This document shows positions 1-64,000 of a stretch of 64,000 nucleotides of DNA, one piece after another. Below the pieces are notes generated by a model. The model worked only from the letters and a program-made list of their open reading frames with translations. It had not been told where the DNA came from and did not search any database. Position numbers and translations under genes: made by a program. This DNA comes from Eledone cirrhosa (Eukaryota). The DNA lies in the NCBI GenBank assembly GCA_964016885.1, contig OZ024746.1, positions 85,498,001-85,562,000 on the forward strand, given 5' to 3'. Positions within the stretch are counted from its first letter, which is position 1. Each line of letters starts with the position of its first letter.

Positions 1-365
1 TCTTCTACTGCACCTCCAAGTTTCACAGCAGTACCGCCCTTCACGTTGGAGTTGAAGATGGAAAGTTTAGTTCTTGGGCAGATCTCTTTTGATGCCTAGA
101 TGTTCCTTAGCATGATGAAAGCTGCTCTTGCTTTGTTAATCCTGGCTGTGACATTTCGGTCGGTTCTCCTATGTTGATCAACCACACTTCCCAGGTAGGT
201 AGATTATTCCACCTCTCTGATGGGCTCACAACCGAATGTCATTGGTGTTGACCTTCATCAGCTCAGTTTTTTCTTGTTTATTTTGAGTCATGGTCTCCTG
301 TATCTGGTTGTAATTGTGACGAGTGCCAGGTCATCAGCAAAATCAAGGTCATCGAGGGTGTCCAC
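1..365 (-). mobile_element. RTE-clade LINE reverse transcriptase fragment, decayed
   Basis: Minus-strand translation gives LDDLDFADDLAL, LKINKKKTELMKVN, YLGSVVD and ARINKARAAFIML, with stops and frameshifts. These are the RT catalytic and thumb regions typical of RTE elements. Confidence 0.8.
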
Positions 366-1100
366 TGTATACCATTGTTATTTGAACTCACAGTGACACA
401 TTTAGCCTAACACCCTAACAACTTTGCTAATTTCCCTCTTTGAAGCTGAAAGGAATTGTTGCACAAGGAAGCAATGCTTTGGTAAAAGTTTTCTTACTGC
501 ACATCAAATAACATTGCATCATCTTCATTTATCATCATTAACAAGACCATTTCAATACTCACAAACACATATGCATGCAAGTGCATATAGATATAGATAT
601 GCACACATATATGTATATTATATATATGCACAAACACAGATACATACGTATACACACACATATAAAGATATGCACACACCTACAATACACACATATAAAT
701 GCAGACACAGAGATACAATTATAAATATATATATATACATACAACCCACAGATACATACATGCACTCACATTATATATATATACACACAAACACAAGCAT
801 ACACTCTATTTAACCACTTACTTGAAACTATAAGGGCTGAACATAAAATTTCATTCTTGAAATTCACTGCAAAAAGGAGAAGATAAAACAAATAAATATA
901 CTAATCCATTTGTGAGAAAATCTTGAGTACTGTTTTGCTTAATTTTGGTAGATTCCAATGTTAAAGAAAAATAACACACACACATGCACTTCTTATGTAT
1001 ATACAAGTATGTGCATGTATATATTCACATATGTATATACATATATATATATGTATGTATATATATTTATATGAATGTATGTATATATATATATATGTAG

Positions 1101-1300
1101 TAGGAAAATGTTTAACCCCGACAGCAGAGCTCAAGCCATTTTGACGGCTATTTCTGGACTCAGTCCAGAAATAGCCGTCAAAACAGCTTGAGCTCTGCCG
1201 TCGGGGTTAAACATTTTCCTATTACCCACTCTACTACCCTAAGTATTGAGTACTCTGGTGCGTTAGGGTCCATCTGGTTCCTTACCACACTTCCTTCATT
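1101..1300 (+). mobile_element. Family-A short element (putative Penelope-like pLTR) with 5' fold-back palindrome
   Basis: Inverted repeat 1101-1221 centred on 1161, followed by a unique tail ending ccttaccacacttccttcatt-(TA)n. The same tail occurs at about 8425-8530 and 59380-59478. Confidence 0.65.
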
Positions 1301-1580
1301 ATATATATGTGTATATATATATGTATATACATTCTCGGTCCACATACCACAACAAAAATATATCTTTTGTCGCATCACCAGTCTGAGGAGCAGATCGACA
1401 CTGGAGTCCGGTCCATAACTCTTATGGGTCACTTTCAGCCAATCCTCTGTGAAACGAACGTGACAAGTCGATACGCAATAAATATTTTTCATATGTAAAA
1501 AAAACTTCCTTGTTTTTTTCTCTTATATGTCTACATGTATATATATATATATATATATACATATATATGTATGTATGTAT

Positions 1581-1832
1581 GTTTCCTTGAGCAAGACACT
1601 TTATTTCACATTGCTCCAGTTTACTCAGCTGTAGAAATGAGATGATAGGGACTGAGGTCCCTATCATTCCACTGTAAAGTGGACGTGTAGGCGCCACAGC
1701 AAAAAAGCAACCAGCACTCACTGTAAATGAGGTTGGTGTTAGGAAGGGCATCCAGCTGTAGAAATCAAGCCAGAATCAGTTCCCTTCCAACTCTTGCAAG
1801 CAGGGAAATAGTGGATGTAAAATGAAATGATG
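1581..1832 (+). mobile_element. CORE-type SINE with RTE-derived tail, 5'-truncated
   Basis: Nearly identical to the copies at 12305-12640 and 50911-51223; ends ttgcaagcagggaaa...gtaaaatgaaatgatg. Confidence 0.75.
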
Positions 1833-2047
1833 TTTAAGCAAAGAATTGCTGCTTTCACCCTTAACGGGATTTTCTGAAACTAACAAAGTCAATCTGTGAA
1901 CATTAAGGAGGAAAGCAGCGATTCTTTGCTTAAACTTTAATCTGTTATTTTAATAAATATTTGCTCTACGGTTCTTATATATTTGATATATATTTATCCT
2001 TATCGAGCCCTCTTTGGATTTTAGTCTTCAAATTTATTATTATTACT
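1833..2047 (+). mobile_element. Penelope-like terminal fragment with 5' inversion
   Basis: 1833-1900 matches 63729-63797 directly, while about 1910-2047 is the reverse complement of about 63617-63753. This gives an inverted head joined to a tail ending in (TA)n. Confidence 0.6.
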
Positions 2048-2079
2048 ATATATATATATATATATTTTTTTTTATATGT

Positions 2080-2138
<59 letters not shown>

Positions 2139-3399
2139 CACACATTAAAACAACTGAAGGCGCCGGACTGGAAAATTTACTTGAGAATTTTAATTCCATG
2201 AAATCACTATACATACTTCGCTGGCTCAGCTCTATTATCCGATTATGATGCTAGACAAAGCAATTACATGCAGAATGGTAAACCATAGAATGTACTGCAT
2301 GCATTGAAGTTATGTATTTTATGACCATCCAAAAACAGTATTGAGATCAACTGAAAGTCAACTCATTTTTTTAAACCAATTCATTCCATCTCTATTGCAG
2401 CCTTGCCAGATTATTCAGATATGCATAAAACTGGCTGTACATATCTGGTTTTTGTGTATGTATATGTGTGAGCAATTAATTATATATAAAATCAATCAAA
2501 CAAAATTAGCAGTGTTGTAGGAGAGTTGTAGGGGCGCCATAGCAACCTATGGCAATTCTAGGGCATTTTTACACCTGGCAGAGCCCATCTTTCTCTAGGT
2601 CTGAATACAGTAGATTTCTTCCAGAGAAGGATAGAAGAGTGAGAGAAAGAGATATATAGGAAGAATCAACCCCAGTACTAGATTGACACTTTTTTATCAA
2701 CCTTAAATGGATGGAAGGCAAAGTTGACCTCAACAAGATTTGAACTCAGAGAGCAGGTATTCGGAACTAAGACAGGTTCACAATCTTTTACCCGAAATTC
2801 ATTTCTATTTTTTAAACATGTATTTAATAGACTGGAATGGAGCTGAAGAAGAAAAAAATGATGTCGATGTGTAGGAAGATAAAAAAAAATTTAAAATCTA
2901 TGCTAAATATCATCCATTCCGAAATCCGAAAAGTGTCTGGTCCCAAGGTTTTTAGATAAGAGATTGTGAACCTGTACTGCAAAGCATTCTATCTGATATT
3001 CTAACGACTCTGCCTATTCACTACCTACTTATAATTATACTAACAGCTAATTGTGTATTGTTCATTGTTTATTTGATTAATTTGCATTCTAGGATTTCTC
3101 AGTAGATCAGTAACATTAGCAAATTCCATTACTCAGTTGCCATAGTGAAACTCCATTATTCAAAAGTTAGGTTTCTATTAGCTGCCCTTTTCCCCGATAC
3201 AAAATGTATGGGGCTTTAACAATTAATTTGATTAAGCATAGCTAAATAGTAATATGGTTTAATAACTAGGCCAATAGCTTGACATTGATCTAGATGCTAA
3301 TAGTATTGTGATGTAACAACTGCCACGTCATCTGGCTTGCTGTTAATAAATGTCATATCACACCAATGCATTAATTGTTACCACCATGCTATACCAAAA

Positions 3400-3552
3400 C
3401 ACTACTACTGTTACTACTACTACTGCTGCTGCTGCTTCTACTGCTGCTGCTGCTTCTACTACTACTGCTACTACTACTACTACTACTGCTACTGCTGCTG
3501 CTACTACTACTACCACCACCACTACCATCAATGCCAATGCCACCACTGTTAC

Positions 3553-3588
<36 letters not shown>

Positions 3589-3620
3589 CACCACCACGAT
3601 TACTACTACTACTACCACAA
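3400..3620. repeat. Compound trinucleotide microsatellite (CTA/CTG/CAC)n
   Basis: Directly visible; explains the homopolymer ORFs in all frames. Confidence 0.95.
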
Positions 3621-3894
3621 GGTAACATCTACACTTATTTCAATCAGCTAGAAATAGTAGATAAATCTGTCTGAAATTACATCCAACCATCAGTATGGGC
3701 ATGGATCTGATCTTAAAGTCAACTGTTGGAAGTAATGGACATGTTTCAGTTATATTACACCTCCTCAAAGAAACGTATTCTATTTAGTTTGCAAATAGGT
3801 TATAGCTGGATTTGAACTCAAAATGCAAAGAGCTGGAGCAAATACTGTAAAGCATCCTGCTCTGATGCTCTAATGATTCTGCCTATCCACTGCT

Positions 3895-4181
3895 CTAGGG
3901 TAAAGACCCCCTTCGATCATGAATGACCATGGGATTTACACCTAGAGAGTTCCCCTCCGAAGCACACGTCTGGGCAAGGTTGTTTGTGGAAGACCAGTCT
4001 CCCTCTCCACGCCACTGATGTTGTCCAAGGGAAAGGCAATGGCCGATACAGCTGAGTAAACTGGAGCAAAGTGAAATAAAGTGTCTTGCGCGAGAACAAA
4101 ATGTAAAGCCCAGTTCGAAAATCGAACTCACTACCTCACAATTGTAAGCCTGATGCTCAAACCACTAAGCCATGGGTCTTC
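3895..4181 (-). mobile_element. tRNA-derived CORE-type SINE (second family)
   Basis: Minus strand begins with an A-box-like TGGCTTAGTGG and B-box-like GAGTTCGATT, then the core shared with the 12305 family (acactttatttcac..tgctccagtttactcagctgt), but has a different 3' tail. Confidence 0.75.
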
Positions 4182-4909
4182 ACTTTATTTCATTGATGCC
4201 GGAAGTCAAAGATGACCTTGATGGGATTTGAATTGAGAATGCAAATAATCTAACATTCTAACACTTCTGCCAACTTGCTGCCATGTAGATGTAAATATTC
4301 AAAAAACATTTTCAATCTGTAAAGATGAGGTTAATAAGCTGCAATGTTATAATCTTATTATCAACTCAGCTTAGATAATTAGATATTTAATCTTTGTTTC
4401 ATTGCTTGATACTGTGTTTTATTTCTGTTGTCTATGTAGTTTTGCTGTGTAGTTTTACTATGTAGTTTTTCTGTTGTCTATGTAGTTTTGCTTCTTTTTA
4501 CTAGTTTCTCTATTTTAGTTGCAGTTTAGATTGTATTTTTTTAATTATGGATTGCTGTATCTCAAGCAACATGTTTAGATCATGTGTGTTGTAGTTGTTT
4601 CAGTCATATGTGGTTTATAGCAATGTGAAAGGACAGTATTACAAAATGACAATATATCAAAACAATATCAAAATAGTTATAATACAATAGATATGTTGTT
4701 GCTGGTTTAGGCTTTAATGCTTAGTCATAATTTAATTTAACCCTTTAGAATTTACATGTACCAGTCGAGTACTGGGGTTGATTCTTCCTCTATAGAAAAA
4801 ATTGGCTGTGTTCAGATCTGAAGAGGGTTGGGCTCCGCCAGGTTTAAAAGTGCCCTAGACACTCCATATGACAGTGCCTCTACAACTCCACAAGAAGTTA
4901 TGGGATCTT

Positions 4910-5122
4910 TATCCTTTAGCCATTTACATTACTCTATATATACTATTATATTTTTGAAGTAAAGGCTTTATCTTACATATCAAATCTATGAGATTTTGAT
5001 GTTATTTATTTTGAGAACAATACCTTAACATAAGTATGAGCAGCCAGTTACAACCGGTTTGATCAGAAAGAGGTGAGAGAATTCTGGCCGGATATGGCCG
5101 GTTTAAATGCTAAAAGGGTTAA
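4910..5122 (+). mobile_element. piggyBac-type non-autonomous MITE
   Basis: Ends aaatgctaaaagggTTAA; the body matches copies at 18148, 56687, 57320 and 62220. Confidence 0.65.
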
Positions 5123-6001
5123 TGCTTAGTCATAATTTAGTTTAACTTAATTTCAACTATTAACTGTACTTTACTGTTGTGTTGTCAGTATCTATGAATA
5201 GGTCTGTCCTATCTATCTATTTATATATCCATCCAACAAGCCAGCCATCCTTATATCTATCTCTCTAGCTATCTATTCATCCATTACTTCAGCTATCTGC
5301 CTATCAGTCCGGCTGTCTATCACCCTTCCTCTCTCTCCCTTCTCTTCTTCCCTCCCCCAACCCATCCCTCTATCTTTTCCTTCCTCCCTCTCTCCATCCA
5401 TCCATCTATACATTTGTCTATTTGTCTACCTGTCCATCTCTTTCTTTATCCATCTATCACTCTTATCTGCATATCTGCCTATCTCTTCTATCTCTCCCTC
5501 TCTCCATCCATCTGTCTATCCATCCCTCTAAATGGTTTCTGATAGGCCCCAAACCAACAATTTAGGGAGAGAGGAAGTCGATTAAATCGACTCCAGTGCC
5601 TGACTGAACCCAGAACGTAAAGGGATATAACTTTATGCTGCAAAGCATGGTGTCCGACACTACCAAAACTGTCAAACCACCACCCTTCAATCTATCTGAA
5701 TCCCACCCAGTTGTTGTAGTTAGTTTGGTGAGATATGTGGATGTGTTGGTGTAGTTAAGGTTTATTTGTGATGCTATTGAGTCATGTTTTTGTACTAGGA
5801 TGTATTGTGTGTATAGAAATCCCTGCAAATGATGGTATTTGGATGTGTGTTAAAGTGTTGTAGTTGTTGTATGTAGCCTGGTAGGAAGATCAATAAGATT
5901 AATCATAATATGTATCTGTATATTATATTATTGTGATTGATTAGCTCCAGGTTGACTTCAGTTAAGAAAACATATGATCAAAAACATTTCAACCATGACT
6001 A

Positions 6002-6358
6002 TTTTTAGGAGTATCTAGGACTCCATTTTTAGGAGTATCTAGGACTACATTATCTAATGTATCTTTTTAGGAGTATCTAGGATTACATTATCTAATGTAT
6101 CTTTTTTGGAGTATCGAGAACTACATTATCTAATGTATCTTTTTGGGAGTATCTAGGACTACATTATCTAATGTATCTTTTTTGGAGTATCGAGAACTAC
6201 ATTATCTAATGTATCTTGTTAGGAGTATCTAGGACTACATTATCTAATGTATCTTTTTTGGAGTATCTAGGACTACATTATCTAATGTATCTTTTTTGGA
6301 GTATCGAGGACTACATTATCTAATGTATCTTGTTAGGAGTATCTAGGACTACATTATC
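6002..6358. repeat. Minisatellite, ~38-bp unit ggagtatctaggactacattatctaatgtatcttttt, about 9 copies
   Basis: Head-to-tail units with few variant positions and no unique spacers. Confidence 0.9.
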
Positions 6359-7109
6359 CCATATTGAAAACAGTGGAGTATGATTTAAGAGAGATTTGAC
6401 TACTATCTCCAGCAGGTCTGGTAATTATGTAGGGGCTCACTTTTTGGCTCATAAGTAATGATGGTGATGTGTTTTATGTTCTTATTTGTCTTTTATTTTG
6501 AATACTTGCGTTTCTAGTGTGTCCTCACTCCCTGTTAACATTTGAAGTATCATGTGAAAGTTATAAGGCCTCAACTGTGGCTTGCCTTGTCCTATCTTAT
6601 AGGAGTGTCATCTAGGATTTAAAGGTTTTTACATTAAAGGCATAATACAGTATATAGAGAAGAAAACACAAAGAGGTATGTTTTCAATTACAGGGGATAG
6701 AGAACCACTAGAATGAAGAACATAAAGTCTACAAAAGGAGTGGAAAATACATATTAATTAAAAGAATAAATCAAAATGCACAGACCAACCTTTTATAATT
6801 ATAAACACCTGGACAAACTCTAATAAGAGAATATTTCGCCATAAAAAGTGTAGATTCCATACTGCTTATGGTTTATCAACAGGTGTAAAGACAATATGGT
6901 CCACACTTCTAAAAATACTTTAGACAACTAAATATATGTATATATATGTGTGTAATTGCAGTAATTGTTTTAGTTTCGCCACATGGTCTCAGATCAAATC
7001 ACTTGTCAGACATATGAACTTGGTCTTTCATCATTTCAAGGCCAATAAATAATGAATGAACCAAGTGCTGCTTTCCATTCTTCTTTTTCTTTTTCTGCTC
7101 TCTATTTAT

Positions 7110-7178
7110 GTTGTGGTCAGACCTGAAGAGGAATTGGTTTTATCAAGTTGAGATGAAACATGTCATATAGGTCACAAC
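7110..7178 (+). ncRNA. Degenerate type-I hammerhead ribozyme-like motif
   Basis: CTGAAGAG (7123-7130), imperfect stem II, GAAAC-AT-GTC (7155-7164); flanks gttgtg..gac and ggtcacaac are partly complementary. Confidence 0.45.
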
Positions 7179-7234
7179 TACATCTTTATAATTCCATTTA
7201 GAATTTTGAGAGCTCAAGACAAGAGGTCAGGCAA

Positions 7235-7382
7235 TTGTTGTAGTAGTAATAGTAGTGGTGGTGGTGGTGGTAGTGGTGTGGTAGTTGATGTAGTAGTGGT
7301 AGTGGTGGTGGTAGTAGTAGTAGTAGATGTAGTAGTGGTAGTGGTCGTAGTATTTGAAGTAGTGGTAGTAGTAGTAGTGGTG

Positions 7383-7415
<33 letters not shown>
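7235..7415. repeat. (TAG/TGG)n microsatellite
   Basis: Directly visible. Confidence 0.95.
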
Positions 7416-7760
7416 TTTGTTAAAGTTGTTTTTGTTTGTGTTATTTCTCTTTGTTTTTTTAATTATTTTTCTTTTTGTTAACAAACACTTGAAACACTTA
7501 ATGTCAATTGCTTGGAAATATAGTCTCTCTCTCTTTCTCTCTCTCTCTATCTCTCTCTCCCTATCTCTCTCGCTCTCTCTCTCACTGTTGTTGAATATTT
7601 TAAGAAGAATATTATGGAAGAACATACAGATAAAGAGAGATAGAGAGAGAAGGAGAGAAAGAGAGAGAGGGAGAGTAGCTGTGGAGGGAAAGAGAAATAG
7701 AGAGATTGGGATGTGGAGGAGGGGATGGAGGTGAAAGGAATCATAAAAAAAGGCTATAAG

Positions 7761-7805
<45 letters not shown>

Positions 7806-8032
7806 TAAAGAGGCAGAAAGAAGAAAAAAAGCAGAGAAAGAAAGAGAAGCTTAGACAGAGAAATAAAATTAGAGAGAGAGAGCAAAGGAGTTTGAATAAA
7901 AGAAAAAGAAAGACAAAAAGAGAGAGAAAGCTGGAAGAAATTAAAGAGTGAAAATGAGAGAGAAAGAAAGAAGATCAAGGGAGTGTCAAAGAATGACTTT
8001 AAGAAATAGGAGTGGGGGAGAGAAAGGGTGTA

Positions 8033-8424
8033 AGTGATTGGGAAATCTTTTCTGAATACTTGAGATTCAAAAATTTCCATCAAATTACATGGAAAACTAT
8101 AAATTTAAGAATAAGTGTAAGAATTTCATGCGTTCTTTTTATTTTTACTAATAAAATATCTAAGATGTATATATATATAGGAAAATGTTTAATCCGATGG
8201 CAGAGCTCAAGCCGTTTCAACGGCTATTTCTGAGTCCAGAAATAGTCGTCAAAACGGCTTGAGCTCTGCCGTTGGAGTTAAACATTTTCCTATATATATA
8301 TACATCTTAGATATTTTATTAGTAAAAATAAAAAGAACGCATGAAATTCTTACACTTATTCTTAAATTTATAGTTGATGGAAATTTCTGGATCTCAAGTT
8401 TTCAGAAAAGATTTCCCAATCACT
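8033..8424. repeat. ~390-bp compound palindrome with a family-A core
   Basis: Arms 8033-8232 and 8237-8424 are reverse complements with a few substitutions and one ~12-bp indel. The family-A tail resumes at 8425. Confidence 0.9.
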
Positions 8425-8530
8425 GAGCCGTCGGGGTTAAACATTTTCCTATTACCCACTCTACTACCCTAAGTATTGAGTACTCTGGCGCGTTATGGTC
8501 CATCTGGTTCCTTACCACACTTCCTTCGTT

Positions 8531-9160
8531 GATAGCTTCCAGTGATCAGATTAGCATGGGGGTGTTCTGAGGCCATAGTATTTAGAATGAGAACGGGTTG
8601 GAAAAAGTTTAGGGAACTTCTTCCTCTGTTGACTAAGAAGGATTTTTCCCTGCGTTCGGAAGGACGGTTATATAATGCCTGTGTGAGATGCGTGATGCTG
8701 CATGGTAGTGAGACATGGGCAGCAACTGCAGAAGATATGCGACGGCTGGAGAGAAATGAAGCAAGTATGCTCCATTGGATGTGCAATGCCAATGTGCGTG
8801 AATGACCAAGCATAGACGAGTTGAGAAAGAAACTGTGTATAAGAGGGATAAGTTGTGCTGTGCAGGAGAGAAGGCTGAGATGGTATGGACATGTGATGCA
8901 CATGGAGGATGACCGCTGGGTAAAGAAGTGCCAAGAAATCTCAGTAGAAGGAAGACAGTAGAGATAGACCATGAGCTAAACGAAAAGAGGTAGACGAAAA
9001 ACATGGGCAGAGGTGATGAGAGCAGACCTCAGATCTCTGAAACTCACTGAGGAGATGACGAAGGACCGTGACAAGTGGAGAGATGCTGTGCTGAATAGGA
9101 CCCGTCCAACCCTTGCAAGCAGGGAAAAGTGAACGTAAAATGATGATGATGATGATGATA
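8531..9160 (+). mobile_element. RTE LINE 3' end, decayed
   Basis: RMRTGWKKFRELLPLLT..GRLYNACVRCVMLHGSETWA, then RLRWYGHVMHM, ending in a (TGA)n tail. Confidence 0.9.
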
Positions 9161-9259
9161 TATATATATTAAAGTGTTTATATTTATATAAACATCTTCC
9201 ACTATAATTTTATGTTATGTTTCAAACACCAGTTTAATAGTGGGAAAGTTAGTTATATT

Positions 9260-9520
9260 ACTAAATCCCTCCAAATCCTTGGTACTGTGGCCCGCAATGC
9301 AGAGGATAGGAAAAGAAGCAAATTCCGGGGTTTGTCTAGCCGCTTCTTATTCACACCAGTCACTCTCAAGACCTCAGGCATCCTTGGACCCTGTACTGCT
9401 GAGCTCCTCCTAAAAATTGGAATGTCAGCAGCCCATTTGAAAAAGGAGCCCTATGAAGTGGGGTGGCTGTTGCAGTGGGTGTTGCTGGCCATTGACCATG
9501 GAAATGCCATTGCATTCTGA
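9260..9520 (+). mobile_element. CRE-like (restriction-like endonuclease) non-LTR retrotransposon C-terminus
   Basis: ARNAEDRKRSKF...FTPVTLKTSGILG...LLQWVLLAIDHGNA resembles the AExxKxxKY...FxPxAxETxG...QRLSIAIQRGNA terminus of CRE-clade ORFs. Confidence 0.65.
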
Positions 9521-9539
9521 TGAATATGTAATGTTAATA

Positions 9540-9872
9540 TGTATGAATGATGTAGCATGGATAAGCTGTGAGGAAATCTGGGCATAAGAAGAAGCAGATG
9601 CCGTATGCAAGAGAGATTGAGCTGGTATGGTATGAAAGCATGATGTGCATGAATGAGGATCATTGTGGGAAGAAGTGTCAGGAGGTCTCTGTTGAAGGAA
9701 GCTGTAGAAGAAGTGGATTAAGGAAGAGCTGAGCAGAGGTGATGAGAGCTGATCTCAAAATGCTGAAACTCTCAGAAGAGATGATAAAAATATAAGTTGA
9801 GAGAATCTGTGCTGGAAAAGACACACCCAACAAATGCAAACATGGAAAAACAGACATAAAATGGTGATGATA
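9540..9872 (+). mobile_element. RTE LINE 3' fragment, older copy
   Basis: Similar to 8800-9160; ends tgcaaacatggaaaaacagacataaaatggtgatga. Confidence 0.75.
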
Positions 9873-12304
9873 TATGTATAAATATAGCTTATAGGTTTCT
9901 TTAATCCTAGGATTAAGTTGACCAGTCATACATTGAAGGACTTAATACCAAGAGAGTAGAACAGTTATTTTTATTTATATTTTCATGTTTTATAGAAGTA
10001 TTTTTGTTTCAAATATAATGAAATTATATTAAACAATTAAAACTCATTTGAGGTAGGATTGTATTGAACTTCTTAACCACACAGCCATATATTTATTATT
10101 TCTTTACTGGTTTAGAGTCAGTATTCTGACTGATACTTAATTTATCAATACTTTTGATAGTATATGGTGTCAAATTATATTTTAATGGAATATATGTTAC
10201 TAGTACTACTATTAAGAAATCAATACATAAAAAGTGCATCTTGGTGCAGCCATAAGTGTGTAAATACTAAAATTAATATTTTTTGAAATTAATAAATTAT
10301 GTATTTAATAACATATAACTTATATTTTTAATATGAAATTGATTTTTAAACACCATAAAATTTACATCAAAAGTTAATAAAAATCCCTAGATTAATTATC
10401 ATAAAATGCTGCACAAGTACAACTGTTTGTGGTAGGCTCTTCACTCCTTACTCTTCATTCCCTCTCACTATGTTGGCTTTTGTGTTGACGTTGCAAATTA
10501 TTGTTACACAGAAAAGGCTGGAGTTAGCAAAAATATGGTTTCCGAGTCTTTTGTGAAAGACAAAACAAACCCAGTCTTTGAAATTCATGTAATATGGTCT
10601 ATTTGAATAGATTTATTATTTTTATGATAAAATATATGCCATCCCCAACCTCACTCTCCTCAAAAGACAAAAAAAAAAAATCCATAAATATATATCATAC
10701 TGACAATAAAAAAAATGTTATAGCATTATCAATACCTCAGAATGTATTGAAAACAAACAGTCCTTGACTAATAGATTAAAAAAAAGAAGATATAAGGTTA
10801 AAAGTATATCACAAATGTATGAAGATTTAGAAAATTAACTCTTTATATCCTGTAATGATTTAGTAAAGAATATCTAAAAACAGGTTCATTAATTCAGATG
10901 GTTATAATATCTTTATTAGTGGTCATATCGAGAAAATTTGCAGTAAACTAAAATAAAGACTTGAATTTTGAATCTGATGCAATCATAGTGGTGTTTTGTA
11001 TTTTCAAGAATGTCTTGCTAATGTGGTTTCATGCAGTACAGGACGTTAAGAGTTAAGGAAAGAAAATTGTTGAAGTATGGTTGTATTTGCAACAATATTT
11101 TGAAATAGAGTGATGTTCATGTTAATATACAATAAGAAATCTATTATGCTTGTTATTTTAATAGATTTTCTTATTATTTTTCCCTCTTCACTTTTGAAAT
11201 ATCAAGTAAGTTTAAATAGAAGAAACTGCCTTGAATTAGTCCAACTGGTTGCCAAATATGTCAATGTCACCAAGAACCATCTAGATACTGGTACTGCACA
11301 GTTTATCTCATTGCTCTCAAACCCTATTCAGAAGGACACAAGAAATCTTTAGCTACTTATGTAAGAAAATCAATATCAAATGAAATCAATGTAGCAACAA
11401 TATATTTATTTCTTATTGAAGAAACGACAGATGTTTTCCATTCTGAGACACTTCTATGTGCATACTTTATGTATCTGATAATGAAATCAAAACGTTTCAT
11501 TGAAATGTGGGATATATAGTTTAAAGCTAGTAAAGAGTTGAAGGGAATGGCCATCTTTTTTTGGAAAGAAATGGTTTACAGATAGAAAACACGAGGAGTC
11601 AGGACTATGATCAGGCTGCTAACATTTGTGGCTCATATAAGGGGCTTCAATCAAGGTGTTTCTTTTCCACAATGAAAAAGCTTTATATGCACTGGATTGT
11701 AGAAAATGGAAAAGCAAACTGCTATTTTGTCTTATTCATTAATATAGTAGAAAATTATTGTTTCATTTTAATATTAAGTAAGCAGCATGCTTCATTCATA
11801 AACACTTGAATCCTCCATCTAACTTGGGTTCTGTACTTAAGGATTAAATAAGTTATCTGACGTAAAACAGGCCGGCAGTGAAGCTGCTTGGATAACTTTA
11901 AAGGTTTTTATGGCTCTGGTATAATTTATCATTGTCGTGGTTGTTATCGCCATCATCATCATCATCATCATTTAGCTTGTTTTCGTTGTGCCCTAGACCA
12001 GACCAGTCTTCAAACGAAGCTACTGTTTTCAGTTAGGATGGAGGTCTGCATCTTGCTTAAATATGTTCTTGCATCATACCAAGTTCTCAGATGGACTGGA
12101 ATCCTGCAGTTCACCTACATACATTCCCATGCTTTACCATGTGCATTTATTTTATCATGGCACCAGCATTATAAGGACTGTCATGTTCTTAACACAGCTA
12201 TACAATTCTCCTAATTCCTTGTTTGGCAGGTTTTCTATGGCTGGATGCCTTTCCTATGACCAAACATATTACAGATCATATTGGGTGCATTTATTGTGTA
12301 GATG

Positions 12305-12640
12305 TGGAGGCACATGGCTTAGTGGTTAGAGCATTGGCCTTGCAAAGTTCAATTCTCAGACCGGGTGATGTGTTGTTTCCTTGAGCAAGACACTTTATTT
12401 CACATTACTCCAGTTTACTCAGCTGTAAAAATGAGATGATAGGGACTGGGGTCCCTATCATTCCACTGTAAAGTGGACGTGTAGGTGCCACGGCAAAAAA
12501 GCACCCAGCACTCACTGTAAATGAGGTTGGTGTTAGGAAGGGCATCCAGCTGTAGAAATCAAGCCAGAATCAGCTCCCGTCCCACCCTTGCAAGCAGGGA
12601 AAAGCGGACGTAAAATGAAATGATGATGATGAATGATGAT
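12305..12640 (+). mobile_element. Near full-length tRNA-CORE SINE with RTE tail
   Basis: A box TGGCTTAGTGG, B-box-like AGTTCAATTC and CORE-like ccttgagcaagacactt. The tail cccttgcaagcagggaaaagcggacgtaaaatga is nearly identical to the RTE end at 9110-9145. Confidence 0.85.
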
Positions 12641-13048
12641 CACTTTGACATAACTGAAGAGATATGTGAAATTAGTCCTCCAGATCCAGTAAGAGAAAAC
12701 ACAGTAATACTGTTATGTTGCATTTGCTTCGAGTTTCTTCTTGACCATAAAATTGCAACATCAATATTCATGGGAACAGCTACTGCATCAAATATTTTTT
12801 AACAGCAAGAGTATGAATTACAAGCAGTATTCACACTCACTGATAGTGAGCTGAGGTCCGAAGAAGAATTCAGTGTATCAAAATGTGACTCTACAAAAAT
12901 TTAGATACTCAGTCTCCAGAGGTAATTCCTGGTCAAAGCAGACCAAGAAAATACCAAAAGATTAGCTTTCACAGAGATTGGAGGAGTTCAATCATGTGAA
13001 AATATATGACCCATTGTGGATAGACTTGTTCAATAAAATGAGAAAATA

Positions 13049-13619
13049 CAAAGTACATTCAAGAAATTTTGAAACTTTTTCTTTTCAAGCACTTTTAATT
13101 GACCTTTGTAACTGTCACTTCTTGATATGGTTATAATAAGCTAATTTGCTAAATCTCTTTTTTCCAGGTTGAAGGTTCAGGTCACTACAGCACTTTAAAC
13201 ATTATTCCTCATACACGTCTTGTCACAGCTGACTGGTTCTACAATGCAGTCAGGACAATGGCCCCTTGCCACAAATCCATCCTGGTAACCAACTACTTGG
13301 CTGATATGGGGATCAAGACTGTCTCATCCTCCCTACAATCTAGACTTAGCTCCATGCAACTTCTGGATGTTCTCGAAGCTGAAGGAGAAGCTCAGGGGTA
13401 TCTGCTTTGAGGATGTGAAGGAGATGAAGGATGCTCTGACAAGTACCCTGGACACCTTCACTTTGGAGAACTACAAGGGAGCTTTCCAGAAGTGGTTGGA
13501 GCACTACAACAAGTGCATTGAAGTTAGAGGATCCTACTTTGAGAGAGACTGGAGTTTTGTGTTGATCTGTTAAATAAATATCTCTGATAAAAGTCTCAAA
13601 ATCTCTTGAGTGTACCTTG
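13049..13619 (+). mobile_element. Internally deleted Tc1/mariner element
   Basis: About 30-bp imperfect TIRs (caaagtacattcaagaaattttgaaactttt / aaaagtctcaaaatctcttgagtgtaccttg) with TA on both sides. Encodes PPYNLDLAPCNFWMFSKLK...KCIEVRGSYFE, the mariner YSPDLAP region. Confidence 0.9.
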
Positions 13620-14318
13620 TATTTAAAAGAAAAGATGAAGATATGACAGAAGAAACCCTATTGTATTACTAAACTGGCATGTGGTATAGTTCAAGGTCTA
13701 AATATTCTCTGCAAGTTTTATGGTCTTGAAGAAGAGGATGTCAAACTTGTGACAAAATTCAGCGTATTTCACTAATCCAACTTACTGCCAAAAGTGGTCA
13801 AAGATCCATCCTGAATCGTATCAAAGCAAACAATGCTTATTTTATCTTCTGAATTACATATAAATTGCTTAACATTTTTTAAACATTTTCAGTAACAACA
13901 TCAACTATGGAGTTTTTTTTACAAACTGCAGAACTTGTGTAGAGAAAAGAGATTCTCTGCTCTCATGCTGCTTGACATGGAAAAAGTCATCCCTGATTAT
14001 AATGATGGAATGATCAACATTTTCTAGTACATGACCCACAAGCAAATACTAGTATGATTTATTAAAGTATGCTGGCATCCTTATTTTTCAGTATGCATTA
14101 TATTGTAAATGATTCATTTTTGCTTTTATATATAATTTTTGCCTTTGTATTTTCCTGATAAGGTCAATACTTTTCTATTGCTGCTTAAAGTATAGTATAT
14201 TTCTATAGATTATTTATTTATAATTTCATATTATTCAACATTTAAATGAATATACATCAGACTGCTGTAATTTATATGGTGGACATAATAAAAGTCAAAA
14301 TAAGTAAAACTGAATAAT

Positions 14319-14705
14319 AATTGTTTCTACTTTTGGCACAAGACCAACAATTACCCCAGTGCATTACTGGTACTTTATTTTATCAACTCCGTAAGGATGA
14401 AAGGCAAAGTTTACCTCGGTGGGATTTGAACTCAGAATGTAAAGAGCCATAATTCTATGCTGCAAAGCATGGTGTTTGACGCTCTACCGATACTGCCAAT
14501 CCACTGCCTTAATATTAATAATTGTTTCTACTTTTGGCACAAGGCCAGCAATCACCCAGTGCATTACTGGTACTTTATTTTATCGACCCCGTAAGAATGA
14601 AAGGCAAAGTTAACCTCGGCGGGATTTGAACTCAGAATGGCAAGGGCCGTAACTCTATGCGTCAAAGCATGGCGTTCGACCCTCTACCAATACTGCCAAT
14701 CCATA
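14319..14705 (-). mobile_element. Two tandem tRNA-derived Nin-domain SINEs
   Basis: Minus strand: TGGCAGTATCGG A box, GAGTTCAAATCC B box, Nin-like gcctttcatccttacggggtcgataaaataaagtacc and tail ggccttgtgccaaaagtagaaacaatta. Confidence 0.85.
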
Positions 14706-15954
14706 GCAAATAGGCTCTGGTATTTCAATATCTTTATATCTTTAATCATCTTTATACATAAAAATAACGCAGTGAATTTAATGGAATTTTTTGGTTCCTA
14801 TATATCATAATCATTTTATGTCTGCTTTCTGTGCTGGCATGGGTTGGTTGTTAGGTTGTCACAGTTTGATCAGTTCTTCTTCTGAGTTACTGTCCTCCTA
14901 GATGTCTCAAGGACCATGTCATGGTCATTGATTTCAAAATTTTGGCATGGTTTCTATGACAGGATGCTCTTCCTAACACCAACTCCTTTATAGAATGTAC
15001 TGAGTGCATTTTATCATAACACCAACTCTAGAGAGATTGTTTTAACCACTACAAGTCCAGAGAGACTTCTCCATTCCATAAAGTCTTTATTGTTTCAGAG
15101 CAGACATTACTGAAGGGGTGTGCTGACCAAGAGTTGAAAAAGGAGAGAGTATGATATATAAATGGGAAGGTGGAAAGTAAGTAACAGGTTAGTGGGAGGG
15201 AGAATTATATTGGTTGCTAAGAAGTTGAGTACTGTAGGGGAACAGCATGTGCAACATAACAAGATGCCAATAGAGTGATGGGTTAGTAGCCAGAGGAATA
15301 TATAGATATATCTGTAATATATATTACTGTAAATGTGGTTGGTGTTAGGAAGCGTATCCAGCTGTAAAAAAAAACCCAGCCAAATTTACAGTTCCCTGTT
15401 GGAGCAAGGTACAGTGTGGCCAATTCTAGCCAGACTTGTCTCTTGACACGGACGCCCCATCTAACCCATGCAAGCATGGAAAATGGACGTTAAATGATGA
15501 TGATGATAGAATATAATGCTCTATGATCAAACTTAAACCGTTTTGGTTCTAGTTGCAGGTAGGTTTAGGTCTATTGTTATTGTCTTTTGATTAATTTTGG
15601 CAAAAATCTAGATATGTAGATGTTTATTTTTTTAGGGTGTTGTGTTGGTGTTGCATAATAGACCATCTCTATCTCTCTCTCTCTCTTTATATATATATAT
15701 ATAGCTTGTATGGCATTGTAGATTTCATTTTAAAAATGTTAGGGAAGTACTCTTTTTTCAACTGGGCTCCTGTCCTTCTGAAAGTCCGTACAAATCATTG
15801 CAAACTCTAAATACATTTATGTATGTTTATGAATGAGTATATGTGTTTGTATGTGTGTATGTTTATGAATGAGTATATGTGTTTGTATGTGTGTATGTTT
15901 ATGAATGAGAATATGTGTTTGTGTGTGTGTATGTTTCTACATTCACACGAACAT

Positions 15955-16232
15955 ATCATCATATAACCGGCCTTTCGTACGCAGGGAGAAACTCTTCTTC
16001 GTCACCAGAGGAAGCAGCTCCCTAAACTTCTTCCAACCCGTCCTTATTCTAGATACTATGGCCTCGGAACCCCCCCCCCCCCCCCATGCTAATCTGATCT
16101 CCTAGGTACCAGAAGCTATCGACCACTACTATAGCACCTACCTGCATTTGAAAAATGTGTCTATCAATGCGACTTCTACTGTCTAATTTCCCTGTACATC
16201 TACTACATATGTATTTCTCCCTACCTGTTAGT
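15955..16232 (-). mobile_element. RTE LINE internal fragment
   Basis: VVDSFWYLGDQISMGGG, then RIRTGWKKFRELLPLV on the minus strand. Confidence 0.8.
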
Positions 16233-18147
16233 TTGCCTGCTATATGTTTATGGGTTTTGAGTATGTGTGAGTGTCTGCATATATGTATTTGTATATATAT
16301 ATATATGCATGTGTACACGAATATATGTGTATATATGCTCATGTATGTTTGTGTATGTATGCATATCCAGCTGAAGGTAAATTTATGTATGTTGCTTTTA
16401 AGTATGCATATGTGTGTGAGCATAGAGATATGTGTCTATAATCTTCATCATCAGGTAATGTCTGTTGCTTCACATATGTGTGTGCTTGCAAGAGTACATG
16501 TGCATATGTATGTATGTGTACTTAAGAAGCTGGGACACCATTTGGAATTAAGTATTTTATGTGAGAGGTATTGTAAGAACTCTACTATATCATATCACAT
16601 TATGATTATATTAAATGATAAGTGGTGTAATGATTAGAGTTAAGGATTAAAGTTAAGACAAAACAAAATAAAAAAAAAAATACTAGAAAACAACAATAAC
16701 AACAACCATAACTATAAAATGAATTCCCAATTTTTTTTTAAAGCAACATCAATGGGATTATCTATATTAATACAAATCATCCTGGAGGATTATTAACAAC
16801 CCCATCCCCCACAGAAAAAAGAAGGCAAACATATTACTGTAGAAGCCGCATATTATAATCACAGATAAAGTAATCAGACAATTATCCTTATATCAAAGTT
16901 AGTGGGTCTCTAGCATGTTTAGGATATGTTTACATCCTCTGGTTAATGTTATCAGCCAGTTATTGTTATCTAAACAAAATCTCTGTCCTTGAGTGATCAC
17001 AATAAGTGGCTTCCACTATATATAAGTTCATAATATTAAGGAATGGAGAAAATATATATGGACCTATAAATAGGAAAAAAAAGGAACAAAATGAATATAT
17101 ATATAAGAAGATAAACAAATAAAATTAAGTAAAACAATAGTTTTTTTTTCCACTACTAGAATAGTGAGATTATGCATAATATTATTGATTTCTTCTTTAG
17201 GGAACAAGGTCAATTTTTTGTAGGTGGGAGGTAGGTAGGCCTGTATGAAATTAATTGAATGTAACCTAGTCCCCTCGACTCAGTTGAATCTGTGATAGAT
17301 ATTACTGCTACTTATTTTATCATTTTGCCTCATGATGAAATGCAAAGTTAACTCTGTTGACAAGATTCCTCCTCAACACCACCATCATCATCACCATCAG
17401 CTTACATTTATTTTTCTTGCTGGCATGGGTTGGATATTTGTTACAGCCTGAATGAGTTCTTATTCAGAGTTACTCCCTCCTAGATGGGTATCAGAAGACC
17501 ACATCTTCCTCATATGTTCGATTTCTCATGCTTTCTATAGTCGGATGCCCTTCATAACACTAACTACTCTATAGAATATACTGAGTGCATTGTATTGTGA
17601 CACGAACACTAGAGAGGTTGTTATGTCCTCGACAAGACTAAAAAGTTCTCGGTATTCTACATTGTCCCTTTTCATTCACCAATACAGACTGTATTGGGTG
17701 CATTTACCATGGCATCAATACTAAAGAGATTGTCCTGTCCCTTGAAAGACTAAGAAGTCCTCTCCATTTTACAAGTGACTTTGAGAGTGTGATTAGGAAA
17801 GAAGGGGGAAATGGCCAGATGATTTGGCTGCTATCTCTAGCATGTTGTTACCATATAGAGGTTTCCTCATCAGACCATATTGATATATTATTTATTGGTA
17901 TTGTTTTGCATGTGTATTTGTTTAGATTAGATGGCAGTATTTCTAAAAGTAGGAGTTTCACAAAGCAACAATCCTAAATACAAATGTATTGTATATAAGG
18001 ATTGGTGCACAGGATTCAAGAAGATAAAATAAAAAACAAAACAAACAAAAAAAGCAATATGGATGATGAGAAGTCAAAATATTTGTGTAAGAAGTAAACT
18101 TGATGAGTTTTCTGTGGAGGATAAGTTATTTCCCGTTGTCATCTTAA

Positions 18148-18368
18148 CCCTTTAGCATTTACATTACTCTATATTTACTATTATATTTTCATGGTAAAGG
18201 CTTAACCTCACATAATTATCTCACATAGTATCGAATCTATGAGATTTTGATATTATTCATTTTGAGAACAATACCTTAACATCAGTATGAGTGGCCAGTT
18301 ACAGCTTGTTTGAACAGAAAGAGGTGAGAGAACTCTGGCCGGATATAGCCAGGTTAAATGCAACAGGA
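18148..18368 (+). mobile_element. piggyBac-type MITE
   Basis: TTAA|ccctttagcattta ... taaatgcaacagga|TTAA. Confidence 0.7.
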
Positions 18369-19544
18369 TTAATATATATGAGTGAATGTATGTTCCAAGT
18401 TGTATGCTATAGTTTTGCACTTAGATTGATTAGAGTTTGCATTGAGATACATATTTTCTAGAAGGATGTCATAGGCAATGAAACTTTGTCTGAAATTTAT
18501 TCTTTTTAATTTTAAACAGAAGAATTAAGAATATTGTATATCCCCAAACATCTATAAACATTGGAAAGAATTACTGATTAGAAAATTAATTTATTAAGGA
18601 TAGTTATGTAAATTAATACAGAGTTTTGACAAAAACAAAAACCAATTTTTCACATAAAATAAAATAAATGTAAGAGTAAAATTTTATTTTAACTTCTATA
18701 TAAACTTATTATTTATTAATTTATTTATTTGCATGTTTTCATGAAACTTAGCTTGAACCATCTGCTGGATGGCTTTAACATGACAATTCTGAATCAATCA
18801 ACATTCCGGAATGAATCAAAGATAGTTTGCAACTTTTAAAAGTAATTTATTGAAAATATAGTGAATTCATTCCCTTATTTTAAATATTAATAAACCTCAG
18901 CAAGGCCAGGTACAGCTGCTAGTGCTAGTTGTTAAAAGGAGTTGTCACTTCACATTTGGGTAAACTACTCTCTCCATATAACTATGAATAATATACAAGA
19001 ATAATATAAAAGAAACTGCTCTAAGAATATTCACATGCTAGCATGATAAAGTTGATTGCTTGACTTTTTGAGATCAAGAATATTCATATAATCTTTTCTT
19101 AGAAAATTTGATACATATTCCTCATTGATAGTAGTGATTTACTCGAAAACCAAACAGAAAGTTTAAACCAGATTTGAAGTCACAACCTACAAGTTCGGTT
19201 GTGTAATATCTTATCAAGTTAGCCAAAGAATGTTTGTTAATTTTAGGAAAATACATATCCGTTCAACGTTTCTAAAAATTGATCATATATATGTGTGTGT
19301 ATTCTAATCTTGATTAGGCAAGGTACTGAAGAGATAATTGACCTGCTAACATCAATTGATTTACTAGAGCCTATTCCCTGACAGAATCTGGGCAGAACTA
19401 AAAAAGCAACTCTTTTCTTAAAGCCAGAAACAGAATGAGATATATTCACATATAAACACATCTGCTAACATTTAAAATATCAAAAGATCTGGTATTTGTG
19501 TGAGATCCTATCCAGAAAGTATGGTACTTATTTTCTAGCAAGGT

Positions 19545-19727
19545 GGAATGGCAGTATTAGTAGAGGGGCGGACGCCATGCTTTGCAGCATAGAGTTACAG
19601 CCCTTTACAGTCTGAGTTCAAATCCTGCCGAGGTTAACTTTGCCTTTCATCCTTATGGGGTCGATAAAATAAAGCACCAGTAATGCTTTGGAATAATTGC
19701 TGGCCTTGTGCCAAAAGTAGAAATAAT
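19545..19727 (+). mobile_element. Nin-domain SINE
   Basis: Same family as 14319-14705, in + orientation. Confidence 0.85.
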
Positions 19728-19994
19728 AATATTAAAGAAAGGGATCAAAGGATGCACTTTCTCTCGTGGCAATTTCGAAGGGACAGATTGTGTTTCTAGG
19801 GTTTTATGTGAAATTCTAATTTCTGGCAGAGTTTCTGAGTTCTTGGGTTACGTAAGTAAAGGACCACCCAAGGTTTGCAACTTTGCCTTTTTCACCACAC
19901 ATAGGCACAAGGCTACGTATTTTTTTTATGAAAGTAGGGAAAATGCCATTAGATGGAACCCTTAATTTGTTTTATTGAGGAAAGGATTAAATTA

Positions 19995-20805
19995 ACCCCA
20001 TAATTATTTTTCCTGTTTTTTTTTAAATTTTTATCTTTCGTGTGCTATCAACTAATCTGATCCCCGAACATGCCACAAAATACTTTTGCTTCGGAAAACG
20101 GAATCGAAGGAGGTGATATTGGACTTTCCCTTCACCCACAGAGTTTTCTTTACCATTTTTTTAGTGTGTTATCAACGAATCTAATTTACAAAACAGTCGT
20201 AAACGACTAGCTTTTTTAGAAAATGGAGAGGGAAAGGCGGGAAGACCATTGGAGTTTCACAGATCTGCACCCCTCTCGTTTTTGGTGGGAAATTGTTTTC
20301 ATGGGATTTTTCGCGTGTTATCGACAAATCTGATCTCCAAACACACTAACGATAATCTCTAAACCTAACAATAACACTAATCCCTACACCTAACCTTAAT
20401 AAAAACCCTAACCCTAACAATAAACCGATCCCCTTTCTGTTTTACGAGAAAAAAAAGGCCTTTGCAGCATATTCGGAAGAAAGTTTAATTGATGGCACAC
20501 CAGAAAATCGAGGAAAAATAATTATCTCCTAACCTTAATAAAAACCCTAACCCTAACCGATCCCCTTTCCGTTTTCCAAGAAAAAAAAAGTCCTTTGCAG
20601 CATATTCGGAAGAAAGTTTAATTGATGGCACACCAGAAAATCGAGGAAAAATAATTATTTCCTAACCTTAATAAAAACCGTAACCCTAACAATAAACCGA
20701 TCCCCTTTCCGTTTTCCAAGAAAAAAAAAGTCCTTTGCCGCATATTCGGAAGAAAGTTTAATTGATGGCACACCAGAAAATCGAGGAAAAATAATTATTT
20801 CCTAC
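19995..20805. repeat. Foldback-like composite: three diverged inverted units, a (CCCTAA)-like centre and three ~135-bp direct units
   Basis: Direct units at about 20390, 20530 and 20663 are near-identical. Their reverse complement aligns with units at about 20000, 20155 and 20290 (gtgtgctatcaactaatctga..ccgaacatgc..ggaaaacggaa). Confidence 0.7.
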
Positions 20806-20864
20806 TGAAATCGATGTGGGTGTTCTATAATAATACCTCCTTTTTTTTTTTACCATTAATTATT

Positions 20865-21840
20865 TTTAACATAAGCACAAGACTCAAATTTCGCTAGGAT
20901 GTGTTTGGTGATTAAATTGATCCAGTGCTTGGCTGGTACTATATACTATCGACATCGGATTTAAACTCAGAATGTAAAGAGCTTGTATAAATACCATACA
21001 AAGACGTTCTAACGACTCTGTCTGCCCACTCATTGCCCTAAATCATTTCTAACATAGGGCACAAGATCACAAATTAGTGGAGATGGGTTTAGCCGATTAA
21101 ATCAATCCAAATACTTGACTGGGATTTATTTTAACGGCCTCGGAATGATGAAAAGCAAAGTTGACCTTTGCGAGATTTGAATTCAGAACAATAAACTATA
21201 ATGTTACATAAAAAAAAAATGTATTAATAGTAATCATTTCTAACATAAATACATGTCAAAAATTATGGGGAGTGGTCATCGGCACAGTATTTGACTGGCA
21301 CTTTTTTTTATCGGCTCCAAAAATATGAAAATGCTTAGACCGCGATAACATTTGAGTTAAGAACGTAAAGGGAAGGTACAAATACTGACGTTATACCAAT
21401 TCACCACTCTGAATAATTTCTAATAATACTCTAGGCACAAAGCCACAAATGTGGTGAGAGAGTTTACTCAATTAAATCGATCCTAGAACTTGACTGGTAC
21501 TTTATTTTTTATTGACCTCGGAACCTTGAAAGGCGAAGTTGACCGCGGTGTGATTTGAATTCAGAACGAAAAGGAGCTACGGTGGTTAATAATAATTCCT
21601 TTTATTATTAATCGTTTCTACTTTTGGCACAAGGCCAGCAATTATCTCAGTGAATTACTGGTGCTTTATTTTATCGACCCTGTAAGGATGAAAAGCAAAG
21701 TTTACCTTTTATTAATAATAATGATTGTTTCTACTTTTGGTACAAGGCCTGGAATTTGAAGGGAAGGCGAAAGTCGATTAACTCGACCAACCCCATAAGG
21801 ATGAAAGGCAAAGCGGGATTTGAAATCAAAACGAAAAGGA
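20865..21840 (-). mobile_element. Array of decayed Nin-domain SINEs, all on the minus strand
   Basis: About six successive partial copies carrying gactggtact..ttatcgac..aaaggcaaagttgacc..gatttgaa. Confidence 0.7.
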
Positions 21841-22019
21841 TCTACTGTGTGTTAGTTCCTTTTATAATGAAAAATATTCTTCCTCAGATCATTCAAATAA
21901 GTAAACTCCCTTTCCTATAACACCGGTACAAAACTGGGAGTTATCTCCCATAAAAGCCAAAATTGTCCTTCTACTACTACCCAATACATTGTCCCCACAA
22001 TAATGACTAAACAAACAAC

Positions 22020-22490
22020 AAAATATAAGAAAGTCGATTTGTGTGAACGAATGTTGCTTGTGATAATGAACGTGTGACTGTTTATATTGAATGATATCTC
22101 TTTTCGCCAGGTTTTGAAGGTCGGTGCCTTCAATTAATATACTTACAGCATTTTGAATATAATTTTTGTTTTATGGAGATTTTGATAATGATCTGAACGT
22201 ATTTTAATTCATATGCATACATAAATATATAATATTATATTTGCTTTTACCATCGTCAGACCCGGCCGGTATAATACTACCTGCTTTCCTTCGCCTCGTC
22301 ATTTCCGGGAAGGGATGCAAGTTATAAAGTAATAGAAATACATACTGAGAGAGGGAGGGTGGAAGAGAGCAAGCGAGAAAGAGGAGGGGGAAGAGGAGGT
22401 CGATGACGACGAGAAAGATAGAAAAGAGATAGAAGGGCAAAGACATACAGGGAGGGGGAATATCAGTTGTATCTGATATAAGCTTGATAG
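22020..22490 (+). promoter_or_regulatory. Putative malectin promoter and non-coding first exon
   Basis: CpG-retaining, non-repetitive sequence with an ETS-like TTCCGG at about 22303. Perfect donor AG|GTAAGT at 22490/22491 and candidate acceptor TTTCAG| at 22650. Confidence 0.5.
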
Positions 22491-22750
22491 GTAAGTGGAA
22501 GTGTTGTAAACCTGTTTGTCTTGGCTTTGCCGAGCCTCGTGTGTATGTTGAGTGTATGTGAATGTTAGATTATTTGTTAACAATACAAACTAAAAGCAGA
22601 ACAGACATCCAGTGTTTGGAACCTTAATATTTCTCATTCAAACATTTCAGAAACGCATTCGTTATATGCATAGACACAAACATATATGTTTGTATTCTAC
22701 ACACGCGTATATGTATACATACAGCAATATAGATCGACCTGAAGAGATAG

Positions 22751-23500
22751 ATGACGTTACGAAGTGAAGCTTGCACCAACATGTTTATCTCAGCCAAATC
22801 GAGGAGGACTTTTAGTAGTGGCCGCAACACAAGACCGGATTCATCGAGAAAAATAGTTAACAGTGTGGTTAGCAACGTTATAGACTACAGTAGTGATATT
22901 AACATGACATCAGCGGATTCCGCAGCTGTATCTACCATAGATACTGCTGGTACTACAATAATAACATCTGCCAGACGCCAACACATGAGAACAAGCAAAC
23001 CATATGTGTCGTCGTTTACCTCACCTTCTTGGCCGGGCCCACAGGTTTGTAGATCGGGTGTTCGAACGAACCGTGCGGGGTTTAAAAAAACAGGTTTCAT
23101 GGTCGAAAATGTTAGCTACGATCTGACCAAAATGCTACACCGAATCTGCTGTCCGACTAGTTCGTCAATTTTTACCATCCTATGTCTTATATGTTTGTTG
23201 TGCTTCCCTGGTTGTGTCGAGGGCTTAGGAGAAATCACGTGGGCAGTGAACTGTGGCGGTGGTGTCCATACTGACATCCATGGAATTCGATATCAAGCCG
23301 ACTACCTTAAGACTGGAATAGCGTCTGATTATGGAAAAAACCTGATGATACAACGGATCGTTCCTCAAGACCAGATTCTATACCAAACTGAGAGATATCA
23401 CACATCAACTTTCGGCTATGAAATTCCTATCAAAGAAGACGGAGACTATGTATTGACGTTGAAGTTCTGTGAAGTCTGGTTCACATCACCTAATCAAAAG
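22751..23500 (+). CDS. MLEC: Malectin, first coding exon; start may be 22751, 23099 or 23132
   Basis: Hydrophobic signal-like [19 protein letters not shown], then [64 protein letters not shown], colinear with vertebrate malectin. Phase-0 donor AAG|GTATGT at 23500/23501, where homology stops. Confidence 0.95.
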
Positions 23501-23972
23501 GTATGTCCATCCATGCCATACCGGCTTGTGTGTTTTTATCTTTTTTTCCATTCAACAATATTTTATCAGCAGGATACTAACATTATATTTTTAAAAAAAA
23601 ACGAAATAAATTACAATAAAACTCAAAGTGAGTAAAATGTAATAGTGTTCTTTTTAAAAAGAAAATAATACAACTTCTATAATTAATCTTTAATCAGAAA
23701 CACTTCATCGCTGTCTGAGTTTAAATCCTGTTTGGATCAACTTAGCTTTTCAATCTAGTCATGCAATTGAGGGGCGATTCAATCGGCTGTGCATTACTCC
23801 CTTATGAACTTGTAAGCCTTATATCTATTTATAAATTATTATTTTTAAACCTGATATAAACTATTGTTTAATTAGATTGCAGGAGGTAGGGTAATATGGT
23901 TCACCATCAACGGGGTAATTGTTGATGGAATACATAACATCTACGTTTAATATGTAGTCACACACTAACCGG

Positions 23973-24024
23973 ATATATATGTATATATATATACACACAC
24001 ACCCATACATGTATATGGATGGGT

Positions 24025-24060
<36 letters not shown>

Positions 24061-24100
24061 AGTATGGATGTATGTGTTTATGTATGGATGTATGTGTGTG

Positions 24101-24133
<33 letters not shown>

Positions 24134-24140
24134 ATGTATG

Positions 24141-24171
<31 letters not shown>

Positions 24172-24332
24172 ATATATATATATATATATATATGGATGTA
24201 TGTATGTGTATGTATATATATATATGGATGTGTGTATGTATGTATATATATATATATGGATGTGTGTATGTGTATATATATATATATATATATATAGATG
24301 TATGTGTATATATATATATGTATGTATGTGTG

Positions 24333-24363
<31 letters not shown>

Positions 24364-25258
24364 GTGTATATATATATATATATAGATGTGTGTGTATATA
24401 TATATATATATATAGATGTATGTGTATATATATATATGGATGTATGTGTATATATATATGGATGTATGTGTATATATATATGGATGTGTGTGTATATATA
24501 TATGGATGTGTGTGTATATATATATGGATGTGTGTGTATATATATATGGATGTATGTGTATATATATATATGGATGTGTATATATATATATGGATGTGTA
24601 TATATATATATGGATGTGTGTATATATATATGGATGTGTGTATATATGTATGTATATATATATATGGATGTATGTGTGTATATATATGTGTGTATATATA
24701 TATGTGTATGTATGTATATATATATGGATGTATGTGTATATATATATGTGTGTATGTGTATATATATATGTGTATGTGTGTATGTGTATGTGTGTATGTG
24801 TATATATATGTGTATGTGTGTATGTATATATATATATGGATGTATGTGTGTGTGTATATATATATGTGTGTGTGTATATATATGTGTGTGTGTATATATA
24901 TATATATGTGTATATATATATGTGTGTGTGTATATATGTGTGTGTGTATATATATGTATATGTGTGTGTATATATATGTGTGTGTGTATATATATGTGTG
25001 TGTGTATATATATGTATGTGTGTGTGTATATATATATATATATATGTGTGTGTATATATATATGTATGTGTGTGTGTATATATATGTATGTGTGTGTGTG
25101 TGTATATATGTATGTGTGTGTGTGTGTATGTATGCGTTTGTGTATATATATATATGTGTATGTATGTGTTTGTATATATATATATATATATATATAGGCA
25201 TATGATTATACATATATGTGTGTATATTTATATATATATATGTGTGTGTGTGTGTATG
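23973..25258. repeat. Long compound (TA)n/(TG)n/(TATG)n microsatellite with GGATG punctuation
   Basis: Directly visible. Confidence 0.97.
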
Positions 25259-25474
25259 CAAAAGGCAAACAAATTACAAAGCAAACGACACTGAAGAAAT
25301 ATATTATTAGTTTTACGCTTGATATAGTAGGAAAAGAGTCTTGAAGTTTCGGACGCTAGTCCTTCATCAGAAAATAGAATGAACAATTAAAGAAATAGAA
25401 AGATTGAGGAGACGGGCAGTGGCGGAGAGGAGAAGAAACAGGTCTATTCTCTTCGCTGTATATAGATAGGTATT

Positions 25475-25475
<1 letters not shown>
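25259..25475 (-). mobile_element. Solo Penelope-like pLTR between two microsatellite blocks
   Basis: About 215 bp of unique, CpG-retaining sequence containing a hammerhead core, flanked by (TA/TG)n on both sides. Confidence 0.6.
25337..25374 (-). ncRNA. Minimal type-I hammerhead ribozyme
   Basis: Minus strand reads tttt CTGATGA A GGAC tagc GTCC GAAAC TTC aaga. Core boxes are intact, stem II is 4 bp and a short stem I is possible; stem III is TTC rather than GTC. Confidence 0.7.
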
Positions 25476-25515
<40 letters not shown>

Positions 25516-26197
25516 ATGTATGTGTGTGTGTGTATGTATGTATGTATGTATATATATGTGTGTGTGTATGTATATATATGTGTGTGTGTATGTATATATA
25601 TGTGTGTGTATATATATATATATATATATGTGTGTGTATGTATATATGTGTGTCTACATACACATATATATGTGTGTATATATATATATATATGTCTGTG
25701 TGTGTGTATGTATATATATATGTGTATGTATGTATATATGTGTATATATATATATATGTGTATATATATATATGTGTGTATATATGTATATATATGTATA
25801 TGTGTATATATATATATATGTGTATATATGTATATATATGTATATGTGTATATATATATATATGTGTATATATATATATGTGTGTATATATGTATATATA
25901 TGTATATGTGTATATATATATATGTGTGTATATATGTATATATATGTGTATATATATATATGTGTGTGTATATATGTATATATGTGTATATGTATATGTG
26001 TGTATCTATATATATGTGTGTATGTATATATGTGTGTATGTATATGTATATGTGTGTGTATGTGTGTATGTATATGTATATGTGTGTGTGTATGTATGTA
26101 TATATATATGTGTGTATGTATATATAGGTATGTATGTATATGTGTGTGTATGTATGTATATTCATACATATGAGTATGTATGTATGTATGTATATAT
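25476..26197. repeat. Compound (TA/TG)n microsatellite
   Basis: Directly visible. Confidence 0.97.
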
Positions 26198-26864
26198 AAA
26201 CACCAAAAAATATGGGCGTGCACATCGCCCCTATGTCCTATACAGTGCTATTTGGAATTATCTTACTAATAATTACTAACTAGATACTAAAACGAAACCA
26301 CTGTTCGTCCAACTTGACCATCAAATATCATCTGTTGCTGATAAACGTTTCATCTTATTTACTGTCAGAACGATGTCTTTATGAGAGCGCAGTGAGACAC
26401 ACGTACAGACACACACACACATATATATATATATATACATACAGGCAGACACGCACACATTTGCTTGTGTTTTTGCTGCCGGCTGTGTTGATTTTTGACT
26501 AACAGCATTTAGTTAAAATGCACGATCTGTAATTGAAATAATGACCTAATTGTATTATTTTTAACTTCACCAGATTAAAATCCAGTGAAGAAGTATCAAT
26601 CAATCTCTCTCTCTCTCGCCGTCCACCGATGTCTTTATCCCCCCCCCCCCCCCTCCTCTCTCTAGAGAGCTGTCCCTCTATCCAGCCATCCACAACTTAC
26701 CCATCCACAAACAATCCATCCATCTATATAACTCTCCATCCAGCCATTAATCTATCTATCCAACCTATCTATCCAGCTATCAATTCATTTATCTATCTAA
26801 CTATCCAACCAGCCATCAGTTTATCTGACCAACCATTCATAAATTCATCTGTCTATCCATTTCG

Positions 26865-27462
26865 TACACTGCCCGGGCGTTACCGACCTGTGGGGCTATG
26901 TAGAACGACTATTATCGCGGGTGGGACCAATCCGGTTGACCACCGAGTCCATTGTCATGATCAAACCGCCACCCTCCTTCAAAAACGAAGGAGAGGCGGT
27001 TTTCCTTTGTGTGATAGCTCTGGCGAAAGAGGTTGTATGGTGGACGATGTTAAAAGGGCTGGGGTCAGACACCTTTCTCTCCGGCCAACAACTGATTCTT
27101 TTTTTCAAATACCACTTTAGAAGAAGAATCAGGATGGAGAGAGAGGTGCTGTACCCCAGTAAGTTTTATGAAAGGTGGGTGAAAGTGGCGAAAATGGGCC
27201 TTCTCTCTATATCAGCCTGTAGGTTCAGGAAAAAGAGTTAGAGAGGAAAGGGGTACTCACCCTTCGTACTCCTGGAGATGAGGATTGCACATTTTTTCGG
27301 GGATATGTCTTACCCATATGTAATGTCTCCCCCTATTGGGGAAAATCGATTGATTTTTTTAAATTGCATTTGTGATAGTATTTTACACGTTTTTATTGTA
27401 TGTAAACTTCCCCTTTTGTATTTGTCTTCTTCTTTTGTGCCCCTGTGGCTAATAAAGAAACA
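26865..27462 (+). mobile_element. Tx1/L1-like LINE 3' end with 3' UTR
   Basis: AVFLCVIALAKEVVWWT..FFKYHFRRRIRMEREVL..FYERWV resembles the C-terminus of Tx1/L1 ORF2; a T-rich UTR ends AATAAAgaaa. Confidence 0.6.
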
Positions 27463-27639
27463 TATCTATTTATCAATCCATCAATTCACCCACCCAACCA
27501 CTTTTCCTTGCTTGCATGGTTTGGTAGCAGTTGAACAATGTTGAGTGAAGAGAACAATTTAGTTTTGCTGGTGACCTAATGATCTCTCTACCACAATAAA
27601 ATGCCCAGCCTCCCTCCACTTGTCAGCATTCCTTTGCCA

Positions 27640-28535
27640 TCTTCTCTGTGAGTTTCATTGTTTTGAGATCAGCTCTAACTACCTCTGTCCAGTTTTTCCT
27701 TGGTCTTCCTCTAATGCAGCTGCCTTCCACCAACATCTCCTGGCACTTCTTTACTTAGGATTCACCATTCATACACATCACATGTCCATACCTGTGCAGT
27801 CTTCTTTCTTGCGCACTACTTCTGATCCCTCTTATATCCCCCTTTTCAGTTCATCCACACCATTGTTCATGCATAATAACATTACACATCCAGTGGAGCA
27901 TGCTCACTTCATTTCTCTCTAGGGTCTGCATATCCATTTACTGCCCATGTTTCACTGCCATGCAACATTGCATTTCTTATGCAGGTATCCAGGCATCATA
28001 CAATCTACTGCTCGGAGACAAAAACCCCTCTGTTGTCAACAGTTTAAACAATGTTTATTTTATCATGCTTTCAGAACCATCTCATCCATTGCTAATTATA
28101 CCATCTAAGTAACAGACACTATTAACTACTTCCTTGGGATTGAAAAAGCTTATCTCATTAGTGCTCTTACTTCCAATTACCCCTGTGTATCTGCCACATG
28201 TAAAGTTTATCTTTTCTGTCAACCTGCTCCAATCCCTCTACACCTCTTATGTACCCATACTTTGCATCATATACAGTTCTTACCTACTCCTTGTAGGTAA
28301 AAACTCTTGTCTTCTTTCTTACTTATCATAACTTTGGTTTTTGCTTGGTTTGCAGTGAGCCCTCTTGATTCTAAGTTCTGTTTCCACAACATGAATTTTT
28401 TCTCTAGCTCTTCCATAGATTTCACTATTTGAACTAGGTCATCAGCATACAGAAGTTTCCATGGAAGGGAACTGATAATTGAGCCCTGATAAACATTACC
28501 TACTCTCACTTTACTGATTGGGGTACTCTTCAAAG
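27640..28535 (-). mobile_element. RTE LINE RT fragment, decayed
   Basis: VGNVYQGS..LPWKLLYADDLVQI..EELEKKFMLWKQNLESRGL..KTKVM. Confidence 0.85.
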
Positions 28536-30164
28536 GCTTTTCCAGATCTACATAAGTTAGGTATAGCAGCTTACACTTAGCTAGGGACTTCTTAGTTGTC
28601 TCATTAAGAAGAAAGCATCTGTGATACTCTTTCCTGAAACAAAGCCAAACTGTATCTCATTTAATTTGGCTTTTACCTTATCTATTTACCCATCCATCTA
28701 TCTAGCCATCCACACATGCACCCATTCAGTCATTCACTTAACTGTCCTGCTAACTATCTTTTTAATTCTATCTATCTATCTAACTATCTGTCTGTTACCC
28801 TCCCTTTGTCTATTTATATGTCTGTCACTCTATGTCTGTCAGTTTGTCTGATGACTCTCAGTCAAGTTGATCTAATTATATGTCTGTCTGTCTGTCTGTC
28901 TGTCTATATATATATATATGTCTTGTGTGTGTGTGTAGTAACTAGACACATGAACCTCACAAGCCACATCTTAATTCATCTAATTGGATCATTTGTTCAC
29001 TGATAGTGCTCTACAACTAATTAGAAAAATTAGTTGGGGCTATGACCAATGTCTATGTAAAATAAATAAAGAGAAAGAATAAATTTTAAATATACCGATA
29101 TATATAGAAAATATTTATTTACATTAACCCTTCCATTGCTGTATTTCTAAGGAAATATACTGCCTATGTGTTTTTAGTGATTTTGAAAATAAATATTTGG
29201 AGGAATATAATGAAATAATTAAGCTGATAGTTAGAACATTACTTAACAAAACTTTCTTAAATAGAATTATATTGGAAAGGTTTAATATAAGTATAAACAT
29301 TTTAAAGTGATCAGTTTATATAATAAATGTAGGGGGGTTTCAGGATATGTTAGAAAACATGAAGTACTTAATAAGTGATTTATGTGGTAACTAGACATAC
29401 TTGAATCCCACAAAGCACATTTTAATTCATCTATTTGAGGCATATATTCACTGAGAGTACTCCACAACTAATTAGAATTTTAAAAAAGTTGAATGCTATA
29501 ATTATACTCTCTCTTTTGCACTTAGACAGAGCTAATTATGGCATATTATGGTGTTGAGTTCTTTAATTTGGATTCATAACCACATGGTCTTGAATCATAT
29601 CACTCTGTAGAAAAGTGGAGCCTTGGGTCAACCAAAGCCTTGTGAGTAAATTTGGCAGATGAAAACTTTAAGGCCTCTGCTTTAGTTTCCACCATCACAT
29701 TCTTAATTGCCCCTTCCTCATCCAACCCATGCCAGCATGGAAAGATGGGTGTACACCACAAGGTATTGCTAGCTATTACTCTTTGCAACAAAAGCTAGGT
29801 ATAGCAGCTTACACTTAGCTAGGAACTTCTCTTGTAATTGTCTCATTAAGAAGAGAGGATCTTCTCACTCCCTGTTCTCATCTTACACACTGCCTTTCTT
29901 CGCTTGGCTGAGGACACATGTGCCCTAGTATTGTAACATGGTAATGATGGAAATACAATAAAATGGACTTAGCCCACTCTATAAAGTGGCAGTGTTGGTG
30001 CCACAATAGAATGCACCTAGCCCATACTGTAAAGTGGTAGTGTTGGTACTACGATAATATGCACCTAGGCCCACACTGTAAAGTGGCTGGTACTAGGAAT
30101 TACATCTAGCTGTAGAATCCATGCCAAAATGGTCATCTGACCTGTCTAATCCCATGTCTTCCTA

Positions 30165-30975
30165 GGTCTACCTCGCCTATGAGTCCCATCCACTGAGATT
30201 TCTATGCATTTTTTTATACAGCTGTCATCTTCTATATGCATCGCACATCCATACCATTCTCTCTGGCACATTGCAGAAAAACTCTTTTATACAGATATTT
30301 TCTCTCAGCCTACTTATGTTATACTGTTCAGGCACACAAATATAACACATAGGTCTTCTCAAGTCAAAGATCATGTCTCACTGCCATGTAGCCTATCCTT
30401 CACTGTTAGGAAGAATCCCTTTTTTGTCAGCGGGGGCATCAGTTCTCTAAACTCCTAAACCATTCTTATTCTAGCTACTACATATTCAGTGCATCCTTCT
30501 CCATTGCTGATTAGGTCATCTAGGTAACAAAAACTCACTAACTAGGAAGCTTGTCAGGTAAATGAAGCAATTTATTTCACATGTAATCTTAGTGCTTACA
30601 TTTATGCATCTGCTGCATACAAAGTCTATCTTCTCTGTTAACTTGCCTGTCGTCCCACTGTGTCATTTGTGCATCCATAGATTACACTGTGTGCATTTTA
30701 CGTAATTTCTGCTCATCCTTTTTTGGCATATTAAACAAGGCCACTTCCTTGCTACTTTTAACAGTACCTTAACTTTTATAAAGTTTATTTTTAGACCGTT
30801 TGGATCTAGTTTCTTTTTTCCATGTCTGGAATTTCGTCTGTAACTCTTCTACAGATTCAGCTATAAGGACTATAGGAGTACCCATAGAGTATCGGTTTTA
30901 AACCCCCCTGCTATGGTTTGGAGAACGATGATAAACAGAAGTGGACTAAGTGCTGAAACCTGGTGGACTCCCATA
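30165..30975 (-). mobile_element. RTE LINE fragment, decayed
   Basis: GVHQVSALSPLLFIIVLQ motif at about 30915-30972 and downstream similarity to other RTE copies. Confidence 0.75.
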
Positions 30976-31574
30976 AGGGTTGGGAGGACCCTTCAGTTGT
31001 GTCAAGGACATGACAACCTCCCTAATGTTGGTGATCTACACAATAAAAGTATCCAGTACATGCTGTAAAGTGGTTAGTGTTAGGAAATGCATTCAACTGT
31101 AGAAAAGGTTGGGATGACCCTCCAGTAGTGTCAATGACAACAACTCTAGTGCTAGTGCCATAATAAAATGCACTTGGTATAGGCGAAATTGTATGTAAGC
31201 AAGATGTCAAACTGAAGCAGAGCCTGACTGGGAAGTCAATGGCTCTGCTTCAGTACTGATTTGGTCTGAAGATGCATCCAATCCTTGTTAACTGAGAAAG
31301 TAGATGTTAAATGATGATGATGATGATAATATATTTATATGTATATATATGAGTGAAAATGAAATTTACATTTACATGTAAATTTAGCTGTCCTAATATG
31401 GGATTGCATCTCATAGTTTCTTGGGTGTTTTGATGATAGGAGCACCAGTCCTGTCATAAAAGCAATGAAAAATGAAGCGGTTGCTCAAAAATACATTTTG
31501 CTCATACCAACAACCCCCTGATCGAGGGTTCAACACCCTAATCATCAGCCTTCTATTTATCAAAATCCTCCATC

Positions 31575-32440
31575 CGATAACAGATGACTTTGTAGAGTTG
31601 AATTTGTAGTAGAGTTAGAGAAGAAATTCCAGTCATGGAAACAAAACCTGGAATTTGATGGGCCTCAAAGTTACCTTAGCAAAGACTAAAGTTATGATGC
31701 CGTCATGGAAATGACCATATTCAATATAGAGAAAGAGAGTAATGAGGAATTCCATACTCTATATCCAGTGTAAGTTATGGACATACTAGGAATGTAGTGA
31801 GATTAGTCATGCTTATATAGAATGTAGAATTTAAATGCAGCAGATGAACAAGTGCACCAAGCACTGAGAGTACATTAAAAATACATACTTTCCAATGCTT
31901 GGACAGTCCCCTAGAAGTAGTTGACATCTTTTATTACATGGATGTCTTAATTAGCAGTAGAGGAGGGTGTTCTGAAACCATAGCAGCTAGAATAAGAACC
32001 AGATGGGAAAAGTTCAGGGAGCTATTGGTGAATGGAATGTTATTTGATACTTGTGTATGAAATGTAATGTTTGGTAACAAAACACGGGTCTTGAATGGAG
32101 AGGATTTATAAATACTTGAAGGAAACAAAGCAAGTGTGCTTTGGTGGATGTGTAATGTTAATGTACGTAAATGATGAAACACAAATGAACAGAGAGAAAA
32201 GGTGTGCATTAGAGGAGTCAAATGTAGTGTGCAAGGGAGAAAACTATGCTGGTGTGGGAATGTGATATGTATGGTGGATGATGCCAGCTTTGTGAAAGAG
32301 GAAGAAAGACCTAGGAAAATATGGGATGAAGTGGTAATACCTCACAACATTGATGGCAAATGACCGTGACAATTGATGACCTCAGTGCTAGATAAGAATT
32401 GCTCTTGGGCAAGCTTAGAAAAATGTATGTTAAAATGGTG
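31575..32440 (+). mobile_element. RTE LINE 3' half, heavily decayed
   Basis: GLKVTLAKTKVM and ARIRTRWEKFRELL motifs; tail aaaatgtatgttaaaatggtg. Confidence 0.7.
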
Positions 32441-33759
32441 GTAGTGTTGGAGGCTGGGAGCTATATTTTCATATGGTTATGTCTATATTTGCTGCCCACA
32501 TAATGACAACTGTCTTTAGTCCTGTCTGGATTAAATACCATAAACCTTATCAGTCTACATCCTTGTCCCATCCATCATGATGGTTATATATGAGGCATGC
32601 ATTACATCTGTTTACACTCCATACCTCCTACCATCATTCTTTACGCTGCAAACCATCGCTCCCTCTCCCCAAGACATGAATGTCCATCACTCACCTATCA
32701 TCCATCACTTGCTTTCTCACTCATCTGCAAACATGAAGCTACCATTATTCGTCCCCAGTACTATGTCTTCCATTAGTCCCAACACTACACTGTCTTATCC
32801 ATCATATTCTTACTCTCTTCTCCCATCACTGCCACTCCTCTATTACTCTCTCCAACACAGTCGATCTCCCATTTCCACCCTCTGCTATCCCTCACTTCAA
32901 ATCATTCTGTCTCTTCCACCATACTTTCACTCAATTGGTAGCAATTGAACAGAAACAATGTTGAGTTAAGAGAACACTTTAGTTTTACTGGTGACCTAAT
33001 GATCTCTCTAGTGCTGGTACTACAATAAAATACTACCAGTGTGTTCTGTAAAGTGGATGGTGTTACAGTGAGCACTCAGCCATAGAAACATACCACAATT
33101 GGAATTTACAACCAAGAGATGATTCCCCAACCCATTTTGCCTACATATACTCTAGTTTTGGTTTGGTTTCTACAACTATCATCATCTAATTTAAAGTTTC
33201 CTTGTCAGCCTGTATTAGACAGGCTATTATATTATGAAGCCAGACAGATCAGGTAACCAGATTTTGCACATGTGCTTCATTTTTGGCTTGGTTTTCTATG
33301 GCTCAGTACCTTTTTATCATGGCATCAGGGTAGATTGGGAAATTTTTGTTGTAGTACTAACATGACTATCTTACTGGGTTGACAATGCACTTTTTGGTGT
33401 GGCACTAGCATGGCTACCTTACAGGGTGGACTGGATGCATTTTGTCATGGCACTAAACAATCCTCTCACAGGGTGGACTGGATAGGTTTTACCATGTAAA
33501 AATGAGAGAGCAAGCATCATGTTACATGTTGCTTGCTATGGGAGTAAGAAAGCAATCAACATATGGTGGTGGCCTTGAAAATGAAAAGAGTAAGTTGTGA
33601 TTGGCAGTATGTTGGAATGTGTCCAGCTGTCTATGCATGGGCTGGACACATGGGTATGTGTGCTAATGGTGTTGGTGGTGAATAAACACCAGAATCATCA
33701 TTAAAAACCTATTTTCCATGCCTGCATTTATATACAGGTCTTGTAAAGAAATATTTTTG

Positions 33760-34090
33760 CAAAACCTCAGGTGATTGTTGCCTCATGGTTGCAGTGGAAG
33801 ACTTGTGAATATGTTATCCCAGAGGATAGTAAGACTGAAAGAGCCAGTCCAACTAACTGGGTTCATTCTTATAATGGGTATCTCTATTCTGGTCTCAGTC
33901 AGCAGGGAGGTGGTTTGGGGACCCAGGTCACTAGATGTTTCCTCCATCTAACCCTCCTGGGTTAGATGATAAACTTATTGGAGAGCAGCCGGTACTTTAA
34001 CAGCTTGCAATCCTCTGGTGATGGAGCATGGGTTTGATGCTGAATTCACTGGCTTGCTGCTGGAGAATGTTTTGCTGCAAGTTGCATCCC
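33760..34090 (-). mobile_element. RTE (Expander-like) 3' fragment
   Basis: Reverse complement resembles 58825-59140. Confidence 0.55.
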
Positions 34091-34776
34091 ATCATCATCG
34101 TATTCATCATCTTTTAACATGTATTTTCCCTGCTAGCGAGGATTGGATAGATCATCACAACCAAGCTAGTACTGAAGCGAAGCTGCTGATCATTCAGATG
34201 GACTGTGTGCCTGCTTCATGCTTACATACGCCCCTGCACTCTACCGAGTGCATTTTATCATGATATATATACACATGGGGTGTCTACAGTGTGATGACCG
34301 GGAAGATCGCAAATCAGCGTAGTACTTGATGCATGCTGAAGATGCAGAATAGGTATATTGATTACCCTTGAAAAAGCTTGTGTAAATAAGTTGAAACAGC
34401 TGGGGTCACTGTTGGGATTCTACCTCTTCAATATATATATATATATGTATGTAAATGACAGTACTAGAACTGTTTCATCATTTCTGATGATTTCATTAGT
34501 TCTGTAGAATATATAAAATAAATATGCATCTTCTCTACTAATGCATTTGGTAACTTATTTAACTGTAGTTACTTTCTGATCCTCTTTGAAAAACTAGGCT
34601 TAGGAAGACCCTCCAGTTGTGTCAAAGACATGAAAACCTTTGTAGAACATGGCACTCTATGTAAGCAAGATGCGAACCCCTGGCCTGTTTGGGCAGTCAG
34701 TAATGACTCAGTCTGTGAAGACCCATCCAACCCTTGCTAGCAGGGAAAGCAAACATTAAATGATGATATATATATA

Positions 34777-35530
34777 CACGAGTTGTGTTAGAAAAGTAAC
34801 AGGACTTAGTGTGCTGTGTGAGCTATGAGTGGGGTAGTGATTAGTGGGTTTCATTACTGTGTGACATAATATCTATGGATTATGTAACTGCAATCTCAGC
34901 TCTCTGCAGCCATTGTATGTTTTTCCATGTGCTTTTTTTTTAACAGCTCTTCGATTTTAGGCCGTCGAGCAATGGGCCCAGAACAACGAACCAACCTGAA
35001 GTTTCTGGTCTGGCTGGGGAAAGTCCTTCAATGAGCAGGACTGTGGCCAACGTTGAGCGTGTGAGGCAGGTGATGCGTGGCAATTGTCAGCTGACTGTTC
35101 AACTGATCAAAATAAGCTGGGCATGAACCGTGACAGCATTTGGAAAATTATCATCAAAGATTTGGTCATGTGGAAGATGTGTGTGAAAAGCATCCTTCAG
35201 TTCCTGGCTGAGAACATTGTCATGCTGGAGTAACCTTCTTACTCACCCAACGTGTGATTTTTTTTTCCTTTCCTTAAGCTCAAAAGGGTTATCAAGGGGA
35301 CCTGTTATCTGGATGTGCAAGCCATCAAGACGGCCATGACGATGGAGCTATGGTGAGTCCCAGGATGAACCTTCCAGGAGTACATGGAAGCGTGGCGGAG
35401 AAAGATGGGAAAGTGCGTTAGACTGGGGGGGGGGGGATTATTTCGAAAGCGAAAACTTGTAGTTTGTTATTTGAATTTGAAATTTCTTTTTTGTGATCCC
35501 AGTCCTGTTTTCTTTCTGACACATCTCGTG
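34777..35530 (+). mobile_element. Internally deleted mariner element (second family)
   Basis: TIRs cacgagttgtgttagaaaagtaacaggact / agtcctgttttctttctgacacatctcgtg with TA flanks. Remnants EQRTNLKFLVWLGK, NVERVRQVM and PSYSP..KLKRVIKG. Confidence 0.88.
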
Positions 35531-35707
35531 TATGTGTGTGTGTGTGTCAAGTTGGACAGGTCATCTACTGACGGTGTCTGTAATGATCCATCCAACCTTT
35601 GCTAGCAGGGAAAATTGACATTAAATGATGATGATATGGATGTATATATTTTAACAAGAGAAGAGACAAAAATGCTTCAAGTGACTTCTCTATACGAAGT
35701 GTATATA

Positions 35708-36008
35708 AAATAATTGTTTCTACTTTTGGCACAAGGCCAGCAATTATCTCAGTGTATTACTGGTATATAAAATAATTGTTTCTACTTTTGGCACAAGGCC
35801 AGCAATCAGCCAGTACATTACTGGTACTATAAAATAATTGTTTCTACTTTTGGCACAAGGCCAGCAATTATTTCACTGTATTACTGGTACTTTATTTTAT
35901 CGACCCCGTAAGGATGAAAGGCAAAGTTAACCTCGGCGGGATTTGAACTCAGTCCGTAAAGGGACGTAACTGTGCTGCAAAGCATGGCGTCCGACCCTCC
36001 ACCGATAA
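35708..36008 (-). mobile_element. Nin-domain SINE with triplicated 3' tail
   Basis: Three tandem copies of aaaataattgtttctacttttggcacaaggccagcaat..ttactggta; the last continues into the SINE body. Confidence 0.85.
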
Positions 36009-39000
36009 TGCATTCTGAGTATGGTGAGTAAAAAAAATTCAAGCAGCTGAATCTATCCTCGCAATATGAAGACGCAAACACCCTCGTGGAGGTTGAAATG
36101 TTGTGAAGAAAGCAAGAGAGAGAACTGAACTCGTCCACATTTTTCGATTGTATATATTTGTGATTATGTTCTGTGTTGTGTCAAAAATGACAACGTAACT
36201 GATCCATAAATATAGATCGAAAAAAAACGACAACATATAAGTACCTGACTGAAGACATTTTGATGAACTATATAAAGGCGGTGCCCCAGCGTGGCCGCAC
36301 TATTACAGCTGAAATCAATAAAAGAATAAATAGACAAGTGTGTATGTGTGTATTAATGTGGCCTAAATTGTCATGAATGTCTCAGTGCTTTGTATTTTTC
36401 TGTCTTCTCATTTTGGAGCGTTAGAGTGAGTTGGGTGGTGTTGAGTGTAGTTGGGACTGGGAAATGTTGATGAAATGAATTTCAAACTAATATATTGGGT
36501 GTCAGGTAGTGATGGTGCTAGTGGGAGTAGTGATAGTGGTAGTAATGTTGCCGGTGAAATGGCGTATGGAAAAAAACAACAAACAAACAGGTGTTCTATG
36601 TGATACCTACACTTTTTATCAAGTTTGAAAAGCAAAGCAAAGAAAGGAAGCGAATCTTTGTTGGGGGAAAGTAGTAGGTCATCATATACTACTGATACCA
36701 GTTGTTTGTTACGAACTGACGAAGCAATGTCCTATTTCGTCGTTTGACCTGCTAGAAATAGCAGGTCAAACGACGAAAGAAGGTCAACATTGGAGAATGT
36801 AGTGTTACATAGCCCTAAAAAAAGAAGATAGTGACGGCTCAGATGCCTTTATTTATAATGTTTCTCTGGCTCAATCAGCGTTGACCTGAGGTTAAATGAT
36901 AACACCAATAATTTGATCATTAGAGTTGTTAGAAGCAGCAGCTAAATCTCCCTCAAATTGCTCCTCACATAGTTAAAGATACACTTATGCCTGAAAAAAA
37001 AAAAAAGGATTTGGATGGTCAGTGTTGGAAAGCCTTTCATGATAGGTCTACAGTAATAAGGGAAGAACAACGTATTATAGAATGTAATCTTAGATTTAAA
37101 GAGAGAAAGGATGACCTGTAGCTAAACCACAACACACATTTATAATATTTCTGAATCTATAACACGAACCATTGTAATACAATATTTCCCGTGTATAGTC
37201 GCTGATGAAGATGTGGTGGTAGTGATGTAATGGCTTGGCTTCAGCCAGTGTCCCCACCATATATAAAGAACTCTAAATCAATAAATAATACGCAAGGGCA
37301 CTGATGAAATGTTTACCATGATGCCTCGTACAAGCTTAATCCTCCCCTGCCTGTGTTTTCTCCCCTTACCTGCTTTTTTAAAAAGATTTAAGGTAAATTG
37401 GAAATCCCTCGTCGTTATTTTATTCAGACGACGATTAGAGAGAGAGATAACAGACAGACAGACAGTACCGGCTTGAAACACCTATAGTCGCTGTACACGT
37501 GTACAAAAATTATACTAGTAAGTCGTGCTTTTCATACATGACCTAGTAACAGTTGTTGGGGTGAGATAGATAGGAGTAGAGGTAATATGACGACGACGAC
37601 AACATAGTTCATCATTCTTTTCTTTTTTATCTAGTTTCAGTCGCTAAACTGCAGCAATGTCGGAGCTTTGATTTAGTTGATTCAATCCAGTACTTATTTT
37701 TTCAAGTTTGGTACTTATTTTATCGATTTATTTTTGTTGAATTGCTAAGATAGTGGACATGATCACAAACACGAATCAGCTCCCTCCCCTCGTCCACAAG
37801 TTGAACGTTGAACTTCATAAACATGTGCAGAAATTAACTCAATTAAACAAATAAAAAACAACTTTTTTTTCATTTTCTAAAAACAGAAAACTAAAAAAAA
37901 TACAGTACTAGTACTAATTTTCAGTACTAGTACTAATTTTCATATTTACTTGTAATATTTTTTAATCACAAACTTTATCCAATGATTATTGCAGTACTTG
38001 GGAGTGTTGGTGACACGATGAAAAAGTACCCAGTCCAACCTGTCAGTTGGTCGTTTTGGTGCCATGATAAAATAGACGTTAAACGGTGATGATGATAGAG
38101 AGTATCAGAAAAAAAGTAACATAGCCTATGACTTTCTCATTGAAAGGATGTGGCCCTTTGCAAAAATTCAGCTGTAGTCTATGTGGAACATACATATATA
38201 CACTTTTATATATTAAGAAAATCATATTGAAATTATTATTAAATAAGATTTTGGTTTTTTGTTATTGTTGTACTCTGGTCAAGTTGACCTATGACCATTT
38301 TGTCTTATTTTCAGACGGTTTATCTAGGTACATTACCTATCTAACATGTCCTTTAAAAGACGGTAGGGGGTGTGATTTGAGTTAAATTTGACTTGTTATT
38401 TTGTAGCAGGTTGAGTTTCCACTTAGAGGCTCACCCCCTCCTTTAGCTTGGTAGGGTCCTAGCATATCAAGCCTGTGTCCCATGTGTTGAAGCTTTTATC
38501 ATTTTACTTTATAATGATGAAGACTAACCTTTATATATAGAATGAAGTTAACATTATCTTTATATTAAAAAAAGGAAGCAACTAGAATGTCATAAGCAAT
38601 ATTTCCCTCTTCAATAACTCAGCATTTTTAGACATGCAAAAAACAAACAAACAAATATCACTCATTGAGCAGATCTATGATAAAAGGTGTTCTAGTTAAG
38701 CCTATCCAACCTTATTTACACACATTGCATGTATGTCTACATTATTAGCTGTGGGCCAACACTTGGGGAAAATAAATTGTTTGTGAACCTGGCCTTCCAA
38801 GGTCAAATGAATGCTGAAGTAGTATATATATCAGATACCCCCCCACACACACACTGTGTGCCTATGGCAAGGGTAGCTATTGTTGTTAATCACTGATTAA
38901 GCAGATCTATGATCAAAAACATTCTAACCAGCCCATTTTTTAAACAGTGTATCTTGGACTACATTGCTTAATATGTCCTGTTTTGTTTTAAGACAAGCAG

Positions 39001-39904
39001 GTGTACTTCAAGGACTATTGTTTCTGGCAGATTGAACAACTACTAGATAAGCATACTCTTGTTTGGGATGATGTTGAGTGTTCTGTTCTGACAACTTTGA
39101 AGTGTGTTGAAGTTAGTGAGTGTATTTGTTTAGGAGACATGAATCCTAGTAGCAGATTATTTCAAGTGATAAACTCGTGAGTTAGTTGTTGTTGTTGTTG
39201 TTTAGCCTTAGGTCAGTCATGACTGAGCAGACCTGTAATTGTAGATGTTCAAGCTGTAAATCAGAGGTCATGACATTGACCACATCTTGTTGCAGTGTGG
39301 TGGGTGATGGGGGTCATGTTCAGTGTGCAGCTGAGGAGGATCAAGTGATGATCATGTTATCTTTTTCAAGTACAGTGTATCCAGAATCACATTATCTCAT
39401 ATATTCCTTCCCTTTAAAGATAGTAGAGTGTTATTTGAGGTAGATTTGGTTGCAATTTCTAGCATGTTGAATAATTGTATAAAGGCTCCTTCATTGGCTC
39501 ATTGATGTTATTTAGCTCTTGATCAGACTTGATGAAGCAAACATATGATTAAAGACTTCAGAGGGCTTGCAGTACCTATGGGCACAACTTCTTCCTCCAG
39601 ACCAAACCCCTAAACAAATTATTTTTTAATATATTCAAGCAGTGTGTAATTAGAACATTATCCAATGTGTCTTTCCTCCTTAAGAATAGTGTATTATTTG
39701 AGAGAGATTTATAGAGGCTCCTTAACTTGCTCAGGGAAGTGATGTCCTCCTTTGATTAACCCTATCTCATATAATGTAACTGTTGTTTGATTCTATTGAA
39801 AACATTCAGCAAGGGATTCTAGAACTATTAACTGTTATGTTTGTAGTTCACTTCAAAAAGCAGCGAACTAGTAGAGTTGTTACAGCACGGGACAAAATGT
39901 CTTG

Positions 39905-41060
39905 CGGTGAATTGGCAGTATCGGTAGAGGGTCGGATTATGCTTTCCAGCATAGTTACGTCCCTTTACGATCTGAGTTCAATTCCCGCTGAGGTTAACTT
40001 TATCTTTCATCCTTACGGGGTTGATAAAATAAAGTACCAGTAATGTACTGGGATAATTGCTGGCCTTGTACCAAAAAGTAGAAACAATTATTTATTGGCA
40101 GTATCGGTAGAGAGTTGGACGCCATGCTTTGTAGCATAGAGTTACGGCCCTTTATGATCTGAGTTCAAATCCCGCCAAGGTTAACTTTGCCTTTCATCCT
40201 TATGGGTTCAATGAAATAAAGTACCAGTAACGCAGCACTGGGGTTGATTTAGTTAACTTTCCCTTCCCCCAAAATTGCTGGCCTTGTGCCTATATAAGAA
40301 ACCATTATTTATTTGGATTGGCAAGGGCGGGGAATTGGCAGTATCGGTTGAGGGTCGGACTCCATGCTTTGCGACACAGAGTTACGGCCCTTTACGGTCT
40401 GAGTTTAAAACCCGTCGAGGTTAACTTTGCTTTTCATCCTTACGGGTTCGATGAAATAAAGTACCAGTAATGCACTGGGATAATTGCTGGCCTTATGCCA
40501 AAGGTAGAAACAACTATTTATTTCATTTCTCTATGGCATATAGTTAAACCCTTTACATTCTGTGTTCAAATCCTGCTGGGGTTAGCTTTGCCTTTCATCT
40601 TTAAGGGGTTGATAAAATAGAATACTAGTAACGTACTGTGTCGATTTTTTTTTTTTTTTTTTTTTTTTTTTGATTTTTTTATTTTTTTTTAATTTTTTTT
40701 TTGATTTCCCCCCCCCCCCCCCCCTTCCCAAACATTGTTGGCCTTGTGCCTAAATCAGAAACCATTATATATTCCATCTTGCAGTGAATTGGCTAAGTCC
40801 TTAGAGTATTAGATAACTGTTTAACAATCGTTGTTCTGAGGATAACTTTGTTTTTCATCCTTCCAGGAATGTCAGTAAAATAAAGTGTTAGTTAAATTCT
40901 GGATCGGTATAATTGACTTTGCTTGCCTCCAAATTGTGTCAATGTTATATTAGAAAGAATTATTTGTTCCATCTCTCAGTGCTCTGATTTCAAATCCTGC
41001 TGAGGTAAGCTTTGCCGTTCATCTTTTCCAGGCCTATAAAAGAATAAAGTGCCAATTCAC
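39905..41060 (+). mobile_element. Head-to-tail cluster of about six Nin-domain SINEs
   Basis: Successive copies start near 39905, 40096, 40325, 40550, 40780 and 40980, all on the + strand. Confidence 0.8.
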
Positions 41061-41668
41061 GAGTCCAGTGTGATGGATTGACAGTTGTTTGAAATGCTTT
41101 GCAGTATTTATGTTAACATTCCAAGTTATTGAGTAGTAGACTTAGTCTGTCACCTGGTTTAATTCTATCAGCTAACTGGTCTTTTAATGCCTTTAGCAGA
41201 GTTCCCTTTGTTGCAAGCATTTGAGTTATGTCTCCAGTTTGAGGATAACCTCCTCCTTTTGTTTCAAAAGTCTTTGAGGGCCTGAACAAATAATAGGTCA
41301 ATGGGGCTGCCCTTACCTTCATGTCTAAATGATAAAGAGAAAGCCATACCCCCCCCCCCCCCCCCAAAAAAAAACAATAAAAAGCTCACATTGGGGATGA
41401 GTCAATGTGCAAGCTTTTGTGATTGTTTGATGTGCTAGAAATATCAGCCAAATCTCCCTCAGATTACATGCTACCGCTAAAAAAATAAGGTACAATGGCA
41501 CATTAAATAAGGTGGTTTCTAGATGCACATTGCCTGGAAAAAAACAAAACGGTTCATTGATGTTTGAATGCCTTTGATCGTAGGTCTGCATTCTGTTGAC
41601 CTTGGAGAAACATCAACAACAAATATGTTTGATGTTGAGTACATTAGACTTGTGTTGAGGTATTGGTA

Positions 41669-41723
<55 letters not shown>

Positions 41724-44700
41724 AAATCAATATTGCTTTGCTATATAGTTAGTGTTTAACATAACGGATAAGGAAAACATGATTCATATTTAAATATGCA
41801 CGCATATACATGTGTGCATGCACACATACGTACGCACACCATATGTTGCCTATGTTTGTGATGTTTTCAAATAGAATATATATTTAAATGCAACTTTATG
41901 ATTCACCTTGTCCATGCATGTGTGTGTATGGAATAATTGTATGAAGTATAACAGCTATAGCAGAAGCAGCAAAAAGAGAAAAAAAAAGCAAGAACAGCAA
42001 TAGCAACAACACAACAACATCAGCAGCACCAATAATAATAACAACAACAACAAAATGAAAAAAAAATTCACAGTACGACATCAATATTTTACAGATCTCA
42101 GATTTCAAATGTGATATTTGGCAATGGCTGTGAAGCTTCTAAAAGCCATCCTGATTTCACAGGCAGATAGACATGCAGATGCGCACACATGCAGAAAGAG
42201 GGTAATTTGAAATGCAACAGCAGGGGTGTGCATGGTTGTTCCTGTCAGCATGTTACATAAGGCAGGCTGCTATTCATGCACCTATATGAGGAGCAGTTAA
42301 AGTTTGAATGATAATCTGTTTGTTTGAATGCTGTGAAGGGGTTGGGGAGGCGAGTGATTGGGAACATTTTCAGTTATAGAAAATAGTACTGTTTTATTTT
42401 CAGTGCAAGACACTTATTGTGATCACTTTCAGACTAAGTCTTTCCTGAAAACAATAATCAGCTGATGACTTTAAGCAAATAGAAAGTTTTGGATCCACTA
42501 CTATTGATAATAACAACCAAATGACAACATTAAGCAAATAATGAGTTTAGGACTCATTACTTTTCATAATGATAACTGGCTGACATTAAACTAATGAATT
42601 TTGGACCTATTACTTTTGGTAATAATAACCAGCTGATAACATTAAGCAAATAAACACCACGAGCCAATAAGAGGTTGTTGTGCCCTTGACACAACTGAAG
42701 AATCCTCTTAACCTTTTTTAGCATGGTTGTTACAAACTGATACTCTTCCTGTCACCAACTGCCTCACAGAGTGTACTGCTCAAAGTGGTGGAAATAACAA
42801 TCTAATCTCTATCAAACCACACTCTACCATTTAAAAAGAAATAAAAAAGGAAAACATATTGGATTTATATAGTGCTGGGTTTTTGAAAAAAGACTTGATG
42901 ATCCTGGTTGGAAAGCCTATTGTCATACATCAACTAAATAACAACACCAGCAACAACAAATAAATATGATAACATGCTAGGATTGACGTTACATTGGATA
43001 AACATTCTCACAGGTTTCTGAAAAAAAGATGGGATAGTCCTGGTTGGAAGTACTTTTGTCGAAGATATACTTGATCAGAACTGATGACGGATTTAGATGA
43101 TGAGCATTCAGTTATTCGATCAACTTGATGTCTGGCTTGTGAATTAACATGTAAATGGATGGATATTCTTCAGATATGTCTACCCTTGTTATTCCCAAGC
43201 CAAGTGTTGATACTCGCTTCATGAAACCTATTTTCCCCTCCCACGACAATGAGTTATAAAATGATTCATGGCAACCAGAAGTTTATGGAATTGCTGCACC
43301 AGCCGCCATCTCATAATGTCACTAAATACTTTCATAATGCCTCCCTTTGCGTCATCAAATCAGTGTGACACAAAGTACGACAAAGCTGGACCTTTGAATT
43401 ATAAGTACAATATATCTGATAGGCTTTTCATTGTTTCCATCTATATAGTTTCAGTCTGAAGGCTTGAGTCAACCTGAGACTATGGAAAAGACACTTATGT
43501 AAGATACCATGCAGTGAGATCAAGCCTGGGACCTCATGATTGTGAAGCAATTACTCAGCCAAGCCTGCTAAACATCAACAACAACAACAAATCACTACCA
43601 TATGAAGGAATTGATATGTTTGATAAATATTCCTTTCCTGTGAATTAGTGACCTTCATCCAAAGTTGAGAAACCAACATTTTGGTCAGATGACTGGAGTT
43701 CCATTATAAATGCAGAAAATCTATCAATTTTGGGGTTTTTTGTTTTAGAGATAAGCATAGCTCTTTGGTTAAAAAGTTCTCTCCACAACTACATTGTTTC
43801 AGTTTATACCAATGTGGTACCTTGGTCATATGTTTTTGACTATAGCCTTAGGTTGACCAATGCCTTATGAGTGAAATTTAGTTGATGGAAATTGCAGAAG
43901 TTCATCATATGTATGAGTGTGTGTGTGTCTTAGCAGTTTGGCACAAAGAGATTGATAAAATAAGTATCACTAAATTTGAAAAATATGTACTGGAGTCAAT
44001 ATGATTGATCAAATCCCTTTAAGGTGGTGCCCCAGAATGGTCGCAGTCTAATGACTGAAACAAGTAACAATAAAAGACTATAAAAATGTTCATTCTTAGA
44101 CTGTTAGTCTCCTGTTTAGAGTTTTTAATTCTTGGTGCAGTTATAACTAAATAGTTTCAACTTTATAGTAATTTATGATCACATCTGAAAATTCTTTCTT
44201 GTAGTTATTAGAAGTGTGTGCAATACCCCCCCCCCCTCCTTTCAGCACACTAAATACATTTTTATTTTAATATTTTGGATTTTTGAATTAACCTTTGCTG
44301 CCACCTATATTAATAAAACCCTTTATAAGCAAATGAAGAGGCCTCTACATAGTTGATTGACTTGTTAGAAATACCAGCCAAATCTCCCTCAAATCACATA
44401 CCCTCACTGGATAAAGTAATCGTAGATACACAATACCTAAATCAACAAGAAGAAAAAAAAGTGGGACGAGTATGGCTGGAATGTTTTTGGTAATAGATCT
44501 GTGCAATAAGAATTGGCCTGGGCTAAACAATAACAGGGGAGATCATATTGGATAATGTAGTCATACAAACATACTTGAAAAGCATAATGTATCTAGAGCT
44601 AGAGACCTCTCAGATCATCTGGGGGCCTGCATCTCACTTTCATATGTTCCTGCATGCATTTTATCATGGCACCAGCACTAGTGAGGTTGTCATGCCTTTG

Positions 44701-47700
44701 GCAGAGCTGAAAAATCCTCATGACTCTTTGTTTGGCAGGTTTTGTATGGCCGGATACCTTTTGTATCACTTTAGGAGCAGTTGTGTAAATCACCAATATT
44801 AGGAAAGTTGATGTGCCCTTGACACAACTGAAGAGTCATCTTGACTTTTTTTTAGCATGGTTGTTACAACCTGATACTCTTTCTGTCACCAACTGCCTCA
44901 GAGTTTACTGGGTGAATCTTTCATGGCAATAGCACCAACCCTACAGACTGTATGCTACATCATTTGGTGGGGATAGAAAGGGAGCAGTACTGTAACAGCT
45001 ACAACTACCAGATGTGGCCCACATTATAAACATCTACTCTTTATTTTGGGCAAAACATGGCCCATCACATACATATGTATCCCTGTGAAATACAACAACT
45101 TATTGATTATTACATGTCTGGTTCTTTTACTTAGAGCAATAGAACAACAGCTGTTGCTGCTGCTGCTGTCACTACTACTAGTAATAGTAGTAGTACTAAT
45201 AATAATAATGGTGATAACAAATATAATCCAGAGCAAATGTCATATATATGTGTCATGGCGTGTGTAACAATAAATTCTTTAGAGCAAACTTATTTATTGC
45301 AGATACATCATCATTTTACATAGGCTTTCCATGCAGGCATGGATTGGATGAGTTGCTATAGTCTGGAGCTAGACAAACAAAGAGTCATTATCTTGCTCAT
45401 ACATTTTGTATTAAGCATATAATGTCTACACCCTTACAGGGTGTACTGTGTGAATTTTATTGTGGCACTAGTACTATTATTTTATTAATATTTTTCTGGA
45501 CTTCTAAGACTAATGAGAATAAAGAAGAGAAGGAAGTTATCCTCATGCCAGTGGCCTGCCTTGTTTGAATGTTTGCAACAGAAAGGACTAAGTAGTGGTG
45601 TTAAATTAGTACCAGTAGTGTGCCCTCTATACCAGGAGTCGAGTGGGGAAAACTCATCAAAGGGCAATTCAAATTTGAAATCACCCACTGAAATAGTCTC
45701 TGAAAACCTACATGTAAAAATATCTATTTAAGCCTTAAAACCAAAACAGTCATATATATATAAATAAGTTTGTAAACATAAATTTATTATTTTCTTCAGT
45801 ACACATGCACTGTTACATGTTCCTTTGCACTTGTAATTCACTCCTGCTGTGCATAGTCAGCTAATCTATGGGAAATAGTGGCTAAATTCTTTTAAATATA
45901 CCCTACCATAATATAAAGACATTGACCAATGTAGCCCCTGATATACTACAATAATCACAGGATGGTTTACACAACAATTTATGGGGTTAAACAACAATAA
46001 CAAGCTGTTATGAACTGCACAATTGATTGGTTAGCCGGATGTCTAGAGCTTGTGTTTTACAACCAGGCATTTTATCTTTAAAAGCAACCAGACATTTTAG
46101 TTAGTGGCAATTGATAATGATGGTGGAGGTGGAATGTTGTTGAATTTTGAGTAATCAAACCACAGACTTGCCCTAGTACTCTGTCTGCTAGGTTGGGTTT
46201 TTCCTCCTGTTGTTGTTGCTATATCCTCTTTGGAAATAGGTACTTGATAAATTTTGTGTATATTGTTCAGCCACTAGGTTTTGTTCATTGTTGCTAGATC
46301 CAAAGTTGAAATTCTTCCAAGTGTAGTTGGCGAATGCTCTTATCCATTGTCTTGCAAAAACGTCAGTATTCATGTAGCTTAATTAGGGGTCAAGTTCCCT
46401 TGATAGTCTATTCCTCACTTAGCGCTAGAATTGTATTAACTTCATCACTACAGGGAAGTCTTTGCATGCTTGCTTGACTTGATAGAAATAGCAGCCAAAT
46501 TACCCTTGATCTATGAATTAGAATATCAAGTTAAATGCCTTGCAGTAGTTCTGATGTTTTATGTTCTGAGTTAAAATTCTGCTAGGTCAGATTTACTTTT
46601 TATTTATTCAGGATTGATAAATATAGTACCAGCCTTCTCGGGGCAGTGGACTGGCAGAATTATCAGGACATCAGATGGGATGCTTTGTGGTATCTGATTC
46701 ATCACTTTACATTCTGAGTTCGAATCTCAACATGGCTGGCCCATTTTGGAGTTGGACTTAATCTGTTGCCTGGTTTAACACTACCATTAGGTCCTTGGGT
46801 GTTTTAGCAAATCCCACTCTGTTATATTTAGACCAGGTCTCTCCCACTAGTCTTAGAGGCCTGGAAAAGGGCTATGAGCACTGCCTTTCTCTTCTAAGTG
46901 TGACTATCTGTCTTCAAGCTATAACAACAGGAGGTTTATCTGCCATTATGAGAGACCCTTTTTCATGGTCGCTTGATTTACTAAAATAATAGCCAAATTA
47001 CTCTTAATTACATTCCTAAAAAAAGAAAGGGGCACATTGGTTAATATAGTCCTGACTGAACACACTGATAATAAAATATATAAAAAGTGACAGTCATGGC
47101 TTGAATTCATTTGCTCATGTCTTTGTTCCATCAGGGTTTACCTGGGGCTAAACAATAACAACAGCACTTATCAATTTTATGGTGCATCTATAACAGCTGA
47201 CAGCTATGAATTACTACTGTTTACAAGGTTGAGATGCTCTGAGTCTGTGGTATCTACCTACTTAGAACCAAGGTTTGAAGTGTTTGTTGACACAAATGTG
47301 TGCGGTGAGAGAGCGTGTGTGTGTGTATGTGTGTAGTGAGAGAATGAGTGTCTGGTTAGAAAGAGTGTATGTGGGTATATGTGGAGAGAAAGAGAGAAAG
47401 TATGTGTGTGTGGTAAAAGAGTAGGGGTATGTAGTGTGTGTATACATGCATGTATGTGGTGTGTAGTGATGTGAGAAAATGTGTTTGTTTGTTTTTTCAA
47501 ATAAAACTTATATGAAAGAAACAGAACTAATCATGTAATTCAGTTTTTAATGAATTAATTAGTTTCACTACTTGATGTATTGAGTACCTTATTTTAATTG
47601 TAGTCCCTTTCCACTTTTAACAAAATACCTTCCAATCATATATATTATCATTATCATCATTTTTATGTCTACTTTCCATATTGGCATGGGTTCTCATAGT

Positions 47701-47989
47701 TCGAGACCAGACAGGTTGGAGTGACCTATCTAGTTCATTACATTTCATATTTAGCATGGTTTCTATGGCAGAATGCCCTTCCTAACACCAACTGCCTTAT
47801 GACACCTTTTCATGACCCCAGCACTACCACTTTACAGGGCATACTGGGTGCATTTTATTGTGGCATCAACATTAGAAAGGTTGTGATATGCTAGGCCAAA
47901 CGGAAGAGTCCTCTCAAACCCTACATTATTCCCATTCAATTGCCAAACACTTTAGCCTCTGATCCCTCACTAAATTTACTTTTAGTGCT

Positions 47990-48365
47990 GCAGTGTTAGT
48001 ATTGGTGGATGGGCCTTTTGTATTATGGCATATCTCCAGTCCATTGTCATGTGAGGTTCAGTTTCCTGTCGTCATTCTTCACAAGTTTGTCCCACATCTT
48101 CCTTGGTCTCCCTCTTCTACAGGTTCCACCCACCTCAACTGCTCAGCACTTTTTCATACAACTCTCTCTTTCCTTACATAATCATCTCTCTTACACAATA
48201 CATTTAGTTCCTCTTATACTCAACTTTTCTCTCAGTTCACTTGTGTTCTGTCATTCACACATACTAGCATTTCACCTGCAACAAGACATGCATGCCTTAT
48301 GTTTTTTTAGCATTTGTAAATCTTCTTCATTCAGGGCACACCTCACTCAGCCATGCAGCATTGCT
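47990..48365 (-). mobile_element. RTE LINE 3' fragment
   Basis: Reverse complement resembles 8700-9060. Confidence 0.65.
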
Positions 48366-49174
48366 AAAACAGGGGTAAACTTTGCGGGTGTCATGACAAG
48401 CTTCATATCCATCAAGAGATCCTTTTGGAGGCAGTGATTTACAACTAGATGTCCTATCTGGAGCCACCCCTTTTAGATGCTTCTTATGACACACGAAGAT
48501 CAGGTGTAGCCATTCTAAACTGGATATACACATACTACATCAGATACACACATATATATTATGTAATTATACAAACCTGCTTAATGTTTATTCGATATAT
48601 ATATATGTATGTTTTTATATGTATATACGTTAGTGTATATATATGTATATATATATATATATATGTATGTTTTTATATGTATATATGTTTCTGTGTATAT
48701 ATATATATATAAATGTATATATGTATGTTTTTATATGTATATAAGTTTGTATATATGTTTGTTTTTCTATGTGTGTGTGTATATGTCTTGTGTGATTTTC
48801 TTGATTCAGTATATTAATTTATATTTCTGTCAATCTAGTGTATAAAGCACTTCAGCTAGATTCTGATTTAAGGATACATTTTCTGATGCATTTTGAAAAA
48901 TAATTACATTCGATAGCTATGAGTACATCTACTTCTGTACCTCTTGATATACTCTAGTAGTAAATCTACAAGTATGTGGGGGAGATTTGAAATTGTGATG
49001 GTTTTAACTAAACATTGACACTGCACATCTTTTGATTATGTTCACACAAGTGTATTTATGCTTTGAGTAATTTCATCATTCTATCAGTTCTTTTAGCTCT
49101 GGTTAATTCTCTGTATAATCAACTATTTTTCAGAAAGCGGCTAAATGTATGTGGTGTGTGTGTGCTTATGTATA

Positions 49175-50130
49175 TATAATGCAGATGATCTAACTGAATC
49201 TGTGGCAAAATTAGAGAAGAAACTCCAAATCTGGAAGCATGGCTTAGAATCAAAGGGTCTTAAAGTCAACCTGACAAAGACTAAGATCCTAGTAAGTAGA
49301 AGGGAAAACAGGGCCCTGAGCCACTCAGGAAAATGACCTTGCTCAGTGTGCAGGAAAGGCATAGTTAGAAATTCCCTTCTCTGTCTCAAATGCAAACTAT
49401 GGGTACACAAGAAATGATGTGGGTTCTCAGGTAGGTTAGTTAAGAATGTAGGTTTTAGATGTTTCCATTACACAGGAGCATTAAGAAGCAAACACTCACA
49501 GGAAACAAGTGCTATCAAATTCTTGGAGGGTTCTGTAGAAGCAGTAGACAGTTTCTGATATCTGGGTGACCAAATCAGCAGTGAAGGTGGGTGTTCCGAA
49601 AGTACAATAGCCAGAGTGAGAACAGGATGAAGAAAGTTCAGGTAGCTACTACTGCTGCTAGCTACTAAAGGTTTTTCCCTCAAAATGAAGGGCAGATTGT
49701 ATGATGTGTGTATATGAACAGTAATGTTGCATGGTAGCAAAGCCTGGGGGCTGTATGCAGAGGACCTTCGAAGATTGGAAAGAAATGAAGCTAGCATGCT
49801 TCAATGGATGTGTAATAGCAATATAAATGAACAGCAAAGCATAAATGAACTGAGAAGAAAAACTGGGCATAAGAGGAATCAGATGCAGTGTGCTGCAGAG
49901 GAGATTGCATTGATATAAACATGTGATGCATATGAAGGATGACAGTTGTATAAAAAGGTGCAGAGTGCTCAAAGTTGATGGAAGCTATGGAGTAGGAAGA
50001 CCTAGGAAAACTTAGGGTGAGGAGATAAAAGCTGACCTTGCACTTTTGCACCTCTTAACAGCAATGACAGGACCGAGATCTTTGGCAATATGCAGTAATA
50101 CAGAAGACCTACCGTCCCTTGTGCATGGAT
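49175..50130 (+). mobile_element. RTE LINE RT-to-3' end, decayed
   Basis: YNADDL..LEKKLQIWKHGLESKGLKVNLTKTKIL and MLHGSKAW..LRRLERNEASMLQWMC. Confidence 0.88.
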
Positions 50131-50504
50131 TGAAGCACATTTCTAGTATGCACCTTCACCTCCCACCTCCTAACACCCTACCCCTTAACCATATTCCTAG
50201 ATCTACCACAACCCCCACCCAAGTCCCCAGTAAACACTGTAAAGTGGTTATGTAGGTGCCACGACAAAAAGCACCCAATTCACATTGTAAATCTTGTTGG
50301 TGTTAGGAAGGGCATCCAGCCATAGAAACCAAGCCAGAACCAGTTTTGTATGAGCAAGACACTGTCATCTGATCTGACTTGTCACACAATGGGACAACTC
50401 CTCTAATCCATGCTAGCATGGAAAAATGGGTGATGATGAACATCATCATTTAACATCCAGTTTTCCATGCTAGTACTACTGACTTCTGATCTCATATGTT
50501 CTAT

Positions 50505-50539
<35 letters not shown>

Positions 50540-50724
50540 TAGAATGTCTATGTGCAAGCCTTCATGGCTAATAAAGAAACCATTATTATTATTATTGTTT
50601 GGTTAAGAACTCTTGTTGTTGTTTTTACCAGACAGTGACATAGTATTCTCTGCTGCATTATTTTGGTTGCAATTAAAAGACTGCACTGACAGTGTCCGTA
50701 TGTATGTATGTATGTATTGTATTG

Positions 50725-50760
<36 letters not shown>

Positions 50761-50842
50761 ACTGGTAATCGGGTAGTACAACATACTACCCTTTCGTATT
50801 TATAATTGTATATAGTTCATATATATAGGTATAAATACTATT

Positions 50843-50910
<68 letters not shown>

Positions 50911-50913
<3 letters not shown>

Positions 50914-51223
50914 TTAGTAGTTAGAGCATTGGCCTTGCAATCGAAAGGTTGTGAGTTCAATTCTCAGACCGGGTGATGTGTTGTTTCCTTGAGCAAGACA
51001 CTTTATTTCACATTGCTCCAGTTTACTCAGCTGTAGAAATGAGATGATAGGGACTGGGGTCTATATCATTACAGTGAGTGCTGGGTGCAAAAAAGCACCC
51101 AGCACTCACTGTAAATAAGGTTGGAAGGGCATCCAACTGTAGAAATCGAGCCAGAATCAGTTCCCATCCCACCCTTGCAAGCAGGGAAAAGCGGACGTAA
51201 AATGATGATGATGATGATGATGA
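50911..51223 (+). mobile_element. tRNA-CORE SINE with RTE tail
   Basis: Same family as 12305-12640; ends (TGA)n. Confidence 0.85.
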
Positions 51224-51544
51224 ATACAGTATTGCATTTGTTCAAAACAACAGGTGAAACTATTGAGAAATTTCTTACCTGGAGACTTTGCACTTTGTAC
51301 TTAATATTAAAATATCACTTAACACAAATTTGAGAATGAAAACAATAATGATCCTGTTGACAAGAAATAAACCGTAAAACCCTCTTGCATATCGAGTGTT
51401 CTAGCTATTGAATCACAGGGAAGAGCTCACCTCCTTTATACACACAAACATATTTGCATGCAAGCACACACACACAGACAGCTACAAATCGCCACTATAT
51501 CAGAAACCTTCAAAATCTGTAAAACATTCTTACGATCCAAAGGA

Positions 51545-51772
51545 TAAATAATTGCATACATACATAAATACATACATAAATAATTGCATACAAATACATA
51601 CATACATAAATAATTGCATACAAATACATACATACATACATACATACATAAATAATTGCATACAAATACATACATACATACATACATACATACATACATA
51701 CATACATACATACATACATACATACATAAATAATTGCATACAAATACATACATACATACATACATATATATA
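51545..51772. repeat. (CATA)n array punctuated by aaataattgcatacaaa
   Basis: Directly visible higher-order tandem repeat. Confidence 0.9.
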
Positions 51773-51882
51773 TAAAATAAGTAAGTCAAACATGTAAAAT
51801 TTGGCTTCGTTTATTATAAATTCTCTGCACAGAATTTATAATAAACGAAGCCAAATTTTACATGTTTAACTTACTTATTTTA
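51773..51882. repeat. Hairpin with 52-bp arms and a 6-nt loop
   Basis: taaaataagtaagtcaaacatg...ttct CTGCAC agaa...catgtttaacttacttatttta, one mismatch. Confidence 0.92.
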
Positions 51883-52358
51883 CATTACTCCGGAGTAAAC
51901 AAACCAACCTGCGTACTTCGTCGAGTGCGCCAATCTGCATACTGAGGTGTCGGTAAACAACCAACATATACTCAAAAAATATATATATATATATGCATAC
52001 ACATACATACATACAAATCAGCTCAAGGACACAAGAGCCTCTCTAGTACATAGTGTAAAGTGGTTGATGATAGGAAAGACATCCAGCTGTAGAAATCTTA
52101 CCAAATAAAGGTTTGGGAAGACCCTCAGTTGTGTCATGACAACCTCTCCTGTGCACTTAATGGAATGTGAGACCATACATATGTGCAACACAGATCCCTG
52201 GCCTGTCCAAGAGATCAGTGGCTCTGCTTCAGTACTGACTTGGCCTATGTAGACCCATCCAACTCTTGCTAGCAGAGAAAGCAGATGTTAAAACAAAGAT
52301 GATGATGACATATATACATATACATTTATATATATACATATATATATATATATAAATA

Positions 52359-52537
52359 TATATTTGAAAAAAGGAAAAGAATGACTTCACTTGTAATTCT
52401 AAACAATTTAATTTTATAATATTATAATTTTACAATTTTGTTTTGTAGATCTACAAAACAAAATTGTAAAATTATAATATAAAATTAAATTGTTTAGAAC
52501 TACAAATGAAGTCATTCTTTTCCTTTTTTCAAATATA
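52359..52537. repeat. Palindrome with ~88-bp arms, centred on AGATCT (52449/52450)
   Basis: Arms are reverse complements with about two substitutions and a 3-bp indel. Confidence 0.92.
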
Positions 52538-52569
52538 CCTAACTGTACCAATATAAATAAATATATATA

Positions 52570-53226
52570 TTGAAAGTAGGAGGTTTGCCAATGTTCTGCA
52601 ACAGGAAGATCAGAGACGTGCGGTGTTCCGCATTGCAAGGCAGTGTGTCAGTGCAAATCAGGATGTTGTTGGAGATAAGTGTGTCCAGAATGATGCCGGT
52701 GTACTTAGTGTCGCGAATGATAAAAAAAAGGAGGCATGGAAATGTCATTATGAGAGACTGATGAATGTGGAGAATGAATGGGAGAGAGAGAAATTACCAC
52801 CAGTAGACCCGACAGAGGGACCAGCTATTGAGATTGACGAATATAGGGTACAAGAGGCAATTAAGGAAATGAAGAATGGTAAGGCTGCTGGACCGTCGGG
52901 GATAGTTGCTGAGATGCTGAAGGCATCAGGAGAAGTTGGCACTAAACTGGTTGCACGCATCATCAATCAAGCTATTTATGGTGGTGTCATACCTAAAGAC
53001 TGGTGCAGCAGTATTCTCATAAATTGCTACAAAGGTAAAGGGGATGCTCTAGATAGGTGCAATTATAGGGGCATAAAGCTGATGGATCAGCTTATGAAAG
53101 TGGCAGAGAGAATATTAGCGCAACTGATTAGAGAAAGGGTCATATTAGATGAGATGCAGTTTGGTCTTGTGCCTCAGAAAAGTACAACAGATCCCCTCTT
53201 CTTAGTGAAGCAACTACAAGAGAAGT
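52570..53226 (+). mobile_element. RTE LINE, linker and RT N-terminal region, relatively intact
   Basis: WKCHYERLMN..AIKEMKNGKAAGPSGIVAEMLK..PKDW..YKGKGDALDRCNYRGIKLM..QFGLVPQKSTTD. Confidence 0.92.
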
Positions 53227-53915
53227 ATGTTAATATAAGGGTGTGAGTGTGTGTATACAGAGCAGTGAAGGGAAAAGTGGAGTGAGCATATATAGTCGGC
53301 CTGTATTAATTGTAAGAGATGTTAATGATCAAGCAAAAGCGATAGGAATCTAGGGGTGTGATAATGGACGGGGTATTAGAGAAATTGGAGAGGTGAGTTG
53401 AGTCCAAGAGGGGAATAGGACCCGAGGCGGTGAATCAGACTTTGTTCAGTACTGGTGCGCGAGGCCTGTGATCCATCATGTAAAAGGACACCCAGGACTG
53501 AAACATGTAGGGAAGAATGACCAGGAGAACAGAAATGACGCGCGACAGGAGTATCCAGACCGAGTCGTATGTCCCTCAAATGCTCACAAAACGGTTCGCC
53601 ATACGGTGTCCCATTTGTCCGATATATAAAGACCTGCAAAGGGAACACCGGAGGGCATAGATAACATGAGTGGATGTGTAGGTGAAAGAGTGGTGCATAC
53701 GGAAAGACCTGTTAGGACCTGTAAGAGTGGTGAGGGTCGAAATGAAGGGTTGCAGCGGGAACAAGGATGAGAGCCGGGTGGAGCCTTGGGAGAGGATGAG
53801 AAGGAACTGCAAAACAGGAGGTCGCGGAAGTTGCGGGCGCGCTTAGAAGCATAATGGGTGGGTTTGGAAAAAAGAAGTGACGGGGTCAGAAAAGATGATG
53901 CGGAAGGAATGGAGG
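53227..53915 (-). mobile_element. Penelope-like element: GIY-YIG endonuclease (frameshifted) and 3' UTR
   Basis: HSFTYTSTHVIYALRCSLCRSLYIGQMGHRMANRF / EHLRDIRLGLDTPVARHFCSPGHS..RTSTEQSLIHRLGSYSPLGLN, stop at 53376. VIY..CxxC..YIG plus the H..H and GLN motifs are typical of PLE endonucleases. Confidence 0.9.
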
Positions 53916-54399
53916 ATATGTCATTTATTTTAATAATGGGATGGTTGTTTAGTTGTTGATTGTCATCAAAGCTCTTTCGTCACACATTCTGTGACCTCCT
54001 GAGTGACTACTTTTATTATTTTGTGTCTCTCCTTTGTCTTACTCCATCTTGTTTTTGTCATATATATATATATATATATATATCTGTTGGTTAGATTGCG
54101 GTAAATGCTAGCATAAACCTTTGTGATTCAAAGGTGTAGAAAGTGTCTGTTGAAGGGATTGATAATAGCCTCTACTTGGTATCACCAGAGATTGCTGAGT
54201 ATTCATATAAAAAATGGAGGGTGAAATATCAGTTTAACAAATCTTTATTCTCATTACACGTTTCACTTACAAAATTAGCTGAAAATCATTGAGAATTACA
54301 TAGGTTATCATGTAATGATACATTTCTATTCTGAGATTATGGTTCAGATGCGTCTAAACAGTGAAAGTTCAACTCAGTTTCAGTGATTTGAGGTCAGCT

Positions 54400-54712
54400 C
54401 TCACAACCTTTGCCCAGGTCTTTTATGGTCTACCTTGACTGCAACTTAATTCCAATGGCATTTCCTGGCACTTCTTCACCCATCGATCATTGTCAATTCA
54501 CATCACATGCCCAAACCAATGCAGTCTTCTCTCATGCATATCACCTTGGATTCTTTTTAAACCCAACTTCTCCTTCAACTTGTCTAAGCTCTGCCTCTCT
54601 CACACCTACAATGCACATCCAATGGAACATGATTGCTTCATTTTTCTTCAGTCTCTGCATGTCCTCTGCCCCCACAGCCATGTTTCACTATCATGCAGCA
54701 TCACACTTAATC
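54400..54712 (-). mobile_element. RTE LINE 3' fragment
   Basis: Minus strand has VMLHDSETW..DMQRLKKNEAIMFHWMC. Confidence 0.75.
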
Positions 54713-55699
54713 ATTTTGTACGTAGGGAGAAACTTGCGTACAAAATATGTATGTGTGTGCGTGTGTGTGTATATATATATATATTATATTATATTATATA
54801 ATTGTTTCTACTTTTGGCGCAAGGCCAGCAATTACTCAGTGCATTACTGGTACTTTATTTTATCGACCCCGTAAGGATGAAAGGCAAAGTTAACCTCGGC
54901 GGGATTTTAACTCAGAATAATGTATTTGTACTGCAAAATGGAGAGACAAATTAACATTCTAGGCTCTAGTTCAGCTCATAAACATGCTCAACATGTTTCT
55001 ATTTCTACATCTGAAAGTTGCTATCACCACAGATGATTCCTAGCCAAAAAGTTTTACCATCTTTAGGGATGTATAGGGATTCATAGAATAGAGGAGGGAG
55101 GGAGAGGCAGCAAGTGAGAGAGAGCAGTAAAGTACACGTCAGAAGTAAGATTTTAATCTTACATAAGTTTGAAAGGAAAAGTATTATTAAGTCAGAGAAA
55201 AACAGTCAGTGTGTGGGTGTGCGCGCGTATATCTGTGTGCATTTCCATTTTCAGTAATATCAGATATTACAATATTATTATGTCTACATTTATGATTGAC
55301 AAAGGAATATACAGAAAGGTGAAGGTGATTTGAATAGAGATCATGGTTGGATATTGAATGATGTGTTATAAGGTCTGTGTATGTGTATATATATATATAT
55401 AGCTGGTTTAAAAACTAACATGAGATGTATTGTAAACATGTATTAGTGTGTGTGTATATATGTGTATATGTAAGTGTGTATGCATATGTATTTATGCTTG
55501 TTTTCAAAATTAAAAAAGCATGATGTGTGGCACCCTGTGTGTATTTAGTTCTAATGGTTTAACCCTTTTGATACCACCCTACCTAAACTGCCTCTGGCTC
55601 TATACAATAAAACCACTCATTTTAAAGCATTCCTATGTAAATTAAAATCTTTCAATATTATTTTATATTAGAACCCTGTTATGATACAAACACCATCTT

Positions 55700-55962
55700 A
55701 ATAATTGTTTCTACTTTTGGCACAAGGCCAGCAATTACCCAGTACATTACTGGTACTTTATTTTATCGACCCCGTAAGGATGAAAGGCAAAGTCAACCTC
55801 GGCGGGATTTGAACTCGGACCGTAAAGGGACATAACTATGCTGGAAAGCATGGCGTCCAACTCTCTACCGATACTGCCAATCTTAATAATTGTTTCTACT
55901 TTAGGCACAAGGCCAGCAATTACCCAGTTCATTATTGGTACTTTATTTTATCGACCCCGTAA
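55700..55962 (-). mobile_element. Nin-domain SINE plus a second truncated tail
   Basis: Same family as 14319. Confidence 0.85.
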
Positions 55963-56686
55963 TCTTAATAATGAAATAATTTTAGTAGATCTCTCCAAAT
56001 TCTTCATGAATCAATTCAAATACTTATTAGAAATATGGTAATGAAAGAGTTAAAAAAATATTCCATGAGTTGTAGCCTTGTGTGTGTATAATTCTGATGG
56101 TTAAAAAAATATGGGATGTGTTATAGCCCTCTGTGTATGTGTATTATGTTTCTGTATGTGTGTACATTTGATGATATTATAAACATATGGAGATATTTTA
56201 AACCAAAGTTATCTCATTATCTGAACCCATCTCCTAATTAACCTAATTTTCATATATTAGCCTTAGTTTGTTTATCATTGATATAATAATATTTATATAT
56301 ATTGATTGTTGTCGTTAGAGTTAGTGGAAGTGTTGATGAAAGTGGAGCCGTTTTTTAATGAATGTTAGTGTAAGTTAAGTGTATATGTGTGTATTCACTC
56401 TGGTAAAATGATTTAGAAGTTTGCTTGGCTATCATCAGGTACCAACTTGCATCCCATTCCTATCACCTTGGTCAAATGTCAACTGCCATAGCTATTTTTA
56501 GGTTGACCCAGTCTTTGTGAGTAAAATTGGGGAGATGGAAACTGCAGAATCTCACCATTAGATGGACTGTACCTGTAATTTAAAGGACAATGTCTTTTTA
56601 TACACTGCATTGTGCTGATTCTGTCTGAAGATTACATTAAGTGATATACTCAGCCATTTTCACTCATCATCATCATCATCATTTAA

Positions 56687-56894
56687 CCCTTTAGTATTTA
56701 AACCAGCCATATCTGGCCAGAATTCTCTCACCTTTTTCTGTTCAAACTGGCTGTAACCAGCTACTCACACTGATGTTAAGGTATTGTTCTCAAAATAAAC
56801 AATATCAAAATCTCATAGATACAATATTATGTGAGGTAATGCCTTTACCACAAAAATATAATAGTATATATAGAGTAATGTAAATACTAAAAGG
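56687..56894 (-). mobile_element. piggyBac-type MITE with intact TTAA duplication
   Basis: TTAA|ccctttagtattta ... taaatactaaaagg|TTAA; body is the reverse complement of the 18148 copy. Confidence 0.8.
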
Positions 56895-57319
56895 TTAACA
56901 TCTGCTCTCACTATATTTCTATATGAACAGTACCAGTAATTCAAAAGGTCAACTTTGTTACACACTTGTGTTATGTTGAATGTGTCTGAGGATTATATTA
57001 AGGATACAAGTATTTGTGGAATACTCAGCCACTTATGGTATAATTCAATGAATAGGTAGTTCTGGTAATCGAACAGTTAGAATATTCATTGTGGAAACTA
57101 ATAGATGATCCGTTTATTATTTTTTTCTTTAGTCCCATATAAATATTTGTTTCTGTAAGCATGTATACATTGTATTTGTGTTGTAGACTTAAAACTATCG
57201 AACCAACTGACAAGTGTTACATCTGATAACTAAATGAAAGACCCAGTCATTGCACCAGTGTCGGAAAAACCTCTTAAATGTAATGTTTTCATGGGTTCTT
57301 CAGTTATTCAAATTCACTT

Positions 57320-57612
57320 TTAATCCTTTAGCATTTACATTATTCTATATTTACTAGGGTGGTGGATTGGCAGTATCGGTAGAGCGTCAGACACCATGCT
57401 TTGCAGCATAGAGTTATGGTCCTTTATGTTCTGAGTTCAAATCCTGCCCAGGTTAACTTTGCCTTTCTTCCTTACGGGGTTGATAAAATATAGCACCAGT
57501 AATGATTTTGATATTATTTATTTCGAGAGCAATACCTTAACATCAGTATGAGTGGTCAGTTACAGCCAGTTTGAACAGAAAGAGGTGAGAGAGTTCTGGT
57601 CGGATATGGCTG
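57320..57612 (+). mobile_element. piggyBac-type MITE interrupted by a Nin SINE (about 57357-57503)
   Basis: MITE 5' end, then SINE body, then MITE sequence resumes at gattttgatattatt. Confidence 0.7.
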
Positions 57613-57719
57613 TGTTGTTCAGCTACTTTATGTGATATTTTATGATTTCATAGTAATTATAAGCAGTGTTTGTTTCTTTACTATTCTGAAGTGTTTACAC
57701 AGTATTTTGCTATTTTAAA

Positions 57720-58800
57720 ATGAAGTTATGATGTAATAATAAGAATAAAAAAGAACAGCCATGTTAGATAAGAGGAAATTAGTGAATTCAAGTGCTCAAG
57801 TTATCAAGAAATCACGTGAATTTTAGAAGATAAAATAGGAGTTATTCACCGATTGGAGATGATGGTTAGACTGGTTTTTATAGTAATATATATTTGCCTC
57901 CATCAAATGTATATACGTTTGTAAAGAATACAGAGAAAATTGCAAGGTTCATGCTGCAAACTCCCAGAATAAGTACAGTGCAAGTAAGTTATTCTCATGG
58001 CAACTTAGTGGAACAAATGGTGAAATTATTAACATCGTAGGTGGAAGACTTGAACTAGAAAATATTCCAAGATGCCATTTGTGATAAGGCGAAGTCTACT
58101 TTTGTTGAACTGAAGGAGAAAGAGGGTGAAGATGAAATATTTGCAGCCTATAAGGATTTGTTTTCAGGCTACAAGCATCCTACTAAGTGTTGTACTGTTA
58201 AGATAACTGGTGAAGCAGCAAGTGCAGATATCAAAGCAACTAAAACATTCCCTGCAGAATTCTAAGTCATTTTGCAGAATGGATCTTATTTCCAGTGTAG
58301 ATTAAACAAAGTGGTATTCAAAGAGAATGCCTTCAAGGACCATATTGAAAAAAAATATGCATTAGTATTTAAAGCTGCCAAGGATAGACTTACTCCCCTA
58401 TTAAGTGATAATGCTTCAGTAACTCTGAAATAAAAACCAATGTCAGTCTATCAAATTGTTTGTCTGCTAAAAGTAAGAATGTGTGGGTCACACTGAAATT
58501 GTTCTTAGACTGGTACATTGTTGTATGCAACTTTTACTCCCAAAGCTATTCTTCTGTTAGACAATGCTTCTGTCGATCCTCTAAAATCTTGGTGAAGTTC
58601 AAACAAAACTTAAAGTAAATGAAGTTTACATATCTCGAAACATAACATCCATTCTCTAGCCAATGAACCAAGGCATATTAGCTTTCAAAGCATACAAACT
58701 GTAAGAATTATTTTAAAATGGTCAATGTACTAGACACAAATCCTGATATGACTGTAAAAGATTACTGGTGGTCATTTCATATTTCAAATGTTTAGTGATT
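57720..58800 (+). mobile_element. Tigger/pogo (DDE_1) transposase fossil
   Basis: TGEAASAD, FKAAKDRLTPLLSDNAS, WVTLKLFLDW, AILLLDNAS, NITSIL*PMNQGI and AFKAY motifs, with many stops. Confidence 0.8.
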
Positions 58801-58824
58801 AATATTATTTACTCAATAAAGTGC

Positions 58825-59140
58825 GCAGCTCAGACATCAGAGAATCACTCCAGGCAGAGCCGCTACTTCTCTGAATTGAGAGATCACAGCTCTGATACTA
58901 TGGGCATGTGGTTAGAATGTCTCGGGAAAGAATTGCTGGACAGATTTTATAAGCAAAATCAACCGGCAGGAGACCTAGGGGTAGACCCTGAGCAAGATGG
59001 TTGGATAACATCCATGAGCTTGGCTGGTCTTGCTTGGTGATCCAGCCGGATTAGTTGGAGACAGTTGCTTCTAACAGGACCCACTGGAGGGAGTGTTTGA
59101 GGACCCTGCTCACAAGACTCTCTCAGAATAAGTGGGCAAA
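58825..59140 (+). mobile_element. RTE (Expander-like) 3' end
   Basis: SSDIRESLQAEPLLL*IERSQL*YYGHVVRM..GRRPRGRP*ARWLDNI. Confidence 0.8.
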
Positions 59141-59302
59141 GAAGTAGTTTAGTGATGCTATAAAAATTGCATTATCAATCTTAGTCAAAATCAATGTTGC
59201 ATATACAATTTATTTACAGTATGAGTTAGTAATTCAGGTAGTATTTTATTAGGTTATTATTTATTTATTATGTATATAAAAATGTCAAATTAATATTGTA
59301 TC

Positions 59303-59478
59303 GACCTCGACGGCTGAGCTCCGACCTTTTGACAGCTAGATCTAGCTGTCAAAACGGCCGGAGCTCAGCTGTCGGGGTCCTTACTCTTTTCCTATCACCC
59401 ACTCTACTACCTTAAGTATCGAGTACTCTGGTACGTTATGTATGGTCCACCTGGTTCCTTACCACACTTCCTTCATTA
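59303..59478 (+). mobile_element. Family-A element (diverged subfamily) with 5' fold-back
   Basis: Palindrome 59303-59379 centred at 59340/59341; tail homologous to 1222-1300. Confidence 0.65.
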
Positions 59479-59987
59479 TATATATATATAACCCATGCTA
59501 GCGTGGAAGAACGGACGTAAAACGGTGATGATGATGATGATGATGATATATATATAAAAAAATGTATATGTGTATCATCATCGGACATAAAGCAAGGATG
59601 ATGATATTGAGATACCTTTATCAGCTTATCTAACATTTCATCAATTTTTAATTTTTGCCTTCTACCTTCTTCAACTCTCCCCCTCTCTCACTCAAATTTT
59701 CTTTTTTTTTTATTCTCTAACTAGTTCTGTCATTTTTTCTCAACTCTGGTCTATCTCATTTAATTTGTCTATATATCTCTTACTCTTTCTCTCACCTCTA
59801 TCACTATTACCATTTACTTTTCATCAACTACAGCACCCCCACCCCCACCCCCACCCCCACCACCACCACAAGCAGTATTACCATCAGTACAATAGTATTT
59901 TACATCTATTTCATAACATGTGCAATCTCAACATTTACTCATTCTTCCATCTATTCCCAAATATACGTTTATATATGCAGAACCAGG

Positions 59988-59989
<2 letters not shown>

Positions 59990-60082
<93 letters not shown>
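59990..60082. repeat. (CT)n microsatellite
   Basis: Directly visible. Confidence 0.97.
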
Positions 60083-60086
<4 letters not shown>

Positions 60087-60703
60087 CTTAAATCTATTGG
60101 GTGTTATATGGGAGTATCTTAAAGATTAAGCATGATATTGTTAGGCCAAACAAGTGCTGTTAATTTCTTGTTATCTATGTTTAAATATCAATAAAGATGA
60201 AAGAGGAGAGCTTGTTACTATGGAAACTTTGACATTTTAAATCTTATCCCTTTTTATTTATTTATTTAATTCTATTTTTCATTTTTTTCTATTTTCATTG
60301 TTTTATCTTTTGTGTCATACACACACACAAACACAGGGTGTTCCCAAAATGTCTGAGCCTGTCTATGATCTAAAGTAAAAATAAAATAAGAAGTATTCAC
60401 TTCTTACCAACATGTTATTAATTCTTAACATCCTGTATTGACTTAGCAGAAAATATCTAAATATGGGTTTGTTAATTCAAATGTTGTGAAAATTTGTAGT
60501 ATTACAGACTTCAAATATCATATGTGATATAATCATAGTGTTGTTTTGTACTTTTCAAAAAAGTGGTTTTGATGTGATACAGTCACGGTGTTGTTTTGTA
60601 CTTTTGAAGAATGCCTTGCTAATGTGGTAGAGTTCATTAAGAGTTATGTATGTTGGGTGATTCGTGAAGATACAGTAAAGACAAAGTAGTGTGTCATGTC
60701 TTT

Positions 60704-61166
60704 TGGCAGTATCGGTAGAGAGTTGGACGCCATGGTTTCTAGCATAGTTACGTCTCTTTACGGTTTGAATTCAAATCCCGTCGAGGTTAACTTTGCCTTT
60801 CATCCTTACGGGGTCGATAAAATAAAGTACCAGTAATGTACTGGGTAATTGCTGGCCTTGTGCCAAAAGTAGAAACAATTAATTTATAAATTTCTATTTC
60901 AACACAATGAAGGACAATAAACTGTTGAACTGTTGAACTGAACTGAGCATATAATAATTGTTTCTAGTATAGGCACAAGGCCAGTAATTGGGGGAGGGGG
61001 GAGCAATTAAATCAACCTCAGTACGTTACTGGTACTTTATTTTATCGACCTCGTAAGGATGAAAGGCAAAGTTAACCTCAGCGAGATTTGAACTCAGACT
61101 GTAAAGGACCGTAACTCTATGCTGCAAAACATGGTATCAGACTCTCTACCGATACTGCTAATCCAC
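60704..61166. mobile_element. Two Nin SINEs in convergent, tail-to-tail orientation
   Basis: + copy at 60704-60880 and - copy at about 60955-61166. Confidence 0.85.
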
Positions 61167-62687
61167 CGAGCATATAATAATAATAACACTGAACATAATT
61201 CTGTGGCAACAGAAAGAATTGTTTTCTCCTCAAACTGCCAGACTGTACTTCGAACCTGTTGGATAGAATTGTGTACTCCTCAAATTGCAGAATTGCAGCC
61301 CACACATGGTCGTTGTGGACATTTATCTCATCTTTACCTTGACCCCAGCCTCTTGCAGAATTTCACTATTGAGTATGGTAGGGACCTTGTATAAATAATA
61401 TATTCAGTGGTTGACACACCACAGTCCCTTTCTGCATTTGGGATGCCACAATTTCAATTTTTAAGCCCTCTATTGTAACAACTATATATAAATACTTCCA
61501 GCCAATGAGATATCAGACGTAAGAACAAAATAAGTTTCAAAATTGGTTAAACATATAGAAAAAGAAAACAGCATTTATTCTCTACATTACTGATTCTCGT
61601 CCCTTCCTCTATCATTTACATTTTGCTTTGATGTATTTCACTATTTAACCCCTTATTGCTATGCAAAAGCATAAACTAAATTATCTCTATATAAAGCCCA
61701 TGTCACTTCTAAAATGCTATCTTTAAGATATGACCTCTTATATTACTTCTGACTCTAACATTATGTTAGTAAACTACAGCCCTTGAATGTCATTAAATAT
61801 GTGACATTGCAAAGGTTCTTTGTTTTCTCTATCAATCTTTGGTCAACCTCATGCTGTTATCTCATATTCTTATACTTCTAGTATTGTTTATTTTTGCTAT
61901 TCTAATTCATTCATTTGCATTATTTGGTTTCAAATTTCTGAACCTGCTGTGGCTTAGCAAAAGAAATCTTTTTTAAAGCAGTAGGAAATTTGGCTACTAT
62001 TTCTAGCAGGTAGAGTGACCACAGAGGCTTCCTTTTTTGCACATTACAGCAGAAGATTTAGGTTGGAGGTGGTGATTAATGTGGGGATAGAAGAAGTAGA
62101 CTCAGTATATGGCAGTGGTCTTTATTCTGTTCTGTTGGATCTGTAGTTCAAATTGTATTGTTACCAAGATTACTTTTCAGTTTTCCAGTTTCAGAAACTG
62201 TCAATAGCGTACTTGAAGATGTATATCGAATTTATGAGATTTTGATATCTATGTTAAGAACAATACCTTAACATCAGTATGAGTGGCCAGTTACAGCCGG
62301 TTAGAACAGAAAGAAGTGAGAGAATTCTGGCCGGATACGGCCGGTTTAAATGTTAGAGGTGTTAAGGAATTAAATAAAATATTGTTTACTGTAACTTTTG
62401 TCATTTTTGACGGGTACTATGCTAGTGTGTATATTTATATATATCATATGTATGTATATATTTATATATATCATATGTATGTATATATATATATATATAC
62501 ATGTATATATATATATATATAGAGGTAGATAAATATACACGGGTGTGTATGATTGTGTATAGAAGATTATATTAATAAGAGGAATTCCAACTTTGTCTGA
62601 TTTACTCGTTTTATTTACAATCCTTTAAAATTTATAATGGTATTATAATGAAATAGTATGATAGAATATTAAATGTTAAGTGTTAAT

Positions 62688-62726
62688 TGAACAAGTACTT
62701 TCATGCTTTCGCAATCTTCAGGTTCA
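62688..62726 (-). ncRNA. Mirror copy of the minimal hammerhead ribozyme
   Basis: Exact reverse complement of 62800-62838 in the left arm. Confidence 0.72.
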
Positions 62727-62799
62727 TAATATGTGGTGACAGTCAAGTTTGCAATTTTCAACTGTTGAAAATTGCAAACTTGACTGTCACCACACATTA

Positions 62800-62838
62800 T
62801 GAACCTGAAGATTGCGAAAGCATGAAAGTACTTGTTCA
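62800..62838 (+). ncRNA. Minimal type-I hammerhead ribozyme
   Basis: TGAAC [stem I] CTGAAGA t TGC gaaa GCA t [stem II] GAAA G ta C TT [minimal stem III, CUU site] GTTCA [stem I]. Confidence 0.72.
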
Positions 62839-62950
62839 ATTAACACTTAACATTTAATATTCTATCATACTATTTCATTATAATACCATTATAAATTTTA
62901 AAGGATTGTAAATAAAACGAGTAAATCAGACAAAGTTGGAATTCCTCTTA

Positions 62951-63012
<62 letters not shown>

Positions 63013-63616
63013 CAAAACAGAAAGTTAATGGGTTAGTTTAAGAGGAACGTGGCATGAGATGCAAAACTGGTGTACTTATCCTGCAGCTTGAGGGGGTGGG
63101 TAGGGACAGAATTGGGTTACATTTAAACCAATGGCAAAAGAGGAGAGGGTAGGAGGATCAGAAGATGTTGATGCTGTTAGAGTTGTGCTGTCACCCACAA
63201 CAGCTGTGTAGATGAGGGTAAAATGTTGAAAGTAGAGAAAGACTACTGCAGACATGGCACCAAATTATGACAGCATGATGGTACGGTAGGGTGCATGATT
63301 CAGTGGTGGTGGTGGGAGTGGCAGTGGCGGTGGTGGTGGGAGTGGCAGTGGTGGTGGCAGCAGTAGCAGTGGTGGTAATAGTGGTGAAGAAAAATAAAGA
63401 TTAATGATGGTAATGGTGATAATACACATTAATGTCTTGGTCTTAGACATGTGGATACATTTCTCATTTATTGTTTATGCTTTATGCTTATATATCTATA
63501 CATACATTTATGTATGTATAGATATATTTATGTCTCATATATATATATAATTATCATTTAACATCCTTTTTCTTTGCTGGTAGGGATTGGATATATATAT
63601 ATATATATATATATAT

Positions 63617-63920
63617 AGTAATAATAATAAATTTGAAGACTAAAATCCAAAGAGGGCTCGATAAGGATAAATATATATCAAATATATAAGAACCGTAGAG
63701 CAAATATTTATTAAAATAACAGATTAAAGTTTAAGCAAAGAATCGCTGCTTTCACCCTTAACGGGATCTTCTGAAACTAACAAAGTCAATCTGTAAACGC
63801 AGAACTGGATATTTCAAAAAACGTTGCAACCGGAGGAAGACAGGAAGACGATACTTTGGTTCGTGGAAACGTTCCCTGGCAAAGAACAGGAAAAAACGAA
63901 TATAATACGTCATTAATAGT
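63617..63920 (-). mobile_element. Penelope-like pLTR fragment, same family as 1833-2047
   Basis: Near-identical to the 1833-2047 pieces, CpG-rich and ending in (TA)n. Carries a variant core CAGAAGA t CCC gttaa GGG t GAAAG. Confidence 0.6.
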
Positions 63921-64000
63921 TTTTTACCCACAATGAATCTCGCAGACCCGCCCCTCCACCTGGTCTCTTGGATACAGCAAACATCAACCTCCTTACGTTC
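63921..64000 (-). mobile_element. RTE apurinic endonuclease N-terminal fragment
   Basis: Minus strand ERKEVDVCCIQETRWRGGSARFIVGKK contains the DxxxxQET motif of APE domains. Confidence 0.8.

What the first reader, a model, noticed from the sequence alone, without database searches (positions are those of the whole stretch)
1101..1300. Family-A elements all fold back at the same point, possibly the ribozyme stem II
Seen: three copies (1101, about 8178, 59303) share a tail and each starts with a palindrome centred on a hairpin directly 5' of GTCAAAAC. One arm reads GTTGAAAC (reverse complement at about 8214-8221), so CpG decay of an ancestral GTCGAAAC explains both forms. Inference: the intact element read CTGAnGA-[long stem II]-GAAAC, and the cDNA snapped back on that stem and self-primed, replacing the CUGANGA box with an inverted copy. 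This would be a ribozyme-structure-directed way of generating genomic palindromes. The CUGANGA half is not visible in this window.
Basis: partly seen in the sequence, partly recalled or inferred. Interest (0 to 1): 0.75.

Follow-up and report, generated by a model that had tools for sequence, protein, structure and literature searches.

The report
Penelope palindromes centred on capped RNA start
These short mirror-image repeats are back-to-back stubs of a Penelope-type jumping gene, and they likely turn around where the element's capped RNA begins rather than at a ribozyme stem, which would show which RNA strand these poorly understood elements copy.

Summary
The palindromes are real, and the ancestral GTCGAAAC is confirmed. 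They are stubs of a 3-kb Hydra-type Penelope-like retroelement (RT plus GIY-YIG): a tail-less inverted copy joined head to head to a copy with a 77-nt tail, in (TA)n (1,088 exact tail-less junctions). The intact element has a predicted type I hammerhead, but its core is UUGANAA (U3-A8); CTGAnGA occurs in 9 of 6,722 motif matches. Snap-back on stem II is not supported: 0 of 89 arms keep the loop as it requires. Instead 62 of 81 short arms end at -7..+9 around one base inside loop II. Where both arms reach that base with one base between them, it is G/C in 46 of 50 loci listed, although all 44 intact templates have T: the mark expected of a copied cap. A sister family breaks mostly 5' of its catalytic core or at its start. 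Best reading: both nicked target strands prime on the RNA leader and run off its capped 5' end. No RNA data. The scan reached this reading before on other DNA of this genome.

The parts
1101..1160 (-). Copy 1, tail-less inverted arm: element positions +1 to +60, outer end next to (TA)n-like flank
   Evidence: same fixed outer end at 1,088 genomic junctions
1161..1161 (.). Copy 1, single untemplated base between the arms (C on +, read as a G 5' of +1 on the left arm): predicted copy of the RNA cap
   Evidence: 46 of 50 listed loci of this junction type have C/G; all 44 intact templates of this subfamily have T
1162..1221 (+). Copy 1, direct arm: +1 in loop II, 3' strand of stem II, GAAA box (decayed), stem III with palindromic loop, GUC site (1200-1202), 3' strand of stem I
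1222..1302 (+). Copy 1, 77-nt tail (the element's 5' leader between the two predicted RT start sites), ending in (TA)n
   Evidence: tail continues into the ORF in L092, L053 and into the leader in L300, L021
8033..8177 (+). Host flank that is duplicated in inverted form after copy 2
8178..8292 (.). Copy 2 palindrome: two tail-less arms; left arm ends at +5/+6, right arm starts at +1 (8233)
8293..8424 (-). Inverted duplicate of the left host flank (with a 13-nt deletion): footprint of fold-back DNA synthesis
   Evidence: same architecture at L175
8427..8532 (+). Copy 2 tailed piece, starting at about +36
59302..59340 (-). Copy 3 left arm (sister subfamily, older, outer end eroded)
59341..59479 (+). 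Copy 3 direct arm and tail; centre on a GATC overlap at +7 to +10 of the sister subfamily
62516..63010 (.). In-window control: palindrome of an unrelated repeat in (TA)n, with a whole canonical hammerhead in each arm (core at 62805); its centre (62762-62764) lies about 40 nt 5' of the core, not in stem II
   Evidence: family not followed further

Best explanation
The palindromes are short head-to-head insertion products of a Penelope-like retroelement with Hydra-clade protein motifs, likely made when both nicked strands of a (TA)n target prime reverse transcription on the RNA leader and both copies run off the RNA's predicted capped 5' end. Shown in sequence: the 3-kb parent, the two fixed 3' ends 77 nt apart, the pile-up of 5' ends at one base in loop II, the untemplated G there, the arm asymmetry. 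Inferred: that this base is the transcription start of a promoter inside the pLTR; that the extra G is the copied cap; that the two starts correspond to the two internal RT start sites seen in vitro for another PLE; that the two cDNA ends are joined by an RT template jump or by microhomology end joining, with occasional fold-back of one cDNA. Because transcription would start inside loop II, the 5' leader would carry only the 3' half of the hammerhead and could not cut itself; only read-through of the downstream pLTR would hold a whole ribozyme.
For: Parent element L092: starts at +5 after (TA)n, then tail, ORF, 3' pLTR. Ends in a sample not chosen by breakpoint: 62 of 81 short tail-less arms at -7..+9 (p about 8e-34 against uniform), 8 of 89 long; none of 73 tailed partner arms reaches beyond -7; the furthest reach is +1..+3 in 37 of 72 palindromes. 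Untemplated base: C/G in 44 of 50 listed of 601 loci and 46 of 50 listed of 149 loci in the subfamily whose 44 intact copies all have T at -1; untemplated G is taken as the mark of a cap for LINE-1 and SVA (PMC4859970 passages). Sister subfamily also starts at the A of an AGT word despite a changed loop. Family B with a different ribozyme position: 19 of 30 arms end 31-41 nt after the first T of a TATA word, at or before the core, which starts at 37. Family A has a TATA-like word 29-31 nt upstream in most intact copies. Both arms share the subfamily-variable segment in 35 of 38 pairs (some loci counted twice across sets). In vitro a PLE protein nicks both strands and starts at two internal RNA sites that bound the tail (PMC11167929); Penelope transcription starts inside the pLTR (PMC2377424 passages).
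Against: No RNA 5' end was observed. An RT could add an untemplated C without a cap. The family A TATA-like word is weak and varies between subfamilies. In family B the largest bin is 37 (9 of 30), at the first base of the core, not 31 (5 of 30), which I attribute to subfamily mismatch with the reference but did not verify; 5 of 20 family B partner arms start at 50-52, inside that family's stem II region, and 7 of 30 left arms end at 63-72. End positions carry a few bases of uncertainty from microhomology (38 of 72 junctions). Window copy 2 and L175 need fold-back synthesis, so independent priming is not the only route. The samples come from the first places listed, mostly one contig.
Confidence: 0.8

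Rival explanations
1. One reading: the cDNA snaps back on hammerhead stem II and self-primes, replacing the 5' half of the ribozyme with an inverted copy.
For: Stem II is real in the predicted fold (9 bp, pair probabilities 0.90-1.0) and the centres lie 7 nt from it. In family B 5 of 20 partner arms start in the stem II region.
Against: 0 of 89 arms have the whole-loop form; loop bases +1..+7 occur on both arms; left arm longer by 20 nt or more in 11 of 72 after dropping two misaligned rows; the left arm stops at a fixed site before the tail; extra G at +1; family B and the 62516-63010 palindrome centre mostly upstream of the core.
Confidence: 0.04
2. One cDNA runs off the capped 5' end, folds back on a short microhomology at its own end, copies itself, and the new sense strand then anneals to or switches onto the second, tailed cDNA. 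Same fixed point, but the right arm is partly a DNA copy of the left.
For: Window copy 2 and L175 duplicate 100-140 bp of host flank and then jump to a tail piece; microhomology at 38 of 72 junctions; self-priming is the published proposal for such palindromes (PMC3846280 passages).
Against: Only 1 of 70 testable loci shows flank duplication. Junctions with both arms complete to +1 and one unpaired base between (601 loci) offer no primer stem. Right arm longer by 5 nt or more in 15 of 72. Internal deletions seen in one arm were not mirrored in the other in the rows that show them.
Confidence: 0.12
3. The fixed end is an RNA end made by processing or an RT stall in loop II of read-through transcripts, not a transcription start.
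For: The site lies in an unpaired loop next to a strong stem; no RNA data exclude it.
Against: Does not explain the untemplated G or the similar spacing from a TATA-type word in two families whose ribozymes lie differently; ends at the ribozyme's own cut site (+42) are few (2 of 89 left arms, at the limit of the search word).
Confidence: 0.04

Closest known systems
Hydra clade of C-terminal EN+ Penelope-like elements (Craig et al. 2021, PMC8557442; passages, section 11, supplement search and part 2 read)
   Same: About 3 kb, RT then GIY-YIG, DKT, RWR, CxCX5C, CxxC and CxH motifs, (TA)n target, inverted 5'-truncated copy and tail, hammerhead in the pLTR.
   Different: All Hydra hammerheads listed in its File S2 have a C3-G8 core and short loop II; here U3-A8 or C3-A8 and a 32-nt loop II that holds the predicted start. 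Tail 77 nt against 30-40 nt.
PAc (Poseidon of Anolis carolinensis) in vitro (Frangieh et al. 2024, PMC11167929; parts 1-2 of 4 read)
   Same: Both target strands nicked and extended; two internal RT starts bound the tail; hammerhead cleavage not needed.
   Different: The parts read do not address how inverted copies form or where they meet.
PLE hammerheads, including the U3-A8 variant of Schistosoma Cercyon elements (Cervera and de la Pena 2014, PMC4209133; parts 1-2 of 4 read; also PMC3088659 passages)
   Same: Type I topology, U3-A8 core, long stem II with an unpaired base at its 5' end, short stem I, palindromic loop III.
   Different: Here stem III is a stable 5 bp, and about a fifth of listed copies have an uncompensated C3-A8.
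Penelope elements of Adineta vaga (Arkhipova et al. 2013, PMC3846280; passages read)
   Same: Head-to-head palindromes at the inverted junction, optional tail, TATA and Inr-like motifs in the pLTR.
   Different: That paper reads the palindromes as self-priming on an antisense template and leaves the strand open; the extra G on the sense strand here points to a capped sense template.
LINE-1 twin priming (as described in PMC4859970; passages read)
   Same: Second target strand primes internally on the RNA and gives an inverted 5' part.
   Different: In LINE-1 (recalled) the two cDNAs cover different parts; here they overlap fully and both start at fixed sites.

Membership tests
EN+ Penelope-like element | Single ORF with RT followed by GIY-YIG endonuclease | tested here: met
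   420-aa stop-free RT stretch with motif A and YxDD, downstream VIYQC and YIGLT in broken natural copies; read by motif, since Pfam and a protein search gave no hit
EN+ Penelope-like element | pLTR, partial tandems, inverted 5'-truncated copy, optional tail | tested here: met
Hydra clade | DKT, RWK-type, CxCX5C, CxxC and CxH motifs | tested here: met
   (RWR in place of RWK); definition
Hydra clade | (TA)n target and short length | tested here: met
   3.05 kb against 'generally under 3 kb'
Hydra clade | Canonical hammerhead readily detected | tested here: inconclusive
   A hammerhead fold is present but with a variant core
Hydra clade | Groups with Hydra RTs in a phylogeny | not tested
   No tree built
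Type I hammerhead ribozyme | Three stems around the core, G10.1-C11.1, GAAA box, NUH site | tested here: met
   Unconstrained fold of natural copy L037 gives the three-way junction; 97% of cells paired in 14 copies
Type I hammerhead ribozyme | Core CUGANGA or a compensated 3-8 pair | tested here: met
   U3-A8 in 76 of the 100 rows listed, C3-A8 in 22, U3-G8 in 2; position 7 takes all four bases; canonical form 9 of 6,722
Type I hammerhead ribozyme | Compensatory changes in the stems | tested here: inconclusive
   0 double changes in 16 pairs; most pairs never vary
Type I hammerhead ribozyme | Self-cleavage at the GUC | not testable with these tools
   Needs an in vitro assay
Non-LTR retrozyme | Non-coding tandem monomers each with a whole hammerhead | tested here: not met
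   Stubs lack the 5' half of the core; the parent is protein-coding; definition from bioRxiv 10.64898/2026.07.22.740005, part 1 of 5

The most novel reading that the evidence does not exclude
Every such palindrome is a genomic record of a Penelope-type transcript's capped 5' end: the element places its promoter inside hammerhead loop II so that the leader carries a half ribozyme that cannot cut, its RT copies that sense leader twice from two fixed starts, copies the cap, and jumps onto the partner cDNA's end. This would settle the sense-versus-antisense template question for EN+ Penelope elements and give a general rule for their inverted ends.
Probability: 0.55. Interest if true: 0.68.

Novelty: new member of a known kind. 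Interest (0 to 1): 0.5.

Why it matters
How Penelope-like elements form their inverted ends is stated as open in PMC8557442 and PMC11167929, and PMC3846280 proposed an antisense template. Thousands of young junctions here give a countable footprint: a fixed 5' end plus an untemplated G on the sense strand. That turns the question into a direct test (cap mapping; capped versus uncapped RNA in the existing in vitro system). It also warns that palindromes centred near a hammerhead are not evidence of ribozyme-guided fold-back. The element class, the inverted-plus-tail product and the U3-A8 core are all known.

Tried and rejected
Rfam scans of the window and of 7 loci gave no hammerhead match; uninformative, because the canonical-core family B copies in L003 and L007 were missed too; the microRNA hits are below gathering scores. 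Pfam on 3 ORF pieces gave nothing above cut-off; a search among longer proteins gave nothing at E 1e-20. Covariation count showed no double changes. A pattern for intact copies of the 59303 subfamily gave 2 loci, neither with the 5' half of the ribozyme, so that subfamily's core is unknown. MITE or DNA transposon rejected: ends are asymmetric (tail on one side) and the parent encodes an RT. A fixed consensus palindrome rejected: centres and arm lengths vary. The repeat finder on the whole window was swamped by microsatellites. Literature searches found no paper placing PLE palindrome centres at a capped start; only an open-licence library was searched and most hits were seen as listings only. 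Supplements of PMC11167929 and PMC4209133 were not read and may bear on this.

Full report
Observation. Copy 1 is a 60-nt inverted arm (1101-1160), one C, a direct arm (1162-1221) and a tail to about 1302. Copy 2 has two tail-less arms (8178-8292), then an inverted duplicate of the left host flank (8293-8424), then a tailed piece (8427-8532). Copy 3 (59302-59479) belongs to a sister subfamily. The window lies in a 3.0-Gb genome. Genomic copies mostly read GTCGAAAC, so the CpG-decay reading holds.

What the family is. A search with the direct arm and tail gave 1,161 first-look candidates, 40 scored, 30 fetched. Two of the 30 (L008, L023) continue upstream on the tailed arm. L023 leads into a broken ORF with GIY-YIG motifs. 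L092 is a near-full-length 3.05-kb copy: it starts at +5 after (TA)n, runs through the same half ribozyme and tail into a leader and an RT-endonuclease ORF, and ends in a full pLTR without tail. DKT, RWR, CxCX5C, CxxC and CxH motifs are present in natural copies, as defined for the Hydra clade in section 11 of PMC8557442. No tree was built, and Pfam gave no hit. The tail is therefore the element's 5' leader, as for the PLE studied in vitro in PMC11167929, where the tail lies between two internal RT start sites and both target strands are nicked and extended.

The ribozyme. Forty intact pLTRs in the loci then held read TTGAAAA (34), TTGAGAA (4) or a damaged form (2) between stem I and stem II. 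A genome-wide pattern gave 6,722 matches with 0 for the control; in the 100 rows listed position 7 takes all four bases, position 8 is A in 98, and position 3 is T in 78 and C in 22. The canonical CTGAnGA form gave 9 matches. An unconstrained fold of natural copy L037 gives the type I three-way junction with stems of 5, 9 and 5 bp. U3-A8 is a known natural variant, active in vitro (PMC3088659 passage) and reported in Schistosoma PLEs (PMC4209133). Stems show no compensatory changes in 14 copies, Rfam finds nothing, and cleavage is untested.

Where the arms end. To avoid choosing by breakpoint I searched for the outer junction of the tail-less arm: 1,088 exact matches, control 0. Of the 100 places listed I fetched the first 92 or so in 90 loci, giving 91 arms and 89 after dropping two duplicates. 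Numbering +1 at the A of TTAGT in loop II: 8 arms are long, 2 end at -60..-8 (one of them a false re-anchor that really ends near +1), 13 at -7..-1, 23 at +1..+3, 26 at +4..+9 and 17 at +10..+42. None of 73 partner arms passes -7. The furthest reach per palindrome is +1..+3 in 37 of 72. A tail-only search gave the same picture.

Test of stem II snap-back. It predicts one whole loop II between the stem strands, a left arm that is a subset of the right arm, and no fixed outer end short of the primer. Found: 0 of 89 whole-loop forms; left arm longer by 20 nt or more in 13 of 72 rows, 11 after dropping two misaligned rows (L142, L177); right arm longer by 5 nt or more in 15 of 72; a fixed outer end. 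The prediction fails.

Test of a capped 5' end. If both cDNAs run off a capped RNA, an untemplated G should stand 5' of +1, the mark used for LINE-1 and SVA (PMC4859970 passages). At 601 loci both arms end exactly at +1 with one base between; 44 of the 50 listed have C/G. Because 7 of 27 intact copies of one subfamily group have C at -1, I repeated the search for the window's own subfamily, whose 44 intact copies all have T: 46 of the 50 listed of 149 loci have C/G. Window copy 1 is such a junction. In the 3 oriented cases at hand the extra base sits on the tail-less arm. Cap-independent addition of C by the RT is not excluded.

Natural controls. The 59303 subfamily has a different loop sequence yet its arms also start at an AGT word at the same distance from the GAAA box. 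Family B, found beside L003, has a canonical core, 948 exact tail-less junctions and a TATA word upstream. Counting from its first T, 19 of 30 left arms end at 31-41, the core starts at 37 and the GAAA box at 56; 2 are long, 1 ends at 26, 1 at 52, 7 at 63-72; 5 of 20 partner arms start at 50-52. So most breaks lie at or before the core, but a minority fall in stem II, and the largest single bin is 37. In family A a TATA-like word lies 29-31 nt before +1 in most intact copies, though it varies; the -30 spacing and the initiator likeness of TTAGT are recalled knowledge, not from a call. Penelope of D. virilis starts transcription inside its pLTR (PMC2377424 passages). An unrelated palindrome in the window (62516-63010) has a whole canonical hammerhead in each arm and its centre about 40 nt upstream of the core.

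Mechanism. Inferred: a pLTR promoter starts a capped RNA at +1; the protein nicks both strands of (TA)n; one end primes at +60, the other at the end of the tail; both cDNAs run off the 5' end; they are joined by template jump or microhomology repair (microhomology 38, short inserts 20, longer inserts 10, blunt 4 of 72), with more erosion of the tailed arm. Both arms share the subfamily-variable segment in 35 of 38 pairs (not de-duplicated across sets), so they come from one source. Priming in the downstream pLTR of read-through RNA would give the long arms. Fold-back of one cDNA occurs as a minor route: window copy 2 and L175 (1 of 70 testable loci) copy 100-140 bp of host flank and then join a tail piece.

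Comparison and novelty. The inverted 5'-truncated copy with tail is a described PLE product (PMC8557442 passages). PMC3846280 reads the junction palindromes as self-priming on an antisense template and leaves the strand open; the extra G on the sense strand favours a capped sense template. Searches found no paper making this point, within an open-licence library. Earlier notes of this scan on other pieces of the same genome reached the run-off reading and the U3-A8 core; I had formed the reading before looking, and they are not independent support.

Verdict. Interest 0.5, for a countable footprint on an open mechanistic question.

Noticed in passing
window 62516-63010: 495-bp palindrome in (TA)n with 247-nt arms, a whole canonical hammerhead (core at 62805 and its mirror at 62715) in each arm and extra sequence on the left arm only; looks like another Penelope-type stub, centre about 40 nt upstream of the core.
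   Followed up: partly
window 25320-25375, minus strand: CTGATGA box, 4-bp stem II and GAAA box: possible minimal hammerhead.
   Followed up: no
window 51781-51876: AT-rich 96-nt hairpin with a 5-nt loop; best Rfam hit is a microRNA model below its gathering score.
   Followed up: no
G000 intact pLTRs, e.g. L279, L290, L306, L311, L314: Whole subfamilies (22 of 100 rows listed) carry an uncompensated C3-A8 core yet have spread, which fits transposition without ribozyme cleavage; unexplained.
   Followed up: partly
L316-L323: Eight of the 9 canonical-core copies read CTGAGGA, one A-to-G step from the C3-A8 subfamily core; sporadic rather than ancestral.
   Followed up: no
L003 1660-1852 and L214-L273: Family B, a second abundant PLE-type pLTR family with a canonical hammerhead and a promoter-like block similar to family A's loop II, but placed upstream of the ribozyme.
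   Followed up: partly
L241, L242, L218, L022, L084: A few arms end near the TATA-type word, about 25-30 nt upstream of the main end; cause unknown.
   Followed up: no
L191, L021; L134, L175: Palindromes with tail sequence on both arms, or on neither, exist as minorities.
   Followed up: partly
L003 1655-2140, L204, L298: Insertions of different PLE families sit stacked in one another's (TA)n flanks.
   Followed up: no
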